Shown one piece after another: positions 1 to 61,329 of a stretch of 61,329 bases of DNA. The DNA is from Christensenella sp. UBA3944 (lineage in GTDB: Bacteria; Bacillota; Clostridia; Christensenellales; DTU072): positions 1 to 61,329 of the forward strand of contig DGDU01000005.1 of the NCBI GenBank assembly GCA_002385605.1. The letters are read 5' to 3'. The position numbers were made by a program, and so were the translations under genes. A model generated the notes under the pieces. It saw only the letters and a list, made by a program, of their open reading frames with translations, searched no databases and was not told the DNA's origin. Position 1 is the first letter of the stretch; each line of letters begins with the position of its first letter.

Positions 1-504
1 ACGAAGAAGGGCTGCGAGAAGAAGCGGATAATCTTTCTTGCCCTGTAAGATGTTAATTACTATAAAGGTGGTTAACCCGAAAGCCAGGCAAGTGTTTATG
101 GACGAAAAGGCGGGGCGAAGCCCTATTAACTCGCATAGTGTGGTTAAAGCGATAAACACCGCCGCCGTAAACACATATGGGCCGACAAAGCTTCCGTGGC
201 GGTGAAGCTCGGAGGTCGCAGACTTGTCGAAATAGCCGACCAAGCCCTCCAGAAGAAGCTGAAGCCCTTTGGGCCTTTTTTGGAATTTGGGGATAACGAA
301 AATACGCAAAATTACGCACGCGAGAAGAATAACCGCGGTAACAATAAACGCCGTTATCGCGGCGGGGTTGACTTCCAACCCAAAGAGATTGATTTGTTCG
401 GGCTCCATGGCGTCGCGAATCCTGTCGGATACGCTTTCGCCGAAGGCTTCCTGATATTGCTCGCGGAGAAAGTCCGCGAATTTACCCGAAATCATTGGCA
501 GCAT
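1..504 (-). CDS. atpB: F0F1 ATP synthase subunit a (AtpB-like), 5' part only; the gene runs off the left edge
   Basis: My own minus-strand translation from ATG 504 (SD GGGAGAG 4 nt upstream) is open to position 1 (168 codons): MLPMISGKF...EQINLFGLEVNPAAITAFIVTAVILLACVILRIFVIPKFQKRPKGLQLLLEGLVGYF...LRPAFSSINTCLAFGLTTFIV. It has a TM helix, a basic loop with a Q..E motif and a second hydrophobic block, which resembles clostridial subunit a. It is absent from the ORF track because there is no stop in the window. Confidence 0.5.
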   Translation of the reverse strand, partial: MLPMISGKFADFLREQYQEAFGESVSDRIRDAMEPEQINLFGLEVNPAAITAFIVTAVILLACVILRIFVIPKFQKRPKGLQLLLEGLVGYFDKSATSELHRHGSFVGPYVFTAAVFIALTTLCELIGLRPAFSSINTCLAFGLTTFIVINILQGKKDYPLLLAALLR

Positions 505-693
505 AACGCTCTCCCTATGGCAACAATATAGTGCCTGATTACACCTCATTATAAACCCCTTATATGGCAATTGCAATAGTTTGGATGCATTAACTTTTTG
601 CGCCCTATTTAAGAAGCGGATATCACACAAAGCCGCGAATTATCATAATTTGTATTGTAGACAATATCTACAAAATAAAAGGAGGTATACATA

Positions 694-894
694 ATGAACG
701 GATTCGGCGGATTCGGCGGCGGCTTCGGCTGCGGCGGCGGTGGCTTTGGCTGCGGCGATTGCTCGTGCATTATCTGGATTCTGCTACTTCTGTGTTGCTG
801 CGGCTGCAACATAGACTGTTGCGAATTGCTGATAATCATACTTATCCTCTGCTGCTGCAACAAGGACCATAAGGCCTACAATGCTTGCAAATAG
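694..894 (+). CDS. 66-aa Gly/Cys-rich hydrophobic small protein (YjcZ-like or 'high-cysteine' small sporulation-type peptide?)
   Basis: SD GGAGG lies at 681-685, 8 nt before the ATG, and a clean terminator follows immediately. The protein is MNGFGGFGGGFGCGGGGFGCGDCSCIIWILLLLCCCGCNIDCCELLIIILILCCCNKDHKAYNACK, with about 14 Gly and 14 Cys and two Ile/Leu-rich hydrophobic stretches flanked by CCC. Confidence 0.7.
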   Translation: MNGFGGFGGGFGCGGGGFGCGDCSCIIWILLLLCCCGCNIDCCELLIIILILCCCNKDHKAYNACK

Positions 895-930
895 CGGCGC
901 ACTCCCTTAGTAGGGTACTTTTCCACTGTC

Positions 931-957
931 AGGTTCGCCTTCGGGCGAACCTTTTTT
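931..957 (+). terminator. Rho-independent terminator of the small Gly/Cys peptide gene
   Basis: AGGTTCGCC-TTCG-GGCGAACC forms a 9-bp stem with a TTCG tetraloop, followed by TTTTTT. Confidence 0.8.
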
Positions 958-1144
958 GTGGCCGTCCTGAACATTAATATTAACCCGAATAATTCCGCTT
1001 CAAAAATAAGGATACCCCAAAGCAGCGGTTTTTTCTCATTTAGCGGAAATCGTAAAATACAGCCGCGCGGGGTAAACAGATTACGCCAACGGATAGTTGC
1101 GCGTGGCAGTTGCAAATTAAATCCATTCTGCTAAATGAGACAGC

Positions 1145-1182
1145 TAAAAACAAATTGCCCCGCAACAATATTGCGGGGCAAT
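1145..1182 (-). terminator. Rho-independent terminator downstream of rny
   Basis: A perfect 12-bp stem ATTGCCCCGCAA/TTGCGGGGCAAT (1154-1182) has a 5-nt loop. On the minus strand it is followed by TTGTTTTT. Confidence 0.7.
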
Positions 1183-1205
1183 CGGATTCCTTTTTGTAGA
1201 AAGTT

Positions 1206-2801
1206 TTACTTTGCGTATTCGACGCTTCTTAGCTCGCGTATCACATTTACCTTTATCTGTCCGGGATACTCCAGCTCTTCCTCGAGCTTGCGGGCTATTT
1301 CTTTTGCCAAGAACACAGTCTTGGAGTCGTCTACCTCTTCAGGCTTGACAATTACTCTTATTTCTCTGCCTGCCTGAATTGCGAATGATTGCTCTACTCC
1401 TGCGAACGAGTTTGCGAGATTTTCCAGTTTTTCGAGACGCTTTACATACAATTCGAGCGACTCTCTTCTTGCGCCCGGCCTCGCGCCGCTTATGGCGTCG
1501 GCAGCCTGCACAAGTATCGCTTCTATTGTCTGAGGTTCTTCGTCGCCGTGGTGGGCGGCGATGGCGTGTATAACCTTTTCGTTTTCTTTGTATTTGCGCG
1601 CCAGCTCTACGCCGATCTGAACATGCGAGCCTTCGTATTCGTGGTCTACGGCTTTGCCGAGGTCGTGCAGTAAGCCTGCCCTGCGGCAAATCTTGATATC
1701 GGCGCCAAGCTCACCCGCTAACAGCCCCGCGAGGTGCGAAACCTCGAGCGAATGCTTTAGTACATTCTGGCCGTAGCTTGTGCGGTATTTGAGCCTGCCG
1801 AGAAGTTTGACGATTTCGGGGTGGATGCCGAATACACCCGCATCAAACACCGCCTGCTCGCCCGCTTCCTTTATGGTGGCGTCCATATCGCGGCGGACGC
1901 GGTCGGCTACTTCCTCTATACGCCCGGGATGTATACGCCCGTCTGCCACAAGCTTTTGCAGCGTCTGGCGGGCAATCTCCCTGCGGACGGGGTCGAAGCC
2001 CGTGAGCGTAACCACATCGGGGGTATCGTCTATGATGATGTCTACGCCTGTCGCGCTTTCGAGGGCCTTAATATTGCGCCCTACACGGCCTATGATGCGG
2101 CCTTTCATCTCTTCGTTGGGCAGTTCTACCACCGAAACGGTGGCCTCGGATGTCTGGTCTACGGCGCATTTTTGTATCGCCAGCGCCACTATGTTTTTGG
2201 CGCGTTTTTCGCCTTCTTCTTTGGCCTCCTTTTCTATCTGCTTTACAAGAACGGCGGCGTCGTTACGGGCTTCGTCTACCATCTTGCCGATGATAACCTG
2301 CTTGGCTTCCTCTTTGGTCATTCCGCTGACCTTTTCGAGTTCTGCCAAGAAGCGCTCGTTTTGCTGCTGCAGTTCCTGCTCGAGATTGCGGAGCGAGGCC
2401 TCTCTTAAGTCGAGATCTTTTTTGACTCTGTCGATGGACTCTAGTTTTTTGTCCAGCGCTTCCTCTTTTTTGTTGATGGCGTCCTCTCTCTGGTTGAGAC
2501 GGTACTCCTGCCGTTGCATTTCGGCGCGTCTTTCTCTGGATTCTTTCTCGAACTCGTTACGCAGTCTAATTTGTTCTTCTTTGGCTTCTAAGAGCGCGTC
2601 TTTTCGAAGCGTTTTGGCCTCGAGGCGAGCGTCTTCTAAAATCCTGGCGGATTCGGCCTGAGCGTCGCTAAGCTTTTTCTTAAGAAACAACTTATAAGCG
2701 AAAAACCCTCCGACAACCCCTACGGCAAGCGCGGGGATTATCGATATGATAGCCACAACCCAGGATTCCAAAGCGCAAAGCATGTTTAGACTGCTAAGCA
2801 T
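1206..2801 (-). CDS. rny: Ribonuclease Y
   Basis: 531 aa. It has an N-terminal TM helix, a long Glu/Lys/Arg-rich coiled region, a KH domain ([15 protein letters not shown]) and an HD domain ([12 protein letters not shown]...LLHDLGKA). It lies downstream of recA, as in Bacillus. Confidence 0.95.
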
Positions 2802-2884
2802 TTTTACCTCCTGATTATTAAGTTTTCAAGTTAGAGCGTAATATGCGCCTCGTTCGCTGCTTGCGCATACTACTTATGTTTACA

Positions 2885-2913
2885 ATTATAATCTAAACCA
2901 AGTAAAGTGTCAA
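2885..2913 (-). promoter_or_regulatory. Sigma-A type promoter for rny
   Basis: The minus strand reads TTGACA-17 nt-TATAAT (consensus hexamers), about 85 nt upstream of the rny ATG. Confidence 0.65.
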
Positions 2914-2990
2914 CATATATTTGGGCCGGCCCGTATCAGGGGCTATTTTGTATAATTGTATTATTGTCTTTAAGAGGTAAAGTAATTCAT

Positions 2991-3041
2991 AAAATAAAGC
3001 GCCCGCCCGCTGTTGTTTTTACAAAAGCGAGCCGGGCGGCT
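2991..3041 (-). terminator. Probable terminator downstream of recA
   Basis: A GC-rich imperfect hairpin (minus strand AGC-CGCCCG ... CGGGCG-ggc-GCT) is followed by TTATTTT. The stem has a bulge and a long loop. Confidence 0.45.
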
Positions 3042-3076
3042 TGTCGATTATATAAGCAGGCGGCAGTTAGGCGAGG

Positions 3077-4066
3077 TTATAACAGATTATAATCCGCCCT
3101 GAGCTTCTTGTCGATTTCCTCGGCGATTTTGGGGTTATTCCTTAGGTAAGCTATTGCCTTATCCTTGCCCTGCCCGATTTTTTCGTCGTTATAAGAGAAC
3201 CACGAGCCGCTCTTAAGGATGTAGCCTCTTTCGACCGCGAGGTCGAGGATACAGCCGTAAACAGAGATGCCCTGCCCGTACAGCATATCGAACTCGGCCT
3301 GTTTGAAGGGGGCGGCCAGCTTGTTTTTAACCACCTTTACCCTTGTGCGGGCGCCCGTTACCTCGGAGCCGTCCTTAAGCCCGTCTACCCTTCTGACATC
3401 GAGGCGGACGCTGGCGTAGAATTTGAGCGCCTTGCCGCCCGTCGTCGTTTCGGGGTTGCCGAACATAACGCCTATCTTTTCCCTTAGCTGGTTGATGAAG
3501 ATTACGCAGGTGTTGGTCTTGCTTATGGCGGCGGTTATCTTGCGCAGCGCCTGCGACATAAGCCTTGCCTGCAAGCCGACATGGGAGTCGCCCATCTCGC
3601 CGTCTATCTCGGCTTTGGGGGTTAACGCGGCTACCGAGTCTATTACGATAACATCGATGCTTCCGCTTTTAATAAGCTCTTCGGCTATGTCCAAAGCCTG
3701 CTCGCCGTTGTCGGGCTGAGAGATATAAAGCCTTCTTAAGTCTACGCCCAGCTTGCCCGCGTAGGTGGGGTCTAAAGCGTGCTCGGCGTCTATAAACGCC
3801 GCTATGCCGCCGTTCTTCTGGGCTTCGGCGACTATGTGAAGGGCTATCGTGGTTTTGCCCGAGGATTCGGGCCCGTATATCTCGACAATCCTTCCGCGGG
3901 GTACGCCGCCCACTCCGAGAGCTATATCCAAAGGCAGGCAGCCCGTCGAAATGACATCCACCTTGATTTTTTCGTCGCTGTCCAGATTCATAATCGCGCC
4001 CTTACCAAAGGTCTTTTCTATTCTGGAAAGAACCTCTTCCAAAGCTTTTTTTCTTTTCTCGTCCAT
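3077..4066 (-). CDS. recA: Recombinase RecA
   Basis: 329 aa. It carries Walker [10 protein letters not shown], and [19 protein letters not shown] and [22 protein letters not shown] are canonical RecA segments. Confidence 0.98.
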
Positions 4067-4079
4067 CTCATTCTCCTTC

Positions 4080-4745
4080 TTAATAATAGTTCTTTAGGTG
4101 TTGTATGGTGTAGAACATTGCCATGTTCGCGCTTTGCCTGCGTACGGACCTTCGGTTGCCTTTAAAGATATGGCGGTATACATCTGTGTGCCGCTCGCTG
4201 CCTACCGCTATATATACCAGCCCAACGGGCTTTTCGTTAGAGCCCCCGCCGGGGCCGGCTATGCCCGTTACCGATATGCCTATGTCCGCCCCCTGCGCCA
4301 ATAGCCCGTTTGCCATCTCGACAGCCGTTTCGGCGCTTACCGCCCCGAACTCCTGAAGCGTGGCGGGGTCCACCCCCAGCCTTCTTACCTTGGCCTCGTT
4401 AGAGTAGGTCACAAGCCCCTCGGAATAAATCTCGGAGCAGCCCGGGATATCCACTATCGAGCTTGCGATCAGCCCGCCCGTGCAGCTTTCGGCGGTGGCT
4501 ATACGGACGCCGCACTCGGTGGCGAGCGCCACAAGCATTTCGGCAAGCCGCATTTCGTCGTTGTTGTACGCCTCTTCCTCGAAGAGGGTGTCGATGTCCT
4601 CCGATTCCTTTTCGGTGACATCATTAAAGATGAGCGTGTACTCGAGGTCGGAGCCCTCGATAGAGTATTCGAGATCGGGTAAGTATTCCGCCAGCCTGTC
4701 TTCTATGTCGAAGCGGTCACAGCAGACCTGAAGAATCTTTTTCAT
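4080..4745 (-). CDS. CinA C-terminal domain / PncC-type nicotinamide-nucleotide amidohydrolase with an acidic N-terminal extension
   Basis: 221 aa. The C-terminal 155 aa or so carry [29 protein letters not shown] and [10 protein letters not shown] strong SD (GGAGGGG) lies 4 nt before ATG 4745. There is no MoCF-like CinA N-domain. The ORF overlaps the rimO 3' end by 29 nt. Confidence 0.85.
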
Positions 4746-6042
4746 ATACCCCTCCGAACAGATGAAACCCTGTTTCGGTTATCGTGACATCGTAATATTC
4801 GCCGATATCCAGCGGAAAGCCCGAAGTGAAATACACTTTGGTGTCGATCTCGGGGGCGTTGTACTCGCTGCGGCCGTAGAACAGCCCTTTGTTGTAGTCG
4901 ATGCCCTCATAAATTACCTTGAGCGTCCTGCCAAGGTACTTTTGGTGCGTCTTTTCGATGTTGGCGCTTTGGATTCGGGACAAAGCCGTTTCCCTCGCCT
5001 TTTTGACCTTGGCGGGCACCTGATCGGGCATTTTGGCGGCGCGGGTATTTTCTTCCCTGGAGTAGGCGAAAAAGCCCGCGTAGTCTATATAATTTTTCTC
5101 TATAAATTCCTTAAGCCTTCCGAACTCTTCCTCGCTCTCGCCGGGGAAGCCCACAATGAAGCTCGAGCGTATGGCAATGTCGGGGGTCTTGGATTTTATC
5201 TTGTCGAGAAGGGCGTGAATGTCTTTGCTTGTCGTCCTTCTGTTCATTCTCTTTAGCACATTGTCGTCTATATGCTGGAGCGGGATGTCGATGTATTTTG
5301 CCAGCTTCTCTTCGCCGTTTATTAGCTCTATAAGCTCGTCGTCTATCAGTTCGGGATAGGCGTAAAGCAGGCGAATTTTTGTAAACGGAAGCTTTGTGAG
5401 GCTGCGTATAAGACCTTTGAGGCGGTACTCGCCGTAGAGGTCTTTGCCGTAGCGGGTGGTGTCCTGTGCGACAAGGATTAGCTCTTTTACGCCTTGTTCG
5501 GCAAGCCCCTCGGCTTCCTGCATGAGAAGCTCCGCGGGGTAGGAGCGGTATCTCCCTCTTATAAGAGGTATGGCGCAGTAGGAGCAGAAGTTGTCGCAGC
5601 CGTCGGCAATCTTAAGGTAGGCGTAGTGGGCGGGTGTTGTGAGAGTCCTGCCCTTCTCGTAGTAATCGCGGTCGGGCGCCATAACCACCCTGCCGAACTT
5701 TTCCTCAAGAATGTCGGCGATTTTGCCGTAGCTGTCTATGCCAACAAAGAGGTCTACCTCGGGTAGCTCTTTGGCTAGCTGGTCGGCGTACCTTTGGGCA
5801 AGGCAGCCCATAACCACAAGTTTTTTGTTGCCCTGCTCTTTGAGCCCCGCGAACTCCAGTATGGTGTCTATGCTTTCCTTTTTGGCCTTGTCGATAAAAC
5901 CGCAGGTGTTTATCATTATGATATCCGCTTGCGAGGCGTCATTTACGAGGCTGTACCCCGCCTGTTGCAGGGCATATAACACTTTTTCGCTGTCGACGCG
6001 GTTTTTGTCGCACCCCAGCGAAACCATTCCTATCTTTTTCAT
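4717..6042 (-). CDS. rimO: Ribosomal protein S12 methylthiotransferase RimO (radical SAM MTTase)
   Basis: 441 aa. The N-terminus is RimO-like ([13 protein letters not shown]), the radical SAM motif is CDNFCSYC, and there is a C-terminal TRAM-like domain. Confidence 0.9.
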
Positions 6043-6070
6043 ATAATTTTTATTCCCTGATTGCCGGGGG

Positions 6071-9000
6071 TTACTCTTCCCCGAACAACTCGTTGTACTC
6101 CTCCATTGTTATGAGAACCTCGCGTGGCTTGGCTCCGTCCTCGGCGCTTATAAAGCCTCTGTCGGTCATGGCGTCTATAAGCTTGCGCGCCTTTATGTAA
6201 CCCACATTGTGCTTGGTTTGAGCCATAGATACCGAGGCCTTGCGCTCGAGTATAAATGTCTTTAGTATCTTGCGAAGCAGCTGCTCGAAGTCGGAATCCT
6301 TGTCGGCGGGAGCGGACGGGGCAGAGGATTCGGCCGCATCCGCGCCCTGTCCCGGCTCGGACTTGATTTGCTCGGCTAGTTTTTCGTCGAAGTCGGTTTC
6401 GTTTTTATCCTTGATATAATTGCAGACCTTCTTGATGTCCTCGGGCTCGACGAGAGAGCCTTGCAGGCGCAGGCTGATATCCTTAAAGGAGAATATCATA
6501 TCTCCCTTGCCGAGAAGGCTTTCGGCGCCGACTTCGTCCAGTATTATGCGGCTGTCCATCGCCGTCTTGACGGCAAACGCGACTCTGGCGAGAATGTTGC
6601 CCTTAATAAGCCCCGTAATTACATTCACGGTGGGGCGCTGGGTGGCAAGCACGAGGTGGATGCCGCACGCCCTGCCCAGCTGGGCTATCCTTACGATGGG
6701 CTCTTCCACCTGCCCCCTGCCCTTCATCATGAGGTCTGCCATTTCGTCCACAACAATGACTATGCGGAACATCTTGGGCTCTCTCGCCTTGTCCCTTATC
6801 TCGTTGTTGTAGTGGTCGATATCGACGGCGCCATGCTTTTCGAGGAAGCTGAACCTGTCGTCCATTATCTTTGTGAGCCTGTTGAGAAGGTTGACGGCGT
6901 GGGCGGCCTCCTTTACCGTTTCCCTTATGAGAAGGTTGGGGAGATTCTGGTATACGCTAAGCTCGACTTTCTTGGGGTCTATAAGGATGAGCCGGACATC
7001 CTCGGGCGAATACTTAAAGAGGATGCTCATTATAATCTGATTGATAAACACGCTCTTGCCCGTGCCAGTGGCGCCCGCGACAAGCAGGTGGGGCATCGAG
7101 GCAAGGTCGGCGACATAAGGCTCGCCCTCTAAGGTCTTGCCCATGGCTATCTGCACGCCCTCGTCGGTAGCCATAAATTTCTGCGAGGCGAGGATGCTCC
7201 TTAGCCCTACGATATCCCTCACCTTGTTGGGGATTTCGATACCGAAGGCGTTTTTGCCCTCTATCGGGGCAAGGATGCGAATGGATTTGACCTCCAGCCT
7301 CATTGTGAGGTTTTCCTGAAGGTTGGCGACTTTCTTTATGTTGCAGCCGGGGCCGAGTTTCAGCTCGTAGCGGGTGAATGTGGGGCCTCTCTTAGCGTCG
7401 GTGACGACGGCGGGAATGCTGAACTCCTCCATCGTCTGTTCCATCTTGGCTTTATATACGGTGAAATCCTCGGGAAAATCGCCGCCGTTGGCGGTGTACT
7501 GCTTTAGCAGGTTTAGCGGGGGCGCGTCGTACTTTTTGGGGATATAAACCTTATCCGAACCGCTTTCGAACAGGCTTTGCTGTACGGGCTTGGCGGGCGG
7601 CGCGACAACCTCCTGTTTTACATTAAAGCCCTTTCTTTCGGGCTCGGGCGTGTACCGGGGTTTGGGGGTATACGCGGGGGCCTCTGTTCTGGGCGGTGTA
7701 TACACAGGCGGCACGGGGGCCTGAGGCGTATACGCCGCGGGCTCAACCCTGGGCGGGGTGTAAGGCGTTTCTGCCCTCGGCTGGGTATATTCGGGATAAG
7801 CTGGTTTGGAAGTATACGCCGCCGGCGTTTCGGGCGCCCTGCCTGTAGGGACGGGATTGTACGGCGCGGGGATGTCGCTCCCGTAAAAATTGGGTACGGG
7901 GTTAACATTGATATCGGGCGCCTGGTACTCCTCCCTTTGCGGGTACTCTGCTCTCTGCGGGTATTCTGTCCTTTGCGGGTATTCCGCCCTGCCGGGGTAT
8001 TGCGGCTGCGGCGGCGTTTGGGCGGCGTCCTGCGGTATGTTGTATATGCTGGTATCCTCGCCCATCATCGAGAGAAATTCCTCGGGGCCGATGGGGGTCT
8101 TTATGTATTCCCTGGGGTTGGCGATAACCTTTTTGGGCTTTGGCGGGGGCGGGGGCGCTGCTTGCCTTTTGGGCTCGCCGTCCAACCTGGGCGAAAGCGG
8201 CTCGGTTACCGCGGGCGCCGGCTCGGGGTAGCTTTCGAGCTCCCTGCCCTTGGGCTCTTCCCCGGCGTAGCGGTTGATATACTCGGCGCGGTAGTCGTAA
8301 TCGCCGAAAGCCTTTCTCATCTTGTCGCGCGCCTCGTTTTCGGCCTTTGCGGCAAAATAATTCCTGCCGGCGTCGCCCAAAACCTTAAGCCTGGGCTTTT
8401 CTTCTTTGGGCGGCTCCTCGTTGCCGAACAGAATGCGCGAGCTGTCCTTTGCCTTTCTCTTGTGAAGCTCGTCGGGGCTTAACAGCGAGGAAAACAGCGT
8501 TTCTTTGGCGGCGTCGTAAGGCTCTTTTGGGGCGAAAATACGGCTTGCCGCTTCGTCCGCGGGCGTTTGCGGCGCGGTATCCTCTATATTGGACACAAAC
8601 AGCGTTTTTTCTTTGGGCAAGGGGTTTGCTGTAATTTTGGGGGCTTCGGGCTCTTTTTTCTTACGGGCGGGCCTGTCTTTGATTTTTAGGATAAAGGGGT
8701 AAATCGCCCAGAAAACAAATCCCGCCGTGACTAAAAAGGATAAGGCGAGGGAAAGCCCGAAATCCTTGAACGAAAGCACGAAGGGCGCCGAAAGAACGGA
8801 CGCGGCGGCGCCGCCCACGGTGTCTACACCTTTGAAGGGCGCCGTTATGTAATTATCTCCGCTTTCGATAAGGGATTTAGCGAGCCATATATGTAGCGTG
8901 CAGACAATTCCGGCAAAGCTTAGCACATACGACAAAAGGCGGAGCCTTCCCGCCTTTGGCTTTTTGCCGAAAATACCCAGAACGCCCAGCACAAACAGGG

Positions 9001-9160
9001 CGGGTATGTACGCGCATACAGCCCAGCCGAACAGGGCAATCATGAATTCGCGGGTGGGCCTGAGGATCATCAGCAGAGCGAGAAGGGCAACAGTCCCCAG
9101 AACAATCGCGCCCGCCTGCCTGACGCTTGATTTTTTGGTTTTTTTTGCCGACGGGGTCAT
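6071..9160 (-). CDS. ftsK: DNA translocase FtsK/SpoIIIE
   Basis: 1029 aa. It has N-terminal TM helices, a Pro/Tyr/Glu-rich linker of about 400 aa, a C-terminal motor domain (Walker A GATGTGKS, VIVVDEMADL, ATQRP) and a gamma winged-helix tail. Confidence 0.95.
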   Translation of the reverse strand: MTPSAKKTKKSSVRQAGAIVLGTVALLALLMILRPTREFMIALFGWAVCAYIPALFVLGVLGIFGKKPKAGRLRLLSYVLSFAGIVCTLHIWLAKSLIESGDNYITAPFKGVDTVGGAAASVLSAPFVLSFKDFGLSLALSFLVTAGFVFWAIYPFILKIKDRPARKKKEPEAPKITANPLPKEKTLFVSNIEDTAPQTPADEAASRIFAPKEPYDAAKETLFSSLLSPDELHKRKAKDSSRILFGNEEPPKEEKPRLKVLGDAGRNYFAAKAENEARDKMRKAFGDYDYRAEYINRYAGEEPKGRELESYPEPAPAVTEPLSPRLDGEPKRQAAPPPPPKPKKVIANPREYIKTPIGPEEFLSMMGEDTSIYNIPQDAAQTPPQPQYPGRAEYPQRTEYPQRAEYPQREEYQAPDINVNPVPNFYGSDIPAPYNPVPTGRAPETPAAYTSKPAYPEYTQPRAETPYTPPRVEPAAYTPQAPVPPVYTPPRTEAPAYTPKPRYTPEPERKGFNVKQEVVAPPAKPVQQSLFESGSDKVYIPKKYDAPPLNLLKQYTANGGDFPEDFTVYKAKMEQTMEEFSIPAVVTDAKRGPTFTRYELKLGPGCNIKKVANLQENLTMRLEVKSIRILAPIEGKNAFGIEIPNKVRDIVGLRSILASQKFMATDEGVQIAMGKTLEGEPYVADLASMPHLLVAGATGTGKSVFINQIIMSILFKYSPEDVRLILIDPKKVELSVYQNLPNLLIRETVKEAAHAVNLLNRLTKIMDDRFSFLEKHGAVDIDHYNNEIRDKAREPKMFRIVIVVDEMADLMMKGRGQVEEPIVRIAQLGRACGIHLVLATQRPTVNVITGLIKGNILARVAFAVKTAMDSRIILDEVGAESLLGKGDMIFSFKDISLRLQGSLVEPEDIKKVCNYIKDKNETDFDEKLAEQIKSEPGQGADAAESSAPSAPADKDSDFEQLLRKILKTFILERKASVSMAQTKHNVGYIKARKLIDAMTDRGFISAEDGAKPREVLITMEEYNELFGEE
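7935..8006. repeat. Four tandem 18-nt units inside the ftsK linker
   Basis: The units are ctttgcgggtactctgct / ctctgcgggtattctgtc / ctttgcgggtattccgcc / ctgccggggtattgcggc. On the coding strand they encode (A/T/E)EYPQR x4. The flanking linker is rich in YTP/PxP. Confidence 0.85.
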
Positions 9161-9162
9161 AT

Positions 9163-9552
9163 TTATGCCTTATTCTCCAGTTTATCCAGCTCGTAGCCGG
9201 TTTTTGAGGATTTTCCGTACTGGCGCAAAAAGTTTTCTTTGTTCTTTTCTATGTAGCGCTCGTACACCTCGGGGGCGTCCATGCCTATCTTAATGCACAT
9301 GCTCGCGAAGAAGTGCAGTATGTCGATAAGCTCGCCCTTTATGTTCTCGTAGTTGATTTCCTTGGGGTTTTTCCACCACTTGAAGTTGACCTCCGCGAGA
9401 AGCTCGGCAAGCTCCGAAAGCATTGCGAGAACTTCTTTTTGAATCCACTCGTCGGGGGAAATGCCTTTGAGGTTTCTCTTTTCGACTATTTCGGTGTCGA
9501 ACTTTCTCTGCAGGTCGAAAATAACCTGAAGCATATCGGGTTTTTGTTCCAT
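9163..9552 (-). CDS. Dimeric (all-alpha) dUTPase-like / MazG-like nucleotide pyrophosphohydrolase
   Basis: 129 aa. The pattern LQRKFD...EWIQKEVLAMLSELAELLAEVNFKWWK...GELIDILHFFASMCIKIGM...YIEKNKENFLRQ is typical of the dUTPase_2 family. Its stop is 2 nt from the ftsK start. Confidence 0.7.
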   Translation of the reverse strand: MEQKPDMLQVIFDLQRKFDTEIVEKRNLKGISPDEWIQKEVLAMLSELAELLAEVNFKWWKNPKEINYENIKGELIDILHFFASMCIKIGMDAPEVYERYIEKNKENFLRQYGKSSKTGYELDKLENKA

Positions 9553-9567
9553 TGTCCCTCCGCTAAA

Positions 9568-10827
9568 CTATTCCCTGAGAAGCGCGAGAGGGTCGAGCCC
9601 CGCCTCTCTGCCGACATAGCTGCAGCTTGCCTTGTCGAAATCGAGGACATCGTCGATAACCGCCTTTACGCTTTCTAAGGATATGCTTTCTATTTGCTTT
9701 AGTTTTTTGTTTATGTCGAACACATTATCCGCGAGAAGCACTTGGAGCCCGTTGGAGCGCATGATAGATACCGCCCTTTCTGCTCCGAACAGAAGCGAAC
9801 TTTTTAGCTGCTCCTTGCCCTTTTTGAGTTCTTCTTCGGTTATGCCGTTTTTCTTGAAGTCGAGAAGGACTTCCTTTACCCCCGTTACAGCTTTGCGGGC
9901 GGATTCGGGCTTGGCGGCAAGGTAAATCATGAACATTCCCGCGATTTTGTACTCGTTGTCGGTGGCGTACACATCGTATACCAAACCGTTTTCTTCCCTA
10001 AGCTTCTGGAACAGCCTTGAGGACATACCGCCGCCCAGAATGTTTGCCATAAGGTACAGCGAGGGTATACGCTTGTCGTTAAGCTTGTAGGCGGGGAAGC
10101 CGAAGGCGATGTTGCTTTGCTCGAACTGCCTTACCGACTTAAGCTGCCTGCGGAAGGCCTTTTTGCTTGCCTGGTAGGACTTTTGCGCCTGCCCGCACTT
10201 CATACGGCTTTCGAAATACTTGTCTACAAGCGCGAGCACCCTTTCGGCGTCGATGTTGCCGGCTACCGAAATTACCACATTGTCGGCACAGTAATACTGC
10301 GCCATATAATCTATGAGCATCTGGCGGGTGAAGCTCCGGATATTCTCTATCGTGCCGAGAATGGGCCTCCCAAGCCCCGTAAACCCGAAATGCGCGAGGT
10401 TAAGCTGGTCGTGGCAGACATCGGTCGGGTCGTCGTTGCACATATTGATTTCTTCGATGACGACGCCCTTTTCGTTTGCCATATTCTCTTCTGAGAGCTT
10501 AGAGTTGAAAAAGATGTCGCTTAGTATATCGAAGCATTTTTCGGTGTGCTCGTCGGTGGAAATGGTGTAATACGCCGTGCAGTCGCGCGAGGTAAAGGCG
10601 TTTATCTGGGCGCCGATGCTCTCCATATCGTTGGCTATCTGAAACGCCGAGCGATTTGAGGTGCCCTTGAACAGCATGTGCTCTATAAAGTGCGAGATGC
10701 CGCTTAGCTCCTTGGTTTCGTAGGCGCTTCCTACGCCTACATAGACGCCGGTGGCGACGACTCTCGTCTGCCTCATCGGATGAACTACTACTCTGAGCCC
10801 GCTTGAGCGTGTTATTATTTTATCCAT
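9568..10827 (-). CDS. M16 family zinc peptidase (insulinase-like, YmfH/YmfF-type)
   Basis: 419 aa. It has the inverted zinc motif HFIEH (SHFIEHMLFKGT) plus a downstream Glu region, and shows the usual ftsK-linked synteny of Firmicutes. Confidence 0.85.
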   Translation of the reverse strand: MDKIITRSSGLRVVVHPMRQTRVVATGVYVGVGSAYETKELSGISHFIEHMLFKGTSNRSAFQIANDMESIGAQINAFTSRDCTAYYTISTDEHTEKCFDILSDIFFNSKLSEENMANEKGVVIEEINMCNDDPTDVCHDQLNLAHFGFTGLGRPILGTIENIRSFTRQMLIDYMAQYYCADNVVISVAGNIDAERVLALVDKYFESRMKCGQAQKSYQASKKAFRRQLKSVRQFEQSNIAFGFPAYKLNDKRIPSLYLMANILGGGMSSRLFQKLREENGLVYDVYATDNEYKIAGMFMIYLAAKPESARKAVTGVKEVLLDFKKNGITEEELKKGKEQLKSSLLFGAERAVSIMRSNGLQVLLADNVFDINKKLKQIESISLESVKAVIDDVLDFDKASCSYVGREAGLDPLALLRE

Positions 10828-10999
10828 TAAAACCCCTCTGTCAAAGTTAGCGGAAAATTATCAGGCCTTTGGAAGCCTATTAGGCTTTTATGCATAAAGT
10901 ATATACTACTTCGCCGCTTTTTACAAGGGATTATTTGTCAGGCGCCCAAAGAATTGCCGCGGGGTCATACGCCGCCCGGAATATCAATAAAATTATACC

Positions 11000-11716
11000 A
11001 TGCGGATAAAAGATAAGGTATTTGAAAATATAGTAGCAAACCTCGTTATCGTGGCGGTTATCGCCGTGCTTGTCACGGGGGCGTTTCTTAGCGATGGCGC
11101 CGTGCCCGCCGCAGTGGGAGGCAAGGCCATCTATCACGGCAACACCTCGGAGCCCAGGGTAACCCTGATGGTAAATGTCTACTGGGGCACCGAATACATA
11201 ACACCCATGCTGGATATCTTCGACGCTTACGGCGTAAAGACCACCTTCTTCATAGGCGGTGTGTGGGCGTCGAAGAATAACGATCTGGTAAAAGAGATAA
11301 GCGCCCGCGGGCACGAGATAGGAAACCACGGCTACCTGCACTTAGACCACGGCAAGCTGTCGGAGTCCAGAAACATTGAAGAAATAGAGCTTACCTCCCG
11401 CCTCATAAAAGAGCTTACGGGGCGCCCCACAAGCCTATTCGCCCCGCCCTCGGGAGCGATAGGCAGCAATATGTTTAAGGCCTGCGAAAAGACGGGGCAT
11501 ACCGTTATCATGTGGAGCCGCGACACCATAGACTGGAGAGATAAAGATAAGGATTTGGTGTACAAAAGAGCGACAAACGGTATCCAGAACGGCGATTTGG
11601 TGTTAATGCACCCGACTGCCCACACCCTGGAAGCCCTTCCGTCGATACTTAAGTATTACAAGCAAAACGGCTTTTCGGTAACGACGGTAAGCAACAATAT
11701 AGCGCAAAGCAATTAG
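11000..11716 (+). CDS. Polysaccharide deacetylase (NodB homology domain; PdaB-like, membrane anchored)
   Basis: 238 aa. It has an N-terminal TM helix and NodB motifs TTFFIGG, HEIGNHGYLH and LMHP. No obvious SD precedes ATG 11000. Confidence 0.85.
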   Translation: MRIKDKVFENIVANLVIVAVIAVLVTGAFLSDGAVPAAVGGKAIYHGNTSEPRVTLMVNVYWGTEYITPMLDIFDAYGVKTTFFIGGVWASKNNDLVKEISARGHEIGNHGYLHLDHGKLSESRNIEEIELTSRLIKELTGRPTSLFAPPSGAIGSNMFKACEKTGHTVIMWSRDTIDWRDKDKDLVYKRATNGIQNGDLVLMHPTAHTLEALPSILKYYKQNGFSVTTVSNNIAQSN

Positions 11717-11787
11717 CTCCCGTAAATGTCGAAAAAAAGTATTATATGGTTCTTTGCGCGCCCGCACGGAGAACTAAGGCTTTTTTA

Positions 11788-11816
11788 TTGACTTAAATGA
11801 TTATTTTCTATATTAT
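11788..11816 (+). promoter_or_regulatory. Candidate sigma-A promoter for glyQS
   Basis: TTGACT (11788-11793), 17 nt, TATTAT (11811-11816). The leader is too short for a T-box. Confidence 0.4.
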
Positions 11817-11849
11817 ATTGCTATGATTATTTTCTAGGAGTGTTTTGTT

Positions 11850-13238
11850 ATGTCGAAATTAACAATGGATAAGCTTGTGGCGCTTTGCAAGGGCAGAGGC
11901 TTTATTTTCCCCGGCAGCGAGATTTACGGCGGATTGGCCAACACCTGGGACTACGGCCCCTTGGGCGTCGAGCTTAAAAACAACATAAAGCGCGCTTGGT
12001 GGAAAAAGTTCGTGCAAGAGAGCGAATACAATGTGGGAGTGGACTGCGCAATCCTTATGAACCCCACCGTTTGGGAAGCGAGCGGGCACCTTAGCGGCTT
12101 CTCCGACCCCCTTATGGACTGCAAAGAGTGCCGCAGCCGCCACCGCGCCGACAACCTCATCGAGGATTATATCGCAAAAAACAAACTGAACATAAAGATT
12201 GCGGGTTGGACAAACGAACAGATGGAAAAGTACATCGCCGACAACAAAGTTAAGTGCCCCGTCTGCGGAAACTCCAACTTTACGGGCGTACGCAAGTTTA
12301 ACCTTATGTTCAAGACTTTCCAGGGTGTCACCGAGGACTCGGCAAGCACCGTTTACCTTAGGCCAGAAACCGCCCAGGGCATATTCGTAAACTTCAACAA
12401 TGTGCTGCGCTCCTCCAGGTGCAGGGTGCCCTTCGGCATCGCCCAGGTCGGAAAGAGCTTCCGTAACGAAATTACCCCCGGTAACTTTATATTCAGGACA
12501 AGGGAGTTCGAGCAGATGGAGCTTGAGTTCTTCTGCAAGCCCGGCACCGACCTCGAATGGTTTGCCTATTGGAAGAATTTCTGCCACCAATGGCTTCTCG
12601 GCCTCGGCATCAAGCCCGAAAATTTAAGGCTTCGCGACCACGACAAAGAGGAGCTTTCGCACTACTCCAACGCCACGACAGACTTCGAGTTCCTCTTCCC
12701 CTTCGGCTGGGGCGAGCTCTGGGGCATAGCCGACAGGACGGATTTCGACCTTAAGGCGCACGCCAACAAGTCGGGCAAGTCCTTCGAGTATACCGACCCC
12801 GTCACCAACGAAAAGTATATACCCTACTGCATCGAGCCCTCGCTGGGCGTCGAGAGGTCGCTGCTTGCCTTCCTGTGCAACGCCTACGAAGAAGAGGACC
12901 TCGGCGAAGGCGACACCAGGGTTGTGCTCCGCCTGCACCACGCTCTCGCGCCTTACAAGGTCGCCGTGTTGCCCCTGCAGAAAAAGCAGCTCGGCGAAAA
13001 GGCCGAAGAGGTATACCGCAAGCTCATCAAGAAGTTCCCCGCCACCTACGACGAAACGGGCAGCATAGGCAAGCGCTACCGCCGCCAGGACGAAATAGGC
13101 ACGCCCTACTGCGTGACGGTTGACTTCGACACCCTCGAGCAGAACACCGTTACCGTGCGCGACCGCGACACGATGGAGCAAGTACGCCTTCCGATAGACG
13201 AATTGGTAAGTTACTTCGAAGAAAAACTGCAGTATTAA
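11850..13238 (+). CDS. glyQS: Glycine--tRNA ligase (alpha2 type)
   Basis: 462 aa. The N-terminus [34 protein letters not shown] and the class II motifs are typical of GlyQS. Confidence 0.95.
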
Positions 13239-13303
13239 CACAAGCGGAAAATTGTGCTAAAATGTAGTAAAAACCGGGGTTACCCGCCGTCAAGGAGGAT
13301 GCC

Positions 13304-14290
13304 ATGCAAAAAATATCAAAGAGAGGCTGGATAGAATTTGCCGCCTGCCTGGGGGCATTTATAGTACTGGCTGTTATAGCCGCAATTTGCGACCTCGAGA
13401 TTAATATCGCCCTTTATAACCCCCAAAGCCTGTACGGGCAGTTTTTCGCCAGGCTCGGCGAGCTTCCCAGCTACCTTGCCGCGCCCACGGTGGGCGTAAT
13501 CCTGTTCCATCAGGACTTCGGCAAAAACAAAACGCAAAAGATACTTCTTAAGTGCGCCTTTGCCGCCCTCATATTCGCGGGCTGGTTCTACGCCATCGGC
13601 GTGTGGTTCTGGGAGAACTTTATAAGCGAGGAAGTGGACTACGCCATAGTGTATAAGCTGTTCTTCTGCGCCGTACTTACCGCGGGCGTAATCCTCGGGA
13701 CCGCCAAAGTGGACAAAAAGGTTATGAGAAAGCTTCTCGTGCTTGCCCTCTTTATAGCGATCGCGGTGGCGGTAAGCAACCTGATTGTGCAGATTATGAA
13801 AATCCTTTGGGCGCGCCAGCGCTTCCGCACCATGGTGGACAACGAGAAAAACGCCGCTTTAATAGAGGCTTTCGTAAAGCCCAACGGCGGCGACCTCTAC
13901 CGGGGCTTTACCCCGTGGTACCGCCCCAACGCCATTTTCCGCTCGCCCGTGCACACCGACGAATACATAAGGCGTTATAAAGAGATAGACAGCGACACCT
14001 TCAAGTCCTTCCCATCGGGGCATACAGTTGCCGCGGCGGGCTCCTTCGCCCTAATTATCCTTCCCGAAATGTATAAGAAGCTTGCAAAGCACAGATGGAT
14101 GTTCTGGGTGTTCCCCGCAATATACACCGTGCTTGTGGGCATAAGCCGCATAGTTATGGGCGCCCATTACCTCTCGGATACCCTGTTCGGCGGATACATC
14201 GGCTTCGGCGTCGCCGCCCTCGCGAGATGGATTTTTGTGTCTAAGATGGATAAGATTTACGCCTGCTTCAAGATACCGCAGGAAGAATAA
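13304..14290 (+). CDS. PAP2-family membrane phosphatase
   Basis: 328 aa and polytopic. It carries the acid-phosphatase motifs KILWARQRFR, PSGHT and SRIVMGAHYLSD. SD AAGGAGG. Confidence 0.85.
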   Translation: MQKISKRGWIEFAACLGAFIVLAVIAAICDLEINIALYNPQSLYGQFFARLGELPSYLAAPTVGVILFHQDFGKNKTQKILLKCAFAALIFAGWFYAIGVWFWENFISEEVDYAIVYKLFFCAVLTAGVILGTAKVDKKVMRKLLVLALFIAIAVAVSNLIVQIMKILWARQRFRTMVDNEKNAALIEAFVKPNGGDLYRGFTPWYRPNAIFRSPVHTDEYIRRYKEIDSDTFKSFPSGHTVAAAGSFALIILPEMYKKLAKHRWMFWVFPAIYTVLVGISRIVMGAHYLSDTLFGGYIGFGVAALARWIFVSKMDKIYACFKIPQEE

Positions 14291-14308
14291 AAGAATACGA
14301 AAATAGCG

Positions 14309-14336
14309 AAAAAGCTGTCGCAAGACAGCTTTTTTT
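14309..14336. terminator. Bidirectional terminator between the PAP2 gene and the TPR-like gene
   Basis: AAAA-AGCTGTC-GCAA-GACAGCT-TTTTTT, with an A-run and a T-run flanking a 7-bp stem at a convergent junction. Confidence 0.8.
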
Positions 14337-14350
14337 ATGCCCCTTTTGGG

Positions 14351-16024
14351 TTATTTATCGAGAATGGATTTATAAATTTCTATATACTTTTTTACAGTCG
14401 CTGAATTCGCGTTGTAGAGGTCGGCGTACTCTTCGGGGGTTTCGTCGTCGCGCCCCAGAGATTTTTCGTAGATATAGTGCGCGGCGGCGTAGAGGGCTTC
14501 CTCGCGCATGCCGTGCTTTACCCCGATCTTTTTTATTTCGCGGACAATGTAGAGAAGGCGCTCCCATTCGGGATATTCGCCGTCCGAAATGATTTGAATG
14601 TATACCTCGCAGTAGACGCGGGCAAGCATAATCGGGAATTCGTCGGGGTCGGGGAAGCGGACGGGGCATTGTATAAAGGTGTCGCCCATCATGACATCGG
14701 CGTAGGAGTCCCAGCCGTTCATAAGCATACCGTAAAGAAGGTCGCACTTTGTATCCGCCGAAAGGTTTATGTCGGCAAGCAGCCCCACAAAAAACCATTG
14801 TAGGCCCATTGCCGCCTTGGAATATATCGTTAAGGCGTTGTTTACAAAGACGGCGGGGTTATCCTGAAAATCCCACGACATAAGATAGGCGCAAAGCATA
14901 TTCTTTATCCAATCGGCAGGCCTCTTCTCTTCGTCGTTCGCGGCTTCTATGTCATAAAACTCTTTATCGAGGCGGTCTTTGTCCAGAAAAGTGCCGGTAA
15001 GGCGGATTTCGTCCCAAATATGGGCGGGGTATCCGCAGTCGGATAAAGCGGTGTACGCCCTGACCTTGAAGTCGCCGGGGAATAGCATTTGGAGGCGCTT
15101 AAGGCACTTCTCGCCTTCTTCGGTATCGCCTTCGGCAAAGCTTGTGAACATTCTGTAGGCAATTATGCCGAAAGCGCAATTGTGGGCTGCATAGGCGTTA
15201 TCGAGGTATTTGTTGAACAAGTCTTTATATATGCCGTGGGAGAGCGTCTTAACAAAGTCAAGCGCCTTTTCGGGGCTTGCCTTTACGGCTTCCCACACTT
15301 CGGCGGCCTTTACCTCTATCTCATTTTTGGGAACGCGCGCGGGCATCGAGGCGAGCACCCCGAAAGCCACCGTGCTGTGCCCGCGGGAAAGTATTGCCCT
15401 TGCCGTGCTTTCGGCAAGCTCGGCGTCCCCTCTCGCGTGAGCGGCGAGGCAGATGATTTCCTGCGCGCTGTCGTACAGCTTGGAGGAAGGCTTTATCTCC
15501 ATCGCCTCCATAATGGCGGTATCGAAGTCGGATTTGGAAACAAGGCTTCTGAGCCTGTTTATGGTGTATTCGTTGTAGGCCTCGGTGGCGTCGATTATGG
15601 CGTCCCTGATGTCGTCGGTTTCGGTGATGTTAAGAAGCTTCTGGAGCTCGTGCTCGTCTATCTCGGGCACCATATCCAATTCGCCAGGCTCCATGCCGTC
15701 GAAATCGTACAGGGCGTAAAGGATAAATTTGCGGGCGTCCGCCGCCCGCCCCATAAGCAAAAGGTTTCTGTATATAGCGAGAATGTAGGGAAGCTTGCGC
15801 TTGTTAAAAAACAACTCTACATAAATGTTTGTGGATTGGGCGTAATTGTTCGTGCGGTAGTAAGCCTCGGCAAGCTGGATTTTGTAGGCGGACTTGTTAG
15901 CCATTTCGTTTGCTTTTATGAGATTGAGAATGGCGTCGTATACCAGCCCTTGATCCAGCTGCTCCTGCCCCAGCTTGAAATAAAACTCGGCGTTTTGGTT
16001 GTCAAGGCTAAGAATAACCGCCAT
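14351..16024 (-). CDS. Hypothetical protein with N-terminal TPR-like repeats
   Basis: 557 aa. The N-terminus (AEFYFKLGQEQLDQGLVYDAILNLIKANEM...LAEAYYRTNNYAQSTNIY) looks TPR-like, and I recognise nothing in the rest. Its ATG overlaps the hslO stop (ATGA). Confidence 0.6.
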   Translation of the reverse strand: MAVILSLDNQNAEFYFKLGQEQLDQGLVYDAILNLIKANEMANKSAYKIQLAEAYYRTNNYAQSTNIYVELFFNKRKLPYILAIYRNLLLMGRAADARKFILYALYDFDGMEPGELDMVPEIDEHELQKLLNITETDDIRDAIIDATEAYNEYTINRLRSLVSKSDFDTAIMEAMEIKPSSKLYDSAQEIICLAAHARGDAELAESTARAILSRGHSTVAFGVLASMPARVPKNEIEVKAAEVWEAVKASPEKALDFVKTLSHGIYKDLFNKYLDNAYAAHNCAFGIIAYRMFTSFAEGDTEEGEKCLKRLQMLFPGDFKVRAYTALSDCGYPAHIWDEIRLTGTFLDKDRLDKEFYDIEAANDEEKRPADWIKNMLCAYLMSWDFQDNPAVFVNNALTIYSKAAMGLQWFFVGLLADINLSADTKCDLLYGMLMNGWDSYADVMMGDTFIQCPVRFPDPDEFPIMLARVYCEVYIQIISDGEYPEWERLLYIVREIKKIGVKHGMREEALYAAAHYIYEKSLGRDDETPEEYADLYNANSATVKKYIEIYKSILDK

Positions 16025-16887
16025 CAGTCGCTCCCGAAGATTTTATCTATGTCAGCCTCCCCGAAGGTGTACGCGCTGCCGCAAAAATCGCATTTTATCT
16101 CTACCTCGCCCCTTTCTGAAATGATGGCGCGGGCTTCCTCCTCCCCGAGGCTCTTTATTATGCCCTCCATCTTCTGCCCGCAGCGGCACACATACGAAAC
16201 GCCTTGCGGGACAAAAACCTCGGCGTCCAGATACCCGAAGTAAAAGTCGAGGATTTCTTCGGCGCTCTTTTGCGCGAGAAGCGAGCTTATGCCCATAAAG
16301 TTGGTCATTATATCCTCGAGCATAACGATTTGCTCTTCGCTGATGTCGGGCATGGCCTCCACTATTACGCCGCCAGCCGCCTTGCAGCCTTCGGAGCCGG
16401 TAAGGACGCCCAGCGCAACCGCCGCGGGTATGCCCTCGCTGCGGGTAAGATACGCCGCGAAGTCCTCGGCGATTTCGCCCGTTGTTAGCTTGCACCTTCC
16501 GGCATAGGGCTCTTTAAGCCCCAAATCCCTTATAACGCTTATATATCCGTCGCGCCCGACGGCGCCGCCGACATCAAGTTTGCCGTTTCTGTACAGAAGC
16601 TCTATATACGGGTTTTGCACATACCCGCGCACATAGCCGCCCGCCTCGCCGGCGACAATTATTTTGCCCAGAGGCCCACCGCCGTCTATCGTAAGGCTGA
16701 AACGGTCGGTGGGGTTTTTGAGGTTGGACGAAATATAGGCGCCTGCCGTAAGCGCCCTTCCCAAAGCGGCGGCCGCCAGGGGGGACAGCTTATGGAGCCT
16801 TATAGCCTCGTTTACGGTGTCGGTCGTGTCCAGCACGGCAACCCTTGCCTTGCCGCCGAATATTACTGCTTTTAATATTTTTCCCAT
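16024..16887 (-). CDS. hslO: Hsp33 redox-regulated chaperone
   Basis: 287 aa. It has a C-terminal zinc/redox switch CRCG...(27 aa)...CDFCG and an Hsp33-like N-terminal domain. Confidence 0.93.
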   Translation of the reverse strand: MGKILKAVIFGGKARVAVLDTTDTVNEAIRLHKLSPLAAAALGRALTAGAYISSNLKNPTDRFSLTIDGGGPLGKIIVAGEAGGYVRGYVQNPYIELLYRNGKLDVGGAVGRDGYISVIRDLGLKEPYAGRCKLTTGEIAEDFAAYLTRSEGIPAAVALGVLTGSEGCKAAGGVIVEAMPDISEEQIVMLEDIMTNFMGISSLLAQKSAEEILDFYFGYLDAEVFVPQGVSYVCRCGQKMEGIIKSLGEEEARAIISERGEVEIKCDFCGSAYTFGEADIDKIFGSD

Positions 16888-17924
16888 TACTGCTTGTTGG
16901 ATTTGCTCTTTTTGCTCTTCTTCTTGGATTTGTTGGGGTTTATGGAAGCCTCGTACAGGGGCACGAGTATTTTTTCGGAATTATAGCCAAGATAGTTTAC
17001 CGATATAAGGCAGAAGTACGAAAAACCTATCATGCTTATGGCTATGGCGACGAAAATATTGAGGATGCCTCCTACCGCGGTAAGCAGGAAGGGGGCGGCG
17101 GCTAATATGAGTATAATAAGCGAGGGCAGGAAGAAAGCCGTCGCGAGTATCGCTGCGTTTGTGAGCTTTTTGCCAAGAGGCATATCGTACGCAACTACCA
17201 TGGGCAGGAGGTTGAAAAGCACCATAACGGACGCAAGCCCTATTATGCAGGCGGCTATAAGCCCTATCACGTGCCCCGCGTTTAGCCCCGTCCAGAGGCC
17301 TTCGACAAACAGGATTATGAGGTTTGACACGCCGGCGAATATTACGGCGAAGCCTGCCATTATTATGACGGTTTGCTTCCAGTAAAGCTTTACACCGCGG
17401 AAGTATTCTATAATAATACGGGGGACATCGTTGCCGTATTTATCCTTTTTGCAGATAAAGCTCTCGCCCCACACATACTTTGTGCAAAGATACAGAAGCC
17501 CCGCTATCCCGAAGCCCAGAATGGGAAGGCATACGGCAATGGCGGAGAAGAATACCCTGTACGCTATAAGCATATTGGCCTTTGTGGCGATAAGCGAGGC
17601 GCCCCGGGAAAGCCCGATGCCGAAATCGGAAAGAAGGTAAGGCTCTTTTACGCCGTTTAGCATATACGAAAAGTTCTCAAACCCGATAACAAGCACAAAA
17701 CAGATTAATGCGATAAGCGGCAGCGCGAATATGAGGGTAAGGATATTCGCCATAGCGAGGTTGGAGAAGTTGCCAAACAATATATCCTTAAACATCCCGA
17801 ACCTGCCCTTGGGGTACGCGCCTTTGGAAGGCTCGTTGCGGTTTTCGGGCGCGAGAATGAGCTTTTGAAGAAGCTTTAGCTGAAGTTCTCCCGATTTTTT
17901 TGTCTTTGCATTCTTTTCGGCCAT
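16887..17924 (-). CDS. Polytopic membrane protein (YesL/DUF624-like) with a Lys/Ser-rich C-terminal tail
   Basis: 345 aa with about 6 TM helices. The motif FGMFKDILFGNFSNLAMANILTLIFALP resembles the YesL family. The tail is NPNKSKKKSKKSKSNKQ. Its stop overlaps the hslO ATG (TAATG). Confidence 0.55.
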   Translation of the reverse strand: MAEKNAKTKKSGELQLKLLQKLILAPENRNEPSKGAYPKGRFGMFKDILFGNFSNLAMANILTLIFALPLIALICFVLVIGFENFSYMLNGVKEPYLLSDFGIGLSRGASLIATKANMLIAYRVFFSAIAVCLPILGFGIAGLLYLCTKYVWGESFICKKDKYGNDVPRIIIEYFRGVKLYWKQTVIIMAGFAVIFAGVSNLIILFVEGLWTGLNAGHVIGLIAACIIGLASVMVLFNLLPMVVAYDMPLGKKLTNAAILATAFFLPSLIILILAAAPFLLTAVGGILNIFVAIAISMIGFSYFCLISVNYLGYNSEKILVPLYEASINPNKSKKKSKKSKSNKQ

Positions 17925-18065
17925 AGGTTTACCTCAATTAGTGTATCGCTTTCACTTTGTAAAGTATACAATATATTGCCCTGTATTGCAATCGAAATAT
18001 GAAATTAATATATTATAATAATATATCGATTATAAGCAAATCGGGGCGCAATCAGCCTGTTTTGT

Positions 18066-18094
18066 TTGACATTAGCGGTGCCGTAATCTATAAT
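18066..18094 (+). promoter_or_regulatory. Sigma-A promoter for asd-dapA-dapB
   Basis: TTGACA (18066-18071), 17 nt, TATAAT (18089-18094). Both hexamers are perfect consensus, 45 nt before the asd ATG. Confidence 0.65.
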
Positions 18095-18138
18095 TAGGAC
18101 ATCACTACAGTGTATTTTTACCAATCAAGGAGATAAAT

Positions 18139-19140
18139 ATGAAGCACTACAATTTAGCAGTCGTGGGCGCAACCGGGATGGTCGGCAACAAGTTCCTGCA
18201 GGTACTCGAGGAGCGCAAACTTCCCATCGAGAATTACTATCTTTTCGCTTCGGCGAAATCGGCGGGCAAAGTCGTCAACTTTATGGGCAAAGACCATACC
18301 GTCATAGAGCTTAAACCCGAAAATATAGTCGATAAAAAAATAGACTTCGCAATATTTTCGGCAGGTGCTTCTGTTTCCAAAATCTACGCCCCCATATTCG
18401 CCGAGCATGGCGCGATAGTGGTGGACAACAGCAGCCAATGGCGTATGGACCCCGAGGTCCCGCTCGTGGTGCCAGAGGTTAACGGCGACGCCGCTCTTAA
18501 CAACAAGGGCATTATCGCCAATCCCAACTGCAGCACCATACAGGCTGTAGTAGCGCTCAAGCCCCTTTATGACAAGTACGGCATCAAGAGAATAGTATAC
18601 AGCACCTATCAGGCGGTTTCGGGCGCCGGCGTACAGGGCTACGACGACCTCAGGAACGGCATCAACGGCGAGGCCCCCAAGAAGTTCCCCTACCCCATCT
18701 TCGGCAATGTCATCCCTCACATCGATGTGTTTATGCCCAGCGGCTACACAAAGGAAGAGGAAAAGATGATAAACGAAACCAGAAAGATACTAAACGATTA
18801 CGACCTTAAAATTACGGCTACGACGGTTCGCGTACCCGTATTCCACGGGCACAGCGAAAGCATTAACATCGAGTTCAAAAAGCCATGCACCCTGGAAGGC
18901 ATCAGGGAAGCCCTCGAAAACGCCCCCGGCGTTATCGTGATGGACGACACGGCTAACCTCAAGTACCCCATGCCCATATACGCCGAGGATCACGACGAGG
19001 TATACATCGGGCGCATCCGCCTGGATTTCTCGGTCGATTCGGGCTGCAACCTCTGGGTAGTTGCCGACAACATCCGCAAGGGCGCCGCAACCAACACAAT
19101 CCAGATCGTCGAATATCTTATTAATAAGAGAGGCGAATAG
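18139..19140 (+). CDS. asd: Aspartate-semialdehyde dehydrogenase
   Basis: 333 aa. It has a GATGMVG NAD(P) fold and the active-site motif IANPNCSTI. Confidence 0.95.
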   Translation: MKHYNLAVVGATGMVGNKFLQVLEERKLPIENYYLFASAKSAGKVVNFMGKDHTVIELKPENIVDKKIDFAIFSAGASVSKIYAPIFAEHGAIVVDNSSQWRMDPEVPLVVPEVNGDAALNNKGIIANPNCSTIQAVVALKPLYDKYGIKRIVYSTYQAVSGAGVQGYDDLRNGINGEAPKKFPYPIFGNVIPHIDVFMPSGYTKEEEKMINETRKILNDYDLKITATTVRVPVFHGHSESINIEFKKPCTLEGIREALENAPGVIVMDDTANLKYPMPIYAEDHDEVYIGRIRLDFSVDSGCNLWVVADNIRKGAATNTIQIVEYLINKRGE

Positions 19141-19155
19141 TTAAGGAGAATAAAA

Positions 19156-20034
19156 ATGGCGTTATTCAAAGGCGTCGCGACGGCACTAATCACGCCGTTC
19201 CAAAACGACAATGTAGACTTTGCCGCTCTCGAGCATCTGGTGGACACCCAGCTGAAAGGCGGGATTGCCGCCCTTGTCGTAAACGGCACGACCGGCGAGC
19301 CCACAACGATGACTCACCGCGAGCGTACGGCGGTAGCTACCGCTGTTATAAGGCAGGTTAACAAGAAAATACCTGTTATAGTAGGCGCGGGCAGCAACAA
19401 TACCTATACCGCCGTAGAATACGCCGTAGAAGCTCAGGAACTGGGCGCCGACGGCATCCTGGCGGTTACCCCCTACTACAACAAATGCACACAGAAGGGT
19501 ATCGTAGCCCACTATAAAGCTATGGCGGACGCCGTCGATATCCCCATTATTATGTATAATGTACCCGGCAGGACGGGCGTCAATATCAACCCCGAAACCG
19601 CCGAGGAACTCGCCGGCTACAAAAACATAGCGGGCATAAAGGAAGCCTCGGGCAACATTTCACAGATTATGGAAGTCGCGCGCCTTACGGGCGGCAAAAT
19701 GGACTTATACAGCGGCGACGACGGGCTGGTATTCCCCGTGCTCGCCCTTGGCGGCCTGGGCGTGATAAGCGTTGCTTCCAACATAATGCCGCAATATATG
19801 GCGGATATGTGCAATAAGTTCTTTGAAGGCGACATAGCGGGAAGCCGCGAAATGCAGTTTAAGATAGAGCCCCTCATTAAGGCTTTGTTCTGCGAGGTAA
19901 ACCCCATACCCGTAAAGTGCGCCGCCCGCCTGATGGGCATAATCCCCGACGACTATATGCGGCTGCCCCTCACAAAGCTTTCCAAAGAGGAGTACCTCGC
20001 CAAGGAGCTTCGCGCGCTCGGGTTAATCGAATAA
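19156..20034 (+). CDS. dapA: 4-hydroxy-tetrahydrodipicolinate synthase
   Basis: 292 aa. It carries ALITPF...VNGTTGE...YNVPGRTG and the GIKEASG Schiff-base lysine region. Confidence 0.95.
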   Translation: MALFKGVATALITPFQNDNVDFAALEHLVDTQLKGGIAALVVNGTTGEPTTMTHRERTAVATAVIRQVNKKIPVIVGAGSNNTYTAVEYAVEAQELGADGILAVTPYYNKCTQKGIVAHYKAMADAVDIPIIMYNVPGRTGVNINPETAEELAGYKNIAGIKEASGNISQIMEVARLTGGKMDLYSGDDGLVFPVLALGGLGVISVASNIMPQYMADMCNKFFEGDIAGSREMQFKIEPLIKALFCEVNPIPVKCAARLMGIIPDDYMRLPLTKLSKEEYLAKELRALGLIE

Positions 20035-20054
20035 GCCCCTATTAAGGAGCGGAT

Positions 20055-20807
20055 ATGGTAAACATACTTATTTACGGCATTAACGGCAAAATGGGCAGGA
20101 TGGTATATAACGCCATAGCAGCCCGCGACGACGCCAGAGCGGTTTGCGGGGTGGATAAAAACACCGATTCCCGCGGGCTCGGCCTGCCGATTTACCCCGA
20201 CATCAACGAAGTTACCGAGAAGGTAGATTGCATTATAGACTTTTCGGTAAAGTCCGCCCTTTACGAGATTCTGCCTTACGCCGAAAAGCACAACATACCC
20301 TGCGTGCTCGCGACGACGGGCTACGACAGCGCCGATGCCGAGTATATTAAGGAATACTCCAAAAAGCTTCCCATCTTCCGCACGGGCAACCTTTCGGTGG
20401 GCATCCGCGCCCTTGTAAAACTAGTCGAAAAGGCCTGCGAGCTTCTGGGCGACAAGGCAGACATCGAGATTATAGAGTGCCACCACAACCAGAAAGTGGA
20501 CTCTCCCTCGGGCACGGCTTTAATGCTGTACGAGGGCGCCAAAGCTATGCGCCCCGACCTCGAGCCCGTATACGGCAGGGAAGGCATTGTAGGCAAACGC
20601 AAGAAAAACGAAGTGGGCATACACGCCGTAAGAGGCGGGACGATAGTCGGCAAGCACGAAGTTATGTTTATTATGGATAACGAGGTAATAACCCTCTCAC
20701 ACGAGGCCGAAAGCAAGGCGGTATTCGCCAACGGCAGCGTAAACGCGGCTATATTCCTGCAAGGCAAAGGGCCCGGGCTGTACAATATGAACGATATGAT
20801 TAAATAA
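20055..20807 (+). CDS. dapB: 4-hydroxy-tetrahydrodipicolinate reductase
   Basis: 250 aa. It carries the signature ECHHNQKVDSPSGTAL. Confidence 0.95.
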   Translation: MVNILIYGINGKMGRMVYNAIAARDDARAVCGVDKNTDSRGLGLPIYPDINEVTEKVDCIIDFSVKSALYEILPYAEKHNIPCVLATTGYDSADAEYIKEYSKKLPIFRTGNLSVGIRALVKLVEKACELLGDKADIEIIECHHNQKVDSPSGTALMLYEGAKAMRPDLEPVYGREGIVGKRKKNEVGIHAVRGGTIVGKHEVMFIMDNEVITLSHEAESKAVFANGSVNAAIFLQGKGPGLYNMNDMIK

Positions 20808-20827
20808 AGAAATCAGCGCTAAATTTT

Positions 20828-20859
20828 AAGGGCTCTCAACCGGGAGCCCTTTTGTTTTT
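20828..20859. terminator. Bidirectional terminator (dapB / lipoprotein gene, convergent)
   Basis: AAGGGCTC-loop-GAGCCCTT is followed by TTGTTTTTG. The A/T-rich left flank would serve the minus-strand operon. Confidence 0.7.
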
Positions 20860-20873
20860 GCAAATACGATTAT

Positions 20874-22451
20874 CTATTTTGAAAGTTGGTTTACCTCATC
20901 GGGGTAGGTTATCTCGCTTATCTGCTCGATAAACTTATCGGTGTTGCCGAGGGAGAGGGTAAAGCTCTTGAAGAAATCTGCGACGCTTACGCCCGCCTGC
21001 GCGAGGGTTTCGCTTATATCGCTGTCGGAGCATTCGCTAAGGATATAAAGGAGCTTGTCTTCACTGATACCCATAATTTCGTTATATAATCTGGGCTCGA
21101 AGCGGTAGCTCACCTGCCCGCCGTAAAGCCTTAAGTTTGCCATAAGCTGCGAAAGCACGCTTATAAAGCTTAAGTTGGGGCTGGAACCTATTTCGTCGCT
21201 TAGCATTAAGAGGAAGCGGTTAAAGTCGAAAGCCCCTTTTATGTTTTTCTCCTGCCCGCCATCTAGCCAGTTGAGGTAGATATATTTGTCCCTGTAATAG
21301 ATGGAGCAAAGCTTTTGTCCGCTTGTTTTGCCGACTACGCTTACGGCAAAGCATGTCTGGCCGGCGTTTGCTGCGTCGTAAATGAAGTCCGCCGTGACAT
21401 CGGCTTCTTCGCCGCCTCCGTCCTCTTTTGCTGTAGCGTAGATGCGGAATTTGCGGTTAGAATAGTCTACATAGTCGCCGAAGGTGTTTTCTGCGGGTAT
21501 GCCTTTAACCGATGTGTTGGAGACAAGCAGCGTTTCGGCGTTTATCTTTATGCTGAAGTCCTTGCCGAAAACGGTGTCGCCCGTCTGCATGGACTTGGCG
21601 GCGACATCCATCTTTAGTTTGGAAATTTTGCCCTCGCCGAAGCTGTCGGGGTCGCCCCCTATCGTATTGAATTCGACTTTGATAGTGGTGTCGGGGATGT
21701 TGCCGCTTTGAACATCGGCGCTGCAAATGCCTAGAATGTTTCTGAGCAGCAAATCTATCTCCTGCCCGCTTACGCCCATGGTGTCGCGCCAGGATGCGTC
21801 CATATTAACAAAGCTGGCAAGGCTCTTCGGGACATCGACATAAAAGCGGAAGTGCCTCTCGCACATATTGTTGGCAACCTTATATTCGTAATCGATGTTG
21901 CCCTTCACGCTCATAAAAGTCAAAAAGCCCATCGACACCAATGTCTTGGCGTCGGGGCTGAATCTCATCTGCAGGGGAAAGTTATCCGAAAGGTTGTAGC
22001 CCTCGATGGGTATCTTTATCTTGTTTTCCTCGAGGTTAATATATAGGTTGGTAAACCCGTTCTTCTGATACAGGTAGGCGCCAAGCTGAAGCTCGTCGTT
22101 TTCGGCGTCGCGGAACTCGAACATCGCGGCGGTATCCTGCGGGTTATTGGCAAAATAGTTGGACTTTATTAAAAGGTAGGATTTATCGTTGTTGTAGTCT
22201 ATGTTAAGCCTGATGTTGGAGGAAATTATCCTGCTGTCGGTTTCGCCCGCTTGCCTGAGGGTCTCCATAACGCCGCCGATAAGGTCATTTACCATCTCGG
22301 AAGCCGTCGTTTGGTCGCGCGTAAAGCCATCGGTCCAGAAATCATCGGGCTCGTTAGGGTCTTTGCCGGGAGGGTTAGTCCCGTTGTCGCATGCTGCGAG
22401 CAGCGGGCATATTGCCGCGATGATTAATAAAACAATCGCCAACCTTTTCAC
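20874..22451 (-). CDS. Large lipoprotein of unknown function
   Basis: 525 aa. The signal peptide has a lipobox (MKRLAIVLLIIAAICPLLAAC-DNG). I recognise no domain. It starts 10 nt after the proS stop. Confidence 0.8.
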   Translation of the reverse strand: MKRLAIVLLIIAAICPLLAACDNGTNPPGKDPNEPDDFWTDGFTRDQTTASEMVNDLIGGVMETLRQAGETDSRIISSNIRLNIDYNNDKSYLLIKSNYFANNPQDTAAMFEFRDAENDELQLGAYLYQKNGFTNLYINLEENKIKIPIEGYNLSDNFPLQMRFSPDAKTLVSMGFLTFMSVKGNIDYEYKVANNMCERHFRFYVDVPKSLASFVNMDASWRDTMGVSGQEIDLLLRNILGICSADVQSGNIPDTTIKVEFNTIGGDPDSFGEGKISKLKMDVAAKSMQTGDTVFGKDFSIKINAETLLVSNTSVKGIPAENTFGDYVDYSNRKFRIYATAKEDGGGEEADVTADFIYDAANAGQTCFAVSVVGKTSGQKLCSIYYRDKYIYLNWLDGGQEKNIKGAFDFNRFLLMLSDEIGSSPNLSFISVLSQLMANLRLYGGQVSYRFEPRLYNEIMGISEDKLLYILSECSDSDISETLAQAGVSVADFFKSFTLSLGNTDKFIEQISEITYPDEVNQLSK

Positions 22452-22461
22452 ATAAACCTTC

Positions 22462-24174
22462 CTAAACGATATTTTTTGACACTATCTCAGCTATTTTTCC
22501 TACGCAATCCTCGTATTTTATGTTTGTCTTCAGGCTGCCGTCGCGCATCTGGAGCTCTATCTCTCCGTTTGCGAGCGAGCGGGGGCTGATTACTACCCTA
22601 AGCGGTATGCCCATAAGGTCGCAATCGGCGAATTTGAAGCCGGGGGAAGCGTCCCTGTCGTCGAACAGAACCTCGACGCCCGCTTTCCTGAGGCTTTCGT
22701 ACAGTTCGTGTGACTTTGCGCGAACCTCTTCGTTGTCTATCCTTATGGGGCAGAGATACACATGCCACGGGGCTATGGACATCGGCCAGCACAGGCCTTT
22801 GTCGTCTGCCGATTCTTCGGCGACGGAGGCGATAGCGCGCCCTATGCCTATGCCGTAGCAGCCCATTATGGGGTAAACCTGCGCGCCGTCCTTATTGAGC
22901 ACCGTCATTTCCATAGACTTGGTGTACTTGGTGCCCAGCTGGAATATGTTGCCCACCTCTATGCCGTTGCTTATCGTGAGGGCAGCGCCGCACTTGGGGC
23001 AGCCCGAGCCTTCCTTTACCTTGGCGATGTCGAAAAACTCCTTTACGGCGATATCCCTTTGGACATCCACACCTTTTATATGATATTCGGCGCGGTTGGC
23101 GCCCGTCACCATGTTGTTGGCACCTTTGAGGGAAGCGTCGAACACTACGATGGTGTCGGTTGTGTCCAGCCCGATGGGCCCGATGTTGCCCGCGACAAGC
23201 TTTTCGCTGTCGGTAAGGTTGGAGGGCACTATCTCTTTGCGGATTATCTTTTTAAGTTTTGCCTCGTTTACCTCGAGGTCGCCTCTTATGAAGCAAAGCA
23301 CGGTGGTGGTTTCGCCCTTAATGTTATAGCTTACCGCCTTTATCGTCTTATAGTCGGGCACATTGAGGTATGCCGAAACTTCGCTTATCTCTTTGGCGTC
23401 GCCCGTGAACACTTCCTCTTTCTGTGCAGATACCTCGTCACTGAAGCTTTGGGGCTGGCACTCGGCGACTTCCATATTGGCCTTGTAGCCGCAGGCGGGG
23501 CAGATAACTATGGTGTCCTCGCCGACGGGGGTAAGCAGCATATACTCGTGGGATACGCTGCCGCCCATCATGCCGCTGTCGGATTTTACGGCAACAACAT
23601 TTTTCATCCCTATCCTTTTGAATATACGGGTGTAGGCTGCGTAAACCTTCTCGTAGTATTCCTCGAGGTCTTCCTGCGAGATGTGGAAGGAGTAAGCGTC
23701 CTTCATGGTGAATTCCCTTACCCTTATAAGCCCTCCTCTCGACCTTGCCTCGTCGCGGAACTTGGTCTGGATCTGATAAATCATAAACGGCAGCTGCTGG
23801 TAGCTGACCACATTGTCGCGGGCGAAATGCACCGCCGCTTCTTCGTGGGTCATACCTAAAACAAGGTCGCGGCCGTTGCGGTCTTTGAACCGCACCATTT
23901 CTTCTCCTATCGAGGTGTACCTGCCGCTTTCTTCCCACAGTTCGCGGGGCATTACGACGGGGAAGGAGCACTCCTGCCCGTCGATGGCGTCCATTTCTTC
24001 GCGTATAATCTTTTCTATCTTGGCGGCTATACGCTTGGCGGGCATACCGAGCGACCAGATGCCGTTTGCTACAAGCTTTATGAATCCCGCCCTTACTAAA
24101 TACGCGTGGCTTTTTATGGCGGCGTCCGAGGGGTTATCCTTCGAACGGTTGCCTACAAGTTTGGATATCAGCAT
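22462..24174 (-). CDS. proS: Proline--tRNA ligase (bacterial type with editing INS domain)
   Basis: 570 aa. The N-terminus LVRAGFIK..., the class II motifs and the inserted editing domain of about 180 aa are typical of ProS. Confidence 0.95.
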   Translation of the reverse strand: MLISKLVGNRSKDNPSDAAIKSHAYLVRAGFIKLVANGIWSLGMPAKRIAAKIEKIIREEMDAIDGQECSFPVVMPRELWEESGRYTSIGEEMVRFKDRNGRDLVLGMTHEEAAVHFARDNVVSYQQLPFMIYQIQTKFRDEARSRGGLIRVREFTMKDAYSFHISQEDLEEYYEKVYAAYTRIFKRIGMKNVVAVKSDSGMMGGSVSHEYMLLTPVGEDTIVICPACGYKANMEVAECQPQSFSDEVSAQKEEVFTGDAKEISEVSAYLNVPDYKTIKAVSYNIKGETTTVLCFIRGDLEVNEAKLKKIIRKEIVPSNLTDSEKLVAGNIGPIGLDTTDTIVVFDASLKGANNMVTGANRAEYHIKGVDVQRDIAVKEFFDIAKVKEGSGCPKCGAALTISNGIEVGNIFQLGTKYTKSMEMTVLNKDGAQVYPIMGCYGIGIGRAIASVAEESADDKGLCWPMSIAPWHVYLCPIRIDNEEVRAKSHELYESLRKAGVEVLFDDRDASPGFKFADCDLMGIPLRVVISPRSLANGEIELQMRDGSLKTNIKYEDCVGKIAEIVSKNIV

Positions 24175-24189
24175 ATACTCTCCCTCGGA

Positions 24190-24549
24190 TTACGCCGTTA
24201 TGACAGTGAACTTGAGCTCGGCCTCGTACTTCTCGAGATAAATTATTTTGAGGGTAACCTCGCCCGATTGGCTGTACTTGCCGTTTACGAGGTTGAGCCC
24301 GCTCTTATCGTAATATATACCCGAGGTGTTGGTTACTTTTACTTTCGAGCCGTCGGTGAGGGTGGCGTTAATTTCGAATTTTGACGAATCGTACTTGTCG
24401 CCCACCTTGATTACGGTGTTTTCGGCCAGTTCTATCTCGATTTTTTCTACCCTGACCTCCTCTTCTTTATCGGTGCAAGCCGCCATTACTGCCGCCGAAA
24501 CGGCGATTATGGCTATTATAGACAGAACAACAATAAACTTCTTTTTCAT
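24190..24549 (-). CDS. Small lipoprotein (beta-rich, possibly Ig-like domain)
   Basis: 119 aa. The lipobox is MKKKFIVVLSIIAIIAVSAAVMAAC-TDK, and there is a GGAG SD. Its stop is 15 nt from the proS ATG. Confidence 0.75.
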   Translation of the reverse strand: MKKKFIVVLSIIAIIAVSAAVMAACTDKEEEVRVEKIEIELAENTVIKVGDKYDSSKFEINATLTDGSKVKVTNTSGIYYDKSGLNLVNGKYSQSGEVTLKIIYLEKYEAELKFTVITA

Positions 24550-24585
24550 AAAGTCTCCATTTACCTGTAAAAGTGTTCCAACTTT

Positions 24586-24614
24586 ATTATAATTTATTAT
24601 AAACGCGAAGTCAA
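24586..24614 (-). promoter_or_regulatory. Sigma-A promoter for the lipoprotein-proS-lipoprotein operon
   Basis: The minus strand reads TTGACT-17 nt-TATAAT, about 35 nt upstream of the 119-aa lipoprotein ATG. Confidence 0.55.
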
Positions 24615-24630
24615 TATTTAAGCGAGGGCA

Positions 24631-27600
24631 TTATTCGGTACGCAGGGCAAGCACAGGATCTTTCTTCGCGGCGAGCGCGGCGGGGATAAGCCCGCTTATG
24701 ACGGTTATCACAAAGGACACGCCGATAAGCAGGAACTGGTGCCACCAGACGGGCCGCAGAAGGTTGTTTATGCCAAGCACCGATTTTATGACAATGTTTG
24801 CGGGGAAGGTCAGGATAAGCGCAAGGCAGACGCCCACTATGCCGCTGACAAGCCCTATTATGAAGGTTTCGGCTATAAACACGCTGGAAACATTGAACTT
24901 GCTGGCGCCCAAGGAGCGCAGAAGCCCTATTTCCTTTGTCCTGTCCTGCACCGAGATGTAAAGGATTATCGCGACAAGAAGCATCGCCACTATAACCGCT
25001 ATGGCGGCTACGCCTATGAGGATGTAGGTAATCGTGTTTATCATAGATGTCATCGAGGCGGTCATTTCGCTTAGTTCGTCGGTGTAAACCACGGTGTAGT
25101 CGATGGTGGAGTTGGCAAACTCAGCGTCCTGCATTATGCGCCTGTTGTAATTGTCTATAAACTTGATTACCTCGTTGCGCGACTCGATGGAGTAGGGATA
25201 AATATCCACGCTTACGGGCCTCATGAGATCCCTCAGGTCGAAGCCGCTCATGATAACATCGTACTGCACGGTGTCTATGTAGGCGCACTCGGCGGTGTGC
25301 GGGGCGTTGGGGCGGTGCGCGCAAACCTTGTCCTCGGCGACTGTGACATTCCTTATCTTGAAGATTTCGGCAAGCTGGTTCATAAGTTCGCTTTCGCCCT
25401 TGCTGAAGTCGAGCCCGGAAAGTATGGGCAGCATCTTTATTACGAGGTCGATTTCGCTTTCGGTGAAGTTGATGGCGAACACGCTGCGGATAAGCCCCGT
25501 CGCCGCGGTTATGTCGGCTTCGGGATATTCAAGCGTTGCCATCGCGAGCTCGACAAGCTCGATGGCGGCAGCTTGCTCGGCTTCGTCCAGCTTTACCTTC
25601 TGTAGAAGTATGAGGAAGTTGGCCATAGTCTCAAGGCTACCGTTGCCGCCGTTTTCCTGAGAGAACTCGAGTATTTCCCGAAGGGCCTGCTGCTCCTCTT
25701 CGGTGAGGTTAATCTGCCCCAAAAGGTATTGCATCCTGCTTAGCGCCTCGGCGTCCTCCTCGGTGGGGTTGAACTCCTGTATAAGCTGAACGGTCTGCCA
25801 CATCTTAAGCATACCCTCTTCGCCGGTTATCTCGTACAGCCTTGCCGCCGCCGCGAGGGTATCCCTCAAAGTGACCATATCTTCCGATTCCATATCAAGC
25901 TGCGCGCCAAGCGAAGCGAGCCCGATTGCCGTTTCGATATCCTGCCTTGTAATGCCAAGGGCACGGATAATTTCGAATGCCTCCTTGAAAGACCCGGCGT
26001 CGGCCTCGGGGACTTCGACGGCGCTAATGATATCCAAAGCGAGGTTCAGGTTATCGATATCTTCTTCGGTGAAATCCATCTCGCGAAGGATTGCCGCGGT
26101 TTCGATAAGAATCTCTATGTCTTGCTGTTCAATCATTTCCGAAAGAATCATAGCGACGGCATATAAATTTTCAAAATCCTCTTGGGTAAGCTCTATTGTG
26201 GAAAGAAGTTGAGCCGCTTCGATTACCGCCTCTATCTCGCTTTCGGTAAGCCCGAGCCCTCTTGCGAGCAATACGGCGTTGAGTATTATCTGAATATCCG
26301 AGGGAGTGGGGCTTAAGGACACCAACAGGGGCCATGCCGCGGTTATGGCGTCCCTGCTTTCGGGGGTGAGCTGATTCATAAGGGTATCGAATTCCAGACA
26401 CAATTCGGGCGTGGGCGCCGATATGAGCTGGGGCAGGAGCGCCGCCATTTCGGTAAGGATTTGCCCGTCGGAGCCGTAGTTTACGCCTCTGAATATTTGG
26501 GCTATCTGTATTACTGTTGAGATATCCTCTTGCCCGAACGAAAGCCCCTTAAGCTCGTCTATAATCTGACCTATTATTTGCGTATCTTCATAATCTATTT
26601 GGAGCGTCGCAAGAAGCCTTGCCGCCTCGTAGGCAGCCTCGGCTTCGGCTTGGGTAAGCCTAAGCCCGTTCAAAAGATTTGCGATTTCGATAAGGTTTTG
26701 GATATCTTCCTCTGTCGGGTCCATGCGCCACAGCGAAACAGCCGCCCTGGCTAAAACATCGGCGTTTTGATCCCTCGTGTCCAGATTGCTTATTATTTGG
26801 GTAACCCGGGTGATGGCGTCTATGTAGCCGTCCCTGTTTTCCAGCGTGTTTATCAGCCTTGCCAGCCTCAATATCTCGGCATATTCTTCCTCGGTGACAT
26901 CCAACTGAGCGTAAAGGCCAGCCATCCGGTTTATGATGTCGGCGTTTTCGGGAGTGAACTCGAAGCCGTACAGCCCGCCCGCGATTTCGGTAATCAGGCT
27001 TATCTGCTCCTGGGTGAGGTTAAGCTCTTCGTACGCCGCGAGTATTTCCTTAAGAAGGGTAAGCCTTCTCGTTTCGGGCATAGAGGGGAGGTAGTCTATA
27101 TCCAGCTCTATTTCGGATATACGCTTTGCGAGGTTAAGAAGAGTTTCTCTTTCGATGTCGTACCGGTTGAGGGCCTCCTTGAGCGCCTTTACAACGGGAG
27201 CGTTGTTGCCTCTCTGGATAAGGTCGCGGGCCAACGCCTCGGTGTAGCCTATCGCGCCGTTTATTACGCCTGCGTTTACGCCGTCCTTAAGGCGGAGTAT
27301 TCCCACCACCTTGACTTCGGCGCCTTCGCCCGTCTTATTGTATACGCCCGTCGCCTCGTCCAGGGCGAAGTAGTCGGTGGGGATGCGCAGCACGAAGGTC
27401 GCGGGCATTATGCCGTTTGCCTCGTCGCCAATGAATTCTTCGAAGGTGTATTCTTCCTTTACTTCGCCGGTGTTTTTGGGTATAAGCATACGGATGAAGA
27501 CATCTAACATCTTTTCGGCCTCTTCGGGAAGGAGGACACGGAAATCGTTTATTACCGTAAGCAGGAAGCTCTCGACGCTTATGGCTCCCAAAAGGAACAG

Positions 27601-29226
27601 GGTGTAGTCGTCCAACTGGTTGAACTCGTCCACAACAAGCACTATCTCGCGCTTGGCGTCCTCGGTGCCGAAGGCGGGAAGCCTGCCCGCAAGCACATCG
27701 TATTGGGCGTTAAGCAGGATTTCGTCGTCTATCATCATAGACCACGGGTTGTTCTTGTCGAACATCTCCCTGAGTTCCTGCATATCCTTGCCGTACAGCA
27801 AGGAGTTAAGCCTGCCCGAGGCGCCCGGGGCGAAAAGGTTTATGGCGGCAAGAAACCCCGAATCCTCTATAAACTTTATGAACATATCGGCGGGATTCAG
27901 CTTTGATTCATTGCCCTTGTCGTCCTTGCGGTAGATATCAAACTGCAGGTTGTAGTTGCGCATTATCGCGCCCCAGTCGGGGTTGAAATCGTTCTCCAGC
28001 GCAAGCATAAACTGATAAATATCCGTGCCGAGGCTTACCCCGAACAGCTTGCTTAAAAGGTCGTATTCGTTATCGAAATCAAAATCCTCGAGGTTCTGGA
28101 AGCCCGTGATGCCCTTTTCGATTACGGCAAGCACGAGTTTGGAGAGGAATATAAGTTCTTTGTCGGTGTACTTTTCCCTGAGCTCCTGATCCTCGCGGAA
28201 AAGCTCGAGCATAGAGTCGAGGTTTATGCTGGATGGGTCAAACCTGTTGCCCTGCTGGAAGGCCTCTTTAAGAAGGTCTATAAGCGAGGTCGTCTGGGTG
28301 GTTACTTTTATGGGGAAGCGGCTAAGGTTGTTTCTTTCGAAGTCGTTTATGTAATAGGCGAAGCCGCTGTTCATGGACAGAATAAGGGCGATACAGATTA
28401 CGCTTATCGCGCCCGAAATTATCGTCATTATAGAGCGGCCTTTTTTGTTAACAAGGTTGTTGAAGCTAAGCTTGGTGGCGGTGGCAAAGCTCATCTTGGC
28501 CCTCTTCTTCTTTTCGGGGCCCTCGGGCCCCTCCGCCGCATCGTACTGCCGTATAATCTCCTGGTCGCTTACGATAAGCCCGTCCTGCATCCTTATGATT
28601 CTGTCGGCGTACATATCGGCAAGTTCCTGGTTGTGGGTTACCAGAATTACAAGGCACTCTTTGGATATCTCTTTGAGAAGCTCCATAATTTGGACGCCTG
28701 TCTTGCTGTCTACCGCGCCCGTGGGCTCGTCTGCAAGAAGAATCTTGGGGTTGTTTACGATGGCGCGCGCTATCGCAACCCTCTGCATCTGCCCGCCCGA
28801 CATCTGGTTGGGCTTTTTGCTCACCTGGTCGCTTAGCCCTACCTTTGCTAAGGCGTCCAATACCTTTGACTTTCTTTCTTTGGCGGATACGCCCGAAAGC
28901 GTGAGGGCGAGCTCGACATTGGAGAACACCGTCATATGCGGTATGAGGTTGTACGCCTGAAACACAAAGCCTATCTGATGGTTACGGTAGTTGTTCCAGT
29001 CCTTCTCGCTGTAGCCTTTTGTGCTTTTATTGTCTATAACCAGGTCGCCCGCGGTCGCCCTGTCCAAGCCGCCAATGATGTTCATAAGCGTTGTTTTGCC
29101 GCAGCCCGAAGGCCCCAGCACGGCGACTAAGCCTTTGCCCGCGAAATCCACGGTTATGCCGTTTAGCGCCTCGACAATCTTTTCGCCTACCTTGTAATGC
29201 TTCGTGATTTTTTCCAGCCTGAGCAC
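24631..29226 (-). CDS. Fused ABC ATPase + MacB/FtsX-type permease with a giant extracytoplasmic domain
   Basis: 1531 aa, with a GTG start and SD AAGGAGA. It has Walker A GPSGCGKT, signature MSGGQ, Walker B ILLADEPT and H-loop THN. TM1 is at about aa 265-287, followed by roughly 1100 aa of non-membrane sequence, then three C-terminal FtsX-type TM helices (aa 1396-1520). Confidence 0.9.
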   Translation of the reverse strand: MLRLEKITKHYKVGEKIVEALNGITVDFAGKGLVAVLGPSGCGKTTLMNIIGGLDRATAGDLVIDNKSTKGYSEKDWNNYRNHQIGFVFQAYNLIPHMTVFSNVELALTLSGVSAKERKSKVLDALAKVGLSDQVSKKPNQMSGGQMQRVAIARAIVNNPKILLADEPTGAVDSKTGVQIMELLKEISKECLVILVTHNQELADMYADRIIRMQDGLIVSDQEIIRQYDAAEGPEGPEKKKRAKMSFATATKLSFNNLVNKKGRSIMTIISGAISVICIALILSMNSGFAYYINDFERNNLSRFPIKVTTQTTSLIDLLKEAFQQGNRFDPSSINLDSMLELFREDQELREKYTDKELIFLSKLVLAVIEKGITGFQNLEDFDFDNEYDLLSKLFGVSLGTDIYQFMLALENDFNPDWGAIMRNYNLQFDIYRKDDKGNESKLNPADMFIKFIEDSGFLAAINLFAPGASGRLNSLLYGKDMQELREMFDKNNPWSMMIDDEILLNAQYDVLAGRLPAFGTEDAKREIVLVVDEFNQLDDYTLFLLGAISVESFLLTVINDFRVLLPEEAEKMLDVFIRMLIPKNTGEVKEEYTFEEFIGDEANGIMPATFVLRIPTDYFALDEATGVYNKTGEGAEVKVVGILRLKDGVNAGVINGAIGYTEALARDLIQRGNNAPVVKALKEALNRYDIERETLLNLAKRISEIELDIDYLPSMPETRRLTLLKEILAAYEELNLTQEQISLITEIAGGLYGFEFTPENADIINRMAGLYAQLDVTEEEYAEILRLARLINTLENRDGYIDAITRVTQIISNLDTRDQNADVLARAAVSLWRMDPTEEDIQNLIEIANLLNGLRLTQAEAEAAYEAARLLATLQIDYEDTQIIGQIIDELKGLSFGQEDISTVIQIAQIFRGVNYGSDGQILTEMAALLPQLISAPTPELCLEFDTLMNQLTPESRDAITAAWPLLVSLSPTPSDIQIILNAVLLARGLGLTESEIEAVIEAAQLLSTIELTQEDFENLYAVAMILSEMIEQQDIEILIETAAILREMDFTEEDIDNLNLALDIISAVEVPEADAGSFKEAFEIIRALGITRQDIETAIGLASLGAQLDMESEDMVTLRDTLAAAARLYEITGEEGMLKMWQTVQLIQEFNPTEEDAEALSRMQYLLGQINLTEEEQQALREILEFSQENGGNGSLETMANFLILLQKVKLDEAEQAAAIELVELAMATLEYPEADITAATGLIRSVFAINFTESEIDLVIKMLPILSGLDFSKGESELMNQLAEIFKIRNVTVAEDKVCAHRPNAPHTAECAYIDTVQYDVIMSGFDLRDLMRPVSVDIYPYSIESRNEVIKFIDNYNRRIMQDAEFANSTIDYTVVYTDELSEMTASMTSMINTITYILIGVAAIAVIVAMLLVAIILYISVQDRTKEIGLLRSLGASKFNVSSVFIAETFIIGLVSGIVGVCLALILTFPANIVIKSVLGINNLLRPVWWHQFLLIGVSFVITVISGLIPAALAAKKDPVLALRTE
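25357..27030 (-). repeat. About 28 tandem, degenerate 20-codon (60-nt) repeats inside the ABC/FtsX extracytoplasmic domain
   Basis: Periodicity is at the protein level: h-x-h-T-x-E-(D/E)-h-x-x-h-h-x-h-A-x-h-h-x-G. Anchor residues fall at aa 738, 758, 778, 838, 858, 878, 898, 974, 994, 1014, 1053, 1073, 1093, 1113, 1134, 1155, 1175, 1214, 1235, 1255 and 1276. There is no exact DNA repeat. Confidence 0.7.
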
Positions 29227-29421
29227 GATGTTTCTCCTTTCTCTCCGGATAGTTTTCTTCCGTTAACTTTGCGCGGAAATATTTACCCATATATATTATA
29301 GAAGAACGCCCTCTTAGTCAATAGCTTAATAATGAATAAATAATAAATAAATTATAGGAGAGGCAAAACAAGTTGCCTTTTTTCGTTTGATTTACTTTCT
29401 TTTATCCTGTAATATGGATGT

Positions 29422-30102
29422 ATGAAAAAAATACGCGTTAACGGCGAGCTCTCGTTACTTCTCGCTCTGGCAATAATAGCCCTTTCGATAGCCCTTGTTA
29501 TAAAAGCCGATTTCGGCATGACGGTCGTGCAGGCGCCCGTATATGTACTAAGCCTTGCCCTGCCTTTTGTTTCGATAGGCGTGTGGAATTACATTGTGCA
29601 GGGCCTTATTATGGTGCTCATGATTGCCATTGTAAAAAGGGTGAAGGTCAGCTATCTTTTGTCCTTCGCCGCCGCGGTAATATACGGGCTTATGCTGGAT
29701 TTCGTAAACTGGCTGCTGGCGGGGGTTACGGCGCAATTCCTCTGGCAGAGGATACTCTTTTTCGGGGCGGGATATATACTGCTCTGCATCGCCGTCGCCA
29801 TATTTTTCACCTGCAAGGCGCCCCTCATGCCCTACGATATTTTCGTGCGGGAGGTCGCCGCTTACAAGAAAATAACCATACCGAAATTAAAATGGATTTT
29901 CGACATAGCCTGCATAACCACGGCGGTTGTTATTTCTCTCGCCATAACCCATAAAATAAAGGGCGTAGGCATAGGCACCGTGATTTTTGCCTTTACCGTA
30001 AGCCCCGTTTCGTCCCTGATTATGAAATTCCTTAACGCCAGGTTCGAGTTCAAGCCCTTTTTCAGGGACAAGGAATATGTATTAAAAACAAAGCGCAAAT
30101 AA
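29422..30102 (+). CDS. Polytopic membrane protein (YczE/DUF6198-like)
   Basis: 226 aa with 5-6 TM helices. The N-terminus ...LSIALVIKADFGMTVVQAP resembles YczE-type proteins. The SD is weak or absent, and the ATG lies only about 7 nt after a TAATAT -10 box. Confidence 0.6.
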   Translation: MKKIRVNGELSLLLALAIIALSIALVIKADFGMTVVQAPVYVLSLALPFVSIGVWNYIVQGLIMVLMIAIVKRVKVSYLLSFAAAVIYGLMLDFVNWLLAGVTAQFLWQRILFFGAGYILLCIAVAIFFTCKAPLMPYDIFVREVAAYKKITIPKLKWIFDIACITTAVVISLAITHKIKGVGIGTVIFAFTVSPVSSLIMKFLNARFEFKPFFRDKEYVLKTKRK

Positions 30103-30104
30103 GG

Positions 30105-30890
30105 CTATTTTTCGTTTGCCGCCTCGGTGTTATGGGTTCTGTGCAGCCGTTTATATATAAGCTCGCACACCCCGAACACTGCAAAGCTCATACCGTTGAA
30201 AACAAGATAAATGATTATTACATTTACAGGCGGCCTTGTGTTGTTTATTATGGGCAGTTTTGAGGGGTCGGAGAGCGCCATAAAGTTTTCGCCCGTAATC
30301 CTGTTGGCAAGAAGTATTACGGCAAACAATATGATGTTCCCGAGAAGCACCCCGCCCAAGTGCTTAAGCCTGGGCGTATACCCCCTCGCTGTAATTAGCA
30401 TAAGCGCCATATACCCGTTGAGCACATGGAACAGCACGCTGGACACCGTGTACATATGGAAAGGCGGGTTGTCCGAAAATACCGTGTACGGGTAAAACAC
30501 AACCGCTATGTTGCTAAGCAGCCCCACCACAAAAGCAAGCGGATAGAACCATTGCTTTTTGATAAAGAAAATAGCCAGTATAAGAAGGTACATAGCTATT
30601 TCGGACATCTCGAATTTTACGATGGTGTTAAAATATTGCACCTTGTAGACATAAATGTAATATATGGCGTAGCGCATAATCATCACAAGCCCCATGGCGA
30701 TCGCCCCGCCCTTTAACATTTTTTCGCGGGCCCCGGGGCTCTTGTTCTTTGATTTATACACCAGAAAATAAGCGAAAAAGTTAAGCGGCACAATAAAGAG
30801 AAGGTGCACCAGCACATACACATACATGGGTAGGTCGACGGGATTTTTTAAAATATAATAATCGTAAAAATAGCTAAATGCGGTTCCCAT
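30105..30890 (-). CDS. Polytopic integral membrane protein (YwaF/TP0381-like?)
   Basis: I chose ATG 30890 (MGTAFSYFYDYY...; SD GAGGGG 4 nt upstream) over the longer ORF start at 30947. The protein is 261 aa with about 7 TM helices. Confidence 0.6.
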   Translation of the reverse strand: MGTAFSYFYDYYILKNPVDLPMYVYVLVHLLFIVPLNFFAYFLVYKSKNKSPGAREKMLKGGAIAMGLVMIMRYAIYYIYVYKVQYFNTIVKFEMSEIAMYLLILAIFFIKKQWFYPLAFVVGLLSNIAVVFYPYTVFSDNPPFHMYTVSSVLFHVLNGYMALMLITARGYTPRLKHLGGVLLGNIILFAVILLANRITGENFMALSDPSKLPIINNTRPPVNVIIIYLVFNGMSFAVFGVCELIYKRLHRTHNTEAANEK

Positions 30891-31129
30891 AATACCCCTC
30901 AAAGAAAGCCCAAATCGGCTTCTTATTTTAAGGCTACCATAGCACAATACGGGCGTTTTGTCAATAAAGAAAAACCCTTAGGGCAAAATTTGAAAATTCC
31001 AGCGAAGATTTTACCGCCTTACGCTGTTTTACCCTTTCTTTTCACTTTTATTGTGGCGGATTCCTCTGGCACAATCGCAAGTTTTAGGATATAATAGTGT
31101 TCGGCGTTTTTGCCAATCGGAGAAAAAGC

Positions 31130-32314
31130 GTGTACTCGTTGCTTCTTGTTATCATTTATCTTGCGTTTATAAGCCTCGGGCTTCCCGACTCCCTTCTGGG
31201 GGCGGGCTGGCCCGTTATGCAAGCCGAGCTTAATGTCCCCCTGTCCTACGCGGGTATAGTCACCATGATTATCGCGGGCGGTACCATTATCTCCAGCCTT
31301 TTTTCCGACCGCCTTACCAAAAAGCTGGGCGCGGGGCTTGTTACCGCCATAAGCGTCATGCTTACTGCGCTGGCCCTTATCGGCTTTTCGGTATCCAACC
31401 GCTTTTATATGCTTTGCCTTTGGGCAATACCTTACGGCTTGGGCGCCGGCGCGATAGACGCCGCGTTAAATAACTATGTCGCCCTGCATTACTCCTCCCG
31501 CCACATGAGCTGGCTGCATTGCTTCTGGGGCGTGGGGGCGACAATAAGCCCCTATATCATGGGATACTTCCTCACGGGAGGGCGGCTGGATTGGCCTTTA
31601 GGATATCGTACTGTGGGCTTTATTCAGATAGGCTTAACCGTTATATTGTTTGCTAGCCTGCCCATCTGGAAAAGAAACGGCATCGTGGCGGGCAAAGAAA
31701 AGACGCCCCCCATCGGGCTTGCCAAAACGCTTAAGGTAAAAGGCGTGCCCTATGTGCTTGTAGCCTTTTTAGCCTATTGCGGTATGGAGCAGACGGCGTC
31801 TATCTGGGCGAGCAGCTATCTTGTGGTGTACCACGGCACCGACGCCGAAACTGCGGCGAGGTTTGCCTCTCTTTTCTTTATAGGTATGACTGTGGGGCGC
31901 TTCCTGAACGGCTTTGCGGCGGGCAAGCTCTCCGACAAGCAGCTTATAAGAATCGGTATGATAATTTCGCTTTCGGGCGTAATCCTTATGGGCATACCCG
32001 TGGGCACAAATGTAACGGCGCTTATAGGGCTGGTTATAGTGGGTTTAGGCTGCGCGCCCGTTTACCCCTCGATAATACACGCCACCCCGTATAATTTCGG
32101 CAAGGAATACTCGCAGGCGATAGTGGGCGTCGAAATGGCGTTTGCCTACATAGGCAGCACCTTCTTGCCCCCGCTGTTCGGCGTAATCGCCGAGAAGATA
32201 AACATAGGGCTGTACCCCGTATACCTTTTGTTCTTCGGGATAATCGTCCTCATTATGTCCGAAGTATTAAACAAAAAGGTTGCCCCTAAGCCCGAAGCTT
32301 TAACCGTCGATTAA
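31130..32314 (+). CDS. MFS transporter
   Basis: It has about 12 TM helices and an MFS-like loop (SDRLTKKLG). I prefer GTG 31130 (SD GGAG 7 nt upstream) to the track start at 31097, which sits 2 nt after a TATAAT box (31090-31095). Confidence 0.8.
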   Translation: MYSLLLVIIYLAFISLGLPDSLLGAGWPVMQAELNVPLSYAGIVTMIIAGGTIISSLFSDRLTKKLGAGLVTAISVMLTALALIGFSVSNRFYMLCLWAIPYGLGAGAIDAALNNYVALHYSSRHMSWLHCFWGVGATISPYIMGYFLTGGRLDWPLGYRTVGFIQIGLTVILFASLPIWKRNGIVAGKEKTPPIGLAKTLKVKGVPYVLVAFLAYCGMEQTASIWASSYLVVYHGTDAETAARFASLFFIGMTVGRFLNGFAAGKLSDKQLIRIGMIISLSGVILMGIPVGTNVTALIGLVIVGLGCAPVYPSIIHATPYNFGKEYSQAIVGVEMAFAYIGSTFLPPLFGVIAEKINIGLYPVYLLFFGIIVLIMSEVLNKKVAPKPEALTVD

Positions 32315-32352
32315 TTCTTGCAGAATATTACAAAAAGCCTTTAAGATATCCG

Positions 32353-32381
32353 TTGCCAAACCGCCCATACTAATGTATAAT
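32353..32381 (+). promoter_or_regulatory. Sigma-A promoter of the SRP RNA gene
   Basis: TTGCCA (32353-32358), 17 nt, TATAAT (32376-32381), placing the transcription start near 32388. Confidence 0.6.
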
Positions 32382-32387
32382 AGTCCT

Positions 32388-32653
32388 AGTGTGCTAGACG
32401 GGGAGCTAGCGGTGCCCTGTAACCTGCAATCCGCTACAGCAGGGTCGAACGCCCGCCGAGGCATATTCTATGGAAAGCCGACGGTTATAAGGAATGTTGA
32501 TCTCAAGGTCTTGTGCAATTTCGGGTCGTGAACCGTGTCAGGGCCTGACCGCAGCAGCACTAAGCGATTTACGGGATGTGCCACGAGGAAGCTTTGAGGG
32601 AGTCACCTGTAACCGTGCCGATTCGGTAGTTTATGTCGGAGCGGGTGCACACT
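32388..32653 (+). ncRNA. ffs: Signal recognition particle RNA, long Bacillus type (scRNA with Alu domain)
   Basis: The 5' segment GGGGAGCTAGCGGTGCCCTGTAACCTGCAATCCGCTACAGCAGGGTCGAA closely parallels B. subtilis scRNA. The domain IV core is GTGTCAGGGCCTGACCGCAGCAGC (compare GUCAGGUCCGGAAGGAAGCAGC). The 5' AGTGTGC pairs with the 3' GCACACT. Length is about 266 nt, followed by a T-run and a terminator. Confidence 0.88.
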
Positions 32654-32666
32654 TTTTTTATAAAGC

Positions 32667-32694
32667 AAAAAGGCTCTCATTCGAGAGCCTTTTG
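32667..32694. terminator. Bidirectional terminator (SRP RNA / XRE regulator gene)
   Basis: AAAAGGCTCTC-ATTC-GAGAGCCTTTT at a convergent junction. Confidence 0.8.
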
Positions 32695-32721
32695 TGTTTG
32701 TTAACCCGAAATTATTTTTTC

Positions 32722-33600
32722 TTATTTTTCTAATGCCTTAAGTATCGAGGTAACTATACCGCAGCTTATGGCGGCTACGGGGAAGGCGACCCAGGCTATG
32801 TGCCAGAGGCCTTTGAGGAAGCCGAGAAGCAAAAACACGACAACAGCCGAGAGCATCAGGGCGCTTGTAAGGCCTTCCTGAAGTTTCTTGTACCTGGCGG
32901 GCACCGGCTGCTCTTCTTCGGGGAGGGCGTAGGTCTTTTCGAAGCTGCCCCATTGCACGCCCGCGTAAATAACGGCGCTTATGCCAAGTATAAGCACGGC
33001 AAAGAATACGGGCAAGGATATATTTATCTTTACACGGGCGCCTGTCATGGCTATAAACATTGCGACCGACGCGATTATCGTAAATATACCCGCCGACAAA
33101 GCCGCGCCGAGCGCCCTGCCCTTTCTGGCGTTTTGCTCGGTCATTTCGGCGCTTCTTATCCTGCGGTTAAAGGATGAGAACACTATTAAAAATACGGCGA
33201 CGGCGACGCAGCCGAGCATTACGGGCACATATATGCCGTATTTAATATCGTTTACCGAAAGGGTTATAAGAATCAATACACCTATTAATATAAGCGCGAC
33301 GGAGCCCGCTAGAGTAAAAGCCTCGCCCTTGGTCATAGGCTTTAATTGCCTGACCTTGGGTTCGGGCTTCTCGGGCTCGGGAGCGGGCTCGAGGGCGGTA
33401 TTCCTTTCACCCCTTAAAAGCTCGTCCACAGTAATCCCGAATACATTGGCTATCGGTACGAGAAGCGAGGTTTCGGGGTAGGATTCCCCCGTTTCCCACT
33501 TGGATACCGCTTTATTTGTCACGCCCAGCAAGTCGGCAAGCTCTGTTTGGGTCATACCCTTCTCTTTGCGCAGGGTGTACAGGAAATCTCCGAATCTCAT
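32722..33600 (-). CDS. Membrane-anchored XRE-family HTH transcriptional regulator
   Basis: I chose ATG 33600 (SD GGAGG 7 nt upstream; MRFGDFLYTLRKEKGMTQTELADLLGVTNKAVSKWETGESYPE...). The HTH_3 domain is followed by a Pro/Glu linker and about 6 TM helices. The track ORF begins 21 codons earlier without an SD. Confidence 0.85.
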   Translation of the reverse strand: MRFGDFLYTLRKEKGMTQTELADLLGVTNKAVSKWETGESYPETSLLVPIANVFGITVDELLRGERNTALEPAPEPEKPEPKVRQLKPMTKGEAFTLAGSVALILIGVLILITLSVNDIKYGIYVPVMLGCVAVAVFLIVFSSFNRRIRSAEMTEQNARKGRALGAALSAGIFTIIASVAMFIAMTGARVKINISLPVFFAVLILGISAVIYAGVQWGSFEKTYALPEEEQPVPARYKKLQEGLTSALMLSAVVVFLLLGFLKGLWHIAWVAFPVAAISCGIVTSILKALEK

Positions 33601-33753
33601 TTTTTTACCTCCGTTTGGTTTGCTAACCGAATTATACAACATCGTATTCGGGAGGCAAACCACTCTCTCTAGAAGTTGATATCGGCGGTCTAGAACTTTG
33701 TCGAATTTAGGTAGAATCTACTTATTCTAGACTTACGGCCGCCGAAAAACGGG

Positions 33754-34878
33754 CTATTCTTCGGTTTCTTCGCCAAAACCGCCATCTGGCACGGTATCGC
33801 TTTTTCCGAAAAGTATCTCCGAAATTTTGTCCTTAAGCGTGTCTATCCCCCGGTTGTATTTGGCGCTTATAACGCAGTAATTGCCCGTGTCGGGCAGAAT
33901 TTGCGGCATACCGAGGTCGCACTTGTTGTAAACGGTAAGCATGGGGATATCCCCCGCGCCGATGGACTCGAGCACCTCTTTTACAACATCGTACTGCTCG
34001 AGGATATCCTCCGAAACGCCGTCCACGACATGCAAAATGAGGTCGCTGTTTATTGTTTCCTCAAGGGTGCTTTTGAAAGCCTCCACGAAATGGTGGGGAA
34101 GCCTTGATATAAAGCCGACCGTGTCGAAAACAAGCACCTGCCTCCCTTCGCCGAGCCATAGCTTTCTGCCTACGGGGTCTAAGGTCGCGAACAGCTTGTC
34201 CTCCTCCGGAACGCCCGCTTTGGTAAGGGCGTTCATAAGGGTGGATTTGCCCGCGTTGGTGTAGCCAACGATAGATACCGTCTTTACATTGGAATTCTGG
34301 CGGTTTGCCCTTCTTCTGGCGCGCTCTTCGCCCAGTTTTTTGATTTTTTCCTGAAGGTGCTTTATCTCTAATTTTATGGCGCGCCTGTCCAGCTCCTTTT
34401 GCTGCTCGCCGCCGCCGCGCCTTGCGCCTCCGCCGCCCGCTCCGCCGCCGCCCTGGCGGGAAAGAGCCTCGAAAGAGCCGATTATCCGCGGCAGCTCCTT
34501 CTTCTTTTGGGCAAGCTCGACCTGCAGCTTGCCTTCGTTGCTTCTTGCGTGGCGGGAGAATATCTCGAGAATTAATGTTTCGCGGTCTATGACATCAACG
34601 CCCAGAAATTCCTCCAGGCTATGGAACTGGCTTCCCGACAAGTCGTTATCGAATATAACGATATCGGCGCCAAGGGCTTCAACGAGCCTTTTTAGTTCCT
34701 CAAGCTTGCCTCTGCCTATATAATAGGTTTTGTCGGGTTTTTCTTTGCGCTGGGTGAGAGAAGCCGCCGTTTCGTAATCGGCGGTTTCGGCGAGCTGCTC
34801 AAGCTCCTTAATAACTTTGAGGGCATCCCCGCTGTCGGCGACATTTACGAGAATTGCCTTCTTTTTTGTATCCGTCAT
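33754..34878 (-). CDS. hflX: GTPase HflX
   Basis: 374 aa. It has the HflX N-domain and a Gly-rich loop, then a G domain (GYTNAGKST, DTVGF, NKCD). Its ATG overlaps the upstream gene's stop (ATGA). Confidence 0.93.
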   Translation of the reverse strand: MTDTKKKAILVNVADSGDALKVIKELEQLAETADYETAASLTQRKEKPDKTYYIGRGKLEELKRLVEALGADIVIFDNDLSGSQFHSLEEFLGVDVIDRETLILEIFSRHARSNEGKLQVELAQKKKELPRIIGSFEALSRQGGGGAGGGGARRGGGEQQKELDRRAIKLEIKHLQEKIKKLGEERARRRANRQNSNVKTVSIVGYTNAGKSTLMNALTKAGVPEEDKLFATLDPVGRKLWLGEGRQVLVFDTVGFISRLPHHFVEAFKSTLEETINSDLILHVVDGVSEDILEQYDVVKEVLESIGAGDIPMLTVYNKCDLGMPQILPDTGNYCVISAKYNRGIDTLKDKISEILFGKSDTVPDGGFGEETEE

Positions 34879-35573
34879 GAAATAAGCTCCCTGATAACCT
34901 CTCCCGCGATTGTAAGCCCGACAACGCCCGGCACGAAGGCTACGCTTCCGGGCGGCTGCTTTCTTAAGCCTTCCTCTTTCGCAACCTTGACAGGCTCTTC
35001 TTTGGAGTATACCGCTTTTACGCCTTGTATACCCCTGGCTTTAAGCTCCCTTCGCATAACCTTAGCCATCGGGCAGACTGAGGTTTGGGAAATATCGGCT
35101 ACCTCAAATCCCGTGGGGATAAGCTTGTTGCCCGCCCCCATGGACGAAATAATGGGGGTGCCCGCCTGTTTGCACTTTTCGGCGAGGATAAGCTTGGAGG
35201 TTATCCTGTCTATCGCGTCAACCACATAATCGTATGACGCAAAATCGAAATTATCGGCGTTAGAAGCGTCAAAAAAGCAAAAATGCGTTTCTACAACTGT
35301 TTCGGGGTCTATGTCGGCTATCCTCTGTTTGCACGCCTCGACCTTGGGCATGCCCAAAGTAGACTGCATGGCAATCAGCTGGCGGTTAAGGTTGCTTGGG
35401 GCAACCGTGTCGCCGTCAACGAGAACGAGGCGCCCTACCCCGCTGCGGGCAAGCGCCTCTACCGCGTAAGAGCCTACGCCGCCCACGCCGAACACCGCGA
35501 CGGTGGACGCGCGCAGCTTGGCAAATGCCTCCTCTCCGATAAGCCTTATCGTTCGTGAATAAATAGATTCCAT
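34875..35573 (-). CDS. tcdA: tRNA threonylcarbamoyladenosine dehydratase (ThiF/MoeB-fold, TcdA/YgdL-like)
   Basis: It contains FGVGGVGSYAVEALARSGVGRLVLVDGD...NLNRQ. The start is ambiguous: ATG 35573 (MESIYSRTIRLIG) matches the length of TcdA homologues, whereas the track uses TTG 35624, which would overlap the ADH gene by 41 nt. Confidence 0.75.
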   Translation of the reverse strand: MESIYSRTIRLIGEEAFAKLRASTVAVFGVGGVGSYAVEALARSGVGRLVLVDGDTVAPSNLNRQLIAMQSTLGMPKVEACKQRIADIDPETVVETHFCFFDASNADNFDFASYDYVVDAIDRITSKLILAEKCKQAGTPIISSMGAGNKLIPTGFEVADISQTSVCPMAKVMRRELKARGIQGVKAVYSKEEPVKVAKEEGLRKQPPGSVAFVPGVVGLTIAGEVIRELIS

Positions 35574-35583
35574 TCGGTCGGTT

Positions 35584-36792
35584 TTATTCCTGTACTGCCT
35601 TGAATATCTTTGTGATTTCGTCAAGCCCCATCAGCCTGGGCACGGGATAAAGCGGGTTGGCTTCCTTGAAAGCCCTCTTGGCAAGGATGGGAAGGTCCTC
35701 GTCCTTTATGCCCTTTATGGCGGTGGGTATCTGCATGTAGGCGTTCATCTCCTTTATGGCGGCGATAAACTTGTTTGCCTTTTGCTCGTCGGTTTCGCCC
35801 TCGCTGGTTATGCCCGCTACATCGGCAAGCTCGGCAAGCCTCTTGTGGGCGGATTCGCCGAAGGCCTCAAGCACTACGGGAAGTATGACGGCGTTTGCCA
35901 GCCCGTGCGGCACATTGTACATACCGCCAAGGGTGTGGGCGACGGCGTGCACATAGCCTACATAAGCCCTGGTGAAAGCCACGCCCGCGTAGTAAGCGGC
36001 GAACTGCATATTTCTTCTTGCCTCGAGGTTAGACCCGTTGTCGTAGGCTTCCTTTAGGTTATCGAATATGAGCTTTACCGCCTTTTTTGCCATATCCTCG
36101 GTTTCGCGGGTGTTGCTTCTGCCGATGTATGCCTCGACGGCGTGGGTGAGGGCATCCATGCCCGTTGTCGAAGTGATGTGTTTGGGTAACCCTTTAGTAA
36201 GTACGGGATCCAGGACGGCGTATCTCGGGATAAGCACGACATCGTTTATGGGGTACTTCTCGTGGGTTTCGCTGTTGGTGATAACCGCCGCGAGGGTTGC
36301 TTCGCTGCCCGTGCCGGCGGTGGTAGGTATCGCGAACAAGGGCGGGAGCTTCCTGAGAACCTTAAGCACGCCCTTCATCTTGGGTATGGGCTTATCGGGC
36401 CTTGCTATCCTCGCGCCCACGCCTTTGGCGCAGTCCATGGGCGAGCCGCCGCCGAATGCGATTATCGCCTCGCAGCCGTTTTCGCGGTAGAGCGCCGCGG
36501 CCTCTTCTATGTTGTCTATCGTGGGGTTAGGTACCGTCTTATCGTAGAAGGCGTAGGCGATGCCCTCCTTCTCCAGCCCTTCCTTGAGCGGCTCGACAAG
36601 CCCCAAAGAAGATATACCCTTATCGGTTACTATAAGAACTTTTTTTATGCCTTTGGATTTGATAAAGACGGGCAACTTAAGCAGGCTGTTCTCGCCCTCG
36701 ATAAGCTCGGGCTTGCGCCAGGGAAGAAGCGGCACTACAATCCTGAATACCGCCTGATAGATTCTGCAATACGCTTTGAATAATATATTCAT
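35584..36792 (-). CDS. Iron-containing alcohol dehydrogenase
   Basis: 402 aa. It carries GGGSPMDCAK and the metal-binding His cluster (HAVEAY..., HAVAHTLGG) typical of the Fe-ADH family. Confidence 0.9.
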   Translation of the reverse strand: MNILFKAYCRIYQAVFRIVVPLLPWRKPELIEGENSLLKLPVFIKSKGIKKVLIVTDKGISSLGLVEPLKEGLEKEGIAYAFYDKTVPNPTIDNIEEAAALYRENGCEAIIAFGGGSPMDCAKGVGARIARPDKPIPKMKGVLKVLRKLPPLFAIPTTAGTGSEATLAAVITNSETHEKYPINDVVLIPRYAVLDPVLTKGLPKHITSTTGMDALTHAVEAYIGRSNTRETEDMAKKAVKLIFDNLKEAYDNGSNLEARRNMQFAAYYAGVAFTRAYVGYVHAVAHTLGGMYNVPHGLANAVILPVVLEAFGESAHKRLAELADVAGITSEGETDEQKANKFIAAIKEMNAYMQIPTAIKGIKDEDLPILAKRAFKEANPLYPVPRLMGLDEITKIFKAVQE

Positions 36793-36901
36793 AGCAGCCC
36801 CCTTTTATTTTTAGGATAGTTAAATTATACCATATTACAATTTTATGAGCAACATTCGCAAACTTTGTTTTTGTGTTTAGGCGTAATTTCGACAAATAAT
36901 G

Positions 36902-36930
36902 TTGCCAATGTGTAACTTTGGCTTTATAAT
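36902..36930 (+). promoter_or_regulatory. Sigma-A promoter for yfcC-pfkB
   Basis: TTGCCA (36902-36907), 17 nt, TATAAT (36925-36930). Confidence 0.55.
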
Positions 36931-36959
36931 ATACTCATTAACGGAGAGAGGTAACTGTT

Positions 36960-38438
36960 TTGGAGGAGAAAGGCAACATTTCGGCCATGCCCGAAGGCAA
37001 TGACAATCCCAGAATCATTCAAATCAACAAAAGAGCGATAATAGTCGCCGTAGCGGTAATTCTCATACTTGTTATCGCGGCGTATGTTCTTACATTCGTA
37101 CTGCCCAGGGGCGCCTACGAGAGGGACGCTAACGGCTCTATCATAATGGGCACATACAAGGAGGATCCCACCCTGGACGGCATAGAGTGGTGGGAGTTTT
37201 TGCTCTCGCCCTTCCTTGTCCTTAACCCCGCGGAGGAAGGCGCGATAATCCTTTACAGCATAATGCTGCTTCTGGTAATAATAGGCGCCGTGTTTATGAC
37301 GCTAGAAAAAAGCGGCATATTGGTCTATATGGTAAAGGCGATAGCCCATAAATTCATAAAAAAGAAATATCAGCTTCTCGCCATCCTTACCTTCGCCTTT
37401 ATGTTCCTCGGCAGCGCCGTCGGTATGTTCGAGGAGCTTATCCCTCTCGTGCCGATTATAATAATGCTGTCTTACGCCCTGGGCTGGGACGCCCTTGTGG
37501 GTCTTGGGATATCGGTAATGGGCAGCTGCTTCGGCTTCGCCGCGGGCGTAATGAACCCCTTTACGGTGGGCGTCGCGCAAACAATAGGCAAACTGCCTAT
37601 GTTCTCGGGCATAGAGGTAAGGCTTATCTCCTTCATCCTTATTTACGGTATCCTGATGGCGTTTCTTTACTTCTACGCCAAAAAGATAGACAAAAACCCG
37701 CAAAAGTCCCCCGTTTATCTGGCCGACCTCGAGCGCAAAAAGAGCTTCTCCTTCGAGGTTGACGACTTTGTTTTCGACAAGACAAAAAGCAACGCCCTGA
37801 AGTGGTTCGCGGGCTGGCTCGGTGTCGTCATTGTTTCGGCAATCGTGTCTATCTTCTGGCACCCCTTGTCGGATTACATAATCTACATAACCCTTGTATG
37901 CTATGTCGTGGGCGGCTTCGGAGCCTCTATAATATGCGGCATACGCGGCAAAGAGTTCTTTAAGCTTGTAGGCAAAGGCGTCCTCACCCTTCTGCCCGCC
38001 GTCGCCATGATAATGATAGCGGGCGGCGTGCGCTTTATTATCGAGAAGGGCAACATAATGGACACCATTTTGTTCCGCACCCTTCCCCTGCTCGAGAATC
38101 AGCACCCTCTCGCTGGCAGCATAATGATTTACTTTATAATCATCGTGTTCGAGCTTTTCATCCCCAGTGGCTCGGCCAAAGCAGTTTTGCTTATGCCCAT
38201 AATCTTTGAGCTTTGCAATATGTCGGGCATACATCCGCAGGTCGCCGTGCTTGCATTCGCCTTCGCCGACGGCTTCAGCAATATACTGCACCCCACAAAC
38301 GCCGGGCTTCTTCTCATTCTCGGCATGACAACCGTAGACTACGGCAAATGGTTCAAGTGGAGCATTAAGATTCAGCTCGCGCTGTTCGCGGCGTCGGTCG
38401 CCATGCTTGCTTTCGCCCAGATGGTATATTACGCATAA
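36960..38438 (+). CDS. YfcC-family (DcuC/ArsB-superfamily) membrane transporter
   Basis: 492 aa with a TTG start after GGAGAGAGG. The segments MNPFTVGVAQTIG...FSG and SGSAKAVLLMPI...VAVLAFAFADGFSNILHPT parallel E. coli YfcC. Confidence 0.8.
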   Translation: MEEKGNISAMPEGNDNPRIIQINKRAIIVAVAVILILVIAAYVLTFVLPRGAYERDANGSIIMGTYKEDPTLDGIEWWEFLLSPFLVLNPAEEGAIILYSIMLLLVIIGAVFMTLEKSGILVYMVKAIAHKFIKKKYQLLAILTFAFMFLGSAVGMFEELIPLVPIIIMLSYALGWDALVGLGISVMGSCFGFAAGVMNPFTVGVAQTIGKLPMFSGIEVRLISFILIYGILMAFLYFYAKKIDKNPQKSPVYLADLERKKSFSFEVDDFVFDKTKSNALKWFAGWLGVVIVSAIVSIFWHPLSDYIIYITLVCYVVGGFGASIICGIRGKEFFKLVGKGVLTLLPAVAMIMIAGGVRFIIEKGNIMDTILFRTLPLLENQHPLAGSIMIYFIIIVFELFIPSGSAKAVLLMPIIFELCNMSGIHPQVAVLAFAFADGFSNILHPTNAGLLLILGMTTVDYGKWFKWSIKIQLALFAASVAMLAFAQMVYYA

Positions 38439-38459
38439 AAAAATAAGACGGATATAGCT

Positions 38460-39359
38460 ATGAAAAAGTACGACAGCCTGATAATAGGACACATTTCTTT
38501 GGACTACAACATCGATTATCTCGAACACCAGATAATCGAAATCGGCGGCGCGGTGATTTATTCTTCGGCGTCGGCGTACGCCCTCGGGCACAAGGTCGGC
38601 GCGATAACAAAGCTTGCCGCTAAAGATGCCGACAGGCTTGAGGCTTTGGTGATACCCAAAGAGGATATCTATCTTATAGATTCCCCCGCCTCTACCTCCA
38701 TTCGCAACAAATACTTTACCGCCGACAAGGAGCGCCGCGAGTGCAGGTGCATAAGCCGGGGCGCGCCCTTCACCCTCGCCGACATTCCCGGGGTAGAAAG
38801 CGAAATCTACCACTTCGCGGGGCTTATTTACGGCGACTACGAGGACGGGCTTATCCCCGATCTTGCCAAAAGAGGCAAGGTTGCGGTCGATGTCCAGGCG
38901 TACCTCCGCCACGCCGACAATGCCGACGGCAGGATGTATTTTGAGGACTGGAAGCAGAAAAAAGAGCTTATGCCCTACATCCACTACCTAAAGACGGACG
39001 CCGCCGAGGCCGAAATACTTACGGGGCAACCGGACAGGGTAACCGCTGCTAAGATGTTCCATGACTGGGGCGCAAAGGAAGTGGTTATCACCCACAACAC
39101 AGAGGTACTTGCGTACGACGGCAGGAATATTTATACCTGCCCCATAAGAGCCCGCAACCTCTCGGGAAGAAGCGGCAGGGGCGACACCACCTTTTCCGCC
39201 TACATCACCGAAAGAAAAATCTCCGATGTCCCCACCGCCCTGCTGTGGGCTACCGCAACGGTATCCAACAAAATGGAAAAGCCGGGCCCGTACAGGGGCA
39301 CAAGAGAAGATGTGCAAAACTACATCAACGAATTTTATAAGGATTATGCCGCTAAATAG
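38460..39359 (+). CDS. PfkB-family carbohydrate/nucleoside kinase, substrate unknown
   Basis: 299 aa with a ribokinase-like fold. It has an N-terminal GHISLD motif and a C-terminal anion-hole motif, GRSGRGDTTFSAY. It starts 21 nt after yfcC. Confidence 0.8.
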   Translation: MKKYDSLIIGHISLDYNIDYLEHQIIEIGGAVIYSSASAYALGHKVGAITKLAAKDADRLEALVIPKEDIYLIDSPASTSIRNKYFTADKERRECRCISRGAPFTLADIPGVESEIYHFAGLIYGDYEDGLIPDLAKRGKVAVDVQAYLRHADNADGRMYFEDWKQKKELMPYIHYLKTDAAEAEILTGQPDRVTAAKMFHDWGAKEVVITHNTEVLAYDGRNIYTCPIRARNLSGRSGRGDTTFSAYITERKISDVPTALLWATATVSNKMEKPGPYRGTREDVQNYINEFYKDYAAK

Positions 39360-39379
39360 CCGGCGATTTACTAAACACG

Positions 39380-39406
39380 AAGGGCTCTCCGCGGAGAGCC
39401 CTTTTT
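39380..39406. terminator. Bidirectional terminator (pfkB / ligA convergent)
   Basis: AAGGGCTCTC-CGCG-GAGAGCCCTT-TTT. Confidence 0.8.
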
Positions 39407-39429
39407 GATTGCTTAAATTCGTATGAAAG

Positions 39430-41382
39430 TTAATTGCCGTTTAGCATTTGGATAAATTCGGCTTCGCTTATTATCTTTATGTTAAGCTTTTGAGCTTTAG
39501 CCAGCTTGCTGCCCGCTTCCTCTCCAGCCACAACAAGGTTTACGGAGGAGTTTATATTGTCGGCTGTTTTGCCGCCCCTTTCGGTTACAAGCTTTTGCGC
39601 CTCGCTTCTTTTGTAATTGGTAAGCACCCCCGTAAACACAACGGTATACCCGCTGAATATGCCCTCGGTTACCGGCTCTTCCTCTGCCTCTATCTCGATA
39701 TGGCTAAGCAGATTGTCCACGAGGCGGGCGTTCTTTTCGTCCTTAAAGAAGTTTACGACATTCTCCGCCATTATACCGCCGAACTCGGGGATTTCAATTA
39801 TCTGTTCGGCTGTGGCTTCCCTTAGCGCCTCTATCGAGCGGAAGCGGTCGGCAAGCTGCTTTGCCGCCTTTTTGCCTATGGTAGGTATGCCTAAGGCGAA
39901 CACAAACCTCGAAAGCGTCGTCTTGCGGGACTTATTAATCGAGGATATGAGGTTATCCGCCTTTTTGTCTTTGAAACCCTCGAGGGCCTTAAGCTGCCCG
40001 GCGGTTATGGTGTACAGCTTGTCTACGCTGTCTATATGCAGATCGTTATAAAGCTGCTCGGCGGTTTTTTCGCTAAGCCCCTCTATGTCCATACACGCCT
40101 TTGAGGCGAAATGGTCTATCGCCGAAATGACTTTGGGCGCGCAGGCGTCGTTGGTGCAGTAATAAAAAACATTGTCCTTTCTTACGGGCGAGCCGCAAGC
40201 GGGGCAGACTATAGGGGGGAGGATTTCCTTACTGTTTTCGCCGTGCTGATACACCCCCATTATCTCGGGGATGACATCGTTGCTGCGCCTTATAAGCACC
40301 CTACTCCCTATCTTGATATCCTTCCTTTGGATATCCGAATAGTTATTTAAGGTTGCCCGTTTTACGGTTACGCCCATTAAATCAACCGGCTCGAGTATGG
40401 CTAAGGGGTTAAGCTTTGAGGTTCTGGAAACCTGCCATACAACATCCTTAAGAATGGTGGTAGTCTCCATCGCCTGGAATTTGTAGGCGAGCGCCCAGCG
40501 GGGGAACTTCTCGGTAAAGCCCAGCTCTTCCCTCAAACCCAGGTCGTTTACCTTAAACACGGCGCCGTCAATAAGGAAATCAAGCGTGGGCCTGCTTTCC
40601 TCAATTTCCTCCAAATGCTTCTCCGCCTCGGCGACATCGTCCACGACATAAAACACATCGCTTACCAGAAAGCCGTTTTGCCTTAAAAATTCGTGAATCT
40701 CTTCCTGGCTACTGAACCTTTTGCCGTCGTGGTAGCCGACATTGTAGGCAAAAAAGTCGAGGTTTCTTTCGGCGGTAACCTTGGGGTTAAGGTTTCGTAT
40801 CGCGCCCGCCACGCCGTTTCGGGGGTTTTTGAGGGGGACGGCCGCGGTCTTGTTGTATTTGTCAAATTCCGAAATCCTCATTATCCCCTCGCCCTGTACC
40901 TCGATAATGCCCGTATAGTCTATCCTGCGGGGGATGGTGCGTATCGTCTTTATCTGCTCGGTGACATCCTCGCCCACTTCGCCGTCGCCGCGGGTGGCTC
41001 CCTTTACCAGCGCGCCGTCCTTATATGTCAGCGACAGGGTGAGCCCGTCGAATTTTTGCTCGAGGGTAAGCCTCGGCGTGTACCCGAGAGCCTTTCTGAT
41101 GCGCTCGAGGAAGGCTTCGAACTCCTTAATGTTTTTTGCCTTGTCGAGAGAATATAGCCTTTCCCTGTGACGGTAAGGCGCGAACGCCTTCAGCGTCTCG
41201 CCGCCTACCCTAAGCGTGGGCGAGTCGGGATAGCGCATGCCGAACTCTGTTTCTAAAGCGACAAGCTCGTCGTAAAGCCTGTCGTATTCGTCGTCGGCGA
41301 CAATGGGGTCGTCCAGCACATAATAAGCGTAGGCGTACTTGTTGAGCAAATCGACAAGTTCCCTCATTCTCTGCATCGGCAT
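39430..41382 (-). CDS. ligA: NAD-dependent DNA ligase
   Basis: I chose ATG 41382 (SD AAAGGAG; MPMQRMRELVDLLNKYAYAYYVLD...). It has the adenylation motif KFDG, a Zn finger CPACGS...YCTNDAC, HhH repeats and a C-terminal BRCT domain. Confidence 0.95.
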   Translation of the reverse strand: MPMQRMRELVDLLNKYAYAYYVLDDPIVADDEYDRLYDELVALETEFGMRYPDSPTLRVGGETLKAFAPYRHRERLYSLDKAKNIKEFEAFLERIRKALGYTPRLTLEQKFDGLTLSLTYKDGALVKGATRGDGEVGEDVTEQIKTIRTIPRRIDYTGIIEVQGEGIMRISEFDKYNKTAAVPLKNPRNGVAGAIRNLNPKVTAERNLDFFAYNVGYHDGKRFSSQEEIHEFLRQNGFLVSDVFYVVDDVAEAEKHLEEIEESRPTLDFLIDGAVFKVNDLGLREELGFTEKFPRWALAYKFQAMETTTILKDVVWQVSRTSKLNPLAILEPVDLMGVTVKRATLNNYSDIQRKDIKIGSRVLIRRSNDVIPEIMGVYQHGENSKEILPPIVCPACGSPVRKDNVFYYCTNDACAPKVISAIDHFASKACMDIEGLSEKTAEQLYNDLHIDSVDKLYTITAGQLKALEGFKDKKADNLISSINKSRKTTLSRFVFALGIPTIGKKAAKQLADRFRSIEALREATAEQIIEIPEFGGIMAENVVNFFKDEKNARLVDNLLSHIEIEAEEEPVTEGIFSGYTVVFTGVLTNYKRSEAQKLVTERGGKTADNINSSVNLVVAGEEAGSKLAKAQKLNIKIISEAEFIQMLNGN

Positions 41383-41386
41383 ATTT

Positions 41387-43627
41387 CTACTCCTTTGGCG
41401 TAAGGGGTGCGACGGCAAGCATAAACTTTTTAGCGCCCAGTTTGGGGAACAAAACGGTTGCCTGCGTGTCCGCTCCGCTTCCCGCGATCATTATAATCGT
41501 GCCCTCGCCGTATATCTTATGTATAACCGTGCCGCCCATTCTGAACCCCGACAAATCCTTTTTGACGGGCGGGAGCGTGGGCTTTTCGGGTATTTGCGCG
41601 AAGGTTTCCCTTCTCTTTTCAATGGGCTTCGGCGGGCTGTAAGGCATATCGTCGAAATCGTTATCGTAACGCCGCCAGCCGTAATCGGGGGCGTCCCATT
41701 TGCGGCGAAGCTCCTCTATCTTGCTTTCCTGCCCGCCTTTCGCTTCTTCCATAAACCTCGAGGGGAGCATGGGCTGAACCCTGTTGAAGCGGAAGCGCTG
41801 GCGCGCCGAGCTTATATAAAGCCTTTCTTTGGCCCTGGTGACCGCCACATACATTACGCGGCGCTCTTCTTCGATATTGTCTTCGTTTTTGGACCTTTCG
41901 GAAGGGAATATACCCTCTTCGCAGCCAGCTATAAACACCACCTTGAATTCTAAGCCCTTTACCGAGTGCATCGTGGCAATCGTTATGGCGTCGTTGTCCC
42001 TTATCTCCTCCCTTTCGGGGGCAAGGCTAACCGTCTCCAGAAACTCGGCAAGCCCGGCGTTTGGGTTGTCGGCGGCGAATTCTTTAACATGCTTTATAAA
42101 TTCCACAATGTTTTGCCAGCGGTTTTCGTCCTCTTCCTTGCCCGTCGAATTGTAGGCGTACTCGAAGCCCGCTTTGTCGACGATGTACTCGGCAAGCTCG
42201 TGTATGGGCATATACCTGTTGCCGATAAGGTCGCTTATAAGCATCCTGAACTCGTTAACCTTATTCTTCGCGGCGCCTGTCAGTGCGTCGTTGGCGTTGA
42301 TGTTTAATATAACATCGATGAGGTCTACGCCCCTCATACGGGCGTACTCGCGCAGGCGGTCTATGCTCGAATCCCCTATGCCCCTTCGCGGGAAGTTGAT
42401 TATTCGGAGTATTGCCTCGGAGTCCTTAACATTGTATATCACCCGCATATAGGCGATTACATCCTGGATTTCCTTGCGGTCGAAGAACTTAAAACCGCCC
42501 AGAATCCTGTACTTCATACCTAGCCCCGAAAGCTTGCTTTCGAAGTTACGGCTTAAGGAGTTTTGCCTTATGAGAATGGCGAAATCCTTGTTGGTGTACC
42601 CCGTCCTCTTTAGCGAGCGGATGTTTTCTATAATCCACTCGGCTTCCTGGTGGTCATTGTATGCGGTGTAGTATTCTACCTTTACGCCCGAGGGCTTTAC
42701 CGTAAACAGCTCTTTTTCGTGGCGGGCCTTGTTGTTTCGTATGACATTGTTGGCGCAGTCCAGAATATTGGGCGTCGAGCGGTAGTTTTGCAGCAGCTTG
42801 TGGATTTTGGCGTTGGGATAAACCTTGTCAAAATTAAGTATGTTTTCTACCTTCGCCCCTCTCCATCCGTATATACTCTGGTCGTCGTCGCCCACGACAA
42901 AGAGGTTACCCCATTTTTCGGAGAGCATTCTGACTATGTCGAACTGCACGGAGTTTGTGTCCTGAAACTCGTCGACATGAATGTAGCGGAATCGGTTTTG
43001 GAAAAGATCCAGCACATCTGGGTGCAACTCGAAAAGCAGCTTTGTCTTGTGCAGAAGGTCGTCGAAGTCCATGGCGTTGCTTCTTTTTAACTCTTCTTCG
43101 TACTCTTCAAACACTTCATATATCTCGCTGTCGAATTTAACCAGGCCCCGTATCTGAGCGTAGTATTGCTCGGGCGAAAGCCCCTCGTTCTTGGCGGCGC
43201 TTATATGGTCTTTTACTATATCCTTAAGAGGCCCGTCGTCGAGGTGCTTTAGCCTTAGCACCTTTGCGATAAGCCTGTTGCTGTCGGACTCGTCGTATAT
43301 GGTGAAGTTTTCGGTGTAGCCAAGCCTCGTCGCGAAGCGCTTCAGTATCATCGCGCAAAGGCTGTGGAAGGTAGAAATCCAGACCTTGTTTTTGTCGCCC
43401 AGAAGCCCGTCCAGCCTTACCCGCATTTCCTCGGTGGCTTTATTGGTAAAGGTAATGGCAAGTATGTTTCGGGGGTCTACGCCGAGTTCGGACACAAGAT
43501 AGGCTACCCTGTAGGTTAGCACCCTCGTTTTGCCCGAGCCCGCTCCCGCAAGCACTAGCACCCTGCCCTCGGTGTCCTCCATGGCCTTCCTTTGGGCTTC
43601 GTTTAGCAGTGAGTAATCCAATGGCAT
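41387..43627 (-). CDS. pcrA: ATP-dependent DNA helicase PcrA (UvrD family)
   Basis: 746 aa. It carries Walker A AGAGSGKT, DEFQDTN and TIHSxKGLE-like MHSVKGLEF, and shows the conserved pcrA-ligA arrangement. Confidence 0.93.
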   Translation of the reverse strand: MPLDYSLLNEAQRKAMEDTEGRVLVLAGAGSGKTRVLTYRVAYLVSELGVDPRNILAITFTNKATEEMRVRLDGLLGDKNKVWISTFHSLCAMILKRFATRLGYTENFTIYDESDSNRLIAKVLRLKHLDDGPLKDIVKDHISAAKNEGLSPEQYYAQIRGLVKFDSEIYEVFEEYEEELKRSNAMDFDDLLHKTKLLFELHPDVLDLFQNRFRYIHVDEFQDTNSVQFDIVRMLSEKWGNLFVVGDDDQSIYGWRGAKVENILNFDKVYPNAKIHKLLQNYRSTPNILDCANNVIRNNKARHEKELFTVKPSGVKVEYYTAYNDHQEAEWIIENIRSLKRTGYTNKDFAILIRQNSLSRNFESKLSGLGMKYRILGGFKFFDRKEIQDVIAYMRVIYNVKDSEAILRIINFPRRGIGDSSIDRLREYARMRGVDLIDVILNINANDALTGAAKNKVNEFRMLISDLIGNRYMPIHELAEYIVDKAGFEYAYNSTGKEEDENRWQNIVEFIKHVKEFAADNPNAGLAEFLETVSLAPEREEIRDNDAITIATMHSVKGLEFKVVFIAGCEEGIFPSERSKNEDNIEEERRVMYVAVTRAKERLYISSARQRFRFNRVQPMLPSRFMEEAKGGQESKIEELRRKWDAPDYGWRRYDNDFDDMPYSPPKPIEKRRETFAQIPEKPTLPPVKKDLSGFRMGGTVIHKIYGEGTIIMIAGSGADTQATVLFPKLGAKKFMLAVAPLTPKE

Positions 43628-43648
43628 AAAATCCTCTGAAGTCGTAAT

Positions 43649-44632
43649 TTATTCCCAGCGCTTTGGCACAAAGTGCTCGTTAAAGGTTTTAAGCGCGAAG
43701 TTGTCTGTCATTCCCGCTATATAGTCGGTAATGTATACTTTGGGTTCTGCGGCGTTTTTCCTTATGCTTCCCGGCACAAGCAAGGGGTTTTGCTCGTAAA
43801 ACCTATACAAAAGTTCGAGCATAAGCGCCGCCCTCGTTTCCTCTGTTTTGGCGGCGGATTTGACATAAACCTTTTCGAACATGAACTCCCTGAGGTCCGC
43901 CATAGCCCGCCCGAACCTTGGGGATTGTATTATTTCAGGTTTGCCGTAGCTGGACTCGACAAGGTCTACAACAAAGGCGTTTATCCTCTGCCCCTTCTTT
44001 ACACCCAAAAGGGCGTTTATCTCCTTGGGGATATCGTCCTCTTTAAGAATGCCCGCGCGGATGGCGTCGTCGATGTCGTGGTTTAAATAGGCAATCCTGT
44101 CGGCGTAGCTTACTACCTTGCCTTCGAGCGTTGCGGGGTTGCCGTCCCATTTGTGGTTGATTATGCCGTCCCTGACCTCGAAAGTAAGGTTAAGCCCTCT
44201 TCCGTCCTCTTCCAGCACATCTACAACCCTAAGGCTTTGCTCGTTGTGGGTAAAGTGCCCCGTCATCTTGTCCAATACCCTCTCGCCCGCGTGCCCGAAG
44301 GGCGTATGCCCGAGGTCGTGACCCAAAGCGATTGCCTCGGTAAGGTCCTCGTTAAGCCTTAAAGCGCGGCTTATGGTTCTTGCTATCTGCGTAACCTCGA
44401 GGGTATGCGTAAGCCTCGTGCGGTAGTGGTCGCCGCCGGGCGTCAAAAACACCTGCGTTTTGTGCTTAAGCCTTCTGAACGCCTTGCTGTGTATGATTCT
44501 GTCGCGGTCGCGCTGATACTCGGTGCGCAAGGGGCATGGCTCGATGTACTTTTGCCGCCCTCTTGTGTTTTGCGAGCGCGCGGCGTAAGGCGACAAAAAC
44601 TCATCCTCAAACCGCAAATAATCCTCTTTCAT
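43649..44632 (-). CDS. dGTP triphosphohydrolase-like HD-domain protein
   Basis: 327 aa. It carries RLTHTLEVTQIAR, GHDLGHTPFGH and the pattern of the short Dgt-like family. Confidence 0.85.
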   Translation of the reverse strand: MKEDYLRFEDEFLSPYAARSQNTRGRQKYIEPCPLRTEYQRDRDRIIHSKAFRRLKHKTQVFLTPGGDHYRTRLTHTLEVTQIARTISRALRLNEDLTEAIALGHDLGHTPFGHAGERVLDKMTGHFTHNEQSLRVVDVLEEDGRGLNLTFEVRDGIINHKWDGNPATLEGKVVSYADRIAYLNHDIDDAIRAGILKEDDIPKEINALLGVKKGQRINAFVVDLVESSYGKPEIIQSPRFGRAMADLREFMFEKVYVKSAAKTEETRAALMLELLYRFYEQNPLLVPGSIRKNAAEPKVYITDYIAGMTDNFALKTFNEHFVPKRWE

Positions 44633-44683
44633 AACCTCTCCTTCTTACCACGGCTATTATATAATGATACCATATTTTGCCTC

Positions 44684-44722
44684 AAAATAAAAGGGCTTGC
44701 CTAAATGAAATCGGCAAGCCTT
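44684..44722 (-). terminator. Terminator downstream of kdgK
   Basis: The minus strand reads AAGGCTTGCC-loop-GGCAAGCCCTT followed by TTATTTT. Confidence 0.65.
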
Positions 44723-44764
44723 ATTAAATAGCGGTTATGTCGCGCGAGGGTATCCGCCCCGTTG

Positions 44765-45778
44765 TTATCTTGATACCCTGCCGCTTCCGTCGCCTTTGGC
44801 GAGTTTCATTACTTCGTCGGCGGATACGAGGTTAAAGTCGCCCTCGATGGTGTGCTTGAGGCAGGAAGCCGCCGTGGCGAATTCTATCGCGCTTTGCTTA
44901 TCGAAGCGGGTAAGCCCGTAGATTAGCCCCGCTGCGAAGCTGTCGCCGCCGCCCACTCTGTCCACTATGTGGATATTGTATTCCCTCGAATCGTAGAACT
45001 CTTTGCCGTCGTACAGCATGGCCGCCCAGCGGTTGTCGCTTGCCGAAATGCTGCCTCTTAAGGTTATGGCAACAAGCTTGAAGCCGAATTTTTCCACAAG
45101 CTGTCTGGCAACCGACCTGTGCCCCTCTGCGGAAACCTCGCCCTTTGTTATGTCGCCTTCAGACTTTATTCCGAATACCTTTTCGCTGTCTTCTTCGTTG
45201 GCGATAAGCACATCGACATAAGGCATGAGCCCGCCCATAACCTCGCCGGCCTTTTTGGTGTCCCACAGCGCCTTGCGGTAGTTGAGGTCGCAGGAAACGG
45301 TTATGCCTTTCTCCTTACAAACCATAAGGGCCGCTTTGGTGATTTCGGCAAGGTTATCCGAAAGCGCGGGGGTTATGCCCGTAAAGTGGAACCACTTGGC
45401 GTCCTCCAATATGTACTCCCAGGGGAAGTCCGAAGGCGAAGCCTCGGCGATTGCCGAGCCCGCCCTGTCGTATATGACTTTGGATGCGCGCTGGCTGGCG
45501 CCTTTTTCCAAAAAGTAAATGCCTACTCGGTTGCCGCCGCGGACGATGTAGCTTGTGTCCACGCCGTAGCGCCTGAGGCTGTTTACAGCCGCCTGCCCTA
45601 TCTCGTGGGCGGGAAGCTTGGTTACAAAGCATGCCTCTTCTCCGAAGCCCGCAAGCGACACGGCGACATTGGCCTCGCCGCCGCCGAAAGTGGCGCCGTA
45701 GGTGTCCGCCTGCACAAAACGCAAATAGCCCTCGGGGGCAAGCCTAAGCATCAGCTCTCCAAAAGTAAAAATCTTCAT
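44765..45778 (-). CDS. kdgK: 2-dehydro-3-deoxygluconokinase (PfkB family)
   Basis: I chose ATG 45778 (MKIFTFGELMLRL...), which overlaps the eda stop (ATGA). The protein is 337 aa and carries GGGDSFAAGLIYG. The N-terminal motif is typical of KDG kinases. Confidence 0.85.
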   Translation of the reverse strand: MKIFTFGELMLRLAPEGYLRFVQADTYGATFGGGEANVAVSLAGFGEEACFVTKLPAHEIGQAAVNSLRRYGVDTSYIVRGGNRVGIYFLEKGASQRASKVIYDRAGSAIAEASPSDFPWEYILEDAKWFHFTGITPALSDNLAEITKAALMVCKEKGITVSCDLNYRKALWDTKKAGEVMGGLMPYVDVLIANEEDSEKVFGIKSEGDITKGEVSAEGHRSVARQLVEKFGFKLVAITLRGSISASDNRWAAMLYDGKEFYDSREYNIHIVDRVGGGDSFAAGLIYGLTRFDKQSAIEFATAASCLKHTIEGDFNLVSADEVMKLAKGDGSGRVSR

Positions 45779-46404
45779 TGTCCGATATGCTCCTTGGCAT
45801 CCATGCAAAGTTTGGTTATTTCTTCGAATCTGCCCTCTCTGATGAGGCTTTCCTTTACCATCCAGCTTCCGCCGCAGGCAAAGACTTTATCGAAAGAAAG
45901 GTAATCTTTAATATTCCCCGGCCCTATGCCTCCCGTGGGCACAAACCTGATGTTGGGCAAGGCGGAGGCGATAGCCCTTATAGCGGCGAGGCCGCCGTAG
46001 CTTTCGGCAGGGAAGAATTTTATGATGTTGATGCCGTTATCCATTGCCGCCATAATTTCGGTGGGCGTCACGCAGCCGGGAAGGTACAGGATGCCGTTTT
46101 GCTTGCAGATGTCGCAAACAGCCTGCGAATACCCCGGGCTGACAATAAATTTGGCGCCGTTCTCGACGGCTTTTTTAGCCTGCCCGGCGTTTACGACCGT
46201 TCCCGCGCCTATAAGCATATCGGGGCAGTTCTTGGAGGCTAACGCAATGGCGTCGGCCCCGCAGGCCGTCCTGAAGGTTATTTCGGCGATGCCAATCCCG
46301 CCCGCCTTAAGGGCGTTCATCAGGGGAAGGGTATCCTCTATATTGCTGATTTTTACAACCGGAATTATTTTTTCTTTTGCGATAAATTCAAGCGTTTTTT
46401 CCAT
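45775..46404 (-). CDS. eda: KDPG/KHG aldolase (2-dehydro-3-deoxyphosphogluconate aldolase)
   Basis: I chose ATG 46404 (MEKTLEFIAKEKIIPVVKI...), giving 209 aa. It carries EITFRT and the Schiff-base region IKFFPAESYGG. The track's 300-aa version would overlap the upstream gene. Confidence 0.88.
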   Translation of the reverse strand: MEKTLEFIAKEKIIPVVKISNIEDTLPLMNALKAGGIGIAEITFRTACGADAIALASKNCPDMLIGAGTVVNAGQAKKAVENGAKFIVSPGYSQAVCDICKQNGILYLPGCVTPTEIMAAMDNGINIIKFFPAESYGGLAAIRAIASALPNIRFVPTGGIGPGNIKDYLSFDKVFACGGSWMVKESLIREGRFEEITKLCMDAKEHIGQ

Positions 46405-46431
46405 ACAAACCCCGCTATAATTGATGTCAAT

Positions 46432-46461
46432 ATTATACGCCTCATAAACGGACGGTGTCAA
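46432..46461 (-). promoter_or_regulatory. Sigma-A promoter for eda-kdgK
   Basis: The minus strand reads TTGACA-18 nt-TATAAT. A palindrome TTGACATCAA lies just downstream (46421-46430). Confidence 0.55.
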
Positions 46462-46538
46462 TAATACCCTTACCCAAACGGGTAATTTACATTGCCCGAT
46501 TTTATAGCAACTATATAAAATTATTAAATCGTTCCGTC

Positions 46539-48905
46539 TTATGAGAACATGGCGCAAAGTATCTCTTCCGCTATCCTTTCCGCGGTGGGGAAATACTCCA
46601 TCTCGTACCTGATGGGCGGCACAATGGTGTCGGGCGAGCCTATCACCAAAGGCGGGTTTTTTAGCGAGCCGAAACACATCGAGGTTAGGTTGGAAGCAAT
46701 CGTTTCGGCGACGGAGCCCGTCTTGCAGGCGAAGGTGACTACGGCGAATCTTCCTGTCTTTCGCACCGATTTTGCCGCCTCGGGGTAGCCAAAGGGGGCT
46801 ATGCTTCTCGCGTCCACAATCTCGGCTTCTATCCCTTTTTGTTTGAGGATTTCGGCTGCCTCCATTGCGGCATATAAAGCCGGGCCTATCGTGATAATCG
46901 TGATATCGGCTCCCTTTAGCTTTATTTCGGGTACCCCTATCTGGATTTCGTAGTATCCCTCCGGCACGCCTTCTGGACGGAAATATTCCGCCTCGCCGTA
47001 CAGTTTCTGGCTCTCAAAAAAGATTACGGGGTCGCTTCCCGAAAGCGCCGAATTCATAAGCCCCTTGCAATCGTAAGGGGTGGCGGGATAGACAACCTTA
47101 AGCCCGGGGATATGCGCCGCGAGCGCCGTCCAGTCCTGCGAGTGTTGCGTGCCGTACTTTGTGCCTACCGAAACACGCACGACAACGGGAAGCCTTAGCC
47201 TTCCCGCGCTCATCGCCTGCCACTTGGCAAGCTGGTTGAACAGCTCGTCGCCCGCCCTCGCGAGGAAGTCGGCAAACATAATCTCTATAACCGCCCTGCC
47301 CCCGCACATGGCGTAGCCTACCGCTGTGGACACTATCGCCGCCTCGGATATCGGGGCGTTGAACAGCCTGCGGTAAGGAAGGGTTTCGGTAAGCCCTTTG
47401 TAAACCGAACAAACGCCGCCCCAGTCCCTTACATCCTCGCCGTAAGAAACGAGGGTTTTATCCTTGTAGAAGCAATCGAACACCGCCTCAAAGATGGCGT
47501 CGTTTACGGTTACCGCCGAGCCGTCCTTTATTTTGCGCCCCTCCTTGCCTATGCCGGAGCGGCTCTTTGAGAGGATCTGCAGGTATCTCGAATTATTCTC
47601 TTTGGGCGGAAGCGAAGTATCTTCTTCCGTTTTAGCGGGCGCATCCGAAAAGCTTACCGACTTAAGAAAATCCTTTACCTTGCCCTTTCCCCATTCGGGG
47701 GCTTTGAGAGCCATTTCGCATACCCTGTAAACGGTCTGCCCCGCCTCGGCGTGAGTTTTTGCAAAGAAGCTTTCGCCCGCAATGCCGCTTTCGATGAGGT
47801 CTTTTTTATACAATGTAAGCGGGTCGTATTTTCTCCACTCATCTATTTCCGCCTGCTCGCGGTACTGCATACTGTCGGACTGCGAATGCCCTTTTATGCG
47901 ATAGGTAACCACATCGAGAAGGGCGGGCCCTTTGCCCTCTTGCAGCAGCTTTTTGCGGCGGAGGGTGGCGTCATACACGGCTAATGGGTTGTTTCCGTTT
48001 ATCCTTTCGGCGTAAAGCCCCGTAGGCGATATCCCGGCGCCGACTCTCGCGGGCTGTCCGTAAGCCATAGTTTCGCCGCTGGTCTGCCCGCCCATGCCGT
48101 ATCCGTTGTCTATAATGTTGAACAGCACGGGCAAGCCGCCTTTTTGCTCCCAAAGGGTGTTGTATTGGTCCATGGCGGCAAAGTTCATCGCCTCAAAAAC
48201 GACGCCGCAGCCCAAAGCCCCGTCGCCTATGTTCGCTACGGTTATGCCTTTTTTGTTGTTGATTTTCTTATATAAAGCCGCGCCCGCGGCGATAGGAGCC
48301 GAAGCCCCCACTATTGCGTTGTTTGGGTATACGCCGAACGGGGCGAAAAAGACATGCATAGAACCGCCGAAGCCTTTCTGGAAACCCGTTTTCTTGGCAA
48401 AAATCTCGCAAAGCGCCCCGTAAAGCAGGAAATCCTCGGCCATTTTCTTTATGTCGGGATAATCCTCTTTATTTAAGGCGGCAAGTATTTCGGGCTCGCT
48501 TTCCATGATAGCCATTAATTCGGCATCGCCGGCTTCCTCGACAAACCTTAAGCCTTTGGCAATAAGCTCGCCGTGGCTTCGGTGGGAGCCGAAAATAAAA
48601 TCGTCCTTATCCAGGGCGTAAGCCTGCCCTACGGCGGCGGCTTCCTCGCCTATGCAAAGATGGATGGGCCCCTCGTAGGTATATTTAAGCCCTTTGTAAT
48701 CGGATTTTTCCTTGAGGTCGGAAAGGGCGGTTTCGAATTCCCTTATAATTGCCATAGCCCGGTAAATGCCCAAAAGCCCCCTCTCGCCCAGCCTCGGCAG
48801 TTCGTCCTTTGCCGTGGAATTATAGGCGTTCTGAGGGATGCCTTGGAAGGTGATTTCGCCCTTCTCGAACAAAATCTTCGGGTCTATGAACAAGTTCTTC
48901 GGCAT
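46539..48905 (-). CDS. Fused E1 alpha+beta thiamine-diphosphate-dependent 2-oxoacid/acetoin dehydrogenase component
   Basis: 788 aa from ATG 48905 (SD AAGGA); the track's GTG 48944 has no SD. The N-terminal half contains the ThDP motif IGDGALGCG...(x26)...NIIDNGYGMG. The C-terminal half is E1-beta/transketolase-like (Pyr and C-terminal domains). Confidence 0.85.
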   Translation of the reverse strand: MPKNLFIDPKILFEKGEITFQGIPQNAYNSTAKDELPRLGERGLLGIYRAMAIIREFETALSDLKEKSDYKGLKYTYEGPIHLCIGEEAAAVGQAYALDKDDFIFGSHRSHGELIAKGLRFVEEAGDAELMAIMESEPEILAALNKEDYPDIKKMAEDFLLYGALCEIFAKKTGFQKGFGGSMHVFFAPFGVYPNNAIVGASAPIAAGAALYKKINNKKGITVANIGDGALGCGVVFEAMNFAAMDQYNTLWEQKGGLPVLFNIIDNGYGMGGQTSGETMAYGQPARVGAGISPTGLYAERINGNNPLAVYDATLRRKKLLQEGKGPALLDVVTYRIKGHSQSDSMQYREQAEIDEWRKYDPLTLYKKDLIESGIAGESFFAKTHAEAGQTVYRVCEMALKAPEWGKGKVKDFLKSVSFSDAPAKTEEDTSLPPKENNSRYLQILSKSRSGIGKEGRKIKDGSAVTVNDAIFEAVFDCFYKDKTLVSYGEDVRDWGGVCSVYKGLTETLPYRRLFNAPISEAAIVSTAVGYAMCGGRAVIEIMFADFLARAGDELFNQLAKWQAMSAGRLRLPVVVRVSVGTKYGTQHSQDWTALAAHIPGLKVVYPATPYDCKGLMNSALSGSDPVIFFESQKLYGEAEYFRPEGVPEGYYEIQIGVPEIKLKGADITIITIGPALYAAMEAAEILKQKGIEAEIVDARSIAPFGYPEAAKSVRKTGRFAVVTFACKTGSVAETIASNLTSMCFGSLKNPPLVIGSPDTIVPPIRYEMEYFPTAERIAEEILCAMFS

Positions 48906-48976
48906 TGTTTTCCTTAATTTTCCTATGTATGGATTATGGAACACATTATATAGATTATGGCCCTAAAAGTCAATTC

Positions 48977-49015
48977 AAAAAGAAACGAAGCCGCTTCTTA
49001 ATGAAGCAGGCTTCG
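48977..49015 (-). terminator. Terminator downstream of spoIVA
   Basis: The minus strand reads CGAAGCCTGCTTC-ATTAA-GAAGCGGCTTCG followed by TTTCTTTTT. Confidence 0.6.
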
Positions 49016-49062
49016 CAAAACAGGGATATTTGAGATTTTATGCAAGCTATATTCGGATTAGC

Positions 49063-50535
49063 CTACAGCAGTATGCAAAGCACGCCGCCCCTGTTCTCGT
49101 TTACGATTCTCGTTATAGTCTTTTTGAGCTTTTTCTGGGCGTCCTTGGGCATATTGCTTATCTTATTGCCGATGTCCTCGCAAAGCATAATGTTAAGCGG
49201 CTTGCCGAACATATTGGTCTTCCAGATGCTTTGCTTGTCGTTCTCGAACTCCTCCATCATCGATTTGAGAAGCTCGGCGCTTTGCTGCTCGCTGCCTATA
49301 ACGGGGCTTATTTCGGCGTCGACATCGACGCGGACAAGGTGCAGGGAGGGCGCGGACGCCTTAAGCCTTACCCCGAACAGAGAGCCTTTGCGCACAATTT
49401 CGGGTTCGGCAAGCTCCATCTCCTCCATTGTAGGCACGACTACGCCGTAGCCCGTTTCGCTCACCTCGTCCAGAGCCTTGCGGAACTTCTGGTAATCCTT
49501 ATAGGCTCTGGATGCCTTTACGATGTAGCTCATAAGCTTGTAGTCGTCGTCTATGTCGGTGTTGCACTCTTCGGCAAGCACTTTGTAGAACACCCCGTCC
49601 CTTGCCTTATAGCTAAGTTTTATGGTGCCCGTTGCCGAGTCGACCTCGATATCGGGGTTATCCTCTATTATTTCGCTGCCCTCAAACAGCCCGCTTAGCA
49701 TTTCGTAGTCGCGCATCTTCGAGTAGCGGTTGGTATCCTCGAGAAGCTTGCCGATTATCTCGGCGATAATCCTGTGGCCCTGTCCCAGGGCGCGCATCCA
49801 CTTGGGCAGATTGATATCGATGGATTTTATGGGGAATTCCATTAATATCTTAAGAAGCACATTGGCAAAATCGTCCTTGCCCGCCTTCATTATGTCCATG
49901 GGGATGACGGGCACGCCGTAGCGCTCGAAGAGGCTTTCGGCAAGTTTTCCCGTGTCGGGTGAGTCGGGGTTTTTGGTATTAAGTAGCACGACAAAGGGCT
50001 TGCCTATGTTCTTAAGCTCTTTGACAACCCTTTCCTCCGCCTCTAGGTATTTTGCGCGGCCTATGTCCGTTATCGTGCCGTCGGTAGTAACGACGATGCC
50101 TATCGTCGAGTGCTCGCGGATAACCTTGTCGGTGCCCATCTCGGCTGCCTTCTGGAAGGGCATTTCGCTTTCCGACCACGGGGTGCGCACCATTCGGGGC
50201 TTGTCGCCCTCAACATGCCCGAGGGCGCCCTCGACAAGATATCCCACGCAGTCTATAAGCCTGATGTTGGCGTATGTATTGCCGAGGTTCAGCCTTACAG
50301 CTTCGTTGGGCACAAATTTGGGTTCGGTTGTCATGATGGTTTTGCCGTCCGCCGATTGCGGCAGTTCGTCTACCGTGCGTGTCTTTTTCGCGTCGTCCTC
50401 TATGCGGTCGAGCACAAGGTTTTCCATAAACCTTTTAATGAAAGTGGATTTGCCCGTCCTGACGGGCCCCACAACGCCTATATAGATGTCGCCTCCCGTG
50501 CGGAGGGCGATATCGTTATATATGTCAAAATCCAT
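49063..50535 (-). CDS. spoIVA: Stage IV sporulation protein A (spore coat morphogenetic ATPase)
   Basis: I chose ATG 50535 (SD GGAGG), giving 490 aa. The N-terminus MDFDIYNDIALRTGGDIYIGVVGPVRTGKSTFIKRFME is the hallmark SpoIVA Walker A region. Confidence 0.95.
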   Translation of the reverse strand: MDFDIYNDIALRTGGDIYIGVVGPVRTGKSTFIKRFMENLVLDRIEDDAKKTRTVDELPQSADGKTIMTTEPKFVPNEAVRLNLGNTYANIRLIDCVGYLVEGALGHVEGDKPRMVRTPWSESEMPFQKAAEMGTDKVIREHSTIGIVVTTDGTITDIGRAKYLEAEERVVKELKNIGKPFVVLLNTKNPDSPDTGKLAESLFERYGVPVIPMDIMKAGKDDFANVLLKILMEFPIKSIDINLPKWMRALGQGHRIIAEIIGKLLEDTNRYSKMRDYEMLSGLFEGSEIIEDNPDIEVDSATGTIKLSYKARDGVFYKVLAEECNTDIDDDYKLMSYIVKASRAYKDYQKFRKALDEVSETGYGVVVPTMEEMELAEPEIVRKGSLFGVRLKASAPSLHLVRVDVDAEISPVIGSEQQSAELLKSMMEEFENDKQSIWKTNMFGKPLNIMLCEDIGNKISNMPKDAQKKLKKTITRIVNENRGGVLCILL

Positions 50536-50562
50536 ATTTCGCCTCCATAGAATTTGTAGTAA

Positions 50563-50591
50563 ATTGTATGCCGGAAAAAGCCCCGATATTA
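50563..50591 (-). promoter_or_regulatory. Sigma-E-type promoter of spoIVA
   Basis: The minus strand reads TAATATC-14 nt-CATACAAT, against the sigma-E consensus as I recall it (ZHATAXX-14-CATACAHT). The -10 box ends 27 nt before the ATG. Confidence 0.6.
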
Positions 50592-50620
50592 CAGGCTGAC
50601 AGGGCGTCTGTAAAAACGCG

Positions 50621-50650
50621 AACAAACAAAGAGCGCCTTAAGGGCGCTCT
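50621..50650 (-). terminator. Terminator downstream of the aminotransferase gene
   Basis: An 8-bp GC-rich stem AGAGCGCC/GGCGCTCT (50630-50650) is followed on the minus strand by TTTGTTTGTT. There is also a T-run on the plus side. Confidence 0.6.
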
Positions 50651-50679
50651 CGTTTTTTATATTTGAATTACTTTTTTGC

Positions 50680-51918
50680 TTATTGTTTTTCGAGATAGGC
50701 GATTTTGGCAGCGCAGCAGAAAACCCGCATAGCCGTCTCAAGTTCGCCGATGGGCGGGAGCGAGGGGGCGATACGGAGATTGCTGTCCTTGGGGTCCTTG
50801 CGGTAAGGGAAGGTCGCTCCGGCGGGGGTAAAGATGACGCCCGCTTCTTTGGCAAGCGCTACCGTCCTTTTGGCGGTGCCGTTCGGGAGGTCTACCGAAA
50901 TAAAGTATCCGCCTCTGGGCTTTTGCCAAACGGCTATATCCGAAAGTTCCTCCTCGAGAATCTTAAGGACTGTCTCGAATTTGGGCGCCAGGATATCCTT
51001 ATGCTTTGCCATAATGTCGCGGATGCCGTCGGCGTTTTTGAAGAACAAGGCGTGGGCAAGCTGGCTTATTTTGTCGGGGCCGATGGTCTGGAAGGTCATT
51101 TTGCTAAGAATATCGTCTATGTTGCGTTTGGACGATGCCACAAACGCCACGCCGCCGCCCGCGAAGGTTATCTTCGAGGTCGAGCCGAATATATAAACTA
51201 TATCGGGGTTGCCCGCTTTCTTGGCCTCGGTGAGAATATCCGTGAGTTCGTCGCCCTCGTCGGTTATGGCGTGTACCATATAGGCGTTATCCCAGTAAAT
51301 GCGGAAGTCCGAGGCGGCGGGCTTCAGGGAAGCCAAAGCCTTTACGGCCCTGTCGCTGTACACTATGCCCTGGGGGTTGGAGTACTTGGGCACGCACCAC
51401 ATACCTTTAACGGCGGGGTCTTTTACAAGCTCCTCTATAACGGCGACATCCGGGCCCTCGTCGGTCATGGGCACATTTATCATTTCGATGCCCATAAGCT
51501 CGGTAATGGCAAAGTGCCTGTCGTAGCCCGGCACGGGGCAAAGCCATTTAATTCGGCCCTGCTTGTTTAGGGGCTCGCCGCCCGCGACGCCAAACTGCAT
51601 TGCCCTCTGAAGGGTGTCATACATAAGGTTGAGGCTCGAATTGCCCGCGACTACCATTTCTTCGTCGGCGTAGCCCGTAAGCTCGCAAAAGATTGCTTTT
51701 ATTTCGGGTATGCCCGACAGGATGCCGTAGTTGCGGTAGTCATTTTTATTGATAATAAGGTTGCTTTTTGAAGTCAGAACATCAAAAAGCCCCATCGACA
51801 AGTCCAACTGCTCTTTGCAGGGCTTGCCTCTGGACATATCCAGTTTAAGTCCCATTGTTTTGAACTGCTCGAACCTTTGCAGTTCGCGTTCCAAAAGCGC
51901 CTTTTGTTCTGTGTTCAT
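50680..51918 (-). CDS. Class I/II PLP-dependent aminotransferase
   Basis: 412 aa. The overall pattern (LDMSRGKP..., GNSSLNLMYD, FGSTSKITFAGGG with the PLP lysine) fits fold-type I aminotransferases. Specificity is unknown. Confidence 0.8.
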   Translation of the reverse strand: MNTEQKALLERELQRFEQFKTMGLKLDMSRGKPCKEQLDLSMGLFDVLTSKSNLIINKNDYRNYGILSGIPEIKAIFCELTGYADEEMVVAGNSSLNLMYDTLQRAMQFGVAGGEPLNKQGRIKWLCPVPGYDRHFAITELMGIEMINVPMTDEGPDVAVIEELVKDPAVKGMWCVPKYSNPQGIVYSDRAVKALASLKPAASDFRIYWDNAYMVHAITDEGDELTDILTEAKKAGNPDIVYIFGSTSKITFAGGGVAFVASSKRNIDDILSKMTFQTIGPDKISQLAHALFFKNADGIRDIMAKHKDILAPKFETVLKILEEELSDIAVWQKPRGGYFISVDLPNGTAKRTVALAKEAGVIFTPAGATFPYRKDPKDSNLRIAPSLPPIGELETAMRVFCCAAKIAYLEKQ

Positions 51919-51933
51919 AGAGTACCTCGATAT

Positions 51934-53253
51934 TTAAATTTGATCTTTTTCGGATGTGTTGAGCTTGATTCTTATCGGCGTGCCCGAGAAGTCGAAGGCC
52001 TTGCGGAGGGTGTTTTCCAGATACCGCCTGTAAGAAAAGTGCATAATCGTGGGGTCGTTAACAAACAGCGCGAAGGTGGGCGGGTTGGCGGCAACCTGCT
52101 TGCAGAAAGAAATCTTGAGCTTCTTGCCCAGCCTGTTTGGCGGCTCGTTGACGGCGATGGCGTCGCCTATAACATCGTTCAGGATACCCGTTGCGACAAC
52201 ACGGGAGGCGTTGGCGTAAACCTCTTCGGCGGCATCCAGAACCTTATCCGCACGCCTGCCCGTAAGGGCGCTTATATATATGGACTTGTAATAATCCATA
52301 AATTTGAGGTTTTGCTTTATCTTGTTCTCGAACTGATATATGGTGTTGGTATCCTTTTCGATCAGGTCCCATTTGTTCATAACGATAACCGAGGGCTTGC
52401 CGGCCTCGTGCACAAGGCCGCAAATCTTTACATCCTGCTCGGTAATGCCTTCGGAGGAGTCAATTACAACTAGCACGACATCGGCGCGCTTTATGGCGGC
52501 TATGCTTCTTACCACGCTGTAATACTCTATATCCTCTTCGACCTTGCTCTTTTTGCGTATGCCCGCCGTATCTATTATGGTGTAATGCTTGTCGCCTACC
52601 GTAAAGGGGGTGTCGATGGCGTCACGGGTTGTGCCCGCTATGTCGGTGACTATTACCCTCTCGAAGCCCAGAATCCTGTTTACCAAAGAGGATTTGCCGC
52701 TGTTGGGCTTGCCGACAACCGCGATTTTCAGGCTTTCGGTTTTGCCGCCTTCCTCGGTTTCGGGAAGGTGGCCTACAATCATATCCAGCAGGTCTCCGAG
52801 CCCTTTGGAAAGCTCGGCGGATATGGCTACGGGGTCGCCAAGCCCTAAGGAATAAAAATCGTATTTTACCGATTCGTCCCTTCCGTCCACCTTGTTTACG
52901 ACGCAGATTACGGGCTTGCCGCACTTTCTCAAAAAAGTGGCGACCTCGTGGTCGTCTATCGTGATTCCCGTCTTGCCATCTACAAAAAAGAGTATGACAT
53001 CGGCGGCGTCCATCGCGGCGTCAGCCTGGCGGCGGATCTGTTTCCACATTATATCCTCGCTGCTCACCTCGATGCCGCCCGTGTCGATTAGCGTAAATAC
53101 CCTGCCTTGCCACTCGACATCGGCGTAAAGCCTGTCGCGCGTGACCCCGGGGGTATCGTTTACGATGCTAAGGCGCCTGCCGACAACCTTATTGAAAAAG
53201 GTCGATTTGCCCACATTGGGCCTTCCGACAATCGCCACCATTGGTGTTACCAT
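51934..53253 (-). CDS. der: Ribosome-associated GTPase Der (EngA)
   Basis: 439 aa with two tandem G domains (GRPNVGKST...DTGG...NKVD; GKPNSGKSS...DTAG...NKWD) plus a KH-like C-terminus. Confidence 0.95.
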   Translation of the reverse strand: MVTPMVAIVGRPNVGKSTFFNKVVGRRLSIVNDTPGVTRDRLYADVEWQGRVFTLIDTGGIEVSSEDIMWKQIRRQADAAMDAADVILFFVDGKTGITIDDHEVATFLRKCGKPVICVVNKVDGRDESVKYDFYSLGLGDPVAISAELSKGLGDLLDMIVGHLPETEEGGKTESLKIAVVGKPNSGKSSLVNRILGFERVIVTDIAGTTRDAIDTPFTVGDKHYTIIDTAGIRKKSKVEEDIEYYSVVRSIAAIKRADVVLVVIDSSEGITEQDVKICGLVHEAGKPSVIVMNKWDLIEKDTNTIYQFENKIKQNLKFMDYYKSIYISALTGRRADKVLDAAEEVYANASRVVATGILNDVIGDAIAVNEPPNRLGKKLKISFCKQVAANPPTFALFVNDPTIMHFSYRRYLENTLRKAFDFSGTPIRIKLNTSEKDQI

Positions 53254-53283
53254 CTGCCTCTCCTTAAAAGAGCGTTTATGTAA

Positions 53284-54585
53284 TTATTCGCCGTAGGCTA
53301 TCGTGTCCACAAGGCACTCGCCGTCTACGGCCGATACAAGCACTTTTTTGCCCAAAGCCTTTTCGAGTTCGGCAAGGGAAATACCGTCCAGGAAAACCGT
53401 GTCGAACTCCTTTAGCATAACCGACGGTATAAGGATATGGTCGGTTTGCGAAAAGTCGACGCCCTTAAGCTGATTGATGATATCACCCGCCGTAACAAGC
53501 CCGCTCACGGTCACGCTGTGCCCGAAAAAGTCGTTTCTTATGGGGTAGATATCTATTTTCAGCTTTCTCCACTTTTCCTTTAGGGCGGCGGCTACCCTCC
53601 CGAGGGCGTACACTCCCGCCTCGCCCGTGATAAAAGCCACACGCTTATTTACCTTAGAAGGCGCGAATTCCAGCGCCTCTTTTACCTCGCTTATAAGCTT
53701 GGCGATAAGCCCCACGCCGTTTTCTATCTGGTCGAAAGAGCCGTAATATCCGGCGTCTTTTACATCCCTTCCCGCCTGCAGGTACATTTCGTCCGAGCAG
53801 TAGCAAAAACCCCCGAACTTTTCGTAACAGGCTTCCACCATGTCTATGGTCGCAGAGGCCTCTTCTTTGGTCAGTAGCCTGAGTTCGGGCAGCCCCTCCC
53901 TGTGCCCCGTAAGCCCTACGGGCACAACTGCAAGGCTGACAATGTTTTCGCCCAGCGAGCGTAGGTCCTCAATGGTCTTTTTAAGCACTTCTCCGTCGTT
54001 GATGCCCGGGCAAAGCACAACCTGGGTATTAATCTTTATACCCGCCTCGGTAAGCCTTTTTAAGATATCCATTACGGGGGCGGGAGCCGTGCCTTTTACA
54101 CCCAAAAGCCTGCGCCTTACCTGCTCGTCGGTGGCGTGTACCGAAAAATACATGGGCGAAAGCTTGTATTCTATAATTCTTATTATATCCTTATCGGTAA
54201 GATTAGTGCCCGTGATATAGCACCCGCAGGTAAACGACAGCCTGTAATCGTCATCCTTTACATACAGGGTGTCCCGCATGCCTTCGGGAAGCTGGTCCAC
54301 GAAGCAAAAAAGGCAGTTATTGCGGCAGCAGCGGGGCTTTATTTCGGCGGAATCGTCAAACTCAAGCCCCAGATAATCGAAGTCGCTTTCCTTTTTAATC
54401 TCTACTTCCCTTACCGCGCCGTTTTTGTCCTTTATTGTAAGCACATATTCGGATTGCCCTTCGGCGTAGGCGTAATCGATAAGGTCGCGAAATTTTCTGC
54501 CGTTTACGGCAATAAGCTCGTCGCCTTTTCTTATTCCCGCGGACTTTGCCAGCCCGCCTCTGTCTACCTTAACGATTTTTGCCAA
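53284..54585 (-). CDS. PDZ + radical SAM + DUF512 protein
   Basis: 433 aa with a TTG start and SD GGAGG 5 nt upstream. It has an N-terminal PDZ domain (GGLAKSAGIRKGDELIAVNG) and a CX3CX2C motif (CRNNCLFC). It sits directly upstream of der. Confidence 0.8.
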   Translation of the reverse strand: MAKIVKVDRGGLAKSAGIRKGDELIAVNGRKFRDLIDYAYAEGQSEYVLTIKDKNGAVREVEIKKESDFDYLGLEFDDSAEIKPRCCRNNCLFCFVDQLPEGMRDTLYVKDDDYRLSFTCGCYITGTNLTDKDIIRIIEYKLSPMYFSVHATDEQVRRRLLGVKGTAPAPVMDILKRLTEAGIKINTQVVLCPGINDGEVLKKTIEDLRSLGENIVSLAVVPVGLTGHREGLPELRLLTKEEASATIDMVEACYEKFGGFCYCSDEMYLQAGRDVKDAGYYGSFDQIENGVGLIAKLISEVKEALEFAPSKVNKRVAFITGEAGVYALGRVAAALKEKWRKLKIDIYPIRNDFFGHSVTVSGLVTAGDIINQLKGVDFSQTDHILIPSVMLKEFDTVFLDGISLAELEKALGKKVLVSAVDGECLVDTIAYGE

Positions 54586-54705
54586 AATATCCTCCGAATA
54601 TCAAAAATATAATACCATAAGTTGCCCATATTTACCAAACTGTTTAGACGGGCTCAAACGGACAAAATAATAGTAACAAACATATAAAAGAAGTTAACTA
54701 TTTAT

Positions 54706-54733
54706 AATTACAAAGGGCGCCTGCCGGCGCCCC
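54706..54733 (-). terminator. Probable terminator downstream of parC
   Basis: The minus strand reads GGGCGCC-GGCA-GGCGCCC followed by TTTGTAATT (a short U-tract). Confidence 0.5.
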
Positions 54734-54741
54734 CTTAATCG

Positions 54742-57204
54742 TTAAACTTCTTCTATGTGCTTAAGCGCCTTTTGTATCTTTACCCCTCTTACAATCGGCT
54801 TGCCCCTGCCCGTGCGGCTTTCGATGCGGATATATTCGGTATTTAGTGCGGATACATTCCTTTCGGCGTCGATTACCGCTATCGTGTAGGCGTCAAGCAC
54901 CTTAGAGGCGAATATGACATCGCCCTCGATAATCTTTACGCCCTTGCGGTTGCGCTTCATAAGCTCGAATTCTCTCGCGATTACCTTCTTGCCGTAGCCG
55001 GATTTGGTTAACACGGCGATTTCGCCCATGGGGTAGTATTCGTTGTCGTCCTCGATTTCCACGGTAGTCTGCCCCGCGTACACCACATAAGCGCCGTCAT
55101 TAAGGCTTACGCCTATTACGCCGCCAGCTATCCTGCCCTGCGAGGGGTAGTCCTCGGTAGAGGTATTTACGCAAAGCCCGTCCGAGGTAACAAAAATAAT
55201 GGATGCGTTGGGGTCGGCAAACTCGCCGCCTATCACCTCGTCGCCATCTTTTAGGACGCATACCTGGTAGCTGTCTTTGGAAACAAAATAATTCTTAAAC
55301 AGCGACTTTTTAACCATTCCCAGCTTTGTATACAGGTAGAACTCCTTCTCGCCCGCCTCGTCGGGGTTAACAGATACCGCAAACACAGCCTTTTCGTTCT
55401 CGGGCGCGCCGAGATAGAAGGCGCTTAGCGGCTCGCCCAGATCGCCCCAGCGTTTTTCCTTTATTACCTCGGTATCCGCCTTGTAGCAGTTACCCTGGCT
55501 TCCGAAAATAAATGTCTGCTTGTCGCCGCCCGTTTCGGCAAGGGATACGGCAAGCCCGCCGTATCCGCCCTTTTCGGCCTCGCGGTTGGCGCTAAGGTAA
55601 TTGCGGCTGGATACAACCTTTACGCCGCCGTCGGCGTCCACCACTATTACGCCCCTCTTAGCCGTGCGCTTTGTGGGGTCGTAGGGCTTGAAGTCGATTT
55701 CTTCGAAGCTGTTTACAATGGTTGTAAGCCTCTTGACCTTGTATTTGTCGCGGATTTCGAGCAGCTCCTCTTTTACCACCGCCATCTGCGCGGTTTTGGA
55801 GTTAATAATCGCCGTAAGTTTTTCTATGTTCCTGCGAAGCTCCTTAAGCTCGCTTTCAAACTTGGTGACATCCAATTTGTTGATGTTGCCGAGTTGTAAG
55901 CTAAGTACCGCTTCCGCTTGCGCCTCGCTTAAAGAAAACCTTTCTCTTAGCTTTGCCTTTGCCTCGGCGCGGGTTGCCGCCGCCCTGATGATGGCGATAA
56001 CCTCGTCGATTGCGGGCATTATAATGCTGTAGCCCTCCAGGATATGCTCCCTCTTTTTGGCGAGGGCGATTTCGTGCTTGCTGCGGTTCAGGATTACATT
56101 CCTTTGGAATTCGAGGTAATGCTTAAGGATTTCTATAAGCCCCATCTGCCTGGGCTTGCCGTCGGCGATGGCCACCATATTGACATTGAAGTTGGTCTGA
56201 AGGTCCGTCCTGCCGAGCAGGTAATTATATATCTTGATGGCGTCCTCGCCCTTTTTGAGCTTGATAACGATGCGCATGCCGTTACGGTCGGATTCATCGC
56301 AGACATCCATTATGTTGCCCATTTCGTCCTTTTTGGTTTCCTTAAGCTCGTAAATCTTCTCGAGCAGGGTGCGCTTGTTTACATTGTAAGGTATCTCTGT
56401 GATTACTATATTCTGCCTGTCGCCCTCGGCGTTTTCGATGTCTGCCTTTGCCCGAAGCACTATCTTACCCTTGCCCGTTGCGTAAACTTCCTCGAGCCCT
56501 TCGTTCAGCAAAAAGCCGCCCGTTGGGAAGTCGGGGCCCTTTATGATTTTGAGAAGCTCGGGCAACTTAATCGAGGGCTGCTCTATCATGGCGACGCAGC
56601 CGTCTATTACCTCGCAAAGGTTGTGGGTGGGGATATTGGTGGCAAGCCCTATGGCTATGCCCATCGCGCCGTTTACGAGAAGGTTGGGGAAGCGCCCGGG
56701 CAAGACATCGGGCTCTTTAAGCGTGTCGTCGAAGTTTTTGTTCCACCTTACGGTGTCTTTGTCCAGATCGCGAAGAAGCTCGGTGGCGAGGGGCTGGAGC
56801 TTTACCTCGGTATACCTCATGGCCGCGGCGGGGTCGCCGTCTATCGAGCCGAAGTTTCCGTGCCCGTCGACAAGGGTCTGGCGCATATTGAAGTCCTGCG
56901 CCATCCTCACCATTGCGTCATAAACCGAGGTGTCGCCGTGGGGGTGGTACTTACCTAAGCACTCACCGACCACCCTCGCCGATTTCTTATAGGGGCCGTC
57001 GGGCTTCATATTAAGCTCGTGCATGGCGTACAAAATGCGCCTTTGCACGGGCTTTAGGCCGTCCTCCACTCTCGGCAGAGCCCTGTCCATTATGACGGCT
57101 TCGGAATAAGGAAGCATCGAGGAGGGTATAAGCTCCTCGATGGGCTTTTCAATAATGTTTTCAGAATAATTGTCTTTTATGTCAAAGGCTCTTTGTTTTG
57201 CCAT
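54742..57204 (-). CDS. parC: Type IIA topoisomerase subunit A, ParC-like (topoisomerase IV A / second gyrase A)
   Basis: I chose ATG 57204 (SD GGAGG inside the parE 3' end), giving 820 aa. It has the catalytic AAMRYTE and a ParC-like [11 protein letters not shown] found no GyrA-box (QRRGGKG) at the start of the C-terminal beta-pinwheel, and there is no origin-region context. The type IIA call is safe; the ParC subtype is less certain. Confidence 0.6.
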
Positions 57205-57205
57205 C

Positions 57206-59176
57206 TTATCCTCCGTACTTAACCGCAAAGGTGTCTATCTTGTTGAAGTTGGCGTTTTCGTAGATAAATTCCTTGCGGGCGGCAACATCGTCGCCCATAA
57301 GGGTGGAAATCATATGCTCGGCCTCTATCGCGTTTTCCACAGTCACCCTTATGAGGGTCCTTCTCTTGGGGTCTAGGGTGGTTTCCCATAATTGCTCGGG
57401 GTTCATCTCGCCCAAACCTTTATACCGCTGGAGGGTGTACGGGCCTTTTATATCGGCGAGTATCTTGTCCAGCTCGGTGTCGTCGTAGGCGTACATAACC
57501 TCGCCCTTTCTTTCTATTTTATAAAGGGGCGGCATACCGATATAGACATGCCCGTCGGTTATAAGCTTTCTCATATACCTGTAGAAGAAAGTAAGAAGGA
57601 TTGCCCTTATATGCGCGCCGTCCTGGTCGGCGTCGGCCAGGATAATAACTTTGTCGTACTTAAGGTTGCAAATATTGAAGTCCTTATCGTAGTCGGTGCC
57701 CAGGGCGTAAATGATTGTCCTTATCTCCTCGTTGGCGATAATCTGTTCTTTTCTTTTGCGCTCGCAGTTAAGCGGCTTGCCGCGCAGGGGAAGCACGGCC
57801 TGGAAAGAGCGGTCCCTTGCCTGCTTCGCCGAGCCGCCCGCCGAATCGCCCTCGACTATAAACAGCTCGTTGTTATTGTAATTCCTGCCCGAGCACGAGC
57901 AGAACTTGCCCACAAGAATGCTGCCCGTCATAGAGTTTTTCTGCCGCTGGGCGTCCTTTGCCCTCTTCTCGGCGTCGCGCACCTTGCTGGCGTTTATGCC
58001 TATCTTTACGATGAGGCTGCCCAGCTCCTTGTTCTTTTTGTCGCTAAGGAAGGCGTCCAGCTTCTCGCCAACCATCGTTTCGACGATACTCTTTACCTCG
58101 GGGTTGCCGAGTTTTGTCTTGGTTTGCCCCTCGAACTGCACATTCTGCATCTTGATGCTCAGGATCGCGGTCATGCCGTCGCGGTAGTCGTCGCCGATTA
58201 TGTTGTCGTCCTTGGGCTTAAGAAGGTTATTCTTACGGGCGAAGTCGTTAAGGCAGCGGGTCATGGCGGACTTAAAGCCCGTTTCGTGCGTGCCGCCCTC
58301 CGTGGTGGGGATGTTGTTTACATAGGAAATAATCGTTTCGCCGTAATTTGTGGTGTACTGTATGGCAAGCTGAAACTCGAAGTTATCGGTCGCGCCCTCA
58401 AGGTAAATAACCTTGGGGGACTGCAGGCTCTTGCCTTCGTTTACATATTTAACGAAGTCCACAAGCCCGCCCTTGTACATATAGGTGTAGCTCTTGGGGT
58501 TGCCCTCTTCGTCCTTTACGCGCATATCGGTAACCGACAGCGTGATGCCCTTATTGAGGTAAGCAAGCTCCCTTATCCTGCTCTTTATGATATTAAGGTC
58601 GTATTTTTCGCCCCCGAAAACATCATCGTCGGGAAGGAATGTAACCCTGGTGCCCCTTAGCTTAGAGGAATTTGTGGAAACGACGGTAAGGGGCGTTTTT
58701 ACGATGCCACACTTTACCTTGCCGTCCACGACGGGGCTGTGGAATTCCTGGCGGTACTCTTTTTTGTTTCTGTAAACCTGAACGGTAAGCCACTTAGAAA
58801 GCGCGTTTGTGACCGCAGCGCCCACGCCGTGCAAGCCGCCCGAAAACTTGTATTCGTTGTTGTCGAACTTTCCGCCCGAATGAAGTCTGGTAAAAACAAG
58901 CTCGACGCCGCTTTTGTTGTATTTGGGGTGGATATCCACGGGGATACCCCTTCCGTTGTCCTCGACCGAAACCGAGTTGTCCTCATAAATTACGATGTTT
59001 ATGGTGTCGGCGTAGCCGTTTGCGGCCTCGTCCATAGAGTTGTCTACTATTTCCCATAATATGTGGTGAAGCCCCTTGGAGCCCGTTGTACCGATGTACA
59101 TACCCGGGCGCAGCCTTACGGCGTCCAACCCCTCCAAAACCACAATATTTTCGGCATTATACTTCTTCTCCGGCAT
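57206..59176 (-). CDS. parE: Type IIA topoisomerase subunit B, ParE-like (ATPase subunit)
   Basis: I chose ATG 59176 (SD GGAGG), giving 656 aa. It has a GHKL ATPase ([22 protein letters not shown]) and a Toprim domain ([21 protein letters not shown]). Its stop is 1 nt from the parC ATG. Confidence 0.6.
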
Positions 59177-59324
59177 ATATCCTCCATTAGCAGTTCGTAC
59201 AAAGTAGCGTAGTATCAATAGCTTATGCCACAACATATAGTATCATAGCGGGCACTTAAGTGTCAATATAAGGCAAAAACCTTAACAAGGGGGCAAAAAA
59301 ATAAAAAATTATGAATAAATTCGT

Positions 59325-59353
59325 TTGACAAAACAAATACTTCGTGATAGTAT
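59325..59353 (+). promoter_or_regulatory. Sigma-A promoter of the T-box leader
   Basis: TTGACA (59325-59330), 17 nt, TG-extended TAGTAT (59348-59353). Confidence 0.6.
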
Positions 59354-59359
59354 GAAAAA

Positions 59360-59627
59360 AAATATAAACCGATGAGACAGAATAGTAACTGTAAGGCGTG
59401 GTTTTCAGAGAGTTTCGGGTTGGTGTGACGAAATAGCCGCTTATAGCGAATGGGCTGTCGAGGGCAAGGGCGAACACGCTAGATTAGCGCAAAGTAGCCT
59501 GCGACGGATCTCCGCCGTAAAAAGGGAGAGAGTATGTTGGTACTCGCGGAATAAGGCGGCCTCAGGGTCGTGAAATTGGGTGGCACCACGGTAAATATCG
59601 TCCCAAGCGATGTTTGCCGTTTTTTTG
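59360..59627 (+). promoter_or_regulatory. T-box riboswitch leader, tryptophan specifier (UGG)
   Basis: The Stem I K-turn is GATGAGA (59371-59377), with the S-turn AGTA (59384-59387) and AGAGAG (59407-59412) followed by GGTTGGTG. The specifier loop GAA-TGG-G has UGG at 59451-59453 and is closed by GACAG/CTGTC. The T-box sequence AATTGGGTGGCACCACGG lies at 59574-59591. The terminator overlaps its 3' part. Confidence 0.9.
59588..59627 (+). terminator. T-box leader terminator
   Basis: ACGGTAAATATCG / CGATGTTTGCCGT form a 13-bp stem (2 G-U pairs) with loop TCCCAAG, followed by TTTTTTG. Its 5' arm overlaps the T-box antiterminator sequence. Confidence 0.75.
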
Positions 59628-59788
59628 TTTTACGAAAAACGGCCGCCAAATAATATAAGGAGGTACGAAATTATGTGCCAGAAAGGAAAATCCCCCTATA
59701 TAGATTTTCGATGGCGTAAGTAAAGCCCGCTTGTAAACTTATTGCAAAAATTTAACGCCAAAAAATCTATAAAAAAGGAGAAACAACC

Positions 59789-61162
59789 ATGTCAGACAAA
59801 AAAATACCCACCAAAATATATCTAACCGAAGACGAGATGCCAAGGTATTGGTACAATGTGCGCGCGGATATGAAGGAGAAGCACCCGCCTTTCCTGCACC
59901 CCGCGACGCTCAAGCCCTGCACCCCCGAAGACCTCTATCCCGTATTCTGCAAAGAGCTTGTCGAGCAGGAATTCGACCAAACCAACAGGTTCATCGAGAT
60001 ACCCGAGGGCATAAGGGAATTCTACAAGATGTACCGCCCCTCCCCTCTCGTGAGGGCGTACTGCCTCGAGGAAGCTCTCGGCACCCCCGCCGAAATCTAT
60101 TACAAGTTTGAAGGGAACAACACCTCGGGCTCGCACAAGCTAAATTCCGCCGTGGCGCAAGTGTACTACGCCAAGAAGGAGGGCATCACCTCCCTCACCA
60201 CCGAAACGGGCGCAGGGCAATGGGGCACAGCTCTCTCGATGGCGTGCGCTTTCTACAAGATGAAGCTCACCGTGTATATGGTTAAGGTAAGCAGCCAGCA
60301 AAAGCCTTACCGCAAGGCGGTAATGGAAACCTACGGCGCGACAGTCATACCCTCGCCTTCGGACACCACCCAGATCGGGCGCAAGATACTTGCCGAAAAC
60401 CCCACGACGGGCGGCTCCCTTGGCTGCGCCATAAGCGAAGCCATCGAAACCGCTGTCACCACCGACAAGTGCCGCTATGTGCTGGGCAGCGTTCTCGACC
60501 ATGTAATACTTCACCAGTCCATTATCGGACAGGAGTGCAAGATAGCCCTCGACAAATACGGCATCACCCCCGATGTTATAATCGGCTGCGCCGGCGGCGG
60601 CTCCAACCTCGGCGGCCTAATCGCTCCCTTCATGGGCGACAAGCTTAACGGCAAGTCGGACGCAAGATTCATAGCCGTCGAGCCCGCTTCCTGCCCCTCC
60701 TTAACCCGCGGCAAGTACGCCTACGACTTCGGCGATACGGGCAAGATGACCCCCTTACTCAAGATGTACACGCTGGGTAACGGCTTTATGCCCTCCCCCA
60801 ACCACGCCGGCGGGCTGCGCTACCACGGCATGAGCCCCATCATATCCAAGCTCTACGATGACGGGCTTATAGAGGCGCGCTCCTACGAGCAAACCTCGGT
60901 ATTCGACGCGGCAACCTTATTCGCCAAGTGCGAAGGCATACTGCCCGCCCCCGAGTCATCCCACGCCATCAAGGGCGCCATCGACGAGGCTCTCGAGTGC
61001 AAGAAGACGGGCGAAAAGAAGGTCATACTCTTCGGGCTTACGGGCACGGGTTACTTCGACTTAGCGGCGTACATGGCTTTCAACAACAAGACCATGACCG
61101 ACTATATCCCCACAGACGCCGACCTCGAAAGGGGCTTTGCCACTCTGCCGAAGATAGACTAG
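59789..61162 (+). CDS. trpB: TrpB2-type tryptophan synthase beta-like PLP enzyme
   Basis: 457 aa. The long N-terminal extension (IPTKIYLTEDEMPRYWYN) and motifs GSHKLN (PLP lysine) and GCAGGGSN are typical of the TrpB2 subfamily. SD AGGAG. Confidence 0.88.
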   Translation: MSDKKIPTKIYLTEDEMPRYWYNVRADMKEKHPPFLHPATLKPCTPEDLYPVFCKELVEQEFDQTNRFIEIPEGIREFYKMYRPSPLVRAYCLEEALGTPAEIYYKFEGNNTSGSHKLNSAVAQVYYAKKEGITSLTTETGAGQWGTALSMACAFYKMKLTVYMVKVSSQQKPYRKAVMETYGATVIPSPSDTTQIGRKILAENPTTGGSLGCAISEAIETAVTTDKCRYVLGSVLDHVILHQSIIGQECKIALDKYGITPDVIIGCAGGGSNLGGLIAPFMGDKLNGKSDARFIAVEPASCPSLTRGKYAYDFGDTGKMTPLLKMYTLGNGFMPSPNHAGGLRYHGMSPIISKLYDDGLIEARSYEQTSVFDAATLFAKCEGILPAPESSHAIKGAIDEALECKKTGEKKVILFGLTGTGYFDLAAYMAFNNKTMTDYIPTDADLERGFATLPKID

Positions 61163-61202
61163 TAAATTTTACAAGGAAATATTTTTCTTTACTAAACAGG
61201 TG

Positions 61203-61240
61203 AAGCGCCCCGCCTAAGCATAAAGGCTGGGCGCTTTATT
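61203..61240 (+). terminator. Probable terminator downstream of trpB2
   Basis: AAGCGCCC...GGGCGCTT forms an 8-bp stem, extended by GCCT/AGGC, and is followed by TATT (a weak U-tract). Confidence 0.45.
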
Positions 61241-61329
61241 AACCATTTCGGTAGCTATTGCTACATATTCCGACATATTTTTTCCTTAGCGTTCCGGGCC
61301 TTTCCGCCCGACCCGTAAATCACGCCCTA

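Follow-up and report, generated by a model that had tools for sequence, protein, structure and literature searches.

A type VII (MacB/FtsX-type) ABC protein of uncultured Clostridia with a large acidic array of predicted helical repeats in its extracytoplasmic domain

The window, that is, the whole 61,329-nucleotide stretch of DNA analysed here (contig DGDU01000005.1 of Christensenella sp. UBA3944), encodes a protein that, judged by its sequence, belongs to the MacB/FtsX (type VII) ABC superfamily as a half-transporter, and its extracytoplasmic domain contains an array of predicted tandem helix-turn units. The architecture of this array is real and new: it is a rare, undescribed insert in an outward domain of the MacB/FtsX type. 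We put at roughly one in two the probability of our preferred reading, in which a type VII ABC protein works as a mechanotransmitting homodimer and carries an alpha-solenoid-like insert specific to its lineage; we infer the three-dimensional shape and the function of this insert.

The coordinates, minus-strand orientation and length of the open reading frame are as given in the original prediction, and the layout that it described, with four ATPase motifs, one transmembrane (TM) helix, a large loop and three C-terminal TM helices, was borne out by motif reading, Pfam, and hydropathy (Table 1). All four motifs are present (GPSGCGKT at residues 38-45, MSGGQ, ILLADEPT, and THN), and the N-terminal ATPase is, as read from these motifs, catalytically intact. 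Pfam placed ABC_tran at aa 21-169 (E 8e-34) and FtsX at aa 1406-1524 (E 1e-15), with no domain between the two, while hydropathy placed TM1 at 263-291 and the three C-terminal segments within 1394-1521. The extracytoplasmic domain between TM1 and TM2 measures 1108 aa, and the assignment to the MacB/FtsX type with a very large outward domain is supported. In the AlphaFold2 (AF2) models, this domain has a beta strand just after TM1 and a beta-alpha-beta element just before TM2 (strand 1339-1344, helix 1347-1366, and strand 1380-1383), and the insert, of about 610 aa, is situated between a conserved GAIGYTEAL segment and this last element. The C-x-H-x5-H-x3-C motif in the linker following the array is found only in the window protein, its ortholog P0002, and the ortholog at locus L004.

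Table 1. Features of the ABC gene, with nucleotide positions in the window
Feature	Position	Strand	Basis
Whole ORF, fused ABC ATPase and FtsX/MacB-type permease, 1531 aa	24631..29226	(-)	GTG start, AGGAG 8 nt upstream
Nucleotide-binding domain, aa 1-225: Walker A, Q-loop, MSGGQ signature, Walker B and catalytic Glu, H-loop	28552..29226	(-)	Pfam ABC_tran, motifs
TM1, ~aa 265-287, preceded by Lys/Arg-rich cytoplasmic linker	28366..28434	(-)	Hydropathy, AF2 long helix
Alpha/beta base of extracytoplasmic domain, aa 288-713, conserved, no family match	27088..28365	(-)	Ortholog identity
Degenerate unit 0, directly ahead of array, aa 714-734	27025-27087	(-)	
28 acidic helix-turn units (predicted) in tandem, each of ~20 residues, aa 735-1293	25348..27024	(-)	Autocorrelation, AF2, unit HMM
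Linker after array, aa 1294-1338, low confidence	25213..25347	(-)	pLDDT <50
C-x-H-x5-H-x3-C motif within post-array linker, aa 1302-1314	25285-25323	(-)	Motif reading
Beta-alpha-beta element immediately ahead of TM2, aa 1339-1395; placed like the second Porter half in MacB	25042..25212	(-)	AF2
TM2-TM4 and cytoplasmic coupling-helix motif DRTKEIGLLRSLGASK, aa 1396-1531	24634..25041	(-)	Pfam FtsX, hhalign
Weak sigma-70-like promoter candidate 5' of ORF, TTGACT-17-TAATAT, 9/12	29293..29321	(-)	Consensus match only

The type VII archetype MacB (Escherichia coli, A. baumannii, and A. actinomycetemcomitans; PDB 5gko, 5lil, and 5nik) shares with the window protein an N-terminal ATPase, four TM helices, and an outward domain between TM1 and TM2. 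When a seven-sequence permease profile was compared with E. coli MacB by hhalign, TM2-4 and the coupling helix aligned at 98% probability and 34% identity, the coupling helix after TM2, DRTKEIGLLRSLGASK, matching ERTREIGIRMAVGAR of MacB. The alignment was confined to TM2-4 and left out the outward domain, which is about 200 aa long in MacB and in the window protein gave no MacB_PCD match in Pfam. In MacB, this domain rests on a Porter subdomain, two beta-alpha-beta halves beside the stalk helices, and carries a Sabre-type insert; the base domain of the window protein does not demonstrably have this composition. The original prediction had treated the single-chain fusion of ATPase and permease as unusual, but this is the norm for MacB, in which the ATPase is fused at the N terminus (PMC5985334), and most of the relatives that we found are also fused. 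The mechanism of MacB is mechanotransmission, and the related YknXYZ system has an adaptor protein (PMC5985334). Identity with MacB proper, as in the MacAB-TolC pump, was rejected, since the best NCBIfam model, MacB NF007826, scored 251 bits, short of its cut-off of 966, and covered only profile positions 5-291, and no membrane-fusion adaptor of the MacA/HlyD type was present among the Pfam-scanned neighbours of the window gene and of loci L001, L004, L005, and L006. The host, an uncultured Clostridia bacterium, presumably also lacks a TolC-type outer-membrane partner.

An FtsX-type permease with four TM helices is likewise common to the window protein and FtsEX, in which ATP drives the movement of an outward domain that works on long helical structures beyond the membrane (PMC7668044, PMC6355983). 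In FtsEX, however, FtsE is a separate chain, whereas the ATPase is fused here, and the helical element belongs to a partner (EnvC, PcsB, CwlO, or RipC) with a hydrolase or activator domain, whereas here the array lies within the permease; no hydrolase linked to the window protein was found. The outward loop of FtsX, at about 100-150 aa, is also much smaller. Given the fused ATPase and a score of 192.9 bits with the FtsE model TIGR02673 (cut-off 264.85), identity with FtsEX was discarded, as was identity with LolCDE (LolD TIGR02211, 193.5 bits against 307.75) and with the BceAB type, which has a permease of ten TM helices rather than four and an adjacent BceRS-like two-component system; no two-component genes lie near the window gene. 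Matches of the TM2-4 region to PDB sequences comprised MacB, a Spr0695-type permease, YtrF, LolC/E/F, and FtsX. The Gram-positive MacB-like systems (Spr0693-0695 of Streptococcus pneumoniae, PDB 5xu1; YtrEF of Bacillus subtilis, PDB 9o9x; and YknXYZ) are Firmicute type VII permeases too, and 5xu1 and 9o9x resemble the window protein in TM2-4 (E 1.7e-9 and 7e-9, respectively). Each of these two structures is a chain holding the permease alone (419 and 436 aa), implying that the ATPase is a separate protein, and their small size points to much smaller outward domains; no repeats were seen in the parts of the sequences examined.

The 20-residue periodicity is far above chance. BLOSUM62 autocorrelation over aa 700-1300 peaks at lag 20 (+0.22, with a background near -0.8), a peak that is absent from the flanking parts of the loop, and a hidden Markov model (HMM) of the unit found 23 units in the window protein and 19-25 across the real arrays, compared with 2.6 per shuffled array. 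In the AF2 prediction, 28 helices span aa 739-1288, in agreement with the roughly 28 units originally proposed, each unit consisting of a helix of about 15 residues, predicted to be amphipathic, and a turn of about five. The eight example units quoted in the original prediction all lie where it placed them, and its limits of aa 733-1290 have been corrected to aa 735-1293; the period that it called strict at 19-21 residues is not strict, with a mode of 20 and a few units that widen the range to 15-23 aa. A residue profile was built from 106 units. We interpret the unit consensus, L-[DEN]-L-[TS]-x-E-[DNE]-I-x-x-L-h-E-h-A-x-L-L, as a helix N-cap with a single hydrophobic stripe after it, and the start of the unit as a motif of the hydrophobic-staple/capping-box kind, h-[TS]-x-x-[DNE]-h. 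Autocorrelation declines from lag 20 to lag 40 to lag 60, both in the window protein and in the protein at locus L006, and the units therefore do not alternate in an odd/even (A/B) fashion.

The original prediction assigned the unit to no named repeat family, and this holds in Pfam (to E<=10), NCBIfam, and PDB sequences, none of which yielded a family for the loop or the array. The base domain (aa 288-713) had no Pfam match even at E<=10, and for the array nothing was better than E 0.09, with no TPR, HEAT, or ARM model among the matches. When the array profile was run against 1.84 billion representatives, strong matches fell in two clusters only, and the carriers found amount to seven proteins, all from uncultured Clostridia/Bacillota; near-identical MAG copies number 23. 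The best matches outside the orthologs were to TPR_12 arrays (E 6e-14 to 1e-7), and hhalign aligned the array with a TPR_12 array at 82% probability (E 1e-5, 305 columns, 16% identity). The TPR_12 arrays of STAND NTPases are likewise tandem series of helix-turn elements, each roughly 20 residues long, but the TPR unit is formed by two helices and spans 34-42 aa, whereas the period here is one helix and 20 aa, and the window array, unlike those arrays, is extracytoplasmic and polyanionic. Membership in TPR or another named alpha-solenoid family is not supported: no curated model matched, and the dominant period is 20 aa, not 34-42 aa. The TPR_12 matches count in favour of the solenoid class for the insert. 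Three further candidates, P0020, P0023, and P0028, proved to be unrelated repeats (a 21-aa eukaryotic repeat and leucine-rich repeats) that matched through the period alone. A search of a 5.8-billion-protein word index with the array profile gave no match even though known members are present in it, probably owing to a limit in candidate selection. Scanning genomes with array patterns confirmed no locus, while scanning with the base domain returned three loci in genomes and two of the same contigs in metagenomes, and tblastn of the base domain against plasmids found no match. In the literature searched, no helical repeat is described in an outward domain of the FtsX type.

Two AF2 models give pLDDT values of mostly 65-85 across the array, and in five array models the mean ranges from 70 down to 48, with a pTM of about 0.5. 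Foldseek searches of the PDB with whole-loop and array-only models returned noise in the form of all-helical membrane transporters (TM-scores of at most ~0.13, E of at least 0.0085, and rmsd of 27-86 Å) and no solved alpha-solenoid. At both ends the array rejoins the base domain, and conservation within the array peaks in the first and the last unit, which makes a simple rod pointing outward unlikely unless it folds back.

In the mechanism that we prefer, the protein would form a homodimer, as do MacB and FtsEX, and ATP binding and hydrolysis would move the outward domain through the stalk helices TM1 and TM2, in the service of mechanotransmission rather than of substrate transport through the membrane. 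The array may adopt an alpha-solenoid-like superstructure whose end comes back to its start, whether by doubling back or by pairing with the array of the other protomer, and may act as an acidic surface or lever, moved by ATP in the zone between membrane and wall, that binds or displaces something there. The ABC protein would act alone, with no adaptor protein, two-component system, or neighbouring lipoproteins. A bolder version, which we offer only tentatively and consider rather improbable, is that the array represents a new extracellular class of alpha-solenoid with one helix per repeat and that the homodimer forms a closed or paired acidic superhelix, moved by the ABC motor as a built-in effector. 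Such an effector would open, close, or sweep in the Gram-positive wall zone, binding and displacing a cationic ligand or a wall component, and would replace the separate coiled-coil partners of FtsEX.

An electrostatic trap or shield is a rather improbable alternative, according to which selection would act on the dense negative charge of the array; this charge would catch cationic antimicrobial peptides, bacteriocins, or divalent cations close to the membrane, and bellows motion of the MacB type would then expel the captured ligands, or the array would merely keep them off the membrane. The net charge lies between -61 and -107 across six orthologs and is -60 in the L006 array, so that all seven arrays are strongly negative despite sequence identities of 25-35%, and acidic residues predominate at unit positions 2, 5, 6, 7, 9, and 13. 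At L005, two fused ABC/FtsX genes are followed by genes for an OmpR-type regulator and a histidine kinase, a layout that resembles peptide-antibiotic resistance modules. The Gram-positive homologues of MacB are also known to protect against peptides (PMC5985334). However, the two-component link is found at only one of seven loci (it is absent at L006, and was dropped as a family trait), and the sister protein at L005, L005_924, has no array. The array contains no canonical Ca-binding loop, and the strictly kept helix-capping and hydrophobic pattern exceeds what a charge sponge would need.

Less probable still is a neutral expansion, in which a permissive surface connector would have grown by unit duplication without acquiring a function. 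The array is the fastest-evolving part of the protein, diverging at about double the rate of the remaining domain while its period stays constant (25-35% identity among orthologs, against 54-67% for the base domain, 61-67% for the beta-alpha-beta element before TM2, and 85-91% for TM2-4); unit number varies, at roughly 2-3, 17-18, 20, 26, and 28; and the family is rare. Against this, an open frame of about 1.7 kb has been kept in seven lineages while the repeats have diverged beyond detection in the DNA, where Tandem Repeats Finder reported nothing and self-matches reach only 60-80% over 15-32 nt, several of them spaced by multiples of 60 nt, in keeping with the divergence at the DNA level originally noted. 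Exactly 28 collinear units occur in four of six orthologs (28, 28, 28, 28, 26, and 20), and the view that the repeats are old is supported. Insertions and deletions comprise whole units: in P0002 a single unit is affected on two occasions, and in P0005 blocks of two, four, and two units are. The L006 array has 17-18 perfectly phased units, and the capping box, hydrophobic stripe, and charge are all conserved. Low identity, intact reading frames, and whole-unit indels together point to selection on form rather than on sequence, and conservation is highest in the terminal units (mean identity 0.36-0.53). An even number of helices, suggested as a rule by the six orthologs, was abandoned given the 17-18 units of L006.

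Shorter relatives (P0006-P0019 and L005_924; 670-1060 aa, annotated as 'ABC transporter ATP-binding protein/permease') have the ATPase, TM helices, and alpha/beta base domain in common with the array carriers at 25-36% identity, and bear about 60-250 residues at the insert site (about 60-105 in the relatives compared to place the insert), where a variable segment also sits, with no detectable 20-aa units. In L005_924, two or three helices occupy this site, and the lack of an array in this sister protein indicates that the array is dispensable for core activity. The array may have originated by expansion of such a short helical connector, an origin for which the unit HMM gave no statistical support, as none of the shorter relatives scored above shuffled controls. 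Motif-like pieces such as LSQEELSLLL occur in the short relatives and are only suggestive.

The model favoured in the original prediction, a rigid stalk that reaches through the wall or spore layers and passes force to the lipoproteins encoded downstream, is distinctly unlikely. Within about 4 kb of the ABC gene are genes for a lipoprotein, ProS, a second lipoprotein, a DUF6198 protein, and a TMEM164-like protein. Both lipoprotein ORFs have signal peptides that end in AAC, the relatives are spore formers, and a gerA operon adjoins the L004 ortholog, all of which would fit such a stalk, as would the predicted helical nature and extracytoplasmic location of the array. Against it, the array is an insertion anchored at both ends in the base domain. 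Of the lipoproteins described as immediately downstream, the 119-aa one is indeed adjacent, but a strong promoter-like site of the sigma-70 type (11/12 consensus) separates it from the stop codon of the ABC gene, and proS intervenes before the 525-aa one. Of the orthologous loci, two (L001 and L004) could be read on the downstream side, and neither has a lipoprotein ORF there; at L006 this place is taken by thyA. A partnership with the lipoproteins is therefore not supported. No neighbour is conserved across six loci, and the ABC gene is therefore solitary. We also found no evidence tying the ABC protein to spores. Disordered low-complexity sequence or an artefactual period is barely credible: there is a compositional bias, with Leu, Glu, Ala, and Ile accounting for 48% of the residues in aa 700-1300, but the sharp autocorrelation peak, the position-specific residue profile, the HMM matches well above those of shuffled arrays, and the 28 helices at pLDDT 65-85 argue for a regular helical array, as AF2 predicts.

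Type VII ABC proteins turn the hydrolysis of ATP in the cytoplasm into movement beyond the membrane, and it is the outward domain that sets the target of this movement. The value of the present finding is limited by the size of the family, which consists of seven proteins from uncultured organisms, by the sister protein L005_924, which lacks the array, and by a function that we can only infer. An acidic array of 560 residues and 28 predicted helices inside the outward domain is nonetheless extreme, and none has been described in the literature searched. The simple and regular unit, particularly in the 17-18 phased units of L006, makes the array attractive for structural study and protein design, and the one-helix repeat, if true, would add a new family to the solenoid folds. 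If the motor does move the array, the protein would represent a compact, natural, ATP-driven extracellular lever or trap in the Gram-positive envelope.

The ABC transporter ORF described in the original prediction is real, and the sequence of its 1531-aa product points to a competent ABC motor combined with a MacB-type membrane core. All of the catalytic ATPase motifs are intact, namely GPSGCGKT, the Q-loop, MSGGQ, ILLADEPT with its catalytic Glu, and THN. Hydropathy identifies TM1 and three further TM segments, and the 1108-aa loop is placed outside the cytoplasm because a Lys/Arg-rich stretch lies N-terminal to TM1 and the loop carries a large net negative charge. No Pfam domain was matched in the ~1200 residues separating the ABC ATPase and FtsX domains. 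The best PDB sequence matches of the TM2-4 region are MacB, a pneumococcal MacB-like permease, YtrF, LolC/E/F, and FtsX; TM2-4 and the coupling helix align with E. coli MacB at 34% identity (hhalign probability 98%), and the top NCBIfam model is the fused MacB equivalog, at a score well under its cut-off. These domain, alignment, PDB-sequence, and NCBIfam matches place the protein in the MacB/FtsX (type VII) superfamily while setting it apart from MacB, FtsEX, and LolCDE proper. The single fused ATPase-permease chain, previously regarded as unusual, is the ordinary MacB layout, and an outward domain of large size is typical of this clostridial subfamily and not new.

Coordinates of the transporter, its array, and features of the window and related loci
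Feature	Position	Strand	Details
ABC ATPase/FtsX permease ORF	window 24631-29226	-	GTG start, AGGAG 8 nt upstream, 1531 aa
ABC ATPase domain	aa 21-169		Pfam, E 8e-34
TM1	aa 263-291		hydropathy
Degenerate unit	aa 714-734		precedes the array
Repeat array	aa 735-1293		28 units
C-x-H-x5-H-x3-C motif	window 25285-25323, aa 1302-1314	-	CAHRPNAPHTAEC; low-confidence linker following array
Three further TM segments	within aa 1394-1521		hydropathy
FtsX permease domain	aa 1406-1524		Pfam, E 1e-15
Promoter candidate, sigma-70-like	window 24586-24614	-	TTGACT-17-TATAAT, 11/12 consensus
Predicted 525-aa lipoprotein	window 20874-22451	-	farther downstream; signal peptide ends LAAC
Bacterial large SRP RNA gene	window 32389-32652	+	Rfam RF01854, 181.7 bits, full length
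L004 ortholog	L004 8647-13629	+	1660 aa; array also 28 units
Tandem fused ABC/FtsX genes (771, 924 aa), OmpR-type response regulator, HAMP histidine kinase	L005 6785-13687	+	
Listeria-Bacteroides-repeat (Flg_new) protein	L006 6708-9017	+	769 aa; upstream of L006_1294
L006_1294, distant array protein	L006 9074-12958	+	1294 aa

The tandem ~20-residue repeat reported within the loop is also real, although its boundaries have shifted to those in the table and its period is less strict than claimed, with units of 15-23 aa, exactly 20 in most. BLOSUM62 autocorrelation of aa 700-1300 gave one sharp maximum, at lag 20 (+0.22; background, about -0.8), with weaker echoes at lags 40, 60, and 80, and no such peak was found in the remainder of the loop. 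Structure prediction, which had been proposed as a check on the repeat region, returned a regular helix-turn train: AlphaFold2 was run once on the loop, from an alignment of 18 sequences, and once on the array by itself, from five sequences, and both runs predicted helices of ~15 residues and turns of ~5 residues, with pLDDT mostly 65-85. Units were delimited by cutting four residues ahead of each predicted helix start, and a profile of 106 well-scoring units from six orthologs gave the consensus L-[DEN]-L-[TS]-x-E-[DNE]-I-x-x-L-h-E-h-A-x-L-L. A hydrophobic staple and capping box form a standard helix start, and positions 3, 4, 7, and 8 can be interpreted in this way, while positions 8, 11, 12, 15, 17/18, and 18/19 would form one a/d/e-type hydrophobic stripe. 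The unit HMM matched 19-25 times per real array versus 2.6 in shuffled arrays. As originally stated, the repeats have diverged in DNA sequence; within the array, Tandem Repeats Finder detected nothing, and only short 60-80% matches are left, several at multiples of 60 nt.

Relatives of 670-1060 aa have the ATPase, TM helices, and alpha/beta outward domain in common with the window protein. In these relatives, the conserved GAIGYTEAL segment is separated from the beta-alpha-beta element leading into TM2 (VDIYPY ... YTVVY in the window protein) by 60-250 residues, versus ~670 here, and by this comparison the array is an insertion, both ends of which rejoin the base domain. The outward domain carries a predicted folded, acidic insertion with one helix per unit. 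The putative MacB equivalent of the insertion site is the junction of the Sabre subdomain and the second Porter half (PMC5985334). Pfam gave no MacB_PCD match in the window protein, hhalign no alignment between its outward domain and that of E. coli MacB, and Foldseek no informative match to the whole-loop model. The newness lies in the repeat rather than in the fused ATPase and large outward domain: no curated family matched it, Foldseek with the predicted array model found no structural match in the PDB, and no helical repeat of this kind was described in the literature searched.

Only seven known proteins carry the array, namely the six orthologs (window species, P0002, P0003, P0004, P0005, and L004) and L006_1294. 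Searching the array profile against 1.84 billion representative proteins gave 50 matches at E<=1e-3 and two at E<=1e-30, both orthologs; the weaker matches are to LRR proteins and to the TPR_12 arrays found in STAND NTPases, and arise mainly from period and amphipathic character. A word-indexed search with the array alignment gave no match, even though members of that alignment sit in the database; repeat-rich queries seem to swamp its candidate step, and absence there is not evidence of absence. Where the source of an ortholog names an organism, it is an uncultured member of the Clostridia or Clostridiales; protein names are generic throughout (e.g., 'ABC transporter ATP-binding protein/permease'). 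The window-species cluster holds 23 sequences, nearly all of 1531 aa and drawn from MAGs and metagenome assemblies, so this species has been sampled repeatedly in public metagenomes; its representative at 90% clustering, P0001, was reported as 100% identical but, when aligned, differs from the window translation at four or more residues (e.g., Q222R, F504L, K683E, and D946N).

Across the six orthologs, identity to the window protein is 85-91% in TM2-4, 72-82% in the ATPase, 54-67% in the base outward domain, and 25-35% in the array. Yet 28 collinear units are kept in four of the six, array indels always span whole units (P0002 has two of a single unit each; P0005 has three, of two, four, and two units), and array net charge stays at -61 to -107 (-60 in L006). 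What is conserved is therefore period, helix-start motif, hydrophobic stripe, and negative charge, not particular residues. L006_1294 is more distant (base domain 36% identical), and its array of 17-18 units is more regular than that of the window, in perfect 20-residue register with a lag-20 autocorrelation of 0.90. The sister protein L005_924, with a base domain 50% identical to that of L006_1294, carries only two or three helices where the array would lie. Most of the extra ~130 residues of the L004 ortholog belong to its longer Pro/Gln/Lys/Ala-rich cytoplasmic linker, which joins ATPase and TM1. The C-x-H-x5-H-x3-C motif might serve as a metal site or disulfide loop outside the cytoplasm; it is kept at identical spacing in P0002 and L004 and is absent from P0003 and P0004, through a 12-residue deletion, and from P0005.

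The gene context does not support the partnership with downstream lipoproteins proposed originally. A 119-aa ORF with a lipoprotein signal peptide begins 81 nt downstream of the ABC gene, with the promoter candidate in the gap, and ends 15 nt from proS; the promoter-like site and this spacing suggest that it may form its own transcription unit with proS, and a T-box leader could not fit ahead of proS. proS separates it from the gene for the 525-aa lipoprotein, which matched no Pfam family at cut-off and no NCBIfam family. Neighbors also differ at every orthologous locus: upstream lie mfd and an uncharacterized 911-aa gene in L001, divergent lgt in L003, and, directly, a gerAA-gerAC-gerAB germinant-receptor operon in L004. 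No lipoprotein gene follows the L004 ortholog, and the 600 nt downstream in L001 hold no lipoprotein-like signal peptide and no ORF of >=60 aa except one unconvincing 63-aa ORF. At L006, the upstream Flg_new protein is likely, from its sequence, a surface protein, and thyA/folA lie downstream. Among the loci compared, only L005 has a second, paralogous fused ABC/FtsX gene together with two-component genes, a layout that we take to resemble modules for sensing and resisting peptide antibiotics. The scanned neighbors included no membrane-fusion adaptor gene, and the array-bearing ABC gene appears to act alone.

By analogy with MacB (PMC5985334) and with FtsEX, the protein would dimerize, and ATP binding and hydrolysis would shift the outward domains via the TM1/TM2 stalk. 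The array starts and ends at the same place in the base domain, its terminal units (the first three and last two) are the best conserved, and all helices share one and the same one-sided hydrophobic stripe and do not alternate in an A/B pattern; for these reasons, we would expect it to double back on itself, or to pair with its counterpart in the other protomer, instead of projecting as a free rod. The array resembles TPR_12 arrays weakly but reproducibly (hhalign probability 82%); this similarity is compatible with alpha-solenoid-like packing, although it is a lead and not proof of membership. The folded-back or paired array would then offer a large acidic surface, movable by the motor. The main rival, and the most concrete guess, is that the array binds a cationic ligand, peptides or metal ions. 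Neutral expansion, possible given that L005_924 lacks an array, is the less probable reading, since the arrays have kept their frame, unit number, motif, and charge. The array is an appealing structural curiosity that lends itself well to experiments, although it is rare and its hosts are uncultured.
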